DNA of 63,829 nucleotides, filler included, from Rhabdomonas costata (lineage: Eukaryota): assembly GCA_019059605.1 (NCBI GenBank). It is 46 parts of 46 records of this genome, joined end to end, with 100 filler letters (N's around TTAATTAATTAA, not from the genome) between each part and the next. Parts side by side here need not be neighbours in the genome. Positions count along the whole stretch, not along the records: positions 15,268 to 16,559 come from JAHMHO010020466.1; 45 more parts are not named here. One strand, 5' to 3'. This document shows positions 1-63,829 of this stretch, piece after piece; the first letter of the stretch is position 1; the number at the start of each line of letters is the position of its first letter. Made by a program: the position numbers and the translations under genes. The notes beneath the pieces were generated by a model. That model saw only the letters and a program-made list of their open reading frames with translations, was not told where the DNA came from and did no database searches.

Positions 1-483
1 GTGTTGGGTGTGGTTGGTTGTTGTGGGAAAGGTCTCCCACCTTTTTGTTTCTCGGACGGTACTGTAGCCTGTTCGTGAGAGCTCTTTACTTTTCGGACAA
101 CAAAGCAAAGGACTTGATAAAGGGTATTTCTCGGTGTCATATGCGGAAAAGAAAAGCACCTCGGGGAGTTCTTTGTATGCCTGCCCAAGTTCGAGCTTAT
201 TCCGAAAAGTCTGCCATTGCCTTTGCTTTGAACTCTGGCCTTTGGCGGCTGTGCTCCTCACTCCCAGCACAGTGTGAACCATAGACGAAGATTTTTTGCT
301 GTTGGGATGCTGCCAGTGCTTTGGCTGCCAGGAGTGCCACCAGCTCCTTCCTTCTCTCCAAAACCCGAACCGAAGCACCCTGGCCCACTCCGGTCCGCCA
401 ACGTGAAGCACTCCTGGGCTCTTCCCTTACAGTATGCAGGTCTGAAAAGGTCCAGGAAGTGCCCTGCTCCACCCTGCGCGCAG

Positions 484-554
484 GTGCAAGATTGACTGGA
501 AGCCTGAGAAGAATCTCACGGTGATCCTCAAGAAGAAGAAGCAAAAGCAAAAGG
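484..554 (+). CDS. NAP1: Internal exon of nucleosome assembly protein (NAP1 family)
   Basis: cag|G TGC AAG ATT...AAG G|gtgcgc encodes CKIDWKPEKNLTVILKKKKQKQKG, matching the NAP1 motif GCxIDWKxxKNxTxxxxKKKQKxKG. Confidence 0.85.
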
Positions 555-965
555 GTGCGCATGTTGGCGGGGCCAGGGCCTTGGCTTTCCTTTGCATCGT
601 GCACCAGTGTTTCGAGGGGGGGCACCGTGTGCTCCGTTGTCTTCTTCGCATTCCATTCCAGCGCTGCTCCGCTGAACTTTGCAATGGACAGAGAGAGGGG
701 CAGGGAGTCCGTGTGCGACCTTTATCACCCTTCTTATACCCAGCTCTCTGTGTGTGTCTGGGGGGGGGGCATTGCGCGCTGACTGTTGCTTGGCTGAGTG
801 GTTGCTTGGTTGTTGGGTGACCACTGTGGATTGACTGGCGCACGCCCTGTTGGCCTCGGGTGCTCACAAGAGGTGCCGTTGGAGCGAACGGTGCCGTGGG
901 GAACCGGAACCGGCTCACCGCCGAATGTTCCACATCTGGTAACCTCCCCTCAGCCTCACGGTCCC

Positions 966-973
966 TGTGTGTG

Positions 974-1005
<32 letters not shown>

Positions 1006-1014
1006 TGCGTGCGT
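966..1014. repeat. Compound microsatellite (TG)n(CGTG)n
   Basis: Seen directly in sequence. Confidence 0.95.
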
Positions 1015-1019
1015 TGTGC

Positions 1020-1263
1020 CAGATAAGGATTCAAACAGGTCTCGAAGTCCCGTGCCCTGACGACGAGCCCCAATCATGGCGCTCGTCGTCAGGGCACGGG
1101 ACTTCGAGCGCCATGATTGGGGCTCTCCGTGGTATGAAGAAGAGTCGAAGAGACGCCACCGAGTCTCACCACGCTGAGCGAGCGCAGTGGATTGGAGCTT
1201 CCTAGAACCGCGGATTAATGCGTCAGCGAGGTTTCTCAAGAACCTCCGCCCAGCAGCAGAGGA
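1020..1263 (+). repeat. Dispersed repeat family A, copy 1 (probable decayed transposon coding sequence)
   Basis: Aligns by eye with 9814-10050, e.g. gattggggctctccgtggtatgaaga, ttcctaga.ccgcgg.ttaatgc, cctccgcccagc.gcagagg. Confidence 0.85.
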
Positions 1264-1291
1264 GAAGCCCACCATCTCCACCAAAACCCCC

Positions 1292-1391
1292 NNNNNNNNN
1301 NNNNNNNNNNNNNNNNNNNNNNNNNNNNNNNNNNNTTAATTAATTAANNNNNNNNNNNNNNNNNNNNNNNNNNNNNNNNNNNNNNNNNNNN
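1292..1391. other. Artificial contig linker (N44-TTAATTAATTAA-N44); first of 45 identical linkers separating 46 unlinked contigs
   Basis: An identical 100-bp spacer with stops in all six frames recurs about every 1390 bp; contig lengths are nearly identical, as in a size-sorted assembly. Confidence 0.99.
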
Positions 1392-1779
1392 CACTGCGTG
1401 TAGCAGGTCGACTCGAAAGCAAGTTCTAAGCTCGTGGATTTGGTTCTAAATGAAACAAGTCTAGCACCAGACAGAGAGGTTGGGCGAGGTTGGTTGAACC
1501 GCGGGTGCAGCGTGTTTCACTAACACCCTCATAAAATACGGTGAACGTGGTTGACCTTCCGTGTCGGACGGGGGGAGCGGAGGTGGCACATGGGACTCTG
1601 GAAATGTAGTTCAATAAGAACCATAGTCAATGTTTTTGAAGAGTTCGGCGATCTTGCAATCAGGTTTATGGTGCCACAAAACTGATGGATGAACTTAGAG
1701 GATGCAGTAGAGCAGTCATGTTGGGCGAGACTAATCAATTGAACAGGACAGTCACAGATGATGAGACAGCTGTTAGTGA

Positions 1780-2210
1780 AATTATGGCTGCGGATTGGTA
1801 AGCTATCAACTCAGTTGTGCACGTTAAGGAGCCAGTCGAGAGTGAGAAGGCAGGAGTATGTGAACACTACGTTCTTCCTCAGCGACTTGTGCGCAGTTCA
1901 GGAGTTATGAATCATGTTCAGGAGAAAGTTTTGGTTTTTCAATTTTGGCTTGAAAATAGCCCCTTTAAACAGCTGTTGCGGTCAGATGGGGCTCATTTTT
2001 GACTTTTGGGACAGAGATTGAAAGAGAGCGCCGTTAAAAAATGTTGATCTTTGTGGCAAATGACGTGTGTACTACGGAGACTATGTTGAAAAGAGTGCGC
2101 AAATGGGAGATTAGTGTGAAGAAGAGTTTAGCTTGGATTCTAGCATTGGAGCAGTGCGAATCCTATGGGTTATAGAAGATGTATTGAGAGCAGACCATTG
2201 CCTCTTTGTT
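1780..2210 (+). mobile_element. Highly degenerate RNase H-like remnant, possibly from a non-LTR retrotransposon
   Basis: Broken-frame peptides in the expected RNase H order: YGCGL, a decayed AEL-like segment, PLKNVDL, AWIL, RADH; many stops and frameshifts. Confidence 0.35.
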
Positions 2211-4514
2211 CACCTTGCCGTTTGAAAAAATGGCCCATATGAGGACGTATTTTTGGAGAATTTTAAAGAACATACACATCAACACATCAACTCTTGCTTT
2301 TTTGTCAATGGTTGTGTGATAGAAGCAGGTAATATTCCTGTATTCGTCTGCTTCAGACGCTTTGTGAGTTTTGATGTGGTGAATCAGTTATTATTTCAGC
2401 AGTTGCCATTAAAGCAAGTGGCCAAATGTGACTGGTTAACTGTGAGAGATCTTGTGGGGTTTGTTGGTAGGCTTGGGACAATTCATGTCAAGTTGTTTCT
2501 GAGATTACTACAAGCCAGGCAGTCTGACTTGTCCCCCCCTTTTTTTCCGCGCCAGAATTTTTCGGGCAGTTCCTCTCTTAGATTTGATTTGTCAACAGCC
2601 TTAGTGTGCTGGACCCGCCAGCCGCTGTCTGTTTTTCTCATTCAGAGGCCGAGGTCAAGGCCCAAGCGCTCCACACACAACCNNNNNNNNNNNNNNNNNN
2701 NNNNNNNNNNNNNNNNNNNNNNNNNNTTAATTAATTAANNNNNNNNNNNNNNNNNNNNNNNNNNNNNNNNNNNNNNNNNNNNTCTGCCTTTGGAAAAAGA
2801 GGGGGCGCGAGTTGAGGGCTGAAGGAGCGGGTCACCTTCTGTACCATAGCATTTGCTGTTAAACTGACTGAAGAAGGGCAGAGTAACTTTTTTTGGTATG
2901 CTGGTACCCCTTTTGGTGTCTTTTGGTGCTTGCTGGGCGAGCATCTGGGAGACGGACAGAGTTGCCCTGAGGTGCAGCTAGAGAGAAAGAATGTGTGTAT
3001 GTGTGATTGAGTGAGAACCGAACCAGAAAAGCGGGCCAGCTCCTTTCACTGACATCCTGTCCAAAGGTTTACGTTTTGCTGTGCCTTTTTCAGTACTTCA
3101 GTGGCCAACCAGGCAGTATAAGTGTCGCAACCCATTGGTGAGTCTTTGGGCAACCTGGAGGAAAGTTTAATCCAAACCAAAACCTCAAAGGGCAATTCCT
3201 CAGGCAGTCTGACGACACCCTCTCCACCCCACAGCTGTTCACCTGTGGTTTGGACGAGAGCTGCGGCTGTGAACGTGCAATGCAGCGAAGTGTTGTTTTT
3301 ATATTACCGTTATATTACCGTATTTTCGTAACCGCAACTTTAAGGTCCAGCCAGAAAAAACTCTCACTTTTTGCGGTCATGTGGGCAATATAAGGAGGGG
3401 GCAATGGCGGAGGGTGTAGTCTCCTTTGATAAGGAGAAAATGAGATTAAATGGGCTCGCGTGGGCGGTCGCCGCAGCGGCGCATCAGTTCTGTGTCTCCC
3501 GACCGATGCCTGCTGGCTTCCTTCGCCGCTTTTTCTCGACACACCGTGTGAGTTGGAATCCTCCTGCTACTGGATGCCTGTTTGGAGTATGCTCTTTCGC
3601 TGTCCCTCGCCCCCTTTTTTCCAAGAGATCATCACCGAAAGCGTAGAAAAGTGATGTCACAGCACGGGTGAATGAGTTCACATCAAAGAAGAAACAATGT
3701 CGAGCAAACCACCCCACAAGCGAGTTCCTGTGACTCCGGATGAGCCCACAAGAGAGAAAAATGGAGGGGTCCGCAACGAGGGGCGGAGAGGTTCCAGCAG
3801 GACCAGCTCCGGCGAGGATTGCTGTTGTGCACGACGTGTGTCGGACTCTCTAACCTTAGCTGCCCTCTTTTACTCCTCTGCCACAGGTTACGATTTCTCA
3901 CTGGCTCCCACATTGCCTGTCCGCACTAGTCATGGGATGCTCTTTGGGCTGTTGCATCACCCTCCTTCTTCCCTTCCCATTGTCATTGCAACAACAACCT
4001 GCTCGCCGATGATAAAGGCGCCCTGGAAGGGTCCGCACCGAAGCTCTTCTCTTTCAGCCGCTCCCCACACACCNNNNNNNNNNNNNNNNNNNNNNNNNNN
4101 NNNNNNNNNNNNNNNNNTTAATTAATTAANNNNNNNNNNNNNNNNNNNNNNNNNNNNNNNNNNNNNNNNNNNNGGGGGGTTGTGGATCCACGTGAAGTCC
4201 GTCAAGAACTCGTCCGTGGTAGATGGCCTCAATACGACGGAGCATACCTCGTGAGTGTTTTCCAGCTCCTCAAATCTCTGACGAGAGAGCCTTCGACACA
4301 CCATCGCAAACAGGAACCCTGCCGAGTTCTTCCCACTCTTCCGAGCCGCCTTGTGGAGTCCCGGAGTTTTCTCTTCGGGAAATACCGGTTCACTTGGAAA
4401 AATCTTCCAAAGTTTAAAAATGCGTAGTTTGTGCGTTTGGGTGGACTCAGCTCTCCATCCCACTCTCCACTACTTCTTTTGAATATGAGGGTGCCGGGGT
4501 GGCTTTCTTCACAG

Positions 4515-5142
4515 GGCTCACCCTAGCGGCCTGCCCTGGGGAGCAGGTGGTGTTCCGGAACCCCTCCAAGGAGGAGGGATCCTGCGGGCTGCTGGTGAGA
4601 GGCGCGACCAACCTCACCCTCAGAGGGGTCTATGTGGAGGTGTCTTCTTTTTGTATGTGCAGCACGCCCACCATCCATCTTCTCAAAGTTTGGTTCATGT
4701 TTGGGCCCGCTGCAAAGGGCGAGAAGGGAGTGTGTACATGCGGTTTGTGAGGCTCACTGATTTTCTACTCCAACGAAGTGCTTGCTCCAATGAAGTGTTG
4801 AGGTCAGGGCTGCACTTTCTTCTTTGACTCCGCATAAGAAAAACCCCCCATACACACACCACACCACACCACACCGCACCTGCCCACACCGCCCACTCGC
4901 TTGTGTGCACCTCTTACAAAAAAAAACTCCCCTCAGGGGCACACCGCGGTGCGGCTGGTGTCATGCGAGGGGGTCCGGCTGGCGGGGGTCTCCCTCACTG
5001 CGGCCCACGTGGGAGTGTGGGGAGGCCGTGCGGTGGCCTTTGAGCGGCCCAGCCTGCCCTCGGCCGCTGTGCAGTTCACTTCTCTGTCGGGTCGAGCGCT
5101 GCAGCGGCCCCTGCCCGGCCCCTGGTGGGCTCCCATGGCATG
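4515..5142 (+). CDS. Two exons (4515-4639, 4937-5142) of a possible right-handed beta-helix protein
   Basis: AG/GT-flanked and phase-compatible; GLLVRGATNLTLRGVYVE and AVRLVSCEGVRLAGVSL resemble parallel beta-helix coils. Confidence 0.45.
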
Positions 5143-5799
5143 GTACGGCTGCCACACATACAAACACAGCAATGGCGCACGGACGGGCTCACACACACAC
5201 AATTTCGAAGTCATTTTGAGATCGAAACCCTGGGCTCAGGTTGGACTCCCTCTGCATCCGCGGCACCATCGTGCCGTGAGTTGGGGCAACTTCTGTGCAT
5301 TTCTACCCCAACTATCGCAGCACGCAGATGCCAACGCCCACTTCGCTTGCGGGAAAAAGGTCGTCAAACTCTCTGCTGCGCTGGGGAAAGAATCGGCGTA
5401 TGATTTCAAAGAGAAATAAGGAAGACGGCGCCGGCTTTAGGTGAAAGCGCCGGTCACACAAACCNNNNNNNNNNNNNNNNNNNNNNNNNNNNNNNNNNNN
5501 NNNNNNNNTTAATTAATTAANNNNNNNNNNNNNNNNNNNNNNNNNNNNNNNNNNNNNNNNNNNNGTGGGTTGGGGATTGGGCGTATAGTTATTACTCAAG
5601 GATGGAGAGTGGGGGAATTGGGGAACCAGGTGACCGTGGCGGTAGGGGGTGCTCAGCTTTGTGTGGTGTGTTAACTCTCCTTTTTCTTGAACTCAACCTC
5701 ATCTTCAGAAGGCGTGCGGGAGTTCTATAGGGGTATTCTACAGTCGAGTCGCTGCACCCCTTTTGCGGCTGGTCAAGGAGAAACCAGTGCTGTTCGCAC

Positions 5800-5800
<1 letters not shown>

Positions 5801-5830
<30 letters not shown>
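5801..5830. repeat. (TC)15 microsatellite in the intron following the IOR exon
   Basis: Seen directly in sequence. Confidence 0.95.
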
Positions 5831-5833
<3 letters not shown>

Positions 5834-5913
5834 GGAAGCCAATAAATTGCAAACATGCAAACATGCAAACGTACCGGACGACTTCCTTGGGAGGTGTGGG
5901 GTGTGGAAGACAC

Positions 5914-6126
5914 CTGCTGGGTCCCCCAGCACGCCGTCGCCGCCAGCTCCTCGTTGACCGCGGGGTGGAAGGTGACGTGGTGCTCCCGCAGCACGTCCGC
6001 AGCTCCCCACAGCTGGTTGTCGTAGGTCGCCAAAGGGGACCCGCGGTACCCCGTGATGTACCCCGCAGTATTCAAGCCCCGCTGCATATCCATTTGCCGC
6101 TGCACAATCGGAAGCCGCACCAAAAC
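5914..6126 (-). CDS. Exon of indolepyruvate ferredoxin oxidoreductase, bacterial fused single-chain type (N-terminal domain)
   Basis: 213-bp phase-0 exon (cgcag|GTT...CAG|gtgtct) encoding VLVRLPIVQRQMDMQRGLNTAGYITGYRGSPLATYDNQLW...FHPAVNEELAATACWGTQQ; GYRGSPL and NExLAATAxWGxQQ are characteristic of this family. Confidence 0.88.
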
Positions 6127-6650
6127 CTGCGTGGGCACAGACATATCACACTTCGGAGCAGAATCACAGCGAATAGCACACGAAGAAGCAAGAGCAAAAC
6201 GCGTCGGCAGAAAACGTGCAGATTTTCCCGACCCGACTTCCCTTCGAAGCTCGAAATGCTTTTTTACAGAACGAGGGCGCGAGCGCTGAGGGTGCCAGCA
6301 ACAAAACGAGCGACATCCCATGCTCCGGGGAGGGACAGGTCACCTTTCCCGGCTTGGACTCGATGTCTTGAACATGATTTTATGGGTTATTGAGAAAAAA
6401 TCGCTATGTCTTCATTTCGCCAGTGCTGCCACCTAGCTTTGGAGTCGGCGGTCCGTATTACTTCCATTGCGGATAGCCTCCACATACTAACCTACCCCCG
6501 ATACTTCAACTACTTTCCGTAAAAAAAAAAGCGCCTCATATTTTCTGCAGGGCACACGTACGCACGTTTTTCTCGGACTCTAAACCCTACACTCGTGCCT
6601 CGTTTCGTCAGGGGAACGAGAGCGTTTTGGACGCAATGCGAACAATAGAG

Positions 6651-6674
6651 TAGAATAGAATAGAATAGAATAGA
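6651..6674. repeat. (TAGAA)n pentanucleotide microsatellite
   Basis: Seen directly in sequence. Confidence 0.9.
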
Positions 6675-7199
6675 GGGAGTCCGGCTCGTTCGCCAAGTTA
6701 TTGCGGAGCACTTCTACTCAAGCGCAGCACCTGCTGCTGCGCCCCCAATGAATGTTTGCGGTAGCTAAAACATCTGGAACGTGTGCAAGATGCCACTTCG
6801 TGCGCAAACGGAAGCGCCGTCGGCAGCTTTGTTGGGTGGGGATGAAAAACCACCCNNNNNNNNNNNNNNNNNNNNNNNNNNNNNNNNNNNNNNNNNNNNT
6901 TAATTAATTAANNNNNNNNNNNNNNNNNNNNNNNNNNNNNNNNNNNNNNNNNNNNTTGTTTTCGGAGGGAGGCCAGTCTTCTTGTGTTGATATGTGTTGA
7001 TGTGGCTTTTCTCGAGTATCATCAAAGCGGAGAAAAAGTCGGTTAAACCCATAAAAGAAAAAAGAAAAAAAGTGAAAAATGACAAGAGTGTGAACGCGAC
7101 CCTTGCTGGCGTTAATCCCCCCCTGCTGCTTTCCTCAGAGCGGCTGGCTTTCTTCTTTCCTTGGGCTACTTGGGCAACCCGTTGCACGCAAAAAAAACC

Positions 7200-7263
7200 A
7201 TGCGCCTGCTTCTCGCTGTGGTGGTGGTTTTAGCGGCCTTCTGCACGGTGGCTGCGCAAGATG
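7200..7263 (+). CDS. First exon (signal peptide) of a secreted or surface protein
   Basis: ATG after aaaaaaaacc; MRLLLAVVVVLAAFCTVAAQD followed by a phase-1 GT donor; paralogous to 61462-61522. Confidence 0.8.
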
Positions 7264-7916
7264 GTTCGCACTCGAACCCCTCCGCTTCCCCACTCCTTCT
7301 TCCTCGCCATTCTCGTCGTTCGGACACCCCCTTGCACGCGTTTCCCCATTCATCCAGAGGTACCCGGTTGCATGCTCTGATATGTATTCCCCAAGTTGAT
7401 GCCTCCGCTTGTTCCCCACCTTAAGGAGCTGCTGTTGCCACAGAGGGTGGGGCGATGCTAGGATGATCTTCCTTCTGCTCTCTTGGCTCATATTGTCGTT
7501 TCCATTTCACCCCCGCCAGCACGGGCGTGCATACAGATCAGTACCACCACCACCATCAGTACCCCCACCAGCCAGGTCGCTTTCCACTCAACGGCCACGC
7601 TCACAAGCGCGCACGTTTGGTTCTGAATATGCAGGTGGGGCATTGGAATTGGCGGATGGCGCCTTTGTTCGGAGGGCGTTGGATGGGTTTCTGCACGGGG
7701 ACCACTACAGAGCGCTTCTCGCAGGGCCAGCCTTTTTTTGCTTGCAACGAAATTGGAATTTTTTTCTCGCAAGAAGTCCATGCCGGTTTTGCAAAAGTGA
7801 ACTAGAACATCACCCTTCCCTCTTTAAAGCAAGGGAGGGTAGTATGTAGTGCTAATAGCGTATGAAGGTCCCCTGCGGTATGATCTCCCATTTGCGCAAA
7901 AAAAATTTTTTTGCAG

Positions 7917-8225
7917 AAGATTGCCCAGGCGGCGTCTCCTTCGAGGGCAACAAGTTCCAACTCGATACAAATGGACCCTTTTATCCCACGTACAAGTGTC
8001 CAACGAACAATGGGAACATCTTCCTCTTCTACAATTATTATCCAACCAACATTGGTTGGGCCTGCAACTTTGGGTCCTCCGACAGCAGCTCCAGCCTATG
8101 GGACGAAGCCGATGCCGATGGCATATTGGGATCCCGCCCTTGGAAGGTACCAAAGTGGACGAGGGGTTCCGGGAACCCCCTTGGGAAGCCTGGGCTGCAG
8201 GTGCTGAACCCTGTCTGTGGCCCTG
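7917..8225 (+). CDS. Symmetric phase 1-1 exon encoding a Cys/Trp/Tyr-rich extracellular-type module, probably the same gene as 7200-7263
   Basis: tttttgcag|...CCTG|gtacgc; 309 bp open; EDCPGGVSFEGNKFQLDTNGPFYPTYKCPTNNGNIFLFYNYYPTNIGWACNFG...VLNPVCGP. Confidence 0.7.
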
Positions 8226-9813
8226 GTACGCTCCCCCCAACCCCCCNNNNNNNNNNNNNNNNNNNNNNNNNNNNNNNNNNNNNNNNNNNNTTAATTAATT
8301 AANNNNNNNNNNNNNNNNNNNNNNNNNNNNNNNNNNNNNNNNNNNNGGGTTTGTGTGAGTTTTTTTTTGATTCTCTTCGTTCTTCATTTTCTCTCCCTCG
8401 CTTTTCTTCTGCTAAGGACAATGGAAATCACCATCAATGCACTCACGAGTTGGCACTGGGGAGGGAGGGTTCTGGTTGTTGTACAGCCCCTCAGGTACGA
8501 ACCCTTTCTCTCTCACGGCCTCCAATTTCCACGTGAGCTTTCCACATGCCCTCTTTGCTTTCGAATGGGCAAGGGAATTGGTGGAACCTTTCTTATGCGG
8601 ATGAGGCTCGCTCTCGAGCTTTTGAGCTGGAGCGGGCGCAGCGAATTCTGTTGTGCATTCTGTGGGGCCCTTTTCGGGGGCCTGTTTGCTGTTTGCGTCA
8701 GAGTTGCCCGTCCGGTTGGGTGTGGCGGGAAACAGCCTTTCTGTACTATCCTCTAGTGACATGTTGGAGGGAAGCAGTCTTTTGGGCAGACGTTTGTAGC
8801 GATTCTCTCTTTTTTTTTCTTCGGGAAATAGGGGTCTGGGCAATTCGGCTGCGTTCGGGCACCTTAAGTCACCAGGAGTGAGAATGAGTTGCGACTGTAG
8901 TCTAGGATTTTGATATGCTGTTGATGGGCAGCGTCTGTTCCTGTAATGAAACGAAGCATGAATGCACTGTTGGGCTGAGATTGCGAGAAGAATGAGAAAA
9001 TGTCCTTGTGTGTGTGTGCGTGTGTGCGTCCGTGTGTAGACATTGGAGTGGCACTTTCCTGAGATTGAGTCGAAGGTGGGATGTGGTTTGAGAGGTTAGG
9101 ATGGATGGTACCAAACAAACGGAACCCGATTATTCTCCTGGTTGGCCTGCCGAGGAACATGTGCTTGGGCAGCCTTGCCTTTTATTTTCTTCTTTTCACG
9201 CAGTTTGGTCTTCTCCACCTTCTAATTGGCTGTGTCCTGTGCGTATTGTGTAGGAGTACCGTGTAACTTTGTAGAGGTCAGAAAATGGATCCTGAGAAAG
9301 GCGGCGTTCCCCTTCCCAGCTCAGTACCCTCAAATGTCGTGACCCCGGTACCACAGCCTAGTGACACCAGTTCACCGCCGCCAGCCCCAATCACCCCTGC
9401 TGCACCGGCTATCGGGTGTGCTCCTTTGATCCTCTCTCTCTCCGCTTGCCGTCCTTCTTCTGAAATTTCCCCGAGTTGAAAATTATTATCTGGTTTTGTA
9501 AAACTCTTAAACCGTTGGAACAAGAAAATAACATGCGGTTGAGGGGGATATTTATGTTGATGCTAACTCACGTCCGAACCTGGATCCTCAGAGAGGCACT
9601 AAAAGCATCCATATTTTGTTCTTGTCACCCCAACAACNNNNNNNNNNNNNNNNNNNNNNNNNNNNNNNNNNNNNNNNNNNNTTAATTAATTAANNNNNNN
9701 NNNNNNNNNNNNNNNNNNNNNNNNNNNNNNNNNNNNNGGGTTTTTGGATCCTTATCTGCTCTCTACGGCTTTGCGAATCGTGACGAGATCTCGAGATGCA
9801 AAGCCGTAGAGAG

Positions 9814-10050
9814 CAGATAAGGATCCAAAAAGGTGCCCAAGCCCGTGCCCTAGCGAAGAGCGCCACGGACGGCGCCACGATTGGGGCTCTCCGTGGTATG
9901 AAGAGATGACCTGAGGATTCCAGGCAGAAGAAGAGTCGAGGAGAGGCCACTGAGCTCTCAGCAGGCTGGGCGAGCGCAGAGGGTTGTTCCTAGAGCCGCG
10001 GTTTAATGCACTATTGAGCTTTCCCAAGATCCTCCGCCCAGCGGCAGAGG
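9814..10050 (+). repeat. Dispersed repeat family A, copy 2
   Basis: Diverged homolog of 1020-1263; residual peptide FLEPRFNALLSFPKILRPAAE versus FLEPRINASARFLKNLRPAAE. Confidence 0.85.
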
Positions 10051-10257
10051 GGTGATCCGCATCCTGAGAAGCGGCCAGGCAGCGGGTGCAATTGAAATCC
10101 GCTGGAGGGAGGAAGAAAGACTTCTACCAAAACTATGCCTTGTGCGTGTGTTACCTTTCCTTCACAGGACTGTTAGCATATTCACCGCACACACACCCTT
10201 CCTCTTTTTTTCTGGCAGTGCTGTGTGAAATAGTTGGGGAGGGGGTCTCTGGCGCAG

Positions 10258-10407
10258 GCACATGGTGCGGTTGACCGACACCCCGGAGCGGGGCCTGCTG
10301 GAGTCCGGCACGGTGGCGTATCCGTTTGAGAACCGCCACGGGCAGTGGGAGATGCTCGTGCAACTGCTGCAGCCGCAGCCTCAAGAGACCTCCGTGCTGG
10401 ATTTCCG
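10258..10407 (+). CDS. Internal exon, unknown protein
   Basis: GC-rich 150-bp symmetric exon cgcag|...TTCCG|gtgtgt; HMVRLTDTPERGLLESGTVAYPFENRHGQWEMLVQLLQPQPQETSVLDFR. Confidence 0.65.
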
Positions 10408-11442
10408 GTGTGTGTGTGTGTGTGTGTTTAGAAGCGGTTCAGTTACCAGGAACCGTGAAAGGGTTACTGAAGAATGCCGCGTTTGACCTTTCCCAGCCGC
10501 CATCTCGCAAGTTTCGCCACAGAGCGAGACCTGGTCAACCATGCACGACGAAGCAACTTGTGTCTCCAACCAGGCATCTTGTGGCCCCCACAGGGGAAGT
10601 CCTCGTTGGGGTGGGGCCAGTGTTGCCTTCACCCTTTTGCCCTTACGCCCTTACGCCTGAGCGAGACCATCGTGGGAGATGGTGAATATGGATTCAAGCC
10701 AATTTCGGTGCCTGGCGATATCCGTTTCAGTGGTTACCCATACTCCCAACTCGATGTGACTGAGTGAGCGAGTACGTGTGTGTAAAGACAGAGTCCACAA
10801 AATGAGCCGGTTCACAAGGAGTTCACATGTGCTCCTGCATTTGGAGTGGGAGTGGGAGCTGCACGGCAAAGCGAACCACCGTGTGGACCGATAGGTGAGA
10901 CCCGATGAATACATACCCCCATGGATGAACGGGGCCTCGAGTTTCTTCCATTGTGGAGCCAGGTGCCAGAAAGTCCCCAATGAGCTGTCCCTTTGCTGGA
11001 AACCCTTGCTGTTCACCAACAACCCAAANNNNNNNNNNNNNNNNNNNNNNNNNNNNNNNNNNNNNNNNNNNNTTAATTAATTAANNNNNNNNNNNNNNNN
11101 NNNNNNNNNNNNNNNNNNNNNNNNNNNNTCCATAAATGCACTTATGACTTCTCATACCAAGCCAGTGGCGATTGCTCGGAGAAATCACATTCCGCTATGC
11201 GTAAGTGGCCGAGCTACATTATTTTGGGGTGTCGTCAAACGCTTTTGCAATTTGCCGAATGAAAGGGACAGCGTTAAGGGTAGGGGCCGAACCCAGCACC
11301 GCAGCTGGAGTGGGTGATGACACGGGGACCAACAGGATTCGAAGAAAAATTACTGCATAGATTGAGATCGATAAGGGGTAAAAAGTGGGGTTTGCTATTA
11401 TGTCACTTCAGTGGGTTCAAATGGTCAGCACCCAATCCAAAC

Positions 11443-11542
11443 CTGTGATTAGGGTTTGCACAATGGTGTACCCAAACTCGTTCATCTCCGCTTCGAGCTC
11501 GGACTTCAGTGTCTTGGCAATTTCCTCCTTCGCCAGGAAAAG
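11443..11542 (-). CDS. SPFH/band-7 HIR-like protein, exon B
   Basis: ttatag|CTT...ACAG|gtttgg; LFLAKEEIAKTLKSELEAEMNEFGYTIVQTLIT continues the family alignment in phase (KxEIAK...GYxIVQTLI). Confidence 0.88.
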
Positions 11543-11912
11543 CTATAAAAACCAACAGAACAACACTCTGAAATAAGGAAAGCAATCCATCTCACACGCA
11601 GTAAGCGTAACGCCACTCGTCCGTTTCTTGGTTTTTCGCACCTGTGAGAAAAAACGCTTGTAAGGAAAAACACTTCCCAAGAAGCACCTGAAAACGAAGC
11701 ACATTCCAAAGGAGAGCCCGGTCGTTCATGAAAAAGACTGAAATCTGAACTTCCGGAAATTTTACCAAATCACCAGAAACCACTCCCCAACGACGAGGTG
11801 GGGTTTTTGAGGAGGTGGGATGAAGGTTGGGAAATCAGGTTGCGCCCTTTTTTTTCTGCCAAGTGCTTTTCTAGCCTCTCAACTCTACCCAGTTTCCAGC
11901 GCACGGGCATAC

Positions 11913-12071
11913 CGCGTCCAAGTCGTACTTTGGGATTTGAGCGCGAACATTGTTGAACACGTAGGACTGCAGCTGCTGCTCCGGCAAGCTGAGCTCGTAG
12001 AAAGCCTTGTAGATCTCCGACTCCAGAACCCGGTACTGGATCGTGATCACCATAGTCACAAAGACATTGTC
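11913..12071 (-). CDS. SPFH/band-7 protein, HIR (hypersensitive-induced reaction)-like, exon A
   Basis: ctcag|GAC...GCG|gtatgc; DNVFVTMVITIQYRVLESEIYKAFYELSLPEQQLQSYVFNNVRAQIPKYDLDA matches the DNVFV...IQYR...AFY.L...Q...YVF pattern. Confidence 0.9.
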
Positions 12072-15000
12072 CTGAGAGCGATACGGGCGGAAGTATTGTG
12101 ACAAAAAACGAGTGAACCCAAATCCCTCACCTTCTGTTATGATGCCAAGATCATCGTCATGGCAAGATCATCTCGCCAAACTACAGTTCTTCGTTTTACA
12201 CATATGGTGCGCCTTCCACACTCCCGAGAAAGAAAATGTGCGGGTGACGCACAGTGAACAGGGACTAAATACACGAGGGGAACCATTGAGCCTGTTGTTT
12301 CAAATTAGACCGCTACAGGCAATGACAATCGTCCACATTGCAAGGAAAGGGAAGCAAACGCGATGACGGCACAAAACATTGACACAACACTACAAACCAA
12401 TGCCACAACAACANNNNNNNNNNNNNNNNNNNNNNNNNNNNNNNNNNNNNNNNNNNNTTAATTAATTAANNNNNNNNNNNNNNNNNNNNNNNNNNNNNNN
12501 NNNNNNNNNNNNNTAGAGAGTGGTCGATATACGAGATTTCAGAGAAAAGGTTGACACAGCTAAAAATTGGATGCTAAGCGCTTGAGGTGATAAGAGAGGA
12601 GAGTTGTTGCTGCAAGAGCAGACATAAATTATGTTGGTGATATGAGACTTCAGTAAGGCTCAATAGTTGATGAAGCAGTGGTGCACTTGTATAACTCCGG
12701 TGAGGAAGTCACAGGAAATATATGGGAGCAGTTGAATGGGATGAAAGTTGAGGAAGAAGGGAAAGCAATAGCAAGAACATGTGACCAAGGCAAGTAGGGA
12801 AAAAGCACAACCCGAGTATACGACACACTGCCAGGCAGAAAAGCAAAGCGATAGATGGAGAGAAGGCCGAACCGGAGAGAGAGAATAGAAAGACCCTAGA
12901 GCGGGACAGTGAGAGAAAGTATTTGGAAGGAAATTGGAAAAGAAGCAAAAAGCAGTAAGGCGCGGCAAGCGAAAGACACAGGATGCAGCCAGCGATCAGA
13001 GAGGAGGAGATAACGCGCATTATACTGGAAAGTCTTGAGGCAAGACAATGGGTAAAAAGAAGGCCAAGCTAAAGATAAAGGCTTACGAGGATAAATGAAA
13101 TTCTCGATGCGCATGTGCATGGGTATGTTAAGGTTTTTCCCAGTTAGGATCTAATAGATCAAGATCCTGCAAAATTTGATGAATTTGACGACGAGTGGAT
13201 TGAGGATTAAAAAAGAAACAAGTCGGTGTTCTTAAACTCCGATTTCAAATGACTAGGAAAGAGATACACATAAAGGTCTAGAAACCGACTTTTGACGTCG
13301 AATGTTTGGTTGAGTTTTACTTGGGTATATTTTGGTTTTTGCGGTGTCTTTGGGTTGTGAATTGAAAGCTGTTTACCTATTTTACAGGTCGCATATAAAA
13401 ATCTCAGCGGAGCCAAACTAAAGCGATGTAGAGGCGAGTCATGTCTAAAAAGGTTCAGAGCTGAACCTTTTCACTTTCCCCTGTGCTTTGCTTTGGTGCC
13501 GTTCCCTTCTTGCTTGCCTTGTTTTTGTGTGGTAAAGGCGTAAGCGGACGGCTTTGTAGATGAAAGACCTCCAGGACCCCACATCACAGCGGAACCCTCG
13601 AAGTCACAGCAAGAGAAGTCCAGATAAACCACCCTTTTTGCCATGGACATCGGCCCTACGTCGGCTAAAGAGCCCCCACCGCCAGCTAGAGGAAGCCAGC
13701 GCGGATCCAAAGAGCCCGACGCCACACACACCCAATCCAGAAATCAAAGATATAGCCCAAGCGGCGGCGACAGACCNNNNNNNNNNNNNNNNNNNNNNNN
13801 NNNNNNNNNNNNNNNNNNNNTTAATTAATTAANNNNNNNNNNNNNNNNNNNNNNNNNNNNNNNNNNNNNNNNNNNNGTTTTGGTTTTCAGGGAAGGGTTG
13901 GTGCAGTGCCCTCTGCTAGAAACCAGAGGTGAGCTCGGGCAGATTTTTAAAAACTTGCCCAAATTCGAGAATTTGGCAAAACCGTGCAAAAACACGATTA
14001 GGAGTCTCTTTTCCGGTTACCTCCGTTTTGTTCCACGTAGCACGGAGCTGTTGAAGGTGACGGACATGATTTTCACATTCTCGGCCGCGAATTACTTGTT
14101 TTTTCCAATCAGAACTCCTATTCTCGAGTCTTCGCACCCTCTTATTTGCGGTATTCGTATGCTTTTTCGCCTTTTATTCTTAAAACATTTCATTTGATAT
14201 AAAAGCAACTGAAAAAAGCGGAAAATTGTAAATGAAAAACATTTCATTTTGATTTTCTATTCATTTGATTTGAATGCCTCTGAAAAAAGAAATTTGGGGA
14301 AATTGTAAATGAAAAACGAAATCACTGGTGCTGTAAGATTGGCTTTTGGGAGTCCATTTCTTCGGGTGTCGGTATCAGAATTGAACTATTGAACTCAGAC
14401 TTGTTCCGTCAGAGGCCAACCGTTTCTGTCTCTCATGAGCTTTGTGGTGGGGTCGCTGGTGAGTGTTGGGTCCCTTCGTTAATGTCTCTCTCAGTCTTCT
14501 TTTTTGCTGTACCTATACTCGCTTTCGGCGTTTTGCATTTGATTGCTCCTGCTTGCTCCGCCACTTCTGCTGCAGCAGTGATTGTGTGTGCGTGGAGTGG
14601 GGTGGCTCCGTTCACTCAACTTCACCGCCACCGCCATCCCGCCAGCAAATGTCGGCTGCCTCACCTCTGCCCTCACCGGTGGACTACATCCACACCGCAA
14701 ATGCTCCCACGCTGTTCCCTCCGATTGGAAACCCTGCGAAGGTGTGTTCACCTGTATTCCAAAATTCAGCTCTCCTGTAGTCTGCGTTCTGCGGCCCCGC
14801 ACTTGGTAATATGCGAGTACTCGTGAGTTTACTCTGCCAACTTCCCAGCCTCGGGTTGCAGCTATGCGCCCATGTATGGCTTCCAAACATAGCTCGCAGT
14901 GCTCAGGTTAGGACACCAAAGCTGAACAGAACGAGGATGAGGGCAAAACCGTGGCAGGGCTAAGGACTTTTTATGTGTGCAGTGGGCCTTCCACAACGTT

Positions 15001-15267
15001 GAGAGGTTAAAATGTCTAGAATTGTAACAATACAGTTGAACGTTTGGCACCCTCACCTGCCCGCGAAGAAAACAACAGCTCCCCTTGCACTGACAGTGCT
15101 GGTATTTGCTTTTTCTTCGCGGGCAGGTGAGGGTGCCAAACGTTCAACTGTATTGTTACAACCCCCCNNNNNNNNNNNNNNNNNNNNNNNNNNNNNNNNN
15201 NNNNNNNNNNNTTAATTAATTAANNNNNNNNNNNNNNNNNNNNNNNNNNNNNNNNNNNNNNNNNNNN

Positions 15268-16200
15268 AGGGAGGCATCGACGACATCAACATCTTTTACC
15301 CCTAGAGGCTCATCGTCGCTCCCCACCATTTAAGGTGGTTCGCTCCTCTCCTCTTCACTCTTCTTCTTTCTTCACTCCTTAGGGCCCCCACGAACGCAGT
15401 GAGTGGGGTATCTGTAGAAGGTGAATGCATGTAAGCGGCTTATGCCGGTGGAATGCATGAACCATCACTTCTAGGAGGAAGGATACGAACGCAGTGAGCA
15501 TCCTGACGACCAGCTATCTACTCCACTCTGTCGGCATGCCCCTCGGTCCCTCGGGTCAGCCTCCCCTCTTCTTCTTTCTTCACTCCCAGGGCCCCACGAA
15601 CGCAGTGAGTGGGGTATCTGTAGAAGGTGAATGCATGTAAGCGGCTTATGCCGGTGGAATGCATGAACCATCACTTCTAGGAGGAGATGCGAACGCAGTG
15701 AGCATCGACGACATCAAGAACCTTAGGGGCCCCCACGAAACGCAGTGAAGTGGGGATTGCAGGAGGAGCGCAGCGACGACGTAAAGAAGTAGGAGGGACG
15801 AAACGCAGTGAGGACCGACAGGAAGAAGAAGGAAGGATGGCCGAAGCGTAGCGTAGGACATCCTGACGTCAAGGAGTGAACGAGCGTAACCGTATGCGGT
15901 GGAGCGAGTGAACCACTGCACTTCGGGAGGAAGGATGCGAGGTATCGAGCATCCTGACGACCAGCTGAATACTCCACTGAACGTCCCTTCGCTCCCCACC
16001 CTAAGGTGGTACGCTACGGTCCTCTCTCCCAACTACGTCTGCTTGGTTCGTTCCACCACCCTAAGGTGCTTTCACTCACCCCTACAACGCATCCATGGTT
16101 CGTTCCACCGGCCTAAGCCGCCTTCACTCACCCATAGAAGAGGTTGATGTTGCATGTCGGGCTCGGCGCCCTCCACTTCGCATCACTCCCTCTGTTGGGG
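15268..16200. repeat. Cluster of short hairpin modules (tandem G.A plus GNA triloop), including a ~120-bp direct repeat (15358-15479 / 15566-15685)
   Basis: CCCCAC-GA-AC-GCA-GT-GA-GTGGGG twice, GATGC-GA-AC-GCA-GT-GA-GCATC, GC-GTA-GC, GC-GCA-GC, CCACC...GGTGG; no exon-intron structure and none of the long A/T homopolymer runs seen in other contigs. Confidence 0.9.
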
Positions 16201-17358
16201 CTGACTTCGGTGGGGCTTTGGCAACCACTACCACAGTGCTACTACGGTACATGTCCTCAAGAGGGCTTACAGAGGGCTGATACACCCTATGCCTCCTGAC
16301 GGCATGTCCACAGCAACCCCTCATAGTGGCATCGACACAACATCCACACGTTGGGCTTATCGGGTTGTTACACCGTTGCCTCTGTGGGACATTACGCCAA
16401 CACCACCAGGCAGCAGTCTATGCCTTAACACAACAACATAGGTGGGCTGATGAGGCTATGACACCTGTGCCACCATGGTTGCTGTGCCAAGACGCACTAC
16501 AACAGGGCATCACCATCACTGGGCTTACAGAGTCGGGATACAACTCCTGCCACCAAGGANNNNNNNNNNNNNNNNNNNNNNNNNNNNNNNNNNNNNNNNN
16601 NNNTTAATTAATTAANNNNNNNNNNNNNNNNNNNNNNNNNNNNNNNNNNNNNNNNNNNNGGGTGTTGTGTCTCCTTCCGGTGTCGGTGTCAGTGTGGCTT
16701 CCTCCTCGCTCTCTTGGTGAGTCGGTGTGTGGCTTCTGTTGGTAGTGCTAGTGGTGGCAGGTATCCCTGGTTCGTGTGTCCGTTTGCCGAAGGAGTTGGT
16801 GCCGGGACTTGTGGTTGCTTATGTGGGTGGGTGATTGGGTTCCGTTTCTCTGTTCGCTGGTCTTGCTGTTGTGGTGTCGCTGTTGCAGTCGCTGGGATTG
16901 GTGTGTGCTGTACTTGCTGTGGGCTTCCTGCTTTCTGTTTCTCTGTGCCTTCTTGTCTCCTTTCCTCCACCAGAGGTGTGAAACCGCCAGACGCCGCTCT
17001 CTAGTTCCATCCGTCGCAGAAGCCGTTGAGATCTGCCCAGCAGTGATCCGAACGTGCATTGTCAGGTACGCCTGGCAATACGGGAACATACGGATAAGGC
17101 CACCAACACCTAGTGAGCTAAGGTCATGTGTGACCGGTGATGCAACGCCACTCAAACACATGCACCGAAGCCGACCATGGCCTAGTGTGCGCCTTCCCTT
17201 TGGGCGCTGTTGCCCTTGTGGGTTTGGGTCCTCCATTCTACTCCGAGCTTAGACGCTTTCCTGGTGGACGCGCTTGGTTACCTTACTCTGTCCCTGCTGT
17301 CATCTGGACCTCACTTCTCTCCACTTGCCCAGTCATCCCTTCATACGCACAGGCGCAC

Positions 17359-17617
17359 CAGCTTGAAAGGCTGAATGTAGCCCTTGGGCATGCTCTGCAG
17401 CACCTTGCTGGTGGTCAGCTCATGGTTGAGCTCGCGGAGCAACAGCAGGAGCTTCTCCGGGAGTGAGCCCGGCGGCCCGCCCAGGCTGCCATGGGTGTCG
17501 TCGCTGGGGGCAAACAGGATCACTTTGGCCATGCTTAGCGCTGCCGCGGGCTGGGTCATGCACAAAATGGTCTCCAGATAGCGGTCCAGTGCCCCAAACC
17601 CGTGCTGACCATCGTCC
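17359..17617 (-). CDS. Internal exon, unknown protein
   Basis: ttcaag|GGAC...AAGCTG|gtgcgc; DDGQHGFGALDRYLETILCMTQPAAALSMAKVILFAP...LLRELNHELTTSKVLQSMPKGYIQPFKL. Confidence 0.6.
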
Positions 17618-18469
17618 CTTGAAAACCCCCCCACCCTCCTCTGAGCGCAGGCCACGTGTGTCATCTCCAAAACCCAGAAAGACCCGTTCAAATCGTTGGG
17701 CTGCAGACATAATTGTGTTCTTTTTGTCCCCTAACTCTTCCGTTTTCAGGTATACACTTCCGAAGGGACAAGGGTCCGGGACGGGGAACTGCTAACAGTG
17801 GTTTTCGAACCGCGGGGAGCCCGAATTTCCCTGTATTCCGTGTGATTCCAGCGTGATCCCACTGTGGGCTCAAATTTAAATGCAAGCACAGTCACCCGTT
17901 ATTGCATAAAAGAACTCGAGCAAACTTTATCCCAATTCTTCACCAAAAAANNNNNNNNNNNNNNNNNNNNNNNNNNNNNNNNNNNNNNNNNNNNTTAATT
18001 AATTAANNNNNNNNNNNNNNNNNNNNNNNNNNNNNNNNNNNNNNNNNNNNGGGTTGTTGGTGGGGTGGATATTGTACGTCAACGCTTACGACCGCAAACT
18101 GTGGTGGTGGGCGGTGTTTCTTGCCTTCCTTGCGGTTCGCTCTTGTGATTGTTTTTGTTCGCACGCGCGAGAAGTGACATTGATGTGATGGGATGCTTTT
18201 TCACATTTTAAGTGAAATTGGTGAGGTCGCCATGAGTGGTTGATGTCGTTCTTTTTTCTCTGGCAAAGAGGGGCTTGAAAATCAGGCGAGAAGTGTCTGT
18301 TTTTTGTTGGCCAATGAGTCCGTTTATCGGGTGCGCGTGCGCGGGACATCGTTTTGGGTTTTGAGTTGTGCAAGCAGTGGAAGCCCGATTCGTTGGTCAT
18401 TGCGCATAACAGATTCTGTGTGCTCCCAGCTTGGGCACCTGCAGGCTGTTTGCCCTTTTTTATTCTCAG

Positions 18470-18898
18470 ATGGCCGTCTCGGTAATTCCATGGTCTGTCT
18501 ACCTGGGCTTCGTCTCGCAATGCGTGACGGGGCCCTACTCCTACACGTTGGAGCCCTCGGTGTATGACCCGTTCGGATACGCGCCGACCACCTTGGGGTT
18601 CGCTTTCCCCAGGGTCACGAAGGGTAGCGGGTGGTGCCTTGCCATTGCGGCATTTGCGTGTGCCGCTACAGCTTTCCTGGCCCTCCTGTTGTGGTTGTGC
18701 TTCTTTCGCCCCCTGTGCCAGGGTCAAGCTTCGGTAGCGCCAGTGGCGTACTACCCGGTGGTGAGCTGTGAGGCGAGCGCCCCACTGTGTGCCCTGACCC
18801 CCAGGGTAAACTGTGTCCCCGGAGTGACGTGCGCGATGCCGTCTTATCCTGTGACCCCCGGGGTGACGCCGGCGATGACCCCGATGCTGCCGATGTAA
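18470..18898 (+). CDS. Terminal exon of a multi-pass membrane protein, amastin/claudin-like, with a Pro/Val-rich tail
   Basis: tattctcag| acceptor, open to TAA; SVIPWSVYLGFVSQC, then a loop, then GSGWCLAIAAFACAATAFLALLLWLCFF, resembling the TM3-loop-TM4 region of the claudin/amastin clan. Confidence 0.55.
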   Translation: MAVSVIPWSVYLGFVSQCVTGPYSYTLEPSVYDPFGYAPTTLGFAFPRVTKGSGWCLAIAAFACAATAFLALLLWLCFFRPLCQGQASVAPVAYYPVVSCEASAPLCALTPRVNCVPGVTCAMPSYPVTPGVTPAMTPMLPM

Positions 18899-19723
18899 GG
18901 CGGAAATTCCGAGACCTATCGCATGGGTGGGGCTTTTTTAGAAAGTTGCCTCATTCTTCTGTTTCTCGAGCTTATTCGTGTCGTGGTATTATACTTTGGT
19001 GGGCTTAATGATGACGGAATAATTTCATCGCTCTTGTTGGTTATGCGACTGCTTTTTATGTGAAGGTGGCTTTCGTTTCTTTTGGGTTTGGGTTTGGAGT
19101 TATGATGTGTTCTGATGATTTGCTCGGCACAGAAGCAGGGTAAGGGGTTTGCTTGGAAGCCTTTTTTCTGTGGTGATGAATGGCGGCTTTCAGGTCGCCT
19201 CGGATACGTTAAGCGATGTTTTTGTAATTTTTTTTTTGGTTTGTTCGTTCCTTTGGTTTTGGCCACCGAGGAGGAACTTTTGGGGATATTTGCAGAACGC
19301 GGGGTCAACTAACGCTTTCTAACTTTCGGACAAACAAACCNNNNNNNNNNNNNNNNNNNNNNNNNNNNNNNNNNNNNNNNNNNNTTAATTAATTAANNNN
19401 NNNNNNNNNNNNNNNNNNNNNNNNNNNNNNNNNNNNNNNNAGAGCCGCTAATGGCGATGTTTTTGGGATAAAGATGCATAGGAAAGAGTAAGGAGTACAA
19501 AAGAGGAAAGTAGATTCAGGATCAATATTCATTCAGTTTAAGTCGCCTTTTCTGAACGACGCCCAATCCACACCGGCATTGTGAAAGAGAAAAGAGTGAG
19601 ATACGAGTACCGTTTCTGAATGCCTATATCTCTCAATTATCACCGGAGTTCTGTTAAAAACACTCCAGAGAGTGAGCGGAACAGCGGGAGGGGGGGGAGC
19701 GGAGCAAAGGCAAAGGTGTTCAC

Positions 19724-19996
19724 CTCCATTGGCCGAGCACGGCAATCAGCATCAACATCCCCCACGCCGCGCAGTTCCCGAATAGCACCACCCAGAAGAA
19801 CTGCGCGTCCAGCGCGTGGACGGCCTCCGCGGGGCCCGCCTCGAAGCGCCACACGCTCTGACCGTCGTCGGTGATGTCATTCCACCACCGCAGGCCAACC
19901 ATCAGCCGCCCGATGACGTTCTTCACCGTCCAGAAGTCCACCGCCACCAGCACAGTCACCACGACGAAGGTGGTCACGTAGTTCAGGGAGAACACC
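19724..19996 (-). CDS. TVP23: Golgi membrane protein TVP23 (FAM18), exon 2
   Basis: DFWTVKNVIGRLMVGLRWWN...WRFE...D..FFW is the TVP23 signature; phase-2 junction with exon 1 is consistent. Confidence 0.93.
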
Positions 19997-20175
19997 CTGC
20001 AATCCACCCATCCCGCCCAAAGACCGGGATGCAGCCCAAAGCCCACAACTTGTCATCCATATGGGGGTGGGCCTCCAACTTTCAAAGCACTAAGAAGCGT
20101 AAAAAAAAAAGCAACCGGAAGCTGAACGCCACGCAATGGCAGGCCATAGTTTGCATAAAAAGCCCGCAAGCATAC

Positions 20176-20333
20176 TCGCCCAGCTCGTAAAGCACAATGG
20201 CCAGCCCCTTGAACATAATGTGAAACAGCCCACACACGGGGTGGTTTCCCACGCAGCGCTCGCGTAGCGAGCGCGCCGGGGGCTCCGCCGCAGGCCCAGT
20301 GCCTGGGAACCCCGGTGGGTCGTCAACCATCAT
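20176..20333 (-). CDS. TVP23: Golgi membrane protein TVP23 (FAM18), exon 1
   Basis: ATG...NHPVCGLFHIMFKGLAIVLYELG, GA|gtatgc donor; HPxxxxFHxxFK motif. Confidence 0.88.
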
Positions 20334-20658
20334 TTTCGCAGGGGCGAAGGGGAAGAGGAGGAGGAGGAAGAAGAGGACTGGAGGGGGTCTTGAGGAAGGT
20401 TGGGAATCCCCAAAGTAGGATTCCCTCAGGCACCCACGACGCGCTGCTGAAAGTGAAGCGCCCTGAAGAGCACTTATTGAGGTGGGCGGTGGGTAGGTCC
20501 CAACAAACAGGGGCAAAAGGTTGTGCTGAAATGAAAGCAGGGGGTCAGTGTTGAAGAAACCTCGGGGGCCCCCATTCATCAACCATAAATACAACCGCGA
20601 CACACTACAAAGCACCCATTCCGCCCCCACTCTTCCCCACAATCTGGCGGTAACGATA

Positions 20659-20734
20659 ACAACACAACACAACACAACACAACACAACACAACACAACAC
20701 AACACAACACAACACAACACAACACAACACAACA
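20659..20734. repeat. (CAACA)n pentanucleotide microsatellite at contig end
   Basis: About 15 perfect units seen directly. Confidence 0.97.
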
Positions 20735-22846
20735 NNNNNNNNNNNNNNNNNNNNNNNNNNNNNNNNNNNNNNNNNNNNTTAATTAATTAANNNNNNNNNN
20801 NNNNNNNNNNNNNNNNNNNNNNNNNNNNNNNNNNTTGGGGGGGCGATATTTTGACCCGACTCTGAGCGAAGGACGGCGTGCGGGTGCGCGCGGGCACGCC
20901 TGTGCTGCAGGCGCAGGAGGGCGGAGGAGTGCAGTAGGCCCTCCGCGAGGTAGTGCGGGGAGACGACCCACCGGGGCTGCCTCAGGCCCAGGCTCACCAG
21001 AGCCCTGAGCTGACCCAGGCCATACTCGGCCTCCGCAGCGCATCCCCTGAATAAAGGCAAGGGGGCAAAGAGATGCGTTGCTGTATGGAAGGGCGGAGGA
21101 AGAGACCGCAACAAATGCTCCTTGTAATTCAGCTCCTTGTAGGGAAGAAGACAACACCCCCCCAAAAAAAATGGAGGACATCAGCCTCCTCGGGAGTGCA
21201 GAAAATTGGAGCCATGGACACGTCGGTGTGCTTTGGTGAGTCAGGAGAAAGGGTAGATGGGAGCGGTAGAGACCGAAGATGGACGCCCAAATTTTTCCTC
21301 GAAGCAGTAAGTCTACCATGTGAGGTTGACACACGAGTAAAAAAAATAGCAAAGAAGCAGACCCCGTGTGCCGAAAAGCTGTACAAAGGGCAGCGTCGAA
21401 AAGACCTCAGCGTGTTCAGAGTGACGACATGCAGAAGGCACTCCACGAGTTCAACTGTGCTCCCGAAGCCATCCGTGCAGGGCCCCACGGCATGGCCCCC
21501 CTGCGGCTCACCGCTGCGGGGCAGCGCCAGCGAGAGCGCATCCTCCGCCAAACACAGCGCACTGAGAAAAAGCAGAGAGTTTCCCACAGGGCATCCAAAA
21601 CCATGCCTAAACGCAGACCCCTCCCTCTGATTCTCGATGGATCCCCGTACTTTAATTGATATGTCCAAATCTACGGGCATGTTGAAGGCCCATTCAGACA
21701 GGAGCCCACACTATATAACGGACAGTCGAGCGGAAGGCCGTTGCCGTTTGCGATTGGGTCCACCCGACAGGTATCCTGCGGGTGTCATCACTCATCCGGC
21801 GGAAAGTGGTGCAGCGAGTGATCGAGGGACCGGCGGAAGCCTTCAATCATATTCCCACAAAGCATGAGCGAAGGCTTGCTAGATTGTATCACTCGCCACC
21901 GCCCCTACGTCGATCTCCAGGCCGCAGGCCGCAGGACTCACATGCACTAATTTCTAATTGACCCAACGGAATGGGCCAATTATTAGCGGTCCCTGACCTC
22001 CAAAAAAACGGTTGAAGGAGAGACGACCTGTCCAAGTCTCCTAGCCTTTGGGAAGCCACGCTGAGGAAGTGTAAGCACCGGAAGTGCAGCCGCCCCAGCA
22101 GCGCCTTGTGGCAAGCACCCACAAANNNNNNNNNNNNNNNNNNNNNNNNNNNNNNNNNNNNNNNNNNNNTTAATTAATTAANNNNNNNNNNNNNNNNNNN
22201 NNNNNNNNNNNNNNNNNNNNNNNNNCAGTCAGAATGACGTCAGTGGTGTGGAGTGTGTGAAGAATTGGTGACCCAAACCTTAGGAAACAACAAAGGGCTT
22301 CTGTTGCTTCGGAAGTTGAGACGCTGCCTCCTCCCGATTATTTTTGCCCGTGGAGCACCTGACATTATGTCTGTTTTGAGATGGCTCGATGGCTCGATGG
22401 CTCATAAAGAAGGTATCTGAGACCTTTCCGTTTTTGGTGTTGTTCAAAGCTGGATCCCAATCTAAAAAATTTTCATTGTTTGTGTCATGGCACAGTCGAG
22501 TTGGTACGATTGCACCTTGAAAAAACGAGATAATAAATCCCAGAGATAGAAAGTAAGCTGCTGGAAAACAACATGGGAGGGGTGCGAAAAAGAAGAGCTG
22601 TTTGAATGCAAGGACAACATGTGGGCGCATGGTAGGGCCTCCCTGCACGCCCGCTGGGACAAAACGGCGAGTCCGAGAGTGTAAAATGGGAAAGCAACGG
22701 GGAAAGGGGGCTCGTCGACGTGAGTGTTGCAGAGAAACAAAGCGAACAACGGAAAAAAGCAGCCCCACGCAGTGCACATCTAATGCAGTATCCAGATTAT
22801 GTGAGATACCTAAAGGGACTGCACATTTCGCGCAAATGTGTTGCAG

Positions 22847-22948
22847 AAGAAAGCTCTGAAAAAGCTTCAGTCCGGGCACCCCAACGTCGTACAGCTCCAT
22901 GACGTGGTGTACTACGCAGATGGCCTGCGCGTACTACTTGTAATGGAG
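22847..22948 (+). CDS. Ser/Thr protein kinase exon (subdomains III-V)
   Basis: ttgcag|...ATGGAG|gtaggg; KKALKKLQSGHPNVVQLHDVVYYADGLRVLLVME. Confidence 0.88.
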
Positions 22949-23144
22949 GTAGGGCCGCTTCTTTATGCCTTTTTACCAGAGTTGCGGTGCCAGCACGGGA
23001 GTTTTCCTGACTTATCATTTCAGATTGATCATTCAAGAACGATCATTTCTGTACCAGAACGAGATTTGCGAAGTTTTTGTTGTGTTTGCTTCGAAGCCCA
23101 AGTTCCTTACGTGCACTTTATGGTGTCTGTCTATATTTGAACAG

Positions 23145-23259
23145 CATCTGCAAAGTTCCTTGCAGCAGCTTTTGAGCTACGCTGGGAAGATTGCCGTGGG
23201 GGAGCTCCAGACATACCTCGAGCAGACCTTGCAAGGCCTGGACTTCCTTCACACAGAAG
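23145..23259 (+). CDS. Ser/Thr protein kinase exon (subdomains V-VIa)
   Basis: gaacag|CAT...GAAG|gtgcgc; HLQSSLQQLL...YLEQTLQGLDFLHTE, in phase with the previous exon. Confidence 0.88.
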
Positions 23260-23616
23260 GTGCGCGTTATTGAATTTCTTCTTTCTGGCAGACGCAGCTT
23301 TATCCTTGCCCCCGAGTCCTCCTGTTATACCCGCCTTTATCTTTCGCGAACTATTACTGCTGAGCAGGGCCCTCCCAGCGCGGCACCTAAGACTGGCTGG
23401 TGTCCTAGTGTGTGTGCGCATCGTCCATATGCGTGTCCCGTGCGTGTACGCACCATCTTGGCAGATGCGACCCAGCTCGTGTGTGCTCTCTTTCGCCCGT
23501 GGTTGCCCCCCACCCCNNNNNNNNNNNNNNNNNNNNNNNNNNNNNNNNNNNNNNNNNNNNTTAATTAATTAANNNNNNNNNNNNNNNNNNNNNNNNNNNN
23601 NNNNNNNNNNNNNNNN

Positions 23617-24880
23617 TTTTGTTGTGCATTGAGAATACGCAGGTAATAGCTCTTTTAGATTCCGGAGCTTCAGATACGTTTATAAGTCAAGAAATGGTAC
23701 AGAGATTTCGTTTGCAGATGTACCCGTTGCAGCAAAGGCTCACCGTGAGAGTAGCTAATGGAGAAGGACTCACAGTGACCCATTTTGTGAGGATTGTAGA
23801 GAAGTTGGGTACCATGACGATTAAGCTGTTCTTGAGAGTGATTCAAACTGCAATTCAAGTGGTACTGGGCTATCCGTTTTTGACGAGTCTACATCCACAG
23901 ATTGATTGGAAGCGTATTTGTACCAATGTTTGGAGAGGCGGAATGATTTACGACATTCATGCGCTTCCAGCAGTGGATTCCTTCAGAATTACGTGCCCAA
24001 CCACAGGTATTATGGAAGCTGAGCCGGAGGAAGTTGTTTCAGAGCTTCCACATATCTCTCAAGTACGGAAAGTGTCTGGGTTGTGCACCCCTGATTCCAT
24101 AGTAGCAGTGGATGAGGGAGCGGTACCTCAGACTCCGTGATTGTAACCGTTCCACATGGTGCAGAATCTCTTCCAGGGTTGATTTCAGAGGTTGTTGTTT
24201 ACGCAGTGGAGGTGGAAGAGGTCACTCCGACTAAGCAGGACCAGCAAGCCATAGCTATGGCTCAGGAGCCTAGGTGTAATGTCAAAAGGAAGTTGCGAGA
24301 TTCGCCCAGGAAGGAAGTTAAGAAGTTAATTAAGGAGGTGGACCACAGCATTTGTTGCCACCCTTGTTCTGTGTTACCGACATTTTCAGAAATCTAGAAG
24401 TTAAATCAGGAATTTTTGCACATTTTTTCAGTGTCAGTTCCCGGAGGGTTACCCCCTTCGAGGATGACAGACCACAGGATTGATTTGAAGCCGGACAGTA
24501 AGGTACCAGCCCAAAGGCTGTACCGAATGTCCCCGGCTAAAGATGAAGAATTGCGGAAGCAACTGAAGAGTCTCCAGGAGCTTGGTTTTATAGAGCCATC
24601 AACCTCGCATTATGGCGCAGTGGTGCTGTTCGTTACAAAGGCCAACGGTAAGTTGAGGCTGTGTGTGGATTACAGACCTTTGAGTGCGATCCTGTTACAG
24701 ATGCGTACCATTACACCAAATTGACTAGATGATTGATCATGCGGGAAGGCGAAGTGGTTTTCCAAACTAAATTTGCATGAGTGACTCCATCAGATCCTCA
24801 TTCATCCAGAGCATGTGGAGAGCACGGCTTTCAAGACAAAGTACGGTTCGCTCCAATTCAGAGTCATGCCTTTTGGGACC
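23617..24880 (+). mobile_element. Degenerate Ty3/Gypsy LTR retrotransposon pol fragment (aspartic protease plus N-terminal RT)
   Basis: ALLDSGASDTFIS protease motif; GLPPSR..DHRIDL, YRMSP, GFIEPSTS.YGA.VLFV.K..GKLRLCVDYR, TAFKTKYG..FRVMPFG; internal stops and frameshifts. Confidence 0.95.
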
Positions 24881-25007
24881 CACCCAACACCCAAACACAC
24901 CCACCACNNNNNNNNNNNNNNNNNNNNNNNNNNNNNNNNNNNNNNNNNNNNTTAATTAATTAANNNNNNNNNNNNNNNNNNNNNNNNNNNNNNNNNNNNN
25001 NNNNNNN

Positions 25008-26170
25008 GGGGTGTGGGTATGACCAACCTATGGTATGCTGCCATGGTAGTTGTTGTATCGCTTGTATGTTGAAGGGTAGGAGTAGAGCGTAAGGGTAGTG
25101 ACAGTGCTACGCTGATCCCTACACCTGATGCTATACCTATTCTATGGTGGTCATGGCAGTGTTGGTACCGACAGTGGTATCAGCATCTAACCCCTGTAGT
25201 GGAATGGGCGTAACACACCCTGTAACACCACGCATAAGGTTAGCATGTTGGTATGCTGATGGTGTCGATGCTGTTATGCCATCCGGTGGTCAGGGCATGG
25301 TTGATCCTGGTAGCGATGATGCCTACCGGTGTGATGCCTGATGGTGGAAGTGCCGTAGTGGAGGTCGCCGAGACCGACATGATGGTATGGATGCCTCAGT
25401 CACTCACACTCACAGCATCAACGCTTCAGAGGAACCATGCTAAGGGTGTCAGGGTGTTGGCTGTCAACCCAACCAAGGGAAGGCAAAGGCGTACGGTATG
25501 CCATGACCGTTACTCCTACGCTAGACCAAGGCTACGCGTTGACAACCACACTCAGGCAAGGTAAGGGCGTAAGGTTGACGCTGATGCAGATGTTGATGCA
25601 TATGCTGATACAGATGCTGATGCTGACACCGAACCCCTCACCTACCCCACAGCATGAACCCTACCCTACCGTAGAAGGAATGATGTGTGTGAAGTGCCAG
25701 GATGATGCCGGTGCTGGTGAGACGATGCCATGCCACCGAGAGCTGAGGCACAGGGGGACTGAGAGGGAGGCATGATCCGACCGAAGGGAGGGGCATGCCG
25801 GTATAGTGATGGTCGCATATCACTCGCTACGCTCGATCGATGCTCCCTCAATGCGTAGTTCGTCGTTCCACCGCTTCACGGCTTCACTCGTTCCGTCCTT
25901 GGCGAAGCCACGCAGAATACCCTCAGTGAGTGAAAGGTCTCACTTTGGGTTCAGCCTTGGCATCTTCCCTTCTCATGCACTTACCCTACACTTGTGGTGT
26001 GGTTCATGCTGAGGTTGGGTTCATGCCTCGTGGTGGATTGGCTCACTGGCCATCGTAAGGTCACCCTCCAACAGCATCAACGCTTGGTCTTACACACCTT
26101 CTACATGTGGTGCCAAGTGTTGACTGTGGCTGGCACACACCCGATGCCCTGTAGCCTCTCACCAGGATCT
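25008..26170. other. Compositionally distinct, intron-less DNA carrying the same G.A-hairpin elements as 15268-16559; possible organellar or extrachromosomal origin
   Basis: Shares three motifs with the 15268-16559 contig (25354-25381, 25763-25800, 25858-25889); degenerate (GATGCT)n near 25580-25626; no recognisable gene. Confidence 0.6.
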
Positions 26171-26398
26171 ACACACAACCATCATCGCGAAACAGGGACC
26201 CCTCTCAGAAGGAAGGCGCACCCAGAGCTCCACTTAAAATTGCAAAGGACAACCATCGCCATGTTCATTCCCCATCAGTTTTTGGTCGAAAAAAAACANN
26301 NNNNNNNNNNNNNNNNNNNNNNNNNNNNNNNNNNNNNNNNNNTTAATTAATTAANNNNNNNNNNNNNNNNNNNNNNNNNNNNNNNNNNNNNNNNNNNN

Positions 26399-27001
26399 TT
26401 TGTTTTGTTGTAATGCCTTGAAACAGCTCACCGCCCGCCTCCTCGCTTTCGAGAGTTGGGCCGTGCCAGACGAACTGAAAGGTCTCCTTTCCTCGCTGGC
26501 ATTGCAGCTTTCCGAGCTGGAAGACATGGAGGAGCTTGGCTTGAAGTTGGCCATCATCCGAGATGGTGGTATTGTTGGGCGGGTTAGCCCGGCAGAGGCG
26601 AAACTGGCAGTTCTGTTCCAACGTGCGGTGGAGCATGCTGTTTATGCCGAGGATATCGAGGCTCTGGTTAGGGCGATCGAGGCAAGCAATCTTAAGGTGA
26701 CGGTTGATCTTGTCAGGTGCTTTATCGGGGCCTGCTCGCGTACAGGGGCGATTCCTCACGCACAGCGTGGCATTCTGGGAGCGACCAGTGTGGACGGCTC
26801 AAGCATGCACTGTCTCTTTTTGAGGGCATACTGCTACCACGGGATGCTCACAGAGGCCGACGAAGTCCTCCAAATCATGGAACGGCAGCGGCATGTGGCC
26901 GACCTATCAACAGTTACTTCGGTGGTGTCCCTGTGCTGTTGTCTGAGTCACTACGCCGCATCCAAAGGGATTATGATGCGAGTATTGAACCTGAGAACGA
27001 A
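26399..27001 (+). CDS. Pentatricopeptide-repeat (PPR)-containing protein, partial
   Basis: About 200 open codons; SMHCLFLRAYCYHGMLTEADEVLQIMERQRHVADLSTVTSVV fits a 35-aa PPR consensus; possible donor AA|gtaaga. Confidence 0.72.
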
Positions 27002-27528
27002 GTAAGAATGATGCTGATGTGCTTGCTGCTTCAACAGGCAGCGGCTGCGTATCACAGTGACGTTTGGTATTCCGTGTATACCCTTCTTGGGATCTTGGGA
27101 TCAGGCTGTTAAGCGACCTATGATGGTGTCATGAAACCGAATTTCCTTGCTTCGGAGTTAGTTATACTGCGCGAGTTCTTAGCTGGATTCAAATGGATAT
27201 CACTTTGTTATGGATTTTTTTTTGCTTCCCGCACTAACATTCTGCACTCTGGCTAACAACCACAACATACAGACGACCACAGAGCAGGAATATCTGATCT
27301 CTTTGTGGAGTTGCAGGAGTATTGAAACAAATGACGCTAGAATTAGAAGAATTCTACTCAGTGCTGCTTCAGAGTAAAGTCTTTACTAAAATATGTACTG
27401 AGTTTTGAGTTTGATGCTGTAATGTTGTCTTGGCGAAGCCCTACTTTAATATTTCGGAAGCCCTCCATCGTGTTCAAACAGATTTGTACACTTGTTTTGT
27501 GTTGGGTTGTTTTGGGGGTTGCTTTAAA

Positions 27529-27631
27529 ATGGCCTCTGATGTTATGGAGAACGGTCGTCCGAAAAGATTTCACGGTGCCTTCACGGGTGGCTTCTCCGCG
27601 GGCTACTTCAACTCGGTGGGATCCAAGGAAG
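27529..27631 (+). CDS. GPATCH1: G-patch domain protein 1 (GPATCH1/TOUGH family), first exon
   Basis: [35 protein letters not shown]|gtgtgg; [23 protein letters not shown] is the conserved N-terminal motif of this family. Confidence 0.92.
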
Positions 27632-28439
27632 GTGTGGTGCACGGTTCGTGTGTGCAGTTTCCCCTTTCAAATGCCTCCCCCCCCCACAANNNNNNNNNNN
27701 NNNNNNNNNNNNNNNNNNNNNNNNNNNNNNNNNTTAATTAATTAANNNNNNNNNNNNNNNNNNNNNNNNNNNNNNNNNNNNNNNNNNNNTCATCTTTATA
27801 TTTTTGGGGGTTTTTTCATTTTCGGCCTTTTGTCGAGGTTGCCTTTGCTAAAAAGGTGTCTTTTTCATGCAGTCCGTGGCCCGAATGCAAGAGGGGATGG
27901 CCTCGCACCTCCCCCCCCCCCAGATTCAAACAGTTTTGATGCTGAAAGAGGCAGTGGCCCAACATTGGCTCTTTTCCGGAGAGAGAGAGTGGGAGCTCCA
28001 ACAGAGTTTCGCACCCTGTTGGGATACTGTTTAGGCAAAGGGAGGGCCTATGCGAAAAGGGAATTAAATGGGTCAAAGTAATAGTGTATATACTGGTGAT
28101 CACAGAGGTTTTTGCACATGTTGTGGGTTCGCCCGAGCCAGATACCCAATAAAAATCTGCTCATTAATATGGGAAGGGGGGTGCCGCGTCAGGAACACCG
28201 TGTGATGGACGGCACGACAAAAGGTGGGACAAGAGTCCGAGCCTTCCCAGCCATCCCAGGAGCAGCTACCAACATACACGGGTTCATGAGTGCTCCCCGC
28301 CTGTACACCAAGTAACGCCCATCAGACGGTACACACGGGAAAACTTATGGACAGACATCCACAAAGCACAAGTGGGTCCCAGAAGCGACGCCACGGTGGA
28401 CTGCTAGAGGGGTACGTCGAGTCAAACCGGGGACCTCAC

Positions 28440-28940
28440 CGGTCGCCCTTCGGCGGCGGGGTCCGAGCGCGGCCAGCCAAGGAGGCGGAGGAGGGCCTTC
28501 CGGCCTGCAGCTGACTCTGCAGAAGCTTGTTGCTGACTTGCCTGCGAGGTAAAACGAAGCGTGCCTTGGAGATCGGTGCGCGCCACTGTTTGAGTGAAAC
28601 GATGCGATAGCCTTCATGCGTCACAGCAGTGCCAATCGAAAGCAAAGGTCTTCTGTACCCACAGCACACTTACAAACCTCATTCTTAACTCATAAACCCC
28701 CATCGCTGATCGGTGAAATGTCGAGAGAGCCACGAAAAACCCTGAAACGTGGACCGCAGCCATGTCAATGCAAGTGAACATGTCAACATTTCAAACGCGA
28801 TTAAACCATTGTTTTTTTTAATACTCTGCAGGATACGTGCAAACAAACACAAAAACAATTACGCACCGGTTCATAAGATCCTTCTCCAGCAGGTACAGCT
28901 GCTCGTTAGTGGCAATGCGCTCAGCTTGGCGAAGAGTCAT
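28440..28940 (-). CDS. Two exons (28867-28940, 28440-28541) of an unknown coiled-coil protein
   Basis: AG/GT borders and phase-2 junction give MTLRQAERIATNEQLYLLEKDLMNRQVSNKLLQSQLQAGRPSSASLAGRARTPPPKGDR. Confidence 0.6.
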
Positions 28941-30761
28941 CTGCACAGGAGAAGGTCAGGATGGCAGGAAAGGAATCTGCAATCGCCGATCCATTGAGTT
29001 ATCTAAAGCTTGAGGGACAGAGAATTTACAACTGGCAACTCCAAACAAGAGGACTGCTCCGTTGGAGTGAAACAAAAACCNNNNNNNNNNNNNNNNNNNN
29101 NNNNNNNNNNNNNNNNNNNNNNNNTTAATTAATTAANNNNNNNNNNNNNNNNNNNNNNNNNNNNNNNNNNNNNNNNNNNNCAGCATGCGCTGCGCGAAGT
29201 CCGAGTTCCTCGTCTTCGGGCAGTGTGGTGTGTGCACGCGGAGTTTTCTCTGTTTTTGGTGTACATTCTTTCTTGCCCTGGGAATGTGTGTTTGTCGGCC
29301 CGAACGAATTTTATCTTTGGTTTTTGGACGACACTCTTATTGTACTGTATGTGTGAACGTCCGGCGTTCATTGCAGTCTTTCCTTCGGCTGGGTCTAACT
29401 CCAAGCGAACCCTAGCGAGAGAAATGACAGAGCGATGGACCCCTGAGCTGGAATCGACTGGGCAACTCGCGACAGGAATGGCATGGCCAGGGCGGTGGGT
29501 AGTGGAAAGCCCGAGGCGGGAAGGAGGCACTCCCACCCAACATTCCAGCAGCGAAGAATCGCACCCAGAAGGAGGTGTGCGGGAGAGGCCCGGTACAAAG
29601 GCTAGTCAAAATGGGGACTGACGTGAGGCACCCCGGAAAGAAGGCAAACCAAGGAAACTCCCACTGGCTTGGTCCAATTTCCAGAGTTGGGGCGAGCCCA
29701 GGAGGTGATCTTGTGGAAAGCTAACTCTTTGCATTATAATGGGAGTGGCCAATTGCATGCGTGGCGTATCAGTTGTGTGGTGTTCTATTTATAAGTGTTG
29801 ATGTGGGCCTTCAACTTTTTACAGATCCCCGGGCTCGCTTCACCGTGGAATTCCCTGCCCTCGTCATTAACAGTCGGAAATAATATTGTGCTCTTCATCT
29901 TTTGCTGCTTTTTTAATGTTGGCGTTGTTTCTCGAAAATTTTTATTGAGATTATATGCGATGCTTTATCTGTCCTTCATGGATTCTTTGGATCGTATTTC
30001 CACTTTCTGTTCTTTTGTTGCCTGCACATACGCTGCTTCTCTTGCTGCCTTTCCTGGGGGTGCGTTCGCCGTGACGGGAGCAGCTCGTGTAGCTGGGAGC
30101 AGTTAATCACTGTTGATGTCCTTATGTTGGGATGCTCGTGTGCTGCTCGTTATCTAAAAAAACTTTTTCCTGCCCGGGTTTCCTTCGTTATTATGAAGTG
30201 TGCGAGTTGTTTGGGGGAATGTCGATCTTGTTCCATCTATCGCGTTCGAATCACTTGTGTGTTGTTCAGTTACTGTGAGCTCATTCAAATTCGCTCTTGC
30301 CCACTGCGGAACTCCGGCTTCAAGCGAACGTCTATAATCTCATCCGCATCCTCGATTTTTCTGAGAAAATAGGCCAAAAATGTGTCCGTCGAGGGTCAGG
30401 TTACCTCTCTCTTTCCTTGTCCTCTGAGTGCTTCGTCCCCTTCTTCTCATCTTTGCGAAGATTTCTCTCGGNNNNNNNNNNNNNNNNNNNNNNNNNNNNN
30501 NNNNNNNNNNNNNNNTTAATTAATTAANNNNNNNNNNNNNNNNNNNNNNNNNNNNNNNNNNNNNNNNNNNNTGTTGTTGTTCATGTACATTCCATAGTAG
30601 TGTTCAGTGAATGCAGCGTTCATGGCTTAGCTTCCTGGGGGAATCATCTGTAAACTTGTTTTTCGGACATTTGCGTCTTCTTCGGGAATTCCCCAATAAA
30701 CGCATCTTCTGGGGTTTTCGATGTGGAGTTTTCTGAGGCCCGTTCTCTTCATCTCGTGCAG

Positions 30762-30828
30762 GCAGCTCCGGCAGAAGCTGTACAACGAGTACCCCAAGGA
30801 GAAGCGCGTGCTCGACCCCGCCGTGACG
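30762..30828 (+). CDS. Short internal exon, unknown protein
   Basis: gtgcag|...ACG|gtgtgg; GC3-rich QLRQKLYNEYPKEKRVLDPAVT. Confidence 0.5.
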
Positions 30829-31962
30829 GTGTGGGAATGAGGGGGTGTGTATGTCTCTCTCTGCAAGTTGAGGTGTCAATATGTCTTTATGTGTTGTGCA
30901 TCTGTATTCAGTGTGTATGGACTTTGGGATGGGGGTTCTGTGAGCCCTTCCGGTGCACGCGGACGTGCGGTTTGAACCAGGGGGACTAGGGAAACAGGGG
31001 CAACCTGTGACAAGGGAAACAGGGAGCTGCATATTTATGGCTTTCTTATTTCCATGTGCTGCTTGGAATGAAAGCTTTGTTCGCAAACCAGTGCCCCGCT
31101 AAACTGTATGACAGTTTACCAACCAAAAGTTGGTTGACCAAAAGTTGATTGAAAGAAAAGGAGAGAGAGGAGGGGGAGAGGGAGAGAGAAGTCAATTCCC
31201 TCATGGAGGGAGCTCCTCAAAAGAAATGTCACCGCTAGCGGATGCGTTATTTGTGCCATTCCATCGAGACTGCTGCAGACGAGAATGCAGAGTAACCTGA
31301 ATGTCATTTGGTGTGCTAACCAGTGAGCCGAGAGGCGGCATGCTCCCATCAGCTCTCCTCAAGAGAGCCTCCAAAGGGCTGGCAGCCCGTCCTGCTCGCC
31401 TCTCCACTTAGCCGCTCCACAATCCCAGGATGGCAGCTTGCGCTTGTTGGGCAGTCTCTCCCCCCCCCCTATATGGGGAGTCTTGGTTTGGGTGACTGGG
31501 ACATTGAATGTTTGCATGTGTTTGCACATGTGCACGAAAGGACAAGACGGTGGACAAGGGGGAAAGAGGGAAACAAAAGGTTAAGAAAAGGCGTCCTGGG
31601 CAAAATGCGCGCAGTCTGGGTGCTCGCAGGGGGGTCCTATAGCTCTGTTAGGTGCGCATACAATCCTCTCTGCTCCCTCTCCCGCCCTCCTCCCCTCTCA
31701 TTTCGAGCAACAGTTCACCATACGCTCGCCAATCTGTATTAGCGTCGGCATGGACCTCCACAAATAGGCTTCCTGATTCTCACACCATCTGTTCCCATTG
31801 CCTGCCTGTCTGCAGATCCTGGTGCAGTGCATCCCCACGGACTTCTCCCCGAAGGACATCCGNNNNNNNNNNNNNNNNNNNNNNNNNNNNNNNNNNNNNN
31901 NNNNNNTTAATTAATTAANNNNNNNNNNNNNNNNNNNNNNNNNNNNNNNNNNNNNNNNNNNN

Positions 31963-32935
31963 GTCATTTTCCAAGTCACGGTGGTTGGAGAGATTACAGT
32001 GGTTTACTTTTCAGATCGCCAACATTCCCTGAAGGCAAAATGTCGCTGCGGATGCCCTATCTAGTCATCAAGTGGACTAGAAGAGTCTGGAGTGTTTGCT
32101 GATTTTGGGGACGTTGATGTTGGATGGACATCTCTGCGCACCTTTAAGTATGGCAGCAACATGTGGTCCTGAGGATTGGTTAACCGACTACTGTATTTAA
32201 CCATTAGTGCGGAGGAGTTATTTCAGTTGATCCATTGCAGAGTTGTTGGACACTACAAAGTGGCACCACGGTAGATTTTGAGAGCTGGGGAAGATTGTGA
32301 TACACTTCCAGGGTGATTTCTCGGTACCAGGATTCTCCCGCAACATTGCATTGGGAGTCGCCAGAACTGCCTCCATGATCAAGCGCATTTACACGTTCAA
32401 GATAAATGTGATGATATGAAGTGTGTCATAGATACAAAGTGCACAACCATTTGCCAAGAGGCTATGCACAGGTGTTGGAGGTTCCCGTGAGGAAATGTGA
32501 AACCATTTTAATTATCTTGTTTCCATGTTTCCATGTCCTTGGAGGTTTTCAGGAAAATGGCAGGTAGTGAGGTGTTGGCGGTTGCAAATTGTGCTACAAA
32601 GATGGTTGTGTTGATACCTTGCCATAACTAAATGAATGCCCACGGCATTGAAGAGTTGTTATGGCGGGATTTAGTGAGACACCATTGAGCTATTGAGATC
32701 CGATCTTCATGTCACTGTTCTGGAGGTCCTGTATATCCCGACCAGAAGGTCCTCGACGTACCATCCACAGACAAACGGGCAAGCCGACAGGACATACCAG
32801 ACCATGAAGCATGTTATTACAGCGCTAATGTATTCGCATCAATACACGACGTGGATGAAACTTTTGATGCTGGTGGAGATTGCAATTAACAGTGCGCCTA
32901 TTGTCAATACAGATTACAGACTCATTGCGGTGTAA
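31963..32935 (+). mobile_element. Degenerate Ty3/Gypsy RNase H end plus integrase remnant
   Basis: NVAADALS near 32040-32063; SSTYHPQTNGQADRTYQTMK...W...L..VEIAINSA integrase motif; many stops. Confidence 0.88.
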
Positions 32936-33407
32936 TGATAGTAGCTGATTCAACTACTAAGCTCCCCATATCGCATCGTCACACAAATTTACGTGGTTGG
33001 ATTCCAATCCATGGAACACTTTCAGTATCTACTGATAATGTAATACGTGAGCACCATTATGGTGGTGTTAATTATGTTGCACCGATTCCAAGAGTCGCTG
33101 GTTAAACTCTGAAACTCCACACATAGTCTCGTACCACAAATGTCCGTGGTGTGATTTCAATACAGCTAGCCAACTCAGTCTCTACTAATATTGTAATCAT
33201 GGGGCACCGATGCCAAGGGTCGTGGGTTCAACTTTGAGACTTCACACACCCCCNNNNNNNNNNNNNNNNNNNNNNNNNNNNNNNNNNNNNNNNNNNNTTA
33301 ATTAATTAANNNNNNNNNNNNNNNNNNNNNNNNNNNNNNNNNNNNNNNNNNNNGGGTTGGTTGATGGGGTATTGGTTTGTTTGCTTGTTCGCTAGTATGC
33401 TTGTTTA

Positions 33408-33435
33408 TTTGTTCCACGTGTTCGCATCTTCTTCG
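33408..33435 (+). repeat. Dispersed repeat family B, copy 1
   Basis: tttgttccacgtgttcgcatcttcttcg is identical at 62856-62883; both copies follow a similar (gttt/gctt)n tract. Confidence 0.85.
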
Positions 33436-36133
33436 CCGTTTCACCGCGGTTCACATTCCCTGCCATTTCTTCTATTAGAATTTCTAAATAGAAACCACAA
33501 CTAGGGGGAGGGTCCGTTTTTGTCCCACACCCAAAATTCCGGGTTTGGGATTCTGGGATTTCGGTTGAGTGGGGTGGAGGATGGAGGCCAACACTGCAAA
33601 CAACTTAGAATTAATACGGTCTCATCACTCCCTGTCGACGGTTGCCAGCACATCACAAAATTCGTTTCCTGGGTCCAAAACCCTCCTCTTTTGCTCAAAC
33701 ACACCCTGAGATGGCTACAACCTTCTTTTCTTTACTACCCGTCCCCCCTGGGTTTTTTCTTGCCCTAGGTTTGTGGGAAATCCTCGGAAATCCACGCGCA
33801 CAAACTGCACCACAACGTCTGCAGGCTGAGGACCTCGAGCCCGCCCCCAGGGAAAGTGGCCGAAGGACCACCCCCCGCACGAACAACCCCGGGATCCGGG
33901 AAGGGACGTCCATTCTCCGCAGCTGCATGGCGGCTCTCCAGCGCAGCCACGGCGCTCTTCAACGGGTTGACCACCGCAGAGCGATGCAGGACACCCGCAG
34001 AGGGCGGGGCACGGTAAGGGCCGAGTCTGCGGGACCCTCTGAACAGAGGGAGTCCGGCACGAGGAGGACGAGGAGGAGGTGGTGGTCGTGGTGTTAGCGG
34101 CGGAAGAGGTGGTGGCGATTGGACCGTCATCCGGGGAAGGGCAGGCGGCTGGCATGTCCCGAGGGTCCTCTCCATTGCCCAAGAGAACAAATGCAGGAGT
34201 CGTGGCCACACCTGTGCAGAACACCTGCGTGCAAAGGTGCGTGCAAAGGCGGAGAAATGAAACAGGCTTTAGCAAGTAGAGCGGTAAATGTTTCGAATTG
34301 AAACTTGAATGCGGAGTCAGGATTTTTCGAAAATTTATCCCTGCTCAAACCCCCCCCCGAAAAATTATGATCCTGTAGGGAGCTGGGGCGAAATATATCA
34401 CAAAGTTCCATGATGTTGGGAGTTGACAGAAGCTTTTGCAGGACCCCCCCCCCTCATCGCGCGTCATCGGGCCAGAAGGTCGAAAGATCTTTCCTATCCA
34501 TGCTGGACACGTTTTGCTCTGACATGGTTGTGATATTTCTTCCTCGGATCCACTGCTCCCCAGAAGACAGATGACCAAAAAGTTAGGAACAGACACCGTT
34601 ACTTCGATGTAGAGACATGCACATGCAGTGGGAGAAGCATCGTNNNNNNNNNNNNNNNNNNNNNNNNNNNNNNNNNNNNNNNNNNNNTTAATTAATTAAN
34701 NNNNNNNNNNNNNNNNNNNNNNNNNNNNNNNNNNNNNNNNNNNGGGTGGGAAGATGGTTGGGGAAACAGGTGCTCCGCAATGCCCGTGGGGGTGGAGCCG
34801 TTCTCCAACCCGCAGGCATTGCGGAGCACCTGTTTCCCCAACCATCTTCCCACACGATTGCCAGCATCTCCTATGAAGGCAGCACCAGATGTTCAGTATG
34901 GCATGGTTGCATCCAAGAGCGATTCAAATGAGTGGCAAGCAGCCGCGGCAATCATGATCGCAACGGATAATCACCAAGGTTTTGACTTGGAACAAGATGA
35001 CCACGGAAAACTTTAAGCACAACAACGGCACAAATGGAAGAAATGACGACGAAGGAAAAACGAAGTGCATAGGCCCAAGACTTCCTGACAAACCAAAAAG
35101 GAACGTGCAGGACAACCCACCTACTAATCTTCTAATGGGGATTTGTGCGTTGGCCTTATTCTGATGCAGGTCATGTTCAGCCATCCAATGGCGGGCTTTT
35201 AAGTCATTGCTCCGAGTGCGTTTCGGCGCAGTTCATAATTCACGCTTCTCCATATGGCCGAGAATATGGACATTGACAAGACATTGATGGCAATTTCAAA
35301 ATGAAGCTACACCAGAAGCACTTTCCGGCACATGCAATTCAGTGTTGAAAACCAGCAACATTTCAGATTTGGGCATGCATACAGAGAGATATAAATTGAG
35401 ATGATTCCGGCCTGACAAGTACGAGAATGGACACAAGTGTTGCGGCAAACCTTCAGACGGGCCAAGAGATGCCGGAGCAACGCACGCTGATGTACCCCAG
35501 GAGCCATTTGCTGGTAACAAGGAAATGTCTACATCAACAGCAACACAGAAATCAGAGGGAAACAAGCTTTGCACTGCGCTGCAAGAAAAGTAACCAAACG
35601 TTCTCACGAAACCCCATTCATGAAACTCCACACCCACACCTACGCTGTGACGCAACTCACTTTAGACACTTGCATTAGTGCGCTTGCGTTCAGAAGAACG
35701 TCCAGATAGAGCGCAGATACAGTATAACACAAAAATACAGTACGGTCGTGCGCCTACTCCCTAACAAGCCTTCTAGAACTTCATTTCGTATCAATAGAAC
35801 AGAATCCTATGTCCTGGGAAGGCTTCATGACCCCCTGAGCTGCCTCGTCCACATGAGCTGTTTTGTCATTCGCTACAGCGTGGCCAGGGTTGAAAAGTAT
35901 GGATTCCGGGTGTATGGTCCAACTTAGTATTTAGCATGGAGCGGACGAGCACATTCCCTTCCTTCCCTTCCACTGACACGACCGCTGTTGCGCTGTTTCC
36001 TCAGCCAGAAATCCTCCGAGCTTCACCAAAAAANNNNNNNNNNNNNNNNNNNNNNNNNNNNNNNNNNNNNNNNNNNNTTAATTAATTAANNNNNNNNNNN
36101 NNNNNNNNNNNNNNNNNNNNNNNNNNNNNNNNN

Positions 36134-37240
36134 TTTTTAGATTAAGCTGGTCGGAAACCTCCGATGCAGTTGAGTGCCCTGAGGGCTGCATTGCGTGGCG
36201 GTGGTTGTGGTTGGAGTGGGTCTGCCCGCTGAACCCGCTGCGCGGGAAATGCAAGGAGAGAGCAGAGGCAAGGCAGTGCAATGCCGCTGCCTTCCGGGAT
36301 CCTGTGGTAGCTTCTGAAAGGGCTGAGAAGGCTGAGAATCTGGAACAGCTTTATCGGAGCCGGGCACGGTCTGCGGAGGAAACTGTGGCAGAGGTGGAAC
36401 AGCTGTGAGATGGTGCCAATGGTGCCGCACTGATACTGCGAAGCAGTGCAGAGAGTTCTCCAGCTGCCCCTGGAAGACGTGAGCATCGCCCAGATGGGGC
36501 ATATGTTTGCTGCCTGCTGTCCCCTTTTTGGCGAAGGTGTACGCTGGTGCCGTCGGCCTGAAAGACCCACGTGCACCGTACGCAAGCTTAAGGAAGCACT
36601 TGAGCATGGCGAAGTTGCGGGAATCGCGTACCTGTACAGGACATCAGCCAAGCGTGGGCTTGGTAACATTGCGATGCCCATCTTGGCGGCGGCTGAGCTG
36701 CGGACTGTTTCATCCGGTGTCTTTCACTTGCATACAATGTAAACGGGAGATAGACTGCCCCATGCGGTGGTGAAACTGCTGGGGGCTGCTTCTTTGGAGG
36801 ATGTGCGGCCGGTAACCTCTCGGCTACTCAAAAAGAACAGGCCCCGCTTGCCACTGCATGTGTGGGCTGTTCTGGTGGCGCAATTCCTGTGAACTGGGGA
36901 CCGCGAGCTGGAAGCAAAGGCGTGGCCCTGAGCAAGCTTTGTGCTGTGCCACGACTTGTTTGACCCTCCCACCCTGGGGGTTTGGGTCGGGTTGGTAGGG
37001 TTGGCACCAGGAGTGTCGGATGGCCTCGCCCTGCGAGCACAGAACAAGGGGTTTCTCCGCCCGCAGCCCCACTGAGCAACTCCTGCTGCCCGTGACGTCC
37101 GCCCAAGGGTTACGGCGGTAGGATACACCGTTCGCCCCAACCACGAAGGACTCCTCGTCCCCTGGTCCAACGTCCCCGGCCCAGGCGGGTGGAACGCACT
37201 CGTCACTTCCCTATGCTCCGCCGATGAGGAGATCACACTT
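36134..37240 (+). pseudogene. Intron-less decayed coding sequence of unknown family (pseudogene or mobile-element remnant)
   Basis: Long protein-like GC-rich frames (36205-36408, 36446-36742 and beyond) interrupted by isolated stops and frameshifts. Confidence 0.35.
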
Positions 37241-37243
37241 GCG

Positions 37244-37423
37244 CCCTAACCCTGGATAGCAAACCCCAACTCTGAGACCCAACCCTAGCAACCGTAACCG
37301 ATACGCCCACAGCCCCATCCCTATCAATGTTAACCCTTAGTCGCAACTCTCATAACCTAACCCCTGAGAACAAACCCTGAGCCCCAACCGTTACACCTCA
37401 TCCTCATCAGCCCACATCCCAAC
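37244..37423 (+). repeat. Degenerate telomere-like (CCCTAA)n tract
   Basis: ccctaaccctg, ccccaa, cccaaccctag, ccgtaa, cctaacccctg, ccctga: roughly 6-nt periodic and C-rich. Confidence 0.55.
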
Positions 37424-39363
37424 NNNNNNNNNNNNNNNNNNNNNNNNNNNNNNNNNNNNNNNNNNNNTTAATTAATTAANNNNNNNNNNNNNNNNNNNNN
37501 NNNNNNNNNNNNNNNNNNNNNNNTTGTGGTGGTCGTGATTCTGGAACCCTCCGCCCCATTTTATTTGCCAAGACCCCAAACATGCGAAGGCAATGTTAGC
37601 GCGTAAAAGGGTTCCAGAATCACGACCACCCTGCAAAGGTCCAGGTCACAAAGGTGTTCCTCATTACAGAGGTAGACAGCCTCAAGGTGTTTCCAGAGAC
37701 TAGTTTCCAGAGGTTTCATAGAGATTCCAGAGAGCCGACAAGGTGAGCCAGCTCATGGCCAACGCTATGTCAGGCTACCTATCCACAGCTGGGAGAGAGA
37801 GCAGAGCAGAGAAGGTCCAGGTGAGAAACGGATGGCCGATAGAGTGACAGTGGTGAAACACACCGGGTGAGACAGAGAGCCAGGCCACGGGATGGAGGCC
37901 GCATGGAAGGGGAATGCGTGCACACGACCCGACTGCGGCGATTCAGGTGGTATGTTTTCGGAGTTTTTCAGAGGAAGAAGGATGCATCCACAGCGTTTTC
38001 CAGAGTTTTCACAGGAGAAAGAGACAAGAAGACCGAGATTTCAGAAGATTTGTTTTACAGACGAGGCCTCAGCAGATGCAGGCGGAGAACACGGACAGTG
38101 TGGTGCGTTACACAGGGGCAGTTTGAAAGGTGATGGTCCCTTCTTTTGTCCAGGATTTCAAAATTTACGTTAGGTGTTGAAGAAATCCAAAACGTCGTCA
38201 GGTCGTTTGTTTTCCAGAGTGTTTTTCTCGTTGCTTTTCGACTTGTGTTGTTACAGAGGTGCCCTAAAAGAACTACAGCAGAGCCGCAGGCCAGAGCCGA
38301 TCGGATACCAGGAGGGCCCTGCAGAGGGTACAGATGGGAGGTGAGATGCACGTGTGGCTCTGGGGGGGCTGCTCTGGACACAGGTGTGGTCGAATTGTCT
38401 GGCCTTAGGGCTCACACCTTCTGGGCTGTGGAGTGGTTCCGCTTGGCGGGTCTCGCCGCTTATGCGTTTCCACGATCTCACAACCAAAGCGAAGGATGTG
38501 TAAGGGGCACACGACTGCACACACCCTGTGTAACTCTGCAGCGTTTCTATCCCCAGCACGCTCTGCAAACCCACCCCCATTCATTTGCAAATGCTGTGCC
38601 CCAAAAGGTTTCCAGATTCCAAACCGGCTTGGTGAAGGCAAGTGGCCGGCCACCCACCCCACAATTTCAGAAAGGCGACGCTCGAGGAAAGCAGCTCCAC
38701 AGCGACCCAGGGTTAGTGAAGAAGGGAAGCCACTGTCTAGGTGAGAGTCACCTAGGTAAGTCGGGGCAGCGCTAACCTTGTGCAAGCAAGGTCGTGATAC
38801 AGTCCAACGCAACNNNNNNNNNNNNNNNNNNNNNNNNNNNNNNNNNNNNNNNNNNNNTTAATTAATTAANNNNNNNNNNNNNNNNNNNNNNNNNNNNNNN
38901 NNNNNNNNNNNNNTGTTGGGATAATGATACTGTCGATGTTTGTATTCAGCCTCCTATCGATTTTGGACATCCAGCTATATCAGCTACCACATCACGTGTT
39001 GTGCGCAGCAAAGGGCTCTGAGGACTCTCGCCCTTTCTGCAATGAAATCGAAGGCGAACACAAGGCGGCGCCGAATGTCCTTGGGAATGTCAGACACCAC
39101 AGAACGTGTTCACATATGCTCACACACTTATCCTGCAGAATCCAGAGACTCGAAGCACTTGCAAAAGCAACACTCCCGAGAACCAACGCGAGTACCGTGG
39201 ATATCGTTGAGCACACCCACAACCTAGCAGATCTGCAGGGTCAGACCGATGGCGACCTGTGATGAAGGCAAAGGTCCGTCACAAATCACAGACATCAACC
39301 CAACGCACATCCAGACATGCACCTAATTTTCGAGTTAAACAATGGGACCGCGATTTTTGTTAG

Positions 39364-39530
39364 GTTTGAGGAGGCCTACCGCAGCGCTCCTCCCCGGGAC
39401 GCCGGGGGGCGCCCCTCGCACCCCGGTGACTGGCTGTGCTCCGCCTGCGGTGCCTCCAACTTTGCCCGGCGTTCGGAGTGCTACAGCTGTGGTGCCCCAG
39501 GAGGAGGGGGCCCGGCCCCGATGATGGGAG
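39364..39530 (+). CDS. RanBP2-type zinc-finger RNA-binding protein exon
   Basis: PGDWLCSACGASNFARRSECYSCGAP fits W-x-C-x2-C-x3-N-x6-C-x2-C; ag|...GGAG|gtctgc. Confidence 0.92.
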
Positions 39531-39849
39531 GTCTGCTATCTGCCCACCTCCTCACCGGTTCTCTCCTTGTCTCTGGGAATTGCACTGTTGCTCGTGGCAG
39601 GTCCCGACCTCTCCACACTTTGCTCCGGTTCACTGCAGAGCCCCCCCCCCGCAAGAATGATGGCTTTGGCCAAAGGTTCACAGCCGCATTCACACCCTGC
39701 CGCAAGAACGGCCCATCCCACCTCCACGTACACACGTGGGTGCTCAGACATGGGCAATCGCTTTTAATGTGCAAGACAACTTGTAATGTTTGAGGTCTTC
39801 TGTCTTTTCTCTCATGGACAGAGCAGTCTGTCTCTCGTCTTTGTGGTAG

Positions 39850-39891
39850 GCCCACGTGGACCTCCTGGGCCTGGGCGAGGCTGGGGAGGAG
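39850..39891 (+). CDS. Gly/Arg/Pro-rich mini-exon of the same RNA-binding protein
   Basis: 42-bp phase 1-1 exon GPRGPPGPGRGWGG; ggtag|...GAG|gtgtgc. Confidence 0.7.
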
Positions 39892-40617
39892 GTGTGCGTG
39901 GGTGTGCACAGCATGCGCATTGATCAATGGAACCTTTTTCTCGCTTGCTGTTCCCACTCCCCTTCTCCAAAAAAAATGACTTAGGAAGAAAGCAGATCAA
40001 TTCCACTTTTATTTGTCCTGGGGGTCTTTTCCAGTAGCACTCATCCCTCGAGAACTCATTCGCGTTTTTTCCTCGCCGTTTTCCGGTTTTCAGGGAAAAC
40101 GAGAAATCCCTGTGACTTGGCTTACCGGCCGCACCACTCGAGCTAACACCTGATTTAATTCTATTTCTGATCCCTTCTTTATAGTTGTGAGCCAACAAAA
40201 ACCNNNNNNNNNNNNNNNNNNNNNNNNNNNNNNNNNNNNNNNNNNNNTTAATTAATTAANNNNNNNNNNNNNNNNNNNNNNNNNNNNNNNNNNNNNNNNN
40301 NNNTTGTGTTGGGCGACCTTGCGGACTGGGATGATTGGAATTTTTATCCAAAACCTGAATAATCTATACCTCGTTTTTTATTACGATTTTCAAATATTTT
40401 TGCAAACCTTGGAACTTGATGCACTTCCTGTTAAGAATGAAATGGCTAAAAGGGGACCACGTGCATGGCGAAGAACTGTCCATAAGAAGATGAGGCTCAT
40501 CAGCGAAAACAACGGTTAGCACAAGGTCCTGCGAGAAATATCTGGGGGCAAACACAATGAAGTGAAACCAACACCGGCGGCGGGACTTCTGCTGCCGTCT
40601 CGGGACTCGGGAATGAC

Positions 40618-40683
40618 CTCCACGGCCTTGCTCACAGAGGACGCGCTGGGCCCGTCCTTCTTATCTTTTCCTTTCTTGGGCAT
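40618..40683 (-). CDS. Probable first exon of an unknown protein
   Basis: MPKKGKDKKDGPSASSVSKAVE|gtcatt; a phase-0 acceptor near 40529 continues DLVLTVVFADEPHLL. Confidence 0.45.
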
Positions 40684-41321
40684 CTTTTCGAGTAACAGCT
40701 CCGACAACGCAGAAAAAAAAGCAGAAAAAGCTACAAACGATTTCGAAACAAAGAATAGGAAAGTGACCAGAAAGGGACCTTTCTCGTACACACTACACGA
40801 TGAATCTTACAATGCTCGAAAAAAAAATCCGTCATTGCCCTCACGCTGACGGGTTGCAGTTGGACCGGTGGCAGTCCGTCCCTTCAGCTCTTCAACTGCC
40901 CCCTCAACTCCCCTGCGACGTGACTTGCCCTTTGACAATAGTCTCAGAGTTCAAGCAAGCAGGGGCGCTGTTGACCCCACCGATTTTGCGGGTGAAATAA
41001 CGGTTCCAAAAGCGACAGAAACCTAAAAAAAAAAGGAGGAAAACTTTGCCGCAAGAAGGTTGGGTAAAAATGCGCGAGGCATGCCATTAATTCCTGTAAC
41101 CCATTCCGCACACTCGGGAAAAAGAGCTAAAACTAAATGTACATATGACGACGGAGGCAACGACCAGGGCTCGGTGTACCCGGTGTACCCGGGCGTCACG
41201 GCATCACACTATGCAAGCACCAGTGGCTTTTCAGGCTTTCAGCTCTCAGATCAGAGAAAGTGCAGCGCCCAAAGCGACTTCCCCATCCTCTTTCGTCTGC
41301 TCAGTGTCAAAAATATAACGG

Positions 41322-41580
41322 TCATGGGACCAATGGCGCCCGACAGGGAGGCCGCATGGAAGGGGGGAGAGTACTCGCGTTCACCCAGGCCAGCTCCGTG
41401 CACGGTGGGCACCGCGGGTTGGGCTCCACGTGGTACAGCAGGAACCCCGCCGCCAGCATCCCCGCCCGAAGGTTCAAAACGTACTTCCGCATCACAGCGG
41501 CGTTGACCAGCTTCGTGGACCGGCCTACCTTGCTGATCCCGTGCAGCTCCATCAGGAGCACCCCCACGGGACCCCCCCCA
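41322..41580 (-). CDS. C-terminal part of a METTL24/Methyltransf_22-like SAM-dependent methyltransferase
   Basis: VGVLLMELHG...AGFLLYHVEPNPRCPPCTELAWVN resembles the QLLxExH...GFxLxxxExNPxC...CxExxWxN end of this family. Confidence 0.5.
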
Positions 41581-42338
41581 CCAAACACACCACNNNNNNN
41601 NNNNNNNNNNNNNNNNNNNNNNNNNNNNNNNNNNNNNTTAATTAATTAANNNNNNNNNNNNNNNNNNNNNNNNNNNNNNNNNNNNNNNNNNNNCCAAGTC
41701 AGAAAACAAATGGACCAAGCAAATGTTGCTTCTCAGCGGCATTACCGATTTTTATGCTTGCCCCCGGGTTGGCTGTGGTTTGACTTTTATTGGCAACTAC
41801 AACTCAGGTTCGCGATGTCGATCCGAGTAAGGCCACTGCGGCCTTCCAGATTCTACTGGACGCCGCTGAGCTTTGCAAGGCCCAACTCGCAGAAAAGGGT
41901 TTGCATTCCCTCCTCCCCATTCAATAACTTTCAGTAACAGCGGCGGTTTCTATTGTATAGAAAGCACGTTGGAGGTTAGAGATTCCCCCTCCCCTATTCA
42001 TCTGCGCAGAGGCTGTCGCGGTTGTCTGAGAGCCGTGTCCCAGAGATGGCGAACCCAATTCCCCAGAAAATCGATGGGGGAAATCGTTTGCTCCCTATCA
42101 CATCTGCCGCACTGCTGCACACCGCGCCTTTGTTTAGGTCTCCGGAATTTTCCTCCCCACAACCTTATGAAAGCATACTTCGGTAACCCTTCTTCGTGCC
42201 ACTCGTTTTCAGCCCTCTTGTGGTGTTTGGTAGATGCAGCTTTGGAGTCTTTTTGTTTCTGCTCCGCGAAAACGACGTGAGGAGATGACTTCTGTCCGAA
42301 TCTTGTGTTCCGTCTTGATGGGCCTTTCGCGTGTGCAG

Positions 42339-42523
42339 CAAAGCCTCAGAAGGCTGATCCGGGCCGCAAGCGGGGCGGCGGTGCTGCGAAGAAAGGCACC
42401 GCCGAAGCAGGTTCTCCGGCTCCACCTCCTAAGCCAAGGGCAGGGCGGGGGCAGAAGGCTGCAGCCAGTGAGACCGGATCTGGCCCCGTCGCTGCTGCAT
42501 CCTCGACCGAGCCCGTGGCGAAG
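42339..42523 (+). CDS. Low-complexity basic exon, unknown protein
   Basis: gtgcag|...AAG|gtgtgt; KPQKADPGRKRGGGAAKKG...PPPKPRAGRGQK. Confidence 0.55.
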
Positions 42524-43683
42524 GTGTGTGGGAGCAATGGAATGATTGGCAGCCTTTGTGAAATCATCGTGCCGAAGTGTCGCATGTGGTTACCTTCATT
42601 GCACTTGGCAATTTCTTAACTGAGAAAACGATATATAGGGGCTCCTCATTCCGGGGTTCGAGCAGACGCGTCTTTTTTGGGGATGCTCGATCATCCGTGC
42701 TGGTACCCTGAGGCCTTGTGCGGAGGTGTGCCTTGAGATGTCTTAGCGATCCATTTTGGGTTCAGAGGAAGCAAAAGACATCGCCATTCGGAGGGGAGGA
42801 GGCCATGCGCCACTTAAATCCCCTCGCCGCCAATTACTTCTGCTCATATCACCCCGTAAGTCTCTGATTTTCTTGCTGTTCTATGTTTCGTGGTGCTGTA
42901 CAGCTTTCCTCTTCTTCATGCTTTTCATGCACTCAGCCCGAAGGCCCCCCTGCTGCAACCCAAGTCCCACCACACCCAACACANNNNNNNNNNNNNNNNN
43001 NNNNNNNNNNNNNNNNNNNNNNNNNNNTTAATTAATTAANNNNNNNNNNNNNNNNNNNNNNNNNNNNNNNNNNNNNNNNNNNNTGTTTTCCCTTTTACTA
43101 GGTCCCAGGACGGTCTTTTTTGTGTGCTGAAGTGGAGAATATGGTGGGCTGTGGAGGAGTGGTATAAAAATAGCTCTGCCATTGCCTTTGCCTTTGGGGG
43201 TACCTTGTGAGGTGGAGTATAGCAAGCAGAAGCGGCGATTATGGGAGCTTCACTTACGAGCGGACGGGCGAGCGAGGGAGAGGTTTTCGAGGGGTGTGAA
43301 TCCACTGTACTCTAGTGTTTGGAAGCACCCAGTGGAGGACTCCAGGGTTTTTGCGTTGAAAACGACGTCTCTAAACGCTACCCGGGACCTACACGACGGA
43401 ACCGTGGCTTCACTTTGCGAAGCATCCGTGAACCGATGCCTGGTTGTGCTTTTGCGGTGCTTAGCAACAAGTTCTTTGCATCTTCCATGGCCAACTATTC
43501 CGCAACAAATTTTTTTTGAAATGCTCCCCCCATAGAACCAAAGATGCCAAAGATGGGATTTTCGGGGTCATTTCGGGGTCATTTCGCTCGGGTATGTTGA
43601 CCGTTGTTTTTGTGGAATAGTTTGGGCTGCCGACCTGTCGGGTTCTCCAAGGCTGTGTTGGCATATGGTAGTGGTAGCTATCC

Positions 43684-43750
43684 TGGTGGTGGTGGTGGTG
43701 GTGGTGGTGGCAGTAGTGGAATAATAATAATAAAAATAATAATAATAATA
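43684..43750. repeat. Adjacent (TGG)9 and (AAT)n microsatellites
   Basis: Seen directly in sequence. Confidence 0.95.
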
Positions 43751-44789
43751 GCCTTGTCTTAACCCAAGCTGCGGTCAACACAGAGCGCAGCACGCTGCAC
43801 GCAAAAAGGCCGAAGGTACTGATGCAAATCTCGTCATTTTTATGCCCCGGCCTGCCTCCTTCAGGATACGTCAGGATACGGCAAGGAGGGAGTACGACGA
43901 GAAAATGAGTCCAAAAGCAAAGTGTGTCAAGGACATCAGAAAGAGGAGCAATGGAAGTAGGCTACGCGGTGCACGGGCCACAAAAACCCTACCCCGGCGC
44001 CAATCATATTGGGAACCTGAAAACCTAGAAACCGTGTAGGCCAGCCATCTCACGCACAGCTATCCCGATGTTCAGCGACTTGGGCACAGTGCCCTGATCG
44101 CGAAGGATAACTTTTACAACTTCTACCTGCCAAGAGATGTGCATTCAACTCGGCAATCTTTACCACAAGCACGCGCCGCAAGAGGTGTGGGAGAACATGA
44201 AGGGCGCCCAACAGTCTTCAATAATTACCCCTCCCAATATCCGTGGACACTCATTCCCTGGATTCCTGCCTTTTTCTCGCCGCTCATGCGCTAAAAACGA
44301 TTTCGAAGGATTACGAAGCTGGACCGAAAAATGCACAGCAGAAAGAAAACACAACTGCCCTTACCCCAACCCCNNNNNNNNNNNNNNNNNNNNNNNNNNN
44401 NNNNNNNNNNNNNNNNNTTAATTAATTAANNNNNNNNNNNNNNNNNNNNNNNNNNNNNNNNNNNNNNNNNNNNGCGTGGTTCCACCTCGACCTCCTCAGC
44501 AGGGAACCAAGCGAAAACAAGAAGGAGCAGTCCCTCCTCCCTCCAGCTCACAGCAAGCGCGCCTTGAGCGTCTTACCAAGGCTCGGAAGCTCTTGGAGAT
44601 ACAGCACTCGCCGCCTGCCTCCTCCTCTTCCTCATCAACGAAAGAAACTGGTGGATCTGCCTCCTCTGAGACGGGATTGGGGCTTCTCCATCCGGGGGTC
44701 CTCACCTAACTCTGGTGAATGAGGTCCCTTGGCATTCGCTCACGCGGCATAGAAAGGGACCTCAACACCGAGCTCGCGCGGAACTTTAG

Positions 44790-45763
44790 CTTGGGATGTC
44801 AGAATTGGTGGGACAGGAGAGGCCCGGCTTCCTGAAACATTTATTTTGGGTACTCCACGTTCCTTGCTGCAACCTGTGGCCTTTCTGGCAAATTGCCTCG
44901 TATTGGCGGGGTGGGTATCCTCGGCCTTCCGCTTCTCGCTGGAGAATGTGGCCTATATCATCGACCTCTCCCCATATATCCTCTTCCACCACGAAATGCA
45001 CCTCCCACCTAACAAACGCCTGTCTCCTCTCTGGCGAGGTGGTTAGAGTTGCGTTCACCTGCATCTCAGACTGTGGCCGCCAAAGTTGGTGGTGCTGATA
45101 CCTCAAACAATTCAGCACTCCGGATCACAGTCGCTGAACTTGGCCATACTCCAAACACAGGTCGTTGTGGCAAATTTACCGAGTCACCTTTATCTCACGA
45201 AGTCAGAAACACTGTGCTTCCAGAAAACGTGGTATATCCGTAACTTATAGCATCTAAATCCATAGAAGAGCCACCAGCTGCGACAGTCTGGTGTAGGTGA
45301 CCTTCCGGAACTGTCAATATAACTTGGGGCTGGGATCTTGGTTTCCGAAAAAACTACAACGCTAATTCCATGGCCTCGTGCAGCTTACGCGGTGCTTGGA
45401 CATCACTTTAACTTGTATATTTCCTTCCAAGCCCCGAACGAACAAATACTGGTGCAACGGCTCGTTGTCAAACATTGTGCCATTATCAGAAAAATTCACG
45501 TAACAAACTGCTGGTGGTATAACTGGAAATTCACGTCCGTCATATTTAGCTGTTCCATCCTCCACACTACGTTGTAATCCCACGTCTGATGACACAGCCT
45601 TTTCTTTAACGTCTCTACAAAATCTTTCCAGTCGACAAAGGTCTGACCTGGCGCCACTATACCTCTTGCGAAGTAGCCAAGTGCTCCCGTGTGGAAACCT
45701 ATACCAACGTAATCTGGAAACCTCCGGACACCTTTTAGCTCTTCGACGATAATCAACCAACAC
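44790..45763 (-). mobile_element. Degenerate LTR-retrotransposon gag remnant
   Basis: DWKDFVETLKKRL...MEQLNM...YHQQF, a frameshift to YLFVRGL, then SSMDLDAI and an Arg/Gly-rich region; this is Ty3/Gypsy gag order. Confidence 0.65.
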
Positions 45764-45904
45764 NNNNNNNNNNNNNNNNNNNNNNNNNNNNNNNNNNNNN
45801 NNNNNNNTTAATTAATTAANNNNNNNNNNNNNNNNNNNNNNNNNNNNNNNNNNNNNNNNNNNNTGTGGGTGTGCCGTGGAAACCCAGAGGGCCTTCCAGG
45901 CCCT

Positions 45905-46057
45905 TGGCCTGGAAGGCCCTCTGGGTTTCCACGGCAGACACCCGCACGCAGCTGTTCAGAGTGCACCCCCCCATGACCAAGGTCCTGGTGCCGCAACTGA
46001 GCAATCGGTGTACCCACTCCGAGAAGCCGTTGGTGGGTGGCCACAGCACAGAGTTCC
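45905..46057 (-). CDS. Isochorismatase/cysteine hydrolase family exon
   Basis: catcag|GG AAC...; NSVLWPPTNGFSEWVHRLLSCGTRTLVMGGCTLNSCVRVSAVE fits GxxTLVxxGxxxNxCVxxxA with the catalytic Cys. Confidence 0.65.
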
Positions 46058-47460
46058 CTGATGGTGTGCCGCCAAGACATGTCCCGCATGCTCGCAAACA
46101 AGGTCGGGTTCTGGGGGGTTGTGGCTTGGACTGGTGGGTGATGGATTCAGTCTACTGAGAGGGTATATTGATAGATTAGACTTAACCATGCGAGGGACAA
46201 CGATCACGATGAAATTACTTTCACTTTGCGTACTTTCCTCAGCTCTCACAAACCTGGCTTGACAAAGTAGGGCTGAGAGCACGGTAAGCAGTCCTTCAGG
46301 GCATCGTCCCACTCGTAGCTGTGCGGAGGAAACGGGCACCTGCGGGCACAATGTTTGCACTTCTGCGTGTATGCGCTCGTGTTGATTGATAAGGAAACAA
46401 CCTTGCTTCGTCCGCGATGGATGTAATGGGTGCGAGTACCACAAAGAGGAATAGAGGGATCGGGTGCACCTACGCCACCTCATCGCTTTCACAAGAGATT
46501 TGCAAGTCAAGTGGTTTTGGATATTTCAAAGCAGAAATTTAATGTTTTCTGGTTCCTTCCATAAAAAGCCGAAGCTCCCTCCCCCTCCCCCAAGATGTTT
46601 TTACAAACAATTTACTCCAATCACCTTGTTCTCACATCGGGCGCCATCGGTGAGGCTGAAAACAGGACCAATCCAGATGGGGGGATGACCTCCTTAGGGG
46701 ACTCTAAAGAGTGTAGGGGTAAATGCAATTGGGGTGGGGCGCTTTAGGGTGAACAATTTCAAACTCACTTAACCAAAAACCTAACTCACTCGATTCGTAA
46801 TAATTCTTCACCTGGGGGCACTGCACAAATTACACCACAGCATACCTAACCCCCTGTGTTCGGAAAAAACAATAATAATACAAACTTAATTCGCTTAACA
46901 GAGAGAGAAAAACGGTTTGACCGTAACTGTAAGTAGGAGAGGGCGTCAACGTCCAATTAACGGTGTACGACCACTGGTCTCCAATAAATCGTCATTAGGG
47001 CGCGCGCACACACACACACTGAGCTGGGTGTGAAGGGAGAACACTGGTACGGTTATTGTCAGGCGCCAAGGTCGGCTCGAATCCATATCATGGTCTAACA
47101 CGCTGGTCTCGATTGGGCGTTAGGATGAAGGCAACTATGGCCCCAACCCCCCCNNNNNNNNNNNNNNNNNNNNNNNNNNNNNNNNNNNNNNNNNNNNTTA
47201 ATTAATTAANNNNNNNNNNNNNNNNNNNNNNNNNNNNNNNNNNNNNNNNNNNNCCCAGCGTTAAATGCTTAAACCCGCGCTTTCAATGTCTGGAACTTCT
47301 GGCAACTTCAACTTTATGCATTTGTGTTGCTCAGTTAGTTGGAAAGGCAGGAGTCAAGAGATACAAAAGGGCTCAAGTAAAAAGTCCAAACAGATGAAAC
47401 TTCTCCAGAAGAAATCCAGAGTGCCGAGGGTGCAATGCCGCTCTACGTGGGGGGTGACTT

Positions 47461-48219
47461 TCAGTCCTTCGCCAACTTGCCCTTCGCCGGAGCAGGCGCA
47501 GGCTCGTCTGGCGCGTCCTCCTCGTCCTCCAAGTCTTCTTGGTTCCAGTCCTCCGCTTCCTTGTTCCAGTCCTGCAGACAACGGAAAGCGACGAAGTCTT
47601 GAGGGCCATTGTTTCCTCTCATTCTGCCGACCTCCTGCCGTGCATCGATCGTCAGGGATCATCCCAGAAACAGGGGGGGGGGGGACAGAACCAGGATGAC
47701 AACTCTTTCAGCTGAGTTTACTGAAAGCCACTCAGCTTGACTGCATCTCTACGGTTTCTTGAAGGGTCCAATCTTGGGCTTTATTGACTTATGTTTTTGA
47801 GTGCCTGGGGACGACTCTCTCGTTGGACCTTTGCACTCCTGCATGCAGATCCCAACTTTCGGCTGGGGCGACCTTGCGCAAAACGAGCAGAGCATAGCTG
47901 CACTTGATGCTGGCACCAGAGTGGGCCTGTATCTGCCCTCGAGCAACTGTCTTTTTGGGTGCTGCCAGCCACACAGAAAATTCCCTTGGGCAAGATAACT
48001 GAAAACTTGTTCGTATCTCCGACATAGCGCATAAGAGCAGGAGCCAGATGGTATGTGTTCGAATGATATTGCATCTTCGAAATACAAGTGTGAGCGTGAG
48101 CTCAGCCCAAAGAGAGAAAGAAAGGTGAGGGCGCAGGGAAAAGGGAGGATCCCCCCCTCAGACAAAGCGTTCAGGCACACCTCATCCAAGGGATCCTCCT
48201 CAGACTCCGCGGCCTCGGC
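47461..48219 (-). CDS. Last two exons (48181-48219, 47461-47571) encoding an acidic C-terminal tail
   Basis: Phase-0 exons AEAAESEEDPLDE and DWNKEAEDWNQEDLEDEEDAPDEPAPAPAKGKLAKD-stop with AG/GT borders. Confidence 0.65.
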
Positions 48220-50935
48220 CTGGCAATGCAAGAACCATCACGGGGCGCACGAGCGAGGGCGTGTGAGGCGTGTGGTGTGTCACCGAGAGGGGATGGTTGC
48301 TATTATCCTGTGGTTCCGTTCCGGTTGCTGTGCGGACGCGACAGCAACCGCTTGCTGAGGTGGGAAGGTAGAAGCAAACAGGAGACGATCACAGAGGAAG
48401 GAGGAGAGGATGTTACACGTAAAGGTTGGTTGACACATGAGCACATTATGAGAAGAGTCTGCTTGTGCTGCGAATGGGGTCCGGACCACTGCCCTTTTTG
48501 GTGGAGTGATGTGGTGTTAAACTTTACCTTCTACAAACCCAACNNNNNNNNNNNNNNNNNNNNNNNNNNNNNNNNNNNNNNNNNNNNTTAATTAATTAAN
48601 NNNNNNNNNNNNNNNNNNNNNNNNNNNNNNNNNNNNNNNNNNNTGCAGCCGCATCCCGTTTATATAAGCCTGTATTGGTAATATTGTGGGTGAAAAGATT
48701 AGTGATTTTTTTTGGGGGGGGGCTTGTCTGTTCTTGCAGAGCTATCTATTGCTTCTGTGTGAGAGTCGTGAGGGTTGTTCGCATTCCTCCCGCATCCCAC
48801 CCTTACCTCCTCTCACTGTGGAGCAGCTGTGGAGAATGTCCTGGCCTGGCGCAGGTTGGGACGCTCTTGCTGTTTCCAGTGTGGACAGATTCACGCTGTG
48901 ACGTGTTGAGATGTTATGGTTGATCAGTTTCTGTTGGTGCTCGGACGGATCTCCTGTGTTTCATCGTTTATCATTCAGTCAACGTTATTTTTATTCGGCG
49001 TGTGACGCGCCCTGTCCCTATCACTCAAAAGAGCACTTGTCCATTTCCTGCCTCATTGGCGGCATTGACATGCCTGGGGTGCAAGGACCAGCGCGCAGCC
49101 GTTTCCTGTGCTTCGTCTTAAACCCCACTGTTTGCATTGACGCAGCTGTGGATGCCTGGAGGAATGTGCACGAGTGTTCTTCATTTGATTTCTTCAGAGG
49201 GGCCTGCCGTTGGGTTCGGTGACAGCCTGAGCTTCCCCAGCACCCGTGTTGGCGGCGAGGTGCGTTTTTTATGCCTCCCAACCCTCCTACCAGTCGTTGG
49301 ACCGCTCCACTCTCACTCCCAAGTGGTTGCCCATAATTTTGGGGTTAGGACACCGTTTTGAATGATGGTACAACCTCATAGCGCTTGTGCGGGGTCCTAG
49401 CAGTTTCCCTGCACCCCAGACCGCCAAAATTCCGCAAAATTCTCTCAGCTCCTCGACCAAAAGGATCTCCTGTGGCATTCGCTCGTGTTTCTGGTGCACG
49501 AGGTGATTCGTTTGTGCCGAGCTTCCTTGAATACTTCCTCCCCTTTTCACCTTCTCACGCAGGGATCCCTAGAGATGCACCAAGTGCTTCTTCTGCGGCA
49601 GAGAGAGCTGGAGGTTCACACACACACACACTCTGTGATGTTGCAGTTTGATTTATCCCTCAAGCGTCAAGCATTGCAACTACATAACTCGTTGCCTTCA
49701 CAGCACATCCATAACAAAGTTGAAGGGAGATCTGCTTCCAGTTGTAGGCACAGCCCAACTGCATCCCGGTAGTTAGGACAGGGCGAGAGGTTGAGCGACA
49801 TTTACTTGCGGTGCTGACCTTGCGACGGCGTGTCTATCGCCGTTGAAGAAAGCAGGGCAACTGTCTCTTAATTAGGATTTTAGGTAGTGCACCCCTTCTT
49901 GGGGGAGGACGAAGGGCTGAACTACCAAAAACANNNNNNNNNNNNNNNNNNNNNNNNNNNNNNNNNNNNNNNNNNNNTTAATTAATTAANNNNNNNNNNN
50001 NNNNNNNNNNNNNNNNNNNNNNNNNNNNNNNNNTGTGTGGGTTTGTTTGGGGGGGGTTGTTCCTTGGCGGGCTCGGCTAAAGAAGCGCGATAAGAAGGGA
50101 TAGATGGAGTACGGTACTGTTAGATGAAGGTTTGTCAGGCGCGAACTTCGGTTAGGGCACCCAGTCATTGTTTGTTGGTTAGATCACTCATACTTTGAGA
50201 AATGCACACGCCAAAGCGACTGCCCCTCATGGGAAATTCACAACAGCAAGTCCTTCACAGAAAAGGACATGTTCTGTGTGACTGTGAGTGTGAGTTGATG
50301 AAACCTGTCTCATACCATCTCATTGGGGCCAGTTCAGAGTTAACAGTGACAATGTGCGGTTATGAAGCATAACATGCAAAGGAAACAGGTCTGCACGGAA
50401 AGCATGTAACGCGGCGTGGAAAAGCGAAAATAGTAAGGAATATGCAAGGAGGGAATGTGAAGCTGGCAAAAGCACCCAAGAACCAACATCTTTCATCTTA
50501 CCTTTCCAATTTGATAAAAAAAACACTTCCTAGCACACTCAGCACAACCTGAACCCTGAGACATGTCATTCAGAAGCGAGACGGGGCACACTGCCGCCGA
50601 AGGACCTCCGATGCCGCCTCTCCCTCCCTCGGTATAGTGGAGGCTTAAAGGTTGTACAGCAACGAGTTTCACTGGCAGCACCCAGTTGTCCTTTTTGGGA
50701 CGAGTCTCTCTGTGTGCCACGGGACCTGAGTCGTCCCTCACATCTCTCACGGTGGCGAGGAGGGGGTCGGTGGGACGAGGCCCCCCAGAAGGGCCTCCAG
50801 CTGCTGCAGGACGTGCTATCCGAACCTGTGGGACAGCTCCGCTCTCCTCCCATTCTCCCCATCCTTCTCCCTCTCTGTGTGTATGTGGCCCAACAAAACC
50901 CACCCTTCCCCGCACTACACCCTCGCACAACATAC

Positions 50936-51068
50936 CATTCGGAAGCACTTCCGAGTGGGCTCCAAGGGGGTCAGCACGTCGAGTACGAGCTGGTGCTCGT
51001 TGCGATCCAGCTCTATCTCGGCGACCTTCGAGGCAATTCCGCTGTACTCGTCGCGCAGCCTTTGGTAC
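50936..51068 (-). CDS. PFDN2: Prefoldin subunit 2 exon
   Basis: cacag|...ATG|gtatgt; YQRLRDEYSGIASKVAEIELDRNEHQLVLDVLTPLEPTRKCFRM matches the ASKxxExExxxxEHxLVxxxL...RKCxRM motif. Confidence 0.92.
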
Positions 51069-53535
51069 CTGTGAAGGAGGGGTGGGGGGCCGCAGCGCCT
51101 AACTCTCATTTCTCGTGCACATTTTTCTTACGCGGTTGGCCAGGGTGGCTGTTTTCCTGGGTATGTATCTCCATCCAGCAAAAAGCGAGTCTGCTCGAAC
51201 TGTGAAAATGAGAAGGAGCGGGCACGCCTGAAAGCCAGAACGGTGGGAGGGTCCACTGATCCATCCCTCTGCTCTCCAACGCACGACCTGTCCTGTGCAG
51301 CTCTTCTCTCCCCTCCACACAAANNNNNNNNNNNNNNNNNNNNNNNNNNNNNNNNNNNNNNNNNNNNTTAATTAATTAANNNNNNNNNNNNNNNNNNNNN
51401 NNNNNNNNNNNNNNNNNNNNNNNCTCCCCTCCATCCCTGTATTCGCAACACAAGTACGTTGCGGGCTCATTCCCTTGTTGGTTTCTTCGGTCAGATGCAC
51501 CGCTCTTTCGTATTTGAAAGGCATGTCGAGCTCTATTTCATCACCTCTACACACGGCGTACATGTCCGACCGCAGCGTGCAGAACGTGCGTGGGCTAAAC
51601 ACGGTTCCTGAGCCCCCCCCCCCCCTCCCATGCTAAGCCACGCAGTTCATTGCTCGGGACACGTGCCAGAAAAGAGCGAAACATGCTTGCGATGCGAAGC
51701 TGGATTCCGCTGGATTCCGCACAGCCACACGAGCTACCCTGCATGGGGCCCCAGATCCAAAGCCGAAGAGAAATGGGGAGCATAGGGTTAGTCCAGCTCG
51801 AAGAAGCCTGAAAAAGCCCTTTTTAGGCTAATCGGGCAATTTTGATCGAGTCCTATGGAACATGGAACTCGGGAGTGGGGTTGGGGGCATTTTTGGTCGC
51901 AAAACGGCCCCAAAAGGGTACTTTTTGTAATGGGAGAGAACTGAAGTGCTCACTGAACTACAAAAGAAGGGGCAACTGGTGCGATGGGATGGTCCCAGCC
52001 ACGGCGGAGGGAAAGCCAACTACAACCAACAGTACGCTTCCAGTAAGGAGCCAGAAGTAGCCACCGAGTCCCAAAATCACACGCAAAAAAATACCCTACA
52101 ACATGACAAGCAACAGCAATAACAAAACGAGGGGGGGGGCAGCGCACAAAACCGGAGGAATTCCCGCAAATTCACACACATGCTGGAACCCCCCAGCTGC
52201 ACTCGATGACACGCGCGCGGGGACAGAAGACACCACGGAAGCGATAGTTTACAATGCAGAAGCTTTGCACACATGGCACTCTCTCTCTTCGTGTGTAGGT
52301 GTGCACAGGCGTGTGTATGTCTGTGTGATACATTGCCATGATACTCACAAGGAAACACCCGGTTAAAAATAACAGGAGAGACCTCCAACCTCAGCTAAGA
52401 CGTGGCCTCCACCGCGGGGCGAGCCCTGCTATGGGTGTGGGCGTGCGCCACGGGAGTGCGATGGCTGACCACCTCGCGGTTCAGCAGTGCAGTGGCCACC
52501 GAGGCGCTGCTATTCCCAACCGCAGCAGCCTGAACACCCAACCACAGAATGTGCTCTGGAAAGCGCACATGGATGCGCACGAGGATTTGTCAAAACATTC
52601 ACGGAGATGGCGGGGATTGATGACCAATCCAGCAACACATTTGCAGGCAAAGGTATATACAAACAAAATACGGCACGGAGAAAGAGCGGAGGAGGGGGGA
52701 TGTCCAGTGCTCNNNNNNNNNNNNNNNNNNNNNNNNNNNNNNNNNNNNNNNNNNNNTTAATTAATTAANNNNNNNNNNNNNNNNNNNNNNNNNNNNNNNN
52801 NNNNNNNNNNNNCTGTGGACACCGGGATTTCATCCACTTTTGGATGCATGGGTTTTGTTACAAAACGCGAAAACCTTTTAATTTTAGACAGGCTTATGTG
52901 AGGAAAAAAATAGTTCCGGATGGTATCATCCATCTGGATAGTTGTTGCGCGTACAAAGTTGGGTTCACAAGGAACTTTTGGAAATGCTTTGTTGCCATGT
53001 GCAGACAGTTTGAATGCTCGAAAAACCAGGGTTGAAGCGCAGCAAAAGGTAAAATGAGGCATTTCAACTGGGTTTCATGTCTCGGAGTTCCTTCCTTGGA
53101 AAGTCGCGGTTGTGGACGTTGGCAAGCGACGATTCTTGGCCGTTTCCTGAGTGGGTGAAATAGGTGTCCAGGGTGATATATTTGGCGCAGTGACCTGCGC
53201 CAAATATTGATAACAAAGTCGTGCTCATTCAGCTCTTCATTTTTGAAAAATTCAAAGCGCAGCGATGGGAGCAACAAATAATTATGATTATTATTCAAGC
53301 AAATTAGAAAAGCGGCTGCTGCGTATTTTTTTATGCGGGTGGCTGTTAGGTTGCATTTGAGTCGATCTGTGTGGTGCCTGTCGTCTTGGGCGGTGGTGGG
53401 TGGTGGGTAAGGACAGAAAATTTAGGGGATGACTTCATTGCTGTGCTGAAGAGAAGCACAATTTGATTTTGGCTCACAGGCTCACAGTGTAGTGTGGTTT
53501 GGGTTGGCTGGGTACTCCTGCATGTTTTTTCCCAG

Positions 53536-53665
53536 GGTCAAGCATCTCACATGGAATGACTCCTTGCTGCAGAAGATCTGGCCCACCCCCGAGCTGGACG
53601 AAGCCCTTGCATGGGTGGACCAAGTCCTGGCCTCAGGGCAGCAGCTGCTGATCAACTGCCGGATG
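53536..53665 (+). CDS. Dual-specificity protein phosphatase exon
   Basis: cccag|...ATG|gttcgt; WNDS...LDEALAWVDQVLASGQQLLINCRM leads into the P-loop (usually VLVHCxxG). Confidence 0.75.
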
Positions 53666-56600
53666 GTTCGTTGGTGGTGGGTTTTGATTTTTTTCGATTC
53701 TCGCCCTACCCGTGCCGATCTGCAGTCGACCCTGGATCCTGAATGGTCCTTGCAACACGTGGAACACATTTTACAATGCCCCCCCCCCCACACGAACACA
53801 CAAACCCGGCCCGCTTTCTTGGTGCTGTAGTGCCACTCAGGTGGTTAGATGGCCACACTCCTACACATCGGACTGAGTCTCCAAAAGAGTGCTGTCTGTG
53901 CGCAGTGCATTCTGCGCCATCTAGGGAGGCTGACTCGTGTACGAATGGTTACCAAATTTGGCAGTGCCTCAAAGAGTGCCCCAAATTTATACGAATTTGT
54001 AGTACGAATTTCTGGAGACCCCAAAAATGCGAATTTTCACTTTTACGAACCCGATTTTTGGGGATCCCTGCCCCGTCGGTTTTTAACAGACCTCTGCCCC
54101 ANNNNNNNNNNNNNNNNNNNNNNNNNNNNNNNNNNNNNNNNNNNNTTAATTAATTAANNNNNNNNNNNNNNNNNNNNNNNNNNNNNNNNNNNNNNNNNNN
54201 NGGGGGTTGGGGAATAAGAAGAATAGGAAACGAAGAGCGAAGAAGCGAAGAAGGGAGTGGTGGCTGTTGAGAAGAAAAAGAAGCAGACGAGAATGGAAAG
54301 CAAATGACGTAACGGGGCGGGGCAGATATTGATGGGGCAGATATTTCCACTTTCGCGGGTTGTTGTCGTTGTTTTTTTGTGTTTTGTTTTCTATATTGTG
54401 TAAATTGGGATTGGGAATTAGAATGTTAGGGCTACTCGGTGTTAAAGACATGCGTCACACCAAGGACTCCCAAACGAGAAGCTGTGTGAGCAAAATAGTC
54501 CGGCCCTTGCGTCTTTTCCACCTGGAACCCGGACCCAAAAACTTTCCTGCACCCTGCCTTGTCCAGACTTGAACGGTGTTTTGGAAGTTTGTGTGTTGGC
54601 ATCTGTTTACCTTTTGCTGAGAAGGTGCGGAGCTGCTGCCTCGTTTCACTTTTTTATTTTTTTTTCATGATTTATGTCATTCAGATCGATCTGAAAGTTC
54701 CCAGCTTGTACCTAGAAAGTAGAGACCCCTCCGCGGCGCGGCTGTCCCTCCGCTCCCCTGCCCTCTCTACAGCTCTCACACCGGCAGCCCCAACGACAGA
54801 CCTTTTCCTCTCAATTCCCACGCTGCGGCTCTCGACCGCTACCGCGCCGCAAGGCTTCTCTGCGAACGGGCTGCTGCTGGGACCGCCTGCAGCTGAAGAC
54901 CCTTTTGGGTCCGTGCGGGCATCCGGCACGATTGGGACTTGTGGAGACTCTCTGACTGGGGCCACGCTTGGAAACCCATGGTGTGCCCCGTGGCTTTTCT
55001 GTTTGGGGTTGCTCCTCTCTTCCCGAAGAGGAAAACCATTTACCAAGCTCTCCGCAATATTCCATTGCGGGCCGCATTTCCTTTTTTTTTATCCTTTTAC
55101 CATGTTAGCATGATAATCGTTGGAGCAGATTATCTGTCCGCTGAGTTAGTTACCAGGAGGATCAGTAGTTTTAGCCCTTTCCATCGCCATTATGAAGAAA
55201 CGTTCAGGCCCTGGTGCGAGTGAAGCCCGTGTTCTGAAAACACCACACTGCAATTCCCCAGGGGATGCCTCAGTGTGGGCTCGAGGAAAGTCGAGAAGGT
55301 AGACCCCTCGTGTGGACTGACCCCCCTGCCCACCACCTCGACGGCAACCGCAGCAAACCCTTTGGAGGCCTCCGTGCGGAAAGAGGGCGTGCGCACTCCA
55401 CTTGAGTTTGAAAGGTGACCATCTCTCCGTTTCTCGCATGTTTTTGAGCGGGAACACTTTTAAAAAGCATTCTTTCGGCGAACCACCCCCCNNNNNNNNN
55501 NNNNNNNNNNNNNNNNNNNNNNNNNNNNNNNNNNNTTAATTAATTAANNNNNNNNNNNNNNNNNNNNNNNNNNNNNNNNNNNNNNNNNNNNGTTTGTTTT
55601 TTCATTATGAGCAAATCTGGGAAAGAGGGGCACCACAATCAGTCGAGAGTCGAGGATGAAACGGAAACCCCTGTCCCCGATTTCTGGCCGCGCAGGTTTC
55701 GGGAGGCCCGTTATGCACAAAGGCCACAAAAGGGCCACTTCTAAGGCTGCTTTTTGTCCTCAATGAGAGGGGCCATGCTGCTCATAATGAAAAAAGAAAT
55801 AAAAATCCACCTCACCCGGCAGCGCCCCAGCACTGGATTCCTGAATCACTTCCGAAAAGCAGTGTGTCATTGCGGCAGGGAAGCCGTGTCCAGCGTGCCT
55901 CAATCAAGAACGAAAGGCTGAGAGTCGCGAGCAGATCCATTCACCCTTGCCCTTAATCACTGCGAGCTTGGTCAAAGTCAACAAAAAAAGGGGGGCAAGG
56001 CGGTCTCTATATCTGCTGGCAAATGGCAAACCCAGAAAAAAAAACACAAAAGAGCGAGGGCTGCGGAGAAGGGACGGGACTGTGGGGGGACTCGAAGAAA
56101 ATGAAAACGAACCCAAGGAACAAACAAAACAGCAAAAAGCCAAACAAAAATCAAAATCAAATCGAAAATTCATCAACCAACCAAACGACAGAGGTGGCTC
56201 GTCAGCTCTGGGGCCAACGGAGCCTCTCATCGGGGCCTCTCGCTGCACTGAAGCAGCGCATCCAGGTGGTGATACACAGCATATCGTGTCGCAGGAACCT
56301 GTGAAAGCTGCGGTGGATAACATGGCGCTGCGTGTCAGGGCTTGCGTCGGTCTGCGCAGAGGTTTCCTCGAAACAGTAACCCACTACCACAGTGTGCTGG
56401 GGTCTTATGGAAACGTTCGGTTTCCCCTTTGTCGAGTCAATTGTTTTTCTGAGCTAAGCGTCTTCGGGCCCCATAGGGCCCCATGAGGCACCTGCATTAT
56501 AACCTGGACCCGAGTAGCCAGTGAACACAGTGGAGAATTCGTCAAAACGCATATTTTTAATGGGACATAAGGATTTGCGTGGTTTGCTTTGAGGATTTGT

Positions 56601-58547
56601 TTGCATGTTTCCCATTTTCAGAGAACGGATGCTGCGGATGAGCAGGATCAAGGAGATTGTCGCAATCTTCGTTGCTGCGAGCTTCCACTCCCTGAATTAG
56701 GTGCTGTCTAAGCTTTTTCTTCACCTCGCTGTTTGTTTGTTTGTTGTTGTGTGTGAACTGCCGCGGAGCCAAACGCAGAGACCGGACGACAGGCCACAAG
56801 TCCGCAACATTGGGCTATACTACCTCCGTCAGGCCTTGGTCCTTGTGACCGGCTTTGATTGGATGCCGTAACCCCCCCCCCNNNNNNNNNNNNNNNNNNN
56901 NNNNNNNNNNNNNNNNNNNNNNNNNTTAATTAATTAANNNNNNNNNNNNNNNNNNNNNNNNNNNNNNNNNNNNNNNNNNNNGTGTGGGTGTGTTTGGGTT
57001 GTTGTGGAAGTTACTGGCGCTTGAGGGACAGGGCACAAAGTCAGCATGTGTGTTCCAGAGAAGCAGGAGAATTTGGGTCGCCAAAAGCGGAATCAAGCTT
57101 GGCAGCCTCATTCTCTCTATTGTTCCTTAAAGAGCTGCGAAGGAGGGAAGTAGCAAGGTTCAAGAAAGCGTTCGCGAGAAAGGAGGTACGCTGCTTGGCA
57201 CAAGAACCGTATCACACTGGCACTGCAGTGACACTCGATTAAGGAGTGACCTCAAACACCACACCATTGTCAAACATCAAGGGCCGCGGAGCATCCTGGA
57301 GAAAAAACACCCCATCCACATCGGAAAGGCTTGCCGTAATACATACCTAGCCGTTTTTTCTTCAGATTGATACATACAGCAGGCATTTAAATAGAGTAAA
57401 AACATTTCAAATGGAAACCTGTCTCATACCAAGGTGTGACAGAAACCCAAACTACGCCTCACGGGAAGCGTTTCCACTGAGCACGAGCCATATGCCATGC
57501 CTTTACTGGGTGGGGCAAAAAAACTGGCAGAGTGAATTTCATTTGGAGAATATGCGCGAAACACGAATCCAATCCTCCGGAAGTCTGAAGTGCTTTTTTT
57601 GTTTTTCAACCTCTGTTTTGAAACGAGACACATAAATGTGTATAACACGCCATATACATATATACACGCATAAATACACGCATATCTGCGTGCGCATATC
57701 TCCCCAAGAAGACGAAAAGTTAACCAAATTCGCGAACGTTCTTCAGAATCGGAAACCACTGCTTGCAGGAAGCAGCGCATTCTCAAGTGGTCCAATGTGG
57801 TCCAAGTGGTCCACTCCAGTGGTCCAATGTAACATCCCTGGCGTCTGCTTAGGGATCAATGGTCTTTTTAGCCCTTTCCTTCTGGAGCAAAAGAGAAACG
57901 AACTACACGAAATAGGTTCTCTACATAGCGTCTTCCGAGGTGCCAGCACTTGAACGGGCAGCACCCGAACAGTGGAAGAAAAACAGCACCAATCACCTCA
58001 CGCAAACCCACACACAAACTCGTATCATGGAAGACGCCAGTAAACGGAAAGCCGCTTCGGACCGATTCGCGCGGACACACGTACTTACACCGTACAGAAA
58101 AGGCTGAAAATCTTAGCTTCTGCAAACGAAAGAATTACCGTACAACTATGGGATACCAACCCGTGAGGGCACAGCAGTAGTACGCGGCTCGATGAACACA
58201 ACTCACTGCTACTACCCGTATTTCAATATCCCCAAAAAAGTGAGACCAGAGACAAACCCACACACCAACAANNNNNNNNNNNNNNNNNNNNNNNNNNNNN
58301 NNNNNNNNNNNNNNNTTAATTAATTAANNNNNNNNNNNNNNNNNNNNNNNNNNNNNNNNNNNNNNNNNNNNGTTTTTTGGGCATGCTCTGCTCTCGTCGT
58401 TCTCATCTAACACAGGTTGGTGTTTGCTAGCGAACACCAACCTGTGTTAGATGAGAACGACGAGAGCAGAGCATGCCCGGAAAAAGCAGGGAGGCAACCA
58501 ATCCAACTTTCCGTAAAGCAACACAGGGTCCCGAGGGCAACAGAGAC

Positions 58548-58810
58548 CTGTAGTTGAGGTTGAGCTCGAGCTTCGTCAGGCAGGGCAGGTCCAGCACCCC
58601 GAGCACCAGCCCGGGCAGGTGCACGACCTGCGCCCGGCCGTAGTTCGTTTTTTGGTGCAGCCGGAGCACGGCGCAGCGCTGCAGGGCGGGCAGCCTCAGG
58701 GGGTGCGGGGTGGGCTCCACGGGGAACACCCCGCGGGACTCCACCACAAGACGGGTCAGGCACTGCTGGGCAGAGCTTAGAACAGACGCCAGCTCGGGCC
58801 AGAGCTCCAC
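58548..58810 (-). CDS. Leucine-rich-repeat-like protein exon
   Basis: gttag|GTG...ACAG|gtctct; GC-rich; LRLPALQR and LDLPCLTKLELNL; a possible upstream exon ends ...LLATCSNL near 59306. Confidence 0.6.
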
Positions 58811-59915
58811 CTAACGATTACAGCAAAATATTAAAAAGGGAAATGCCAGAAGGGAGATCAGCAACTGACGAGCACAAACAGTGCAGGAAACTAATTTCAG
58901 AAAATACAACCACCTTGAGACGCGAGAGCCGAGAGGCCCGATGCTCGAGTAACCAACTCGCCCTCTTGTGGTGATGTGGGCCTTAAAACCAGCATCTCCC
59001 AGCATCCATCCGGTGAAAGGATAGTTGGGGCCCCCAAAAAAACAGGTTATAAAAGCCATTACTACACCGTTATTTCAGAACACCTGCTTTCAGCCTTAAC
59101 AGCGTGAAAAGGTTTAAAACGTATCGTGGGCATACATACCAGCGTAGCGGCATTTTATAGCGTTACCCGGACTACAATTGGAAACTTGTAGCGTAATAAA
59201 TTCTGAGTTTCGGGATGTAACTTACCTTCTATATAAAAAATGTGGGCCCATCGTTGAGGTGGTGAGGTGAGAGGTGGTGTCTCCCCTCCGGGCCGTTTTT
59301 GTCACCAGGTTTGAGCATGTAGCCAGAAGAGAGAGGGGCTTTGCTGCGGCCGAGGCCACACTGGAAACTCTCGTACTTGCCGGGAGAAATGCGGCGGGGG
59401 ATGGGAATGGGGGCTCGCCCCGAGAAAGCCCCGGAGGAGGAAAGAACCCCAACCAGAAACTCTGGATGAAGGTGGATACACCATCCTATTTTACTCCGAT
59501 TATGGAGTACAGCTCGTACTCGTCTCTACAGTGCGGGTAGCCGCTCTGCGGCGACAACACCCGAATTACCTGGGGGCACTCTTCAGACAGTTCCCTTATA
59601 ATATCATCACACATGGTGCGTATAATGGCATATACTTTATATATATTTCAACCCCCCACACNNNNNNNNNNNNNNNNNNNNNNNNNNNNNNNNNNNNNNN
59701 NNNNNTTAATTAATTAANNNNNNNNNNNNNNNNNNNNNNNNNNNNNNNNNNNNNNNNNNNNGTGTGGGTGGTTCACAGAAATTGTCGGTTGTTGGGGAGA
59801 ATAGGTCAAAAACATGCGGAAAACTGAACATTAATCCGAACACTCCCAGCTGGGAGGTTGTGGGTGGAATCCTGGAAGGAGGAATTATAGCAGAGGTAGA
59901 TTGAGCCAAGAATGC

Positions 59916-60050
59916 CTGTCGTTGAGGTTGCTGGACCGCTTCCTCTTCACAACATTTACGCTGCCGTCCTCATCTGTGGCGCGGCTGGAGGTGAAGTACC
60001 ACCAGAACGGCCGCTGCCGCTTGAAAATGACGGTATCCGGAACTCGGAAA
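59916..60050 (-). CDS. Exon of an uncharacterised protein (PDTV..F..P..WYFTS motif)
   Basis: ctcgcag| acceptor; FRVPDTVIFKRQRPFWWYFTSSRATDEDGSVNVVKRKRSSNLND; 3' border uncertain, possibly a GC donor. Confidence 0.55.
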
Positions 60051-61461
60051 CTGCGAGGAGAAGGGAAAGAGGTGGACATCGCACACAATTTGCCGAAATG
60101 CAATGCCAACTAAGTCAACCAAGTCAACCAGGCTTCCACTATTTAGCAATTGGAGCAGAGGAGCACGGAAGATGTGCTGCAGGTACGTCCGGAAGGTCCG
60201 GCTGTCATTCCCACAAATGCCGTGAGCAGGCCTAACCCCATTTTACAACTTTTCGCAGCATGTGTGTAGGCAAGACTGCTTCGACCGCGGCACCGCAGCA
60301 AGGCCACCCGCACCAACTGCCTGCCAGTGACTGAGGAAAGAAGATGAAAATTAGGGTGTCTTCGACAAATTCCAAAGCCGGTCTCGATGCGCACATTGCA
60401 CATTTTAAACCACGACTGGTACCACTTGCCGAGCGGATTTAACCGATATGCTCACGCACAGTTCTCTGTCGGTTCCGCAAAAAAGAAACACAAAGAAGGC
60501 TTGGCAAACGAGAAACACCAGAATCGGCAGGGGCCAACCGACAGAAGCTGCTGTCGGTCGGGCTTGTGCCAGAGAACCTGATACAGCCAGTCCACAAGAC
60601 CGTCCGTGTCCTGCACCTCGAGCTCCATTTATTGTGGTGCGAAATCGGTTAATCCACCATAACTTTGCGCGTCCGTCTCAAAAAGACGTTCATGAACAAA
60701 GGAAAAAACAGGCAAGCAAGGGACACAAACAACTGAGAGTCAAAGGACAGAAAAGGCGTTCCTCCGCCCCAACCTCTGGAGTTCCAGGTGGATGCTGGCT
60801 TAATTGACAGAATTCGGGAACCTGGCTCATCACACGCACCATACAGGACCGGAAAGGATGGTATGCAACACAATTCCTGATACTGATCACTCGTGAAAGG
60901 AAGATGGACCTGCGCAATAATCAGAAGGCAAGCAAAATATAAGCGAGGGTGAAAACGAAATATGTAAAACCCCACTGACCTACTCTTCGAATTGCATACC
61001 GTACGGCTCAAAAAGAAGTATTCAAAATTTGCATGTGAGAGAAACTTCCGTNNNNNNNNNNNNNNNNNNNNNNNNNNNNNNNNNNNNNNNNNNNNTTAAT
61101 TAATTAANNNNNNNNNNNNNNNNNNNNNNNNNNNNNNNNNNNNNNNNNNNNGTTTTTGGAGAGATTTCGGGCCAAACACCCTCTGCGAAGTTTTGAGAGT
61201 GCGCCCCGCCTCGCGATTCCTTTGCTTGTTCGGTGCCAGACATCATGGATGCTGCTCGATCACTACTGTCACTGGTCTCACCACCGCTGTGATGCAACTG
61301 CGAATGGGTGTGCGGCGTGCCACTGTATTCGGATGCTGTTTCCATTCCCTAAAATCTCGAGTGTTTCCAAGAAAAAAAATGCAAAGTTCTGCCCCCGCGC
61401 CAGACTTTGAGATGTGAATGTCCGCGTCAGGTTAACCGGAAATCAAGGGAGAGGGGCTGAC

Positions 61462-61522
61462 CTTGCGCGGCCACGGCACAAAAGGCCGCCACAACCGCCA
61501 CCACGGCCAGAAGAACGCGCAT
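61462..61522 (-). CDS. First exon (signal peptide) of a secreted protein, paralog of 7200-7263
   Basis: MRVLLAVVAVVAAFCAVAAQ followed by phase-1 G|gtcagc; ATG preceded by an A/C-rich leader. Confidence 0.8.
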
Positions 61523-62855
61523 TGTTTGTTTTGTTTGGGGGTCTCCTGGATGGACAAAGGGAGTTGAATGCCCCGCTGCAAAAAAAGAAGAAAAAAAGGA
61601 AACCCACAAACCACACCCCAAGGAAAAACGGCGAGACACTGCTTCTTCCTGGTAGACTAGAGATCCCACACCGGGGGGGGGGGGAGCGGGAGAATCTAGG
61701 ACCCTACCCACAAGATTAGAGTGGATGTCTTTGACGCACTTATGCCTTTTTACCGAAAACAAATTTGCAATTTTCTTTGGTAAATTGGCATTTAAAGTGA
61801 CGCCACCCCACCTACTCCCAAAACAAGCCAAAGCTTCTCAATATTGCAGAATCACACCAAGCGAACATGGCACCACGTCCAAAACCAAAGAACTACTTAC
61901 AACCAAAACTGCCTGGTCTTCAACCCTGAGACAGACACACTTGGGAGGAAAACCATAAAACATCACTGCATTTATGGGGACGAACCTCCATGCAATTTAA
62001 CTTGACAATGCTTTGCTTTTTGTTTTTTTTCTTTGGAAAATGTGCCTGCGTTGTTTGGTGTGTTTATGTTTCCCAATCACTTGCACTGAACCCCCACCAC
62101 CACCACCCGCCCGCACATTTTCTTTCCTCTCCTCGGACGCGCTGCCTTTCATATTGTTCCTCACCCTCACACTTCCCACCCTGCCACAAATGATCCCACC
62201 AATTAAATAAGACAAAATAGTGTTTTCACTGACCTATGATGGGAACCCTCACAGAACGACTTGGACGAAGAGATGGGAGCCACCTGCCATCGGGCACTCG
62301 GGCACTCGCGCGGCGTACTTGGGAATCGTGGGAGTCAACATCCGACATTGCACTTTTCCCGTTTCGCTTTTGCATTCAGCATGGCAACATTGCTGGGAAC
62401 GTTGGCGATGGCCATGCTTCAGATTGACAACAACACACANNNNNNNNNNNNNNNNNNNNNNNNNNNNNNNNNNNNNNNNNNNNTTAATTAATTAANNNNN
62501 NNNNNNNNNNNNNNNNNNNNNNNNNNNNNNNNNNNNNNNGTTGTGGGGGTCGGTTTCACACTCACAACCATGTTCAGCCCTGGGTCGTTGTGTCGGATTG
62601 GGGTTCGCGTTTAGGTCACACTCGCTTGTTGGACTCCTTCGCCCTTTCCGGGACCGCTCCTTTATAGCTTTATAGCCCCGTAAAATGGGTTAAGTTTACC
62701 TTTGATTACTTGAAATTATCAGCAAAAGTACCGGCGATAGCATCTGCTGGCAATCTCTTTAAGGTGAGTATGTCACAACATTGATGTCACGAAATTCAAA
62801 AGATTGGCAGGTTGGTTTGGGGTTTGGATCGTTTGCTTGTTTGCTTGCTTGTGTG

Positions 62856-62883
62856 TTTGTTCCACGTGTTCGCATCTTCTTCG
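62856..62883 (+). repeat. Dispersed repeat family B, copy 2
   Basis: 28/28 identical to 33408-33435. Confidence 0.85.
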
Positions 62884-63829
62884 AGTTCCCTTCCCTTTTC
62901 AGCAGTCCTCCGCGTATTTTGTGTTTCTTGTGAGTCTGCTATTAGCGAGCCGGATTCCCGCCTTGTCCCTTTTCGGTATTGGCATTCACCAAGCTCGCAG
63001 TGATTATGGGCCGGGGGTGCGATGACCCAAAGCGAGCTTTCAAAAAAATACCAACCCCCACTAAAAAATTTCAACAGATTCCTCTCGAGCTCAGTAAGAG
63101 TTTGCATGGACAGCCTCCAAAGTGGTTCTTGATTTCTTCTTCTTCGAGGAAGAAAGGCGAACCTGCAAGGTGCGTCCGGCGGGAGGTGCCTCCCGGCGTG
63201 CAGTTGATGGGTCTGTTGTGTGAACGACCGAGACCGAAAGGGACGCGGTGGTGCTTCGAACACTGCTTTTCCCTCCGCATAGGAAATGCACGTGTCTTGA
63301 CAGTGACCTGTGCCGGTTTGCTTGGACCTGTTGGCCATTGGGGCTGCGGGCGAGGCGTCTTCGCAACTCTTCTTGCGCCCCGTTTTTTTCCACCGCAGCC
63401 TAAACCGAAGTTAACTTACAAGCGATAGGGCGTGAGCGGGAAAGAGTGAGGGACGGTGGAGAGGCAAATCACAGGTGTCCCCTCCCTTTCTGTTCAATTC
63501 CTCCGTTGCCGCATGTGCGCGCACAGGCCCACACGTCCTCCCTCCCCTCGCTCGCTGGTTCACACTGTCCTCTCTTGATCCTCCAGACTTAAGGCACGCA
63601 AAACCTTCGAAGTTCAGTTTTTGCTGAGCCACCAACTCAGCGTATTTGGTTTTGCACTAACTTCAAAAGATAATCAAACACAAACTACCAAACACAATTA
63701 AACAATAAAATTTAATCAAAAATAACGCCACTAATTGCAAACTACTGGATAACTCCATAAGGAAAGAGGGACCTTGCAAAATCGCGGTGCATTTAAGACA
63801 ACTTTTACTAGGAAAATTTTGAAAGCGTT

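What the first reader, a model, noticed from the sequence alone, without database searches (positions are those of the whole stretch)
15268..16200. Dense array of strand-specific DNA hairpins built from tandem G.A pairs and GNA triloops
Seen: one cap, GA-AC-GCA-GT-GA, sits on different stems: CCCCAC/GTGGGG (twice, ~15386 and ~15592), GGATAC/GCATCC (15481) and GATGC/GCATC (15686). A GAA variant occurs at ~15731. GC-GCA-GC and GC-GTA-GC mini-hairpins and CCACC...GGTGG modules are also present. The modules are shuffled, occur on both strands, and one ~120-bp block is duplicated. Established: C-GNA-G triloops and tandem sheared G.A pairs stabilise ssDNA hairpins on one strand only; GC-rich mobile hairpin elements are known from some mitochondrial genomes, and structured single-strand origins from rolling-circle plasmids. 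Inference: this contig is not ordinary nuclear intron DNA and may come from a mitochondrial or extrachromosomal replicon carrying a modular structured-DNA element family.
Basis: partly seen in the sequence, partly recalled or inferred. Interest (0 to 1): 0.75.

Follow-up and report, generated by a model that had tools for sequence, protein, structure and literature searches.

The report
Hairpin arrays bordering euglenid mitochondrial chromosomes
This gene-free stretch is one of many arrays of small G·A-zipped repeats, nearly all on one strand, that directly follow mitochondrial genes and a large family of gene-less blocks in a Euglena relative; it likely folds into single-stranded DNA hairpins that would help start the copying of small mitochondrial molecules.

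Summary
Observation confirmed, except that the caps lie mostly on one strand (7 to 1). The stretch is a 1,292-nt contig of a fragmented euglenid assembly (G000; cox1 closest to Euglena, TAG read as Tyr). The cap occurs 232 times against 13 for the control, its stems co-vary, and three unrelated environmental runs hold pieces of the contig.

It is most likely mitochondrial non-coding DNA. 7 of 88 cap contigs carry a mitochondrial gene piece or the genes' shared 3' box, against 0 of 45 controls. Two 91%-identical contigs run nad4, spacer, array. Depth is roughly 15-25 times the nuclear level.

Added here: many arrays end ~1.2-1.4-kb gene-less cassettes. These start at a box found 184 times (control 0), fall into many classes, share leader motifs with the genes, and show no protein or guide-RNA signal.

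Best mechanism (inferred): single-strand priming or origin region. Topology and the reader protein are unknown. The cap itself is known chemistry and occurs in cycad mitochondrial Bpu repeats. The scan noted these hairpins on other contigs before, once with the same mitochondrial reading. New variant of a known kind.

The parts
15268..16130 (+). Modular hairpin array, caps on +; cut off by the contig start
15386..15408 (+). 6-bp stem + tandem G.A + 2 bp + GCA triloop (copy 1)
15481..15503 (+). Same cap on GGATAC/GCATCC stem (one A.C mismatch)
15592..15614 (+). 6-bp stem + cap (copy 2, in the duplicated block)
15680..15712 (+). Same cap on GATGC/GCATC, extended by two further tandem G.A steps
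15731..15755 (+). GAA/GAA variant of the cap on CCCCAC/GTGGGG
15762..15780 (+). GC-GCA-GC mini-hairpin zipped by two tandem G.A steps
15792..15819 (+). GA-zipped stem with cap variant
15846..15852 (+). GC-GTA-GC mini-hairpin
15925..15962 (+). Long GA-zipped stem (11 Watson-Crick pairs, 3 tandem G.A steps) with a non-GNA tip
15323..15338 (.). CCACC..GGTGG plain hairpin (folds on either strand)
15996..16009 (.). CCACC..GGTGG plain hairpin
15540..15555 (-). GA-zipped stem on the minus strand
16032..16038 (-). The one C-GNA-G cap on the minus strand
16155..16175 (-). GA-zipped stem on the minus strand at the cassette end; a related motif recurs in other cassettes
15369..15479 (+). Duplicated block, first copy (second copy 15575-15685)
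16130..16559 (-). 3' end of a gene-less cassette: 42 matches at 72-100% identity; no codon-phase bias; frameshifting indels. A 75-77% relative (contig C183) has the cassette start box 1,291 nt before its first cap.

Best explanation
The stretch is one of many hairpin arrays in the non-coding DNA next to a euglenid's mitochondrial genes and gene-less cassettes, and it likely acts as a single-stranded origin or priming region of short mitochondrial molecules. Shown: on the GT-rich (coding) strand units read leader, then a gene with a shared 3' box and spacer and/or a ~1.2-1.4-kb gene-less cassette, then the array, whose caps lie on the opposite strand. Array-type modules also occur upstream of some leaders on the coding strand, so caps point into the unit from both sides. 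Stems and inner pairs co-vary. Inferred from known chemistry: when unwound, the cap-bearing strand folds into C-GNA-G triloops zipped by sheared G.A pairs, which the complement cannot form, and these bind SSB poorly and resist nucleases. Inferred and untested: a mitochondrial primase or the T7-like RNA polymerase loads there and primes synthesis, as at plasmid ssiA, phage G4 origins or N4 promoters. Recombination between shared modules would reshuffle arrays and join genes to different cassettes. Odds: mitochondrial location about 0.9; folding as ssDNA about 0.8; priming or origin role about 0.5.
For: Location: 7 of 88 cap-selected contigs hold a mitochondrial gene piece or the 3' box, against 0 of 45 window controls. 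L013 and L073 are 91% identical over 1,472 nt and both run nad4, spacer, array, so the junction is not a one-off chimera (nad4 identity). L143 (nad4, other spacer), L151 and L200 (cox1), L147 (cox3), L068 (nad1-type end) and L096 (cob) do likewise. nad1 (L144) and atp6 (L149) run on into cassettes. One leader motif is shared by cassette units and the cox2, atp6 and cob leaders. Exact-match pieces have depth 302-567 on this contig against 11-50 on the non-array part of C118 in run X1. Folding: outer-stem pairing at positions 1-5 is 0.88, 0.57, 0.54, 0.64, 0.58 in 83 distinct contexts, each above the maximum of 2,000 partner shuffles. Both inner pairs are Watson-Crick in 119 of 205 GA-xy-GNA-uv-GA words on the cap strand against 10 of 56 on the other, with three inner-stem types. 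Polarity is 348 to 32. Array or shoulder modules lie upstream of leaders in L231, L365, L370, L373, L380 and L391 (read by eye). Precedent: mini-hairpins at G4, ssiA and N4 sites, with poor SSB binding (PMC13037366, passages). A T7-like RNA polymerase fragment is in G000.
Against: No call shows an origin, a primer or a bound protein. Computed folding shows no strand preference. Of 30 loci picked by the 3' box, 7 reach caps and 3 of those have caps on the coding strand (L152 and L161 share one junction; L159), so polarity is not absolute. 81 of 88 cap contigs show no gene or box, and caps occur in only 2 of 75 loci picked by gene family, most of them short. Contigs are often chimeric, and depth in amplified DNA is not copy number; X1 may be the source sample. 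The partner shuffles do not control for relatedness of copies, and position 6 shows no excess. The same cap in ~210 metagenome stretches sits mostly among housekeeping genes (2 of 82 neighbours mobile-type; a tRNA in 10 of 60 loci), which fits a dispersed repeat better than an origin. An origin would not obviously need 10-20 shuffled modules.
Confidence: 0.5

Rival explanations
1. The modules are selfish or neutral hairpin repeats of the mitochondrial DNA (like Bpu or double-hairpin elements). They spread and reshuffle by recombination through single-stranded intermediates and do no job for the host.
For: The cycad mitochondrial Bpu consensus contains one of the family's caps exactly (PMC8297867, passages; 38 distinct contexts here). 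Modules are shuffled and duplicated. The cap is dispersed in mostly prokaryote-like contigs on unrelated stems.
Against: Caps keep a fixed place and direction relative to genes and cassettes: 12 of 21 cassette loci with >=1,250 nt have the first opposite-strand cap 962-1,450 nt from the start box. They are not scattered through gene loci.
Confidence: 0.2
2. The arrays are terminal structures of linear molecules with inverted terminal repeats. The cap strand's 5' end folds to protect the end or to resolve end replication.
For: Shared homology extends 3' of the caps but almost never 5' (map of 88 contigs). Modules point inward at both ends. Euglena mtDNA is described as linear fragments with terminal repeats (PMC4700960, passages).
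Against: No common terminal sequence was seen. L019 and L176 have arms on both sides of an array (82-89% inverted similarity). Assembly breaks at repeats would give the same map.
Confidence: 0.15
3. The hairpins are transcription signals on the template strand: N4-type hairpin promoters for antisense RNA, or pause and stop sites for the mitochondrial RNA polymerase.
For: Caps downstream of genes lie on the template strand. N4 vRNAP, a T7-family enzyme, reads GNA-capped hairpins. Antisense transcription is reported in Euglena mitochondria (figure legend). The leader motif recurs inverted just 3' of arrays.
Against: No stranded RNA reads were available. The one RNA run is contigs only.
Confidence: 0.1
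4. The family is nuclear repeat DNA (including mitochondrial insertions) or a separate plasmid, and the gene links are chimeras of amplification.
For: Many contigs join arrays to nuclear-looking DNA. L160 and L162 share a junction from a mitochondrial gene into nuclear-looking sequence. Degenerate cox1 copies exist.
Against: Diverged contigs share gene-to-array junctions. Nuclear-side flanks are almost never shared. No Rep or other Pfam hit above cut-off in 63 cassette frames. No match to 18S loci.
Confidence: 0.05

Closest known systems
DNA mini-hairpins GCGNAGC / C-GNA-G at phage G4 origin, RSF1010 ssiA and N4 promoters (PMC13037366, passages read)
   Same: GNA triloop closed by C-G, with a sheared G.A; GCGCAGC and GCGTAGC are present here; one-strand fold.
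   Different: Here they sit on tandem G.A zippers and variable stems, in arrays of about ten or more modules, in an organelle; no binding protein is known.
Bpu elements of Cycas and Ginkgo mitochondria (PMC8297867, passages read)
   Same: The mitochondrial repeat's consensus holds the cap GA-GC-GTA-GC-GA on a stem.
   Different: Bpu is one near-constant 36-bp unit dispersed in ~500 copies. Here there are many module types, clustered and polarised next to genes and cassettes.
Euglena gracilis mitochondrial DNA (PMC4700960, PMC4806707, PMC8130358; passages read)
   Same: Same gene set found (cox1-3, cob, nad1, nad4, atp6); many variant and degenerate copies; signs of recombination; repeats at unit ends.
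   Different: About 50% GC; TAG=Tyr; shared 3' box; hairpin arrays; a large family of ~1.2-1.4-kb gene-less cassettes. 'hairpin' occurs 0 times in the main text of PMC4700960.
Mitochondrial genes of the osmotrophic euglenid Rhabdomonas costata (PMC8219788, passages read)
   Same: Same code variant (UGA=Trp, UAG=Tyr).
   Different: That paper describes four gene contigs; 'hairpin', 'palindrom', 'non-coding' and 'minicircle' occur 0 times in its main text. Its supplements were not read.
Diplonemid mitochondrial chromosomes (PMC7049700, passages) and Stylonematophyceae minicircles (PMC10250338, passages)
   Same: Unique cassette flanked by shared non-coding regions thought to hold origin and promoter; diplonemids have some empty chromosomes.
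   Different: No near-identical constant region here; genes are whole, not modules; gene-less cassettes are abundant; circularity is unknown.
Kinetoplast minicircles (PMC4806707, passages)
   Same: Many sequence classes of ~1-kb gene-less units beside the gene-bearing DNA.
   Different: No guide-RNA-like complementarity; the genes read open without editing.

Membership tests
DNA mini-hairpin (GCGNAGC / C-GNA-G) | GCGNAGC or C-GNA-G sequence with paired flanks | tested here: met
   15768-15774 and 15846-15852; 7 caps on +; inner-pair covariation. The main cap AC-GCA-GT is a variant.
DNA mini-hairpin (GCGNAGC / C-GNA-G) | Unusual thermal and nuclease stability of one strand | not testable with these tools
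   ViennaRNA gives no strand difference.
Euglenid mitochondrial DNA | Physical linkage to mitochondrial genes | tested here: met
   Met for the family. The focal contig itself holds no gene and is linked through shared modules and its cassette.
Euglenid mitochondrial DNA | Linear molecules with terminal repeats | tested here: inconclusive
   Inward-pointing modules at both ends, but contigs are short and chimeric.
Bpu elements | Core GAGCGTAGCGA | tested here: met
   38 distinct contexts in the family; consensus in PMC8297867. Not exact in the focal contig.
Bpu elements | 36-bp unit with AAGG terminal direct repeats and a Bpu10I site | not tested
   No search for the full unit was run.
Bpu elements | Near-constant unit dispersed singly | tested here: not met
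   Clustered arrays of varied modules; 83 distinct flank pairs for one cap.
Diplonemid-type chromosome | Constant region >90% identical over >100 bp flanking cassettes | tested here: not met
   58 of 76 array tails have no partner at >=85% over 150 nt; leaders share only short motifs.
Diplonemid-type chromosome | Genes split into modules needing trans-splicing | tested here: not met
   cox1 pieces of 180-240 codons read open and overlap.
Kinetoplast minicircle | Encodes guide RNAs complementary to mRNAs | tested here: not met
   24 cassettes against 7,166 nt of coding sequence: longest duplex 19.5 and 18.7 nt, against 19.5 and 19.0 shuffled. The gene set was partial.
Kinetoplast minicircle | Circular, catenated | not testable with these tools
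   No long reads; the runs are contigs.
Rolling-circle plasmid with single-strand origin | Rep gene on the replicon | tested here: not met
   63 cassette frames gave one weak hit below cut-off, while the cob control hit; only chance-level plasmid matches.
Mitochondrial rRNA gene (for the cassette) | Match to rRNA models | tested here: inconclusive
   No Rfam rRNA hit and no E. coli match; very divergent rRNA pieces could be missed.
Double-hairpin elements of fungal mitochondria | Two adjacent hairpins as a mobile unit (recalled; only a search listing seen) | not tested
   No paper read.

The most novel reading that the evidence does not exclude
This euglenid's mitochondrion holds, besides about eight genes, a minicircle-like population of dozens to hundreds of classes of gene-less molecules. 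Each is built as leader, start box, ~1.3-kb cassette and a polarised array of G.A-zipper DNA hairpins. The arrays are phage- or plasmid-style single-strand signals read directly by the mitochondrial primase or T7-like polymerase. That would be a folded-DNA origin in an organelle and a living counterpart of the gene-less mitochondrial DNA from which kinetoplast minicircles could have arisen.
Probability: 0.25. Interest if true: 0.82.

Novelty: new variant of a known kind. Interest (0 to 1): 0.57.

Why it matters
How the fragmented euglenid mitochondrial genome is replicated and kept is open (PMC4700960, discussion passage). This gives testable cis-elements: a polarised hairpin array, a cassette start box, a leader motif and a 3' box shared by the genes. 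It is also comparative evidence, from co-varying stems, that tandem G.A zippers with GNA triloops are under selection in a eukaryote. The many gene-less cassette classes bear on the origin of minicircle-type DNA in Euglenozoa. I found no description of such arrays in euglenid mtDNA in searches or in the passages read; subscription papers such as Spencer and Gray 2011 could not be searched.

Tried and rejected
Rfam on the contig, on 10 loci and on 15 loci: no credible hit. An SSU-like look of one stretch of L075 and LSU-like looks of the cassette rested on recalled motifs, were not supported, and are not claimed. E. coli blastn of the cassette: none. Plasmid blastn of the array: 8 matches at E>=0.8. 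Nuclear rDNA circle: no similarity of 3 SSU loci to 88 cap contigs, and no caps in them; the LSU loci were not compared with the cap contigs. Coding cassette: substitutions even across codon phases with frameshifting indels; 63 of the 84 long frames listed were scanned without a real hit. Guide RNAs: no excess. Cladophorales-type fold-back chromosomes: only 7 of 88 cap contigs have self-inverted arms, against 6 of 45 controls. Link of the cap to mobile genes in prokaryotes: weak (82 of 122 neighbouring frames scanned, 2 mobile-type). RNA folding z-scores of cassettes were mixed (-5.6 to +6.0, 5 cassettes, 12 shuffles each). 5' box and leader-start patterns were too narrow (7 and 2 hits). Transcription: run X4 (RNA) has a 369-nt contig over 16216-16559, but contigs cannot show expression. 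A depth comparison across several window contigs could not be made, so the nuclear baseline is one contig. Paper searches gave nothing useful. L111 and L112 looked bacterial (no G+T skew, no in-frame stops) and gave no hit.

Full report
Context. The window is 46 contigs of about 1.29 kb joined by N linkers. The finding is contig C20466 of G000, an assembly of 97 Mb in 104,289 contigs. Contig ends rich in G/T and A/C, and frequent junctions between unrelated DNA, suggest amplified DNA (my inference), so single junctions are not trusted below.

Observation. All listed hairpins are at the stated places. The cap with <=1 mismatch occurs 6 times in the window, all in this contig, against 0.93 expected. 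The exact 12-mer occurs 232 times in G000 against 13 for the reversed control. C-GNA-G caps are 7 on + and 1 on - here. In 88 whole contigs taken from the first 100 listed hits (132 hits were not listed), other caps lie 348 times on the same strand and 32 times on the opposite strand. ViennaRNA with DNA parameters does not separate the strands, so strand-specific folding rests on sequence comparison and published chemistry.

Covariation. In 83 distinct flank pairs of the fixed cap, Watson-Crick pairing at positions 1-5 is 0.88, 0.57, 0.54, 0.64 and 0.58. Shuffled partners average 0.56, 0.41, 0.36, 0.25 and 0.28, and none of 2,000 shuffles reaches the observed values. Position 6 shows no excess. 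Many of the non-pairs are A.G or G.A, that is, further zipper steps. Among GA-xy-GNA-uv-GA words other than the search word, both inner pairs are Watson-Crick in 119 of 205 on the cap strand and 10 of 56 on the other, with AC/GT, GC/GC and CC/GG types. Relatedness among copies is not controlled.

Real DNA. Three runs from other studies hold pieces with a few differences: X4 (RNA, 16216-16559), X5 (array modules that run on into further caps) and X6. The family is therefore not an amplification artefact.

Host. cox1 has 46 matches, with in-frame TAG at tyrosine positions; its best PDB match is Euglena complex IV (E 1.7e-88). cob, nad1 and nad4 behave alike, and the L146 gene matches Euglena ATP synthase subunit a. 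This code is published for a heterotrophic euglenid (PMC8219788, passages).

Link to mitochondrial genes. 7 of 88 cap contigs carry a gene piece or the 3' box, against 0 of 45 other window contigs. In five the order is gene end or box, spacer, array, with caps opposite the coding strand; L075 and L225 may be chimeric. L013 and L073 are 91% identical over 1,472 nt and share the whole run from nad4 to the array. The 3' box occurs 37 times (control 0) after cox1, cox2, cox3, nad1, nad4 and atp6. Of 30 box loci, 7 reach caps: 4 on the opposite strand and 3 on the same strand, two of the latter sharing one junction. A cob contig also reaches an array. From the gene side, only 2 of 75 loci show a cap, most being short. 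In run X1, exact-match pieces have depth 302-567 on this contig and 11-50 on the non-array part of C118. This is supportive only, because X1 may be the source sample and depth is not copy number. There is no similarity to nuclear SSU loci.

Architecture. Shared homology runs 3' of the caps and almost never 5'. Of 76 array tails, 31 cluster with the focal flank's family and 17 with gene spacers. The focal flank (16130-16559) has 42 matches at 72-100%, no codon-phase bias, and frameshifting indels. A 75-77% relative has a start box 1,291 nt before its first cap. That box occurs 184 times against 0 for the control. In the 31 loci examined the 60 nt upstream are 55-80% G+T, and 30 of them are at or above 63%. 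In 12 of 21 loci with >=1,250 nt downstream, the first opposite-strand cap lies at 962-1,450 nt; four of these 12 are contigs from which I derived the box, eight loci show no such cap, and one has it at 391. 27 cassette starts give 27, 25, 18 and 15 groups at 95, 85, 75 and 65% identity; median aligned identity is 41%, with some collinear blocks. nad1 (L144) and atp6 (L149) contigs run into cassettes. A leader motif is shared by cassette units and the cox2, atp6 and cob leaders, and recurs inverted just 3' of arrays. Array or shoulder modules lie upstream of six leaders on the coding strand (read by eye), and two contigs have arms on both sides of an array. Units are thus bounded by inward-pointing modules, but circles and linear molecules cannot be told apart. 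Cassettes show no Pfam hit above cut-off, no Rfam hit and no guide-like complementarity.

Elsewhere. A 17-nt form of the cap is in about 210 metagenome stretches (estimated; 120 returned), on unrelated stems and with no homology to G000 loci. 10 of 60 loci hold a tRNA, and 2 of 82 neighbouring proteins are mobile-type. The cycad mitochondrial Bpu consensus contains a sister cap (PMC8297867, passages); the lead came from an earlier scan note. The tip is thus a widely reused folded-DNA unit, not a mark of descent.

Mechanism. Published: GNA mini-hairpins are far more stable in DNA than in RNA, resist nucleases, bind SSB poorly, and occur at G4, ssiA and N4 initiation sites (PMC13037366, passages). 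Inferred: the cap strand folds when unwound and marks where priming starts. If unit ends are joined, the two oppositely pointing sets would resemble ssiA and ssiB (their opposite orientation is recalled). A T7-like polymerase fragment is present. I give this about 0.5. The rivals are selfish repeats (0.2), terminal caps (0.15), transcription signals (0.1) and nuclear or plasmid DNA (0.05).

Prior notes. My mitochondrial reading was recorded. The scan had noted these hairpins on at least seven other contigs, once with the same reading, and had noted a shared non-coding arm; two notes argued against a mitochondrial origin for similar contigs. None of the notes displayed mentions the 184-copy start box, but only 8 were shown per look-up.

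Verdict. Real, likely mitochondrial, function inferred. New variant of a known kind; interest 0.57.

Noticed in passing
L143-L169, L024, L127, L132 (3' ends of cox1, cox2, cox3, nad1, nad4, atp6): All end in one ~25-nt box. Intact cox1, cox2, nad4 and atp6 copies read it in the same frame (SYPALHSQ) with no TAA before it and rarely within 100 codons after; nad1 and cox3 copies read it in another frame. With TAG and TGA as sense codons, the stop may be made after transcription (cleavage plus A-tailing, or editing).
   Followed up: partly
L146:513-1331: Mitochondrial atp6 (match to Euglena subunit a, E 1e-15; no Pfam hit). It was not among the four genes completed in PMC8219788.
   Followed up: yes
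window 25008-26298: A second contig of the same family in this window: cassette-end motifs and array modules.
   Followed up: partly
L160 and L162: Two contigs share a junction from the atp6 3' box into nuclear-looking coding sequence: a likely mitochondrial insertion in the nucleus.
   Followed up: no
L145, L148, L024, L165, L169: A conserved non-GT-rich stretch of several hundred bases follows cox1 in several copies; possible structured RNA or cassette.
   Followed up: no
L082:1500-1771 and L228:140-310: A short conserved unit embedded in leader repeats, present twice in L082; unassigned.
   Followed up: no
L238, L254, L296, L352 and similar metagenome loci: A recurring element that starts with a tRNA-end-like sequence and carries up to six caps in a row, in unrelated metagenome contigs.
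   Followed up: partly
window 15022-15161: Perfect 51-nt inverted repeat at the end of the neighbouring contig; probably an amplification fold-back, as at the ends of 6 of 45 control contigs.
   Followed up: no
L111, L112, L359: Standard-code NADH dehydrogenase pieces and a bacterial-type 23S contig suggest bacterial DNA in the assembly.
   Followed up: no
L229:669-1002: Run X2 (kind unknown) has depth about 2,000-3,000 on the cassette part but none on most of the adjacent array, unlike X1 and X3; a weak hint that cassettes are transcribed, if X2 is RNA.
   Followed up: no

Follow-up and report, generated by a model that had tools for sequence, protein, structure and literature searches.

The stretch of DNA analysed here, referred to below as the window, is 63,829 bases long and does not represent a single locus, being composed of 46 separate contigs of 1,263–1,294 bp (~1.29 kb) each that are joined by N44-TTAATTAATTAA-N44 spacers. 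No long ORF was found in any of the 46 contigs, and no tRNA across the whole window. Among the 134 window ORFs of at least 110 aa, four matched Pfam, three of them above the curated cut-off, and all four matches are eukaryote-typical:

19723–20052 (−), DUF846
39266–39790 (+), RanBP-type zinc finger
23619–24137 (+), retroelement aspartyl protease
NAP, in a window ORF, sub-threshold match

The DUF846 exon had only four relatives in a large protein collection, at 49–57% identity, and a PPR-like ORF of the window returned no protein matches. The aspartyl protease frame is part of a decayed Ty3/gypsy-like retroelement piece (23617–24907), where it is followed by the start of a stop-interrupted reverse-transcriptase-like frame. 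Microsatellite-like translations are frequent in the window, which contains CA/GA microsatellites. By its content the window consists of fragments of a eukaryote-like assembly, and its contigs were not recovered from the viral, genome or metagenome collections searched. Three contigs, c43 (58373–58484), c11 (15022–15161) and c26 (34746–34853), carry at one contig end an inverted repeat of 45–56 nt that is 95–100% complementary; these fold-back structures could be genuine hairpin termini or could have arisen as artefacts during assembly or amplification. Additionally, repeats are common to c1 and c8 (1108–1262 and 9872–10050; 33 nt at 97% plus 128 nt at 81%) and to c25 and c46 (33398–33435 and 62846–62883; 38 nt, 95%).

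The hairpin motifs that are the subject of this work lie on two further contigs, both non-coding. A previous sequence-only reading had described them as shared between unlinked contigs, and c12 and c19 are indeed separate contigs in the window:

15268–16559, contig c12, sense strand (−), 55.4% GC, non-coding
25008–26298, contig c19, sense strand (+), 53.4% GC, non-coding

Composition sets this pair apart, since c12 and c19 are mutual best tetranucleotide partners (r 0.49; next best 0.13–0.15) and their observed/expected ratios for TpA are 0.81 and 0.84, against mostly 0.3–0.7 in the other contigs. c19 and the reverse strand of c12 have 38 9-mers in common, whereas controls share 10.5 on average and 20 at the 95th percentile. 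The best local alignment of the two contigs, between 25823–25904 and 15949–15866 (−), is gapped, shows ~70% identity over 85 nt and contains motif 3; its score is 50, whereas controls averaged 24 (sd 3.9) and did not exceed 33. Likewise, three ungapped 28-mers between the contigs reach 20–25 identities out of 28, and motif 1, at 25/28, exceeds the best 28-mer of every control (18–23, maximum 23/28). These controls were 176 comparisons of c12 or c19 with each of the 44 other contigs on both strands.

The order of motif 1, motif 2 and the motif 3 unit is shared by both contigs, as is their relative orientation (c19 +, c12 −). A colinear chain could be drawn through 11 exact anchors and scored 101, whereas 176 control comparisons averaged 49 (sd 11) and peaked at 86. 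This statistic is built on 8-mers and noisy, as the one control at 86 illustrates. Between the islands, the contigs align no better than shuffled sequences, with z = 1.3 upstream of motif 1, z = 0.9 after motif 2 and z = 2.8 in the interval from motif 1 to motif 2. The similarity of c12 and c19 is confined to islands and is above chance, and the best-supported reading takes them for diverged copies of a single long element, paralogous or possibly orthologous. The earlier statement that the flanking sequence does not align holds upstream of motif 1 and after motif 2, and fails around motif 3, which sits in the alignable unit of 85 nt.

Motif 1 had been reported from 25354–25381 and the reverse complement of 16153–16180, and the two sequences are identical at 25 of 28 positions, as described. 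Its two copies, and a hairpin that adjoins the c19 copy, are as follows:

25350–25388 (+), motif 1, c19 copy: predicted GUG-GA-GGUC-GCCGA-GACC-GA-CAU hairpin with a 7-bp outer helix; covariance model score 54.8 bits
16147–16186 (−), motif 1, c12 copy: predicted hairpin with GGGC/GCCC and a 5-bp outer helix; covariance model score 56.6 bits
25390–25419 (+), GATGC-loop-GCATC hairpin directly after motif 1 of c19; its stem is that of hairpin 1 of the c12 units

The predicted fold of both copies is GUG / GA / GGNC-GCCGA-GNCC / GA / CAU, with 3-bp and 4-bp helices flanking a symmetric tandem G·A loop and with a pentaloop as cap. This hairpin survives one T-A to G-C swap between the copies and also retains the GA/GA internal loop, in agreement with the sequence-only reading; the outer helix that extends it differs in sequence from one copy to the other. 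As sense-strand RNA, the c19 copy was predicted to fold at −18.8 kcal/mol (z −4.27), with none of 200 shuffles as good, and the c12 copy at −17.2 kcal/mol (z −2.50), with three of 200 shuffles as good. The corresponding values for opposite-strand RNA were −5.9 kcal/mol (z +0.55) for c19 and −13.1 kcal/mol (z −1.05) for c12. With DNA parameters the sense strands yielded −4.0 kcal/mol (z −0.24) in c19 and −6.5 kcal/mol (z −0.49) in c12, and neither strand was exceptional (z −0.2 to −0.5), although such parameters may undervalue tandem G·A. The strongest element of the pair is motif 1, whose predicted stability is restricted to RNA and to the sense strand.

Each of the two contigs has a single copy of motif 1 and of motif 2, and both motifs are absent from the other 44 contigs, as judged by a mismatch search and, for motif 1, also by a covariance model. 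Run unfiltered on the window, that model recovered only the two parent copies, the next hit having 10 bits and an E value of 1.2. A K-turn was considered for motif 1 and dropped, as the predicted fold is without a 3-nt bulge plus closing pair.

We found a 24-mer of motif 1 at six loci of genome_contigs, in bacterial coding DNA. In 1596–3596 of L003, from a Bauldia sp. MAG, and in four similar loci, a gene of 666 aa encodes the peptide YVEVAEPDMH with nearly the 24 bases of motif 1, a match that shows how easily a GC-rich 24-mer recurs. We rejected the possibility that motif 1 is a coding remnant: the similarity ends within at most 40 nt, the two differences between c12 and c19 would alter amino acids, and we regard the bacterial match as due to chance. 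A looser, stem-free pattern of motif 1 matched 20 metagenome loci, with at most two of four stem positions complementary and with dissimilar flanks.

The similarity reported for motif 2 is also real, 28 of 41 columns being invariant between 25763–25802 and the reverse complement of 15530–15569, and the copies have in common the exact 13-mer GAGGGGCATGCCG plus a 5′ block:

25763–25802 (+), motif 2, c19 copy: predicted hairpin closed by GGCAUG/CAUGCC; −17.1 kcal/mol, z −3.07, 0 of 200 shuffles as good
15530–15569 (−), motif 2, c12 copy: same frame, weaker predicted fold; −11.5 kcal/mol, z −0.48, 61 of 200 shuffles as good

An inverted inner stem had been proposed for this motif. We find it unsupported, because the c12 copy folds no better than shuffled sequences and has, in its 5′ arm, a one-base deletion that is uncompensated.

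Motif 3, described as a hairpin within conserved borders, is present at the three positions named for it, with TCGTTCCACC exact at 25863, 16048 and 16100. It does not stand as an isolated hairpin, since it sits in a repeat unit whose best partner lies on the other strand of c12. The unit is ~90–100 nt long and is reiterated, with variation, five to six times in c12:

25805–25910 (+), sole c19 copy of the repeat unit, containing motif 3: hairpin between TTCCAC and CTTCAC, from a multiple alignment
15285–15961 (−), five tandem variable units of c12, each beginning G(T/A)CGTC
16028–16131 (+), two 52-bp tandem copies of the motif 3 hairpin module, 79% identical, with stems CACC/GGTG and CGGC/GCCG
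15391–15811 (−), six hairpin loops of c12: TCACTGCGTTCG exact in four, plus two near copies

Read from the sequence, the c12 units start at 15961, 15870, 15780, 15712 and 15510, and a sixth that begins at 15284 is cut off by the contig end; the array includes a 97-nt duplicate (15383–15479 and 15589–15685) that is 99% identical. The two copies at 16028–16131 (+) represent the same hairpin module, inverted relative to the c12 units. The hairpins of motif 3 are short (3–4 bp) and weak, with predicted energies of −3.5 to −11.7 kcal/mol (z −0.2 to −2.2), and are flanked by the imperfect direct repeats TTCCAC and CTTCAC, with copy-specific extensions such as CATGCATTC. The six loops of the TCACTGCGTTCG type in c12 are closed by two unrelated stems, of the GATGC/GCATC type and CCCCAC/GTGGGG, a hint that what is kept is the loop sequence together with any helix.

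The sequence-only reading had named, as an outcome that would speak against it, that the motifs might be pieces of one long ordinary repeat. This is partly what we observe, motif 3 belonging to a reiterated unit and all motifs being colinear; conservation is nevertheless patchy and limited to islands.

Compensatory base changes had been claimed for these stems. They are present, in one pair of motif 1 and two of motif 3, and remain below significance, to which must be added the uncompensated deletion of motif 2. In motif 1, six of seven pairs are invariant and one is changed on both sides (T-A to G-C); in a shuffle control 250 of 500 replicates were as good, a comparison that is powerless with two sequences. 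Among five distinct copies of the motif 3 hairpin, two pairs are changed on both sides (CGGC/GCCG vs CACC/GGTG), which 30 of 500 shuffles equalled, and the outermost pair is unpaired in three of the five. Taking motifs 1 and 3 together, all three of the differing stem pairs are changed on both sides and none on one side only. The direction of these changes fits a maintained helix, although three events are no test, and the covariation is without statistical weight because there are only two copies and no outside relative was found. These counts do not demonstrate that structure rather than sequence is conserved: the sequence itself is identical at 25 of 28 positions, and the three pair changes do not beat the controls.

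A strand asymmetry accompanies the islands. In folding predictions over 200-nt windows, the mean z was −1.52 for c12 (−) vs −0.57 for c12 (+), and −1.13 for c19 (+) vs −0.20 for c19 (−), with four control contigs at −0.55 to +0.70. Over longer stretches, 821 nt of c12 (−) gave z −2.45 and 781 nt of c19 (+) gave z −0.58, with five of 20 shuffles as good. Short words show the same bias: GATGC occurs 13 and 8 times on the two sense strands, vs 1.39 expected, and 4 and 2 times on the antisense strands, and TGATG, with ~1.3 expected, occurs 12 and 7 times on the sense strands and is far rarer on the opposite ones. c19 also contains a tract with a 12-nt period, GATGCTGATGCA-like or (GATGCT)n, at 25580–25623, or 25576–25632 as delimited in the plasmid and phage comparison.

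Searches for coding content returned no Pfam domain above cut-off in the standard-code ORFs of the pair, none at cut-off in 55 ORFs of at least 35 aa read with TGA as Trp, and none in 56 ORFs read with TAA/TAG as Gln (code 6). Reading under either alternative code leaves many frames open and gains no Pfam domain, and both codes were set aside. Spurious ORFs from c12 and c19, two in all, had no matches in protein space. No Rfam family reached its gathering score in the whole window, and with E values up to 5 the two contigs produced only mir-1910 (16.3 bits, cut-off 70) and SNORD56 (18.6, cut-off 36). Outside relatives were equally lacking among the collections searched: patterns matched 0, 0, 7 and 120 loci of viral_contigs, the last pattern being too loose, and revealed no relative; BLAST of c12 and c19 against these 127 loci gave matches of at most 34 nt with E 0.002 or worse; and blastn against plasmids and phages returned either nothing or only the (GATGCT)n tract of c19, which matches plasmid and phage records as low-complexity repeats of the Asp/Ala type. 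Short words of 12–13 nt matched only unrelated primer lists in the accessible portions of the literature.

Scanning of window ORFs revealed no domain of a transposase, HUH or primase type. Neither terminal inverted repeats nor target duplications could be clearly recognised. Self-comparison in reverse complement scored 35 for c12 and 24 for c19, vs a window mean of 45, with no long palindrome; the longest inverted pairs in the two contigs are 21–22 nt at 73–81%.

These comparisons establish the homology of c12 and c19, the island pattern, the common order and orientation of the islands and the strand specificity of the predicted stability. As an explanation we tentatively favour, at a little less than an even chance, that both contigs are diverged copies of a non-coding region that is built of repeats, is transcribed and contains RNA hairpin signals; of this we infer the transcription, the recognition by protein and the function. 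The two contigs would be copies of one such region, at least ~750 nt long, from a DNA compartment with a composition unlike the rest of the assembly, and most of the sequence would have drifted past alignment, leaving motif 1, motif 2 and the ~90–100-nt unit of motif 3 as islands. Transcription would proceed from the c19 (+)/c12 (−) strand, and motif 1, less surely motif 2, would be a short RNA hairpin signal read by a protein, with a putative role in processing, end protection or similar. The unit hairpins may represent a weaker version of such a signal, present in several copies.

The islands of identity could also stem from recent exchange between repeats, and not from selection. The two contigs might be an inert complex satellite or dispersed repeat, whose islands are patches of recent gene conversion or recombination and whose matched arms are a by-product in DNA of palindrome repair, a process by which matched arms in DNA palindromes can also arise. 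In favour of this, the variable units of c12 clearly form a tandem array, the hairpin modules are found in either orientation, dispersed repeats exist on other contigs as well and covariation is not significant. We nevertheless consider this unlikely. The predicted fold of motif 1 relies on tandem G·A and on a G·U pair, with stability confined to one strand, and the word and folding asymmetries favour the same strand in both contigs; a process acting on DNA palindromes would be symmetric, and the one-strand bias therefore counts against it.

Rather unlikely, in our estimation, is that the contigs come from a Cladophorales-like green alga as low-molecular-weight plastid hairpin plasmids without genes (‘empty’), with motifs 1 and 2 as replication or expression motifs acting on single-stranded DNA. 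The GC content, the distinct 4-mer signature (r 0.49 vs at most 0.15 for other partners) and the size scale fit the published description of these plasmids, as do islands of 28 and ~38 nt with a conserved orientation. Against it, inverted repeats that are long or terminal are missing from both contigs, no plastid gene family was found among the 134 window ORFs and no domain in the 56 code-6 ORFs, and motif 1 is not predicted to be stable as DNA.

The spacers of rDNA are GC-rich, contain tandem sub-repeats, are transcribed from one strand and evolve rapidly between short conserved structured islands. If c12 and c19 were intergenic or external transcribed spacer sub-repeats, as two variants or parts of one spacer, their hairpins would be processing or termination signals, and the tandem units, the strand-specific folding and the distinct composition would all fit. 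We regard this as quite unlikely, given that no rRNA was detected on either contig (E up to 5) or in the window and that nothing ties the pair to rDNA, although each contig covers only 1.29 kb.

The sequence-only reading had suggested short non-autonomous mobile hairpins, each inserted into unrelated sequence by an independent event and moved by a HUH endonuclease or recombinase encoded elsewhere. The motif 3 module does occur in both orientations with imperfect direct repeats flanking its hairpin, and no alignment is obtained in the flanks of motifs 1 and 2. However, motifs 1 and 2 are single in each contig, fixed in order and orientation and absent from the other 44 contigs, which argues against mobile mini-hairpins. 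Motif 3, moreover, lies inside an alignable unit, and the window provided neither clear terminal inverted repeats and target site duplications nor a transposase-like, HUH or primase domain, so that we consider such mobility very improbable. Chance resemblance of two GC-rich, low-complexity sequences is scarcely credible, despite the six bacterial coding loci with the 24-mer of motif 1 and the 20 metagenome loci with its looser form, none of these 20 having complementary stem positions throughout, because the window controls for 9-mers, local alignment, 28-mers and colinear chains were all exceeded and there are several independent islands in one orientation.

For the compartment from which c12 and c19 come, the closest described parallel that we found is the plastid genome of the Cladophorales, compared by its published description. 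The accessible part of that description (Del Cortona et al., bioRxiv 10.1101/145037) reports hairpin plasmids of Boodlea composita as contigs of 1–7 kb with 54–60% GC (51–59% in Ernodesmis), which were binned apart from nuclear DNA by their 4-mers and contain many small inverted repeats; a large number of the plasmids lack genes. It also reports six conserved motifs of 20–35 bp, in fixed orientation within variable non-coding DNA, that are found as well on about 1,966 gene-less reads and are thought to act in replication or expression (bioRxiv 10.1101/145037). As far as this partial account extends, c12 and c19 resemble such plasmids as GC-rich, gene-less molecules on a ~1-kb scale, with short motifs in the same orientation in otherwise dissimilar DNA, many small inverted repeats and a 4-mer signature apart from the rest of the DNA. 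They differ by being without a long or terminal palindrome, which a collapsed assembly could hide; by the lack of plastid genes in the window, a weak difference with only 46 small contigs; and by a motif 1 that is predicted to be stable as RNA, not as DNA.

One can go further and propose that c12 and c19 derive from gene-less, GC-rich, extrachromosomal or organellar single-stranded molecules akin to the Cladophorales hairpin plasmids, whose strand-specific set of replication or transcript-processing signals would comprise motif 1, motif 2 and the surplus of UGAUGC on the sense strand. We hold this to be decidedly unlikely; if true, it would offer the first handle, in sequence and structure, on the replication and processing signals of such molecules. 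Should motif 1 prove to function on many molecules as a conserved signal, in RNA or in single-stranded DNA, it would provide a compact and testable recognition element in a poorly known eukaryote, and might mark an unusual genome compartment. The main use of the pair is to seed searches, for which the covariance model and the word signature of GATGC are suited.

Organelle genomes of chlamydomonadalean algae (Haematococcus, Stephanosphaera) contain, in the accessible parts of their descriptions, GC-rich palindromic repeats that are near-identical (80% or more) and very numerous (PMC7235400; PMC6205361). With these, so described, c12 and c19 share a GC content of ~50% or more and short hairpin repeats that build non-coding DNA and fragment short-read assemblies; they differ in being alike in short islands only, with motifs on two of 46 contigs and not in many near-identical copies. 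Sub-repeats of rDNA spacers resemble the pair in their tandem variable units, RNA structure on one strand and conserved islands in fast-evolving sequence, and differ in that no rRNA gene was found on c12 or c19. MITEs and other non-autonomous hairpin elements have in common with the pair short hairpin modules, some in both orientations, and short flanking direct repeats. Unlike MITEs, the motifs of c12 and c19 are without defined termini and without a near-identical multi-copy family, and their order is fixed; defined terminal inverted repeats with a target duplication in unrelated contexts are likewise not seen. c12 and c19 are best filed with hairpin-rich, modular non-coding repeats that have conserved motif islands.
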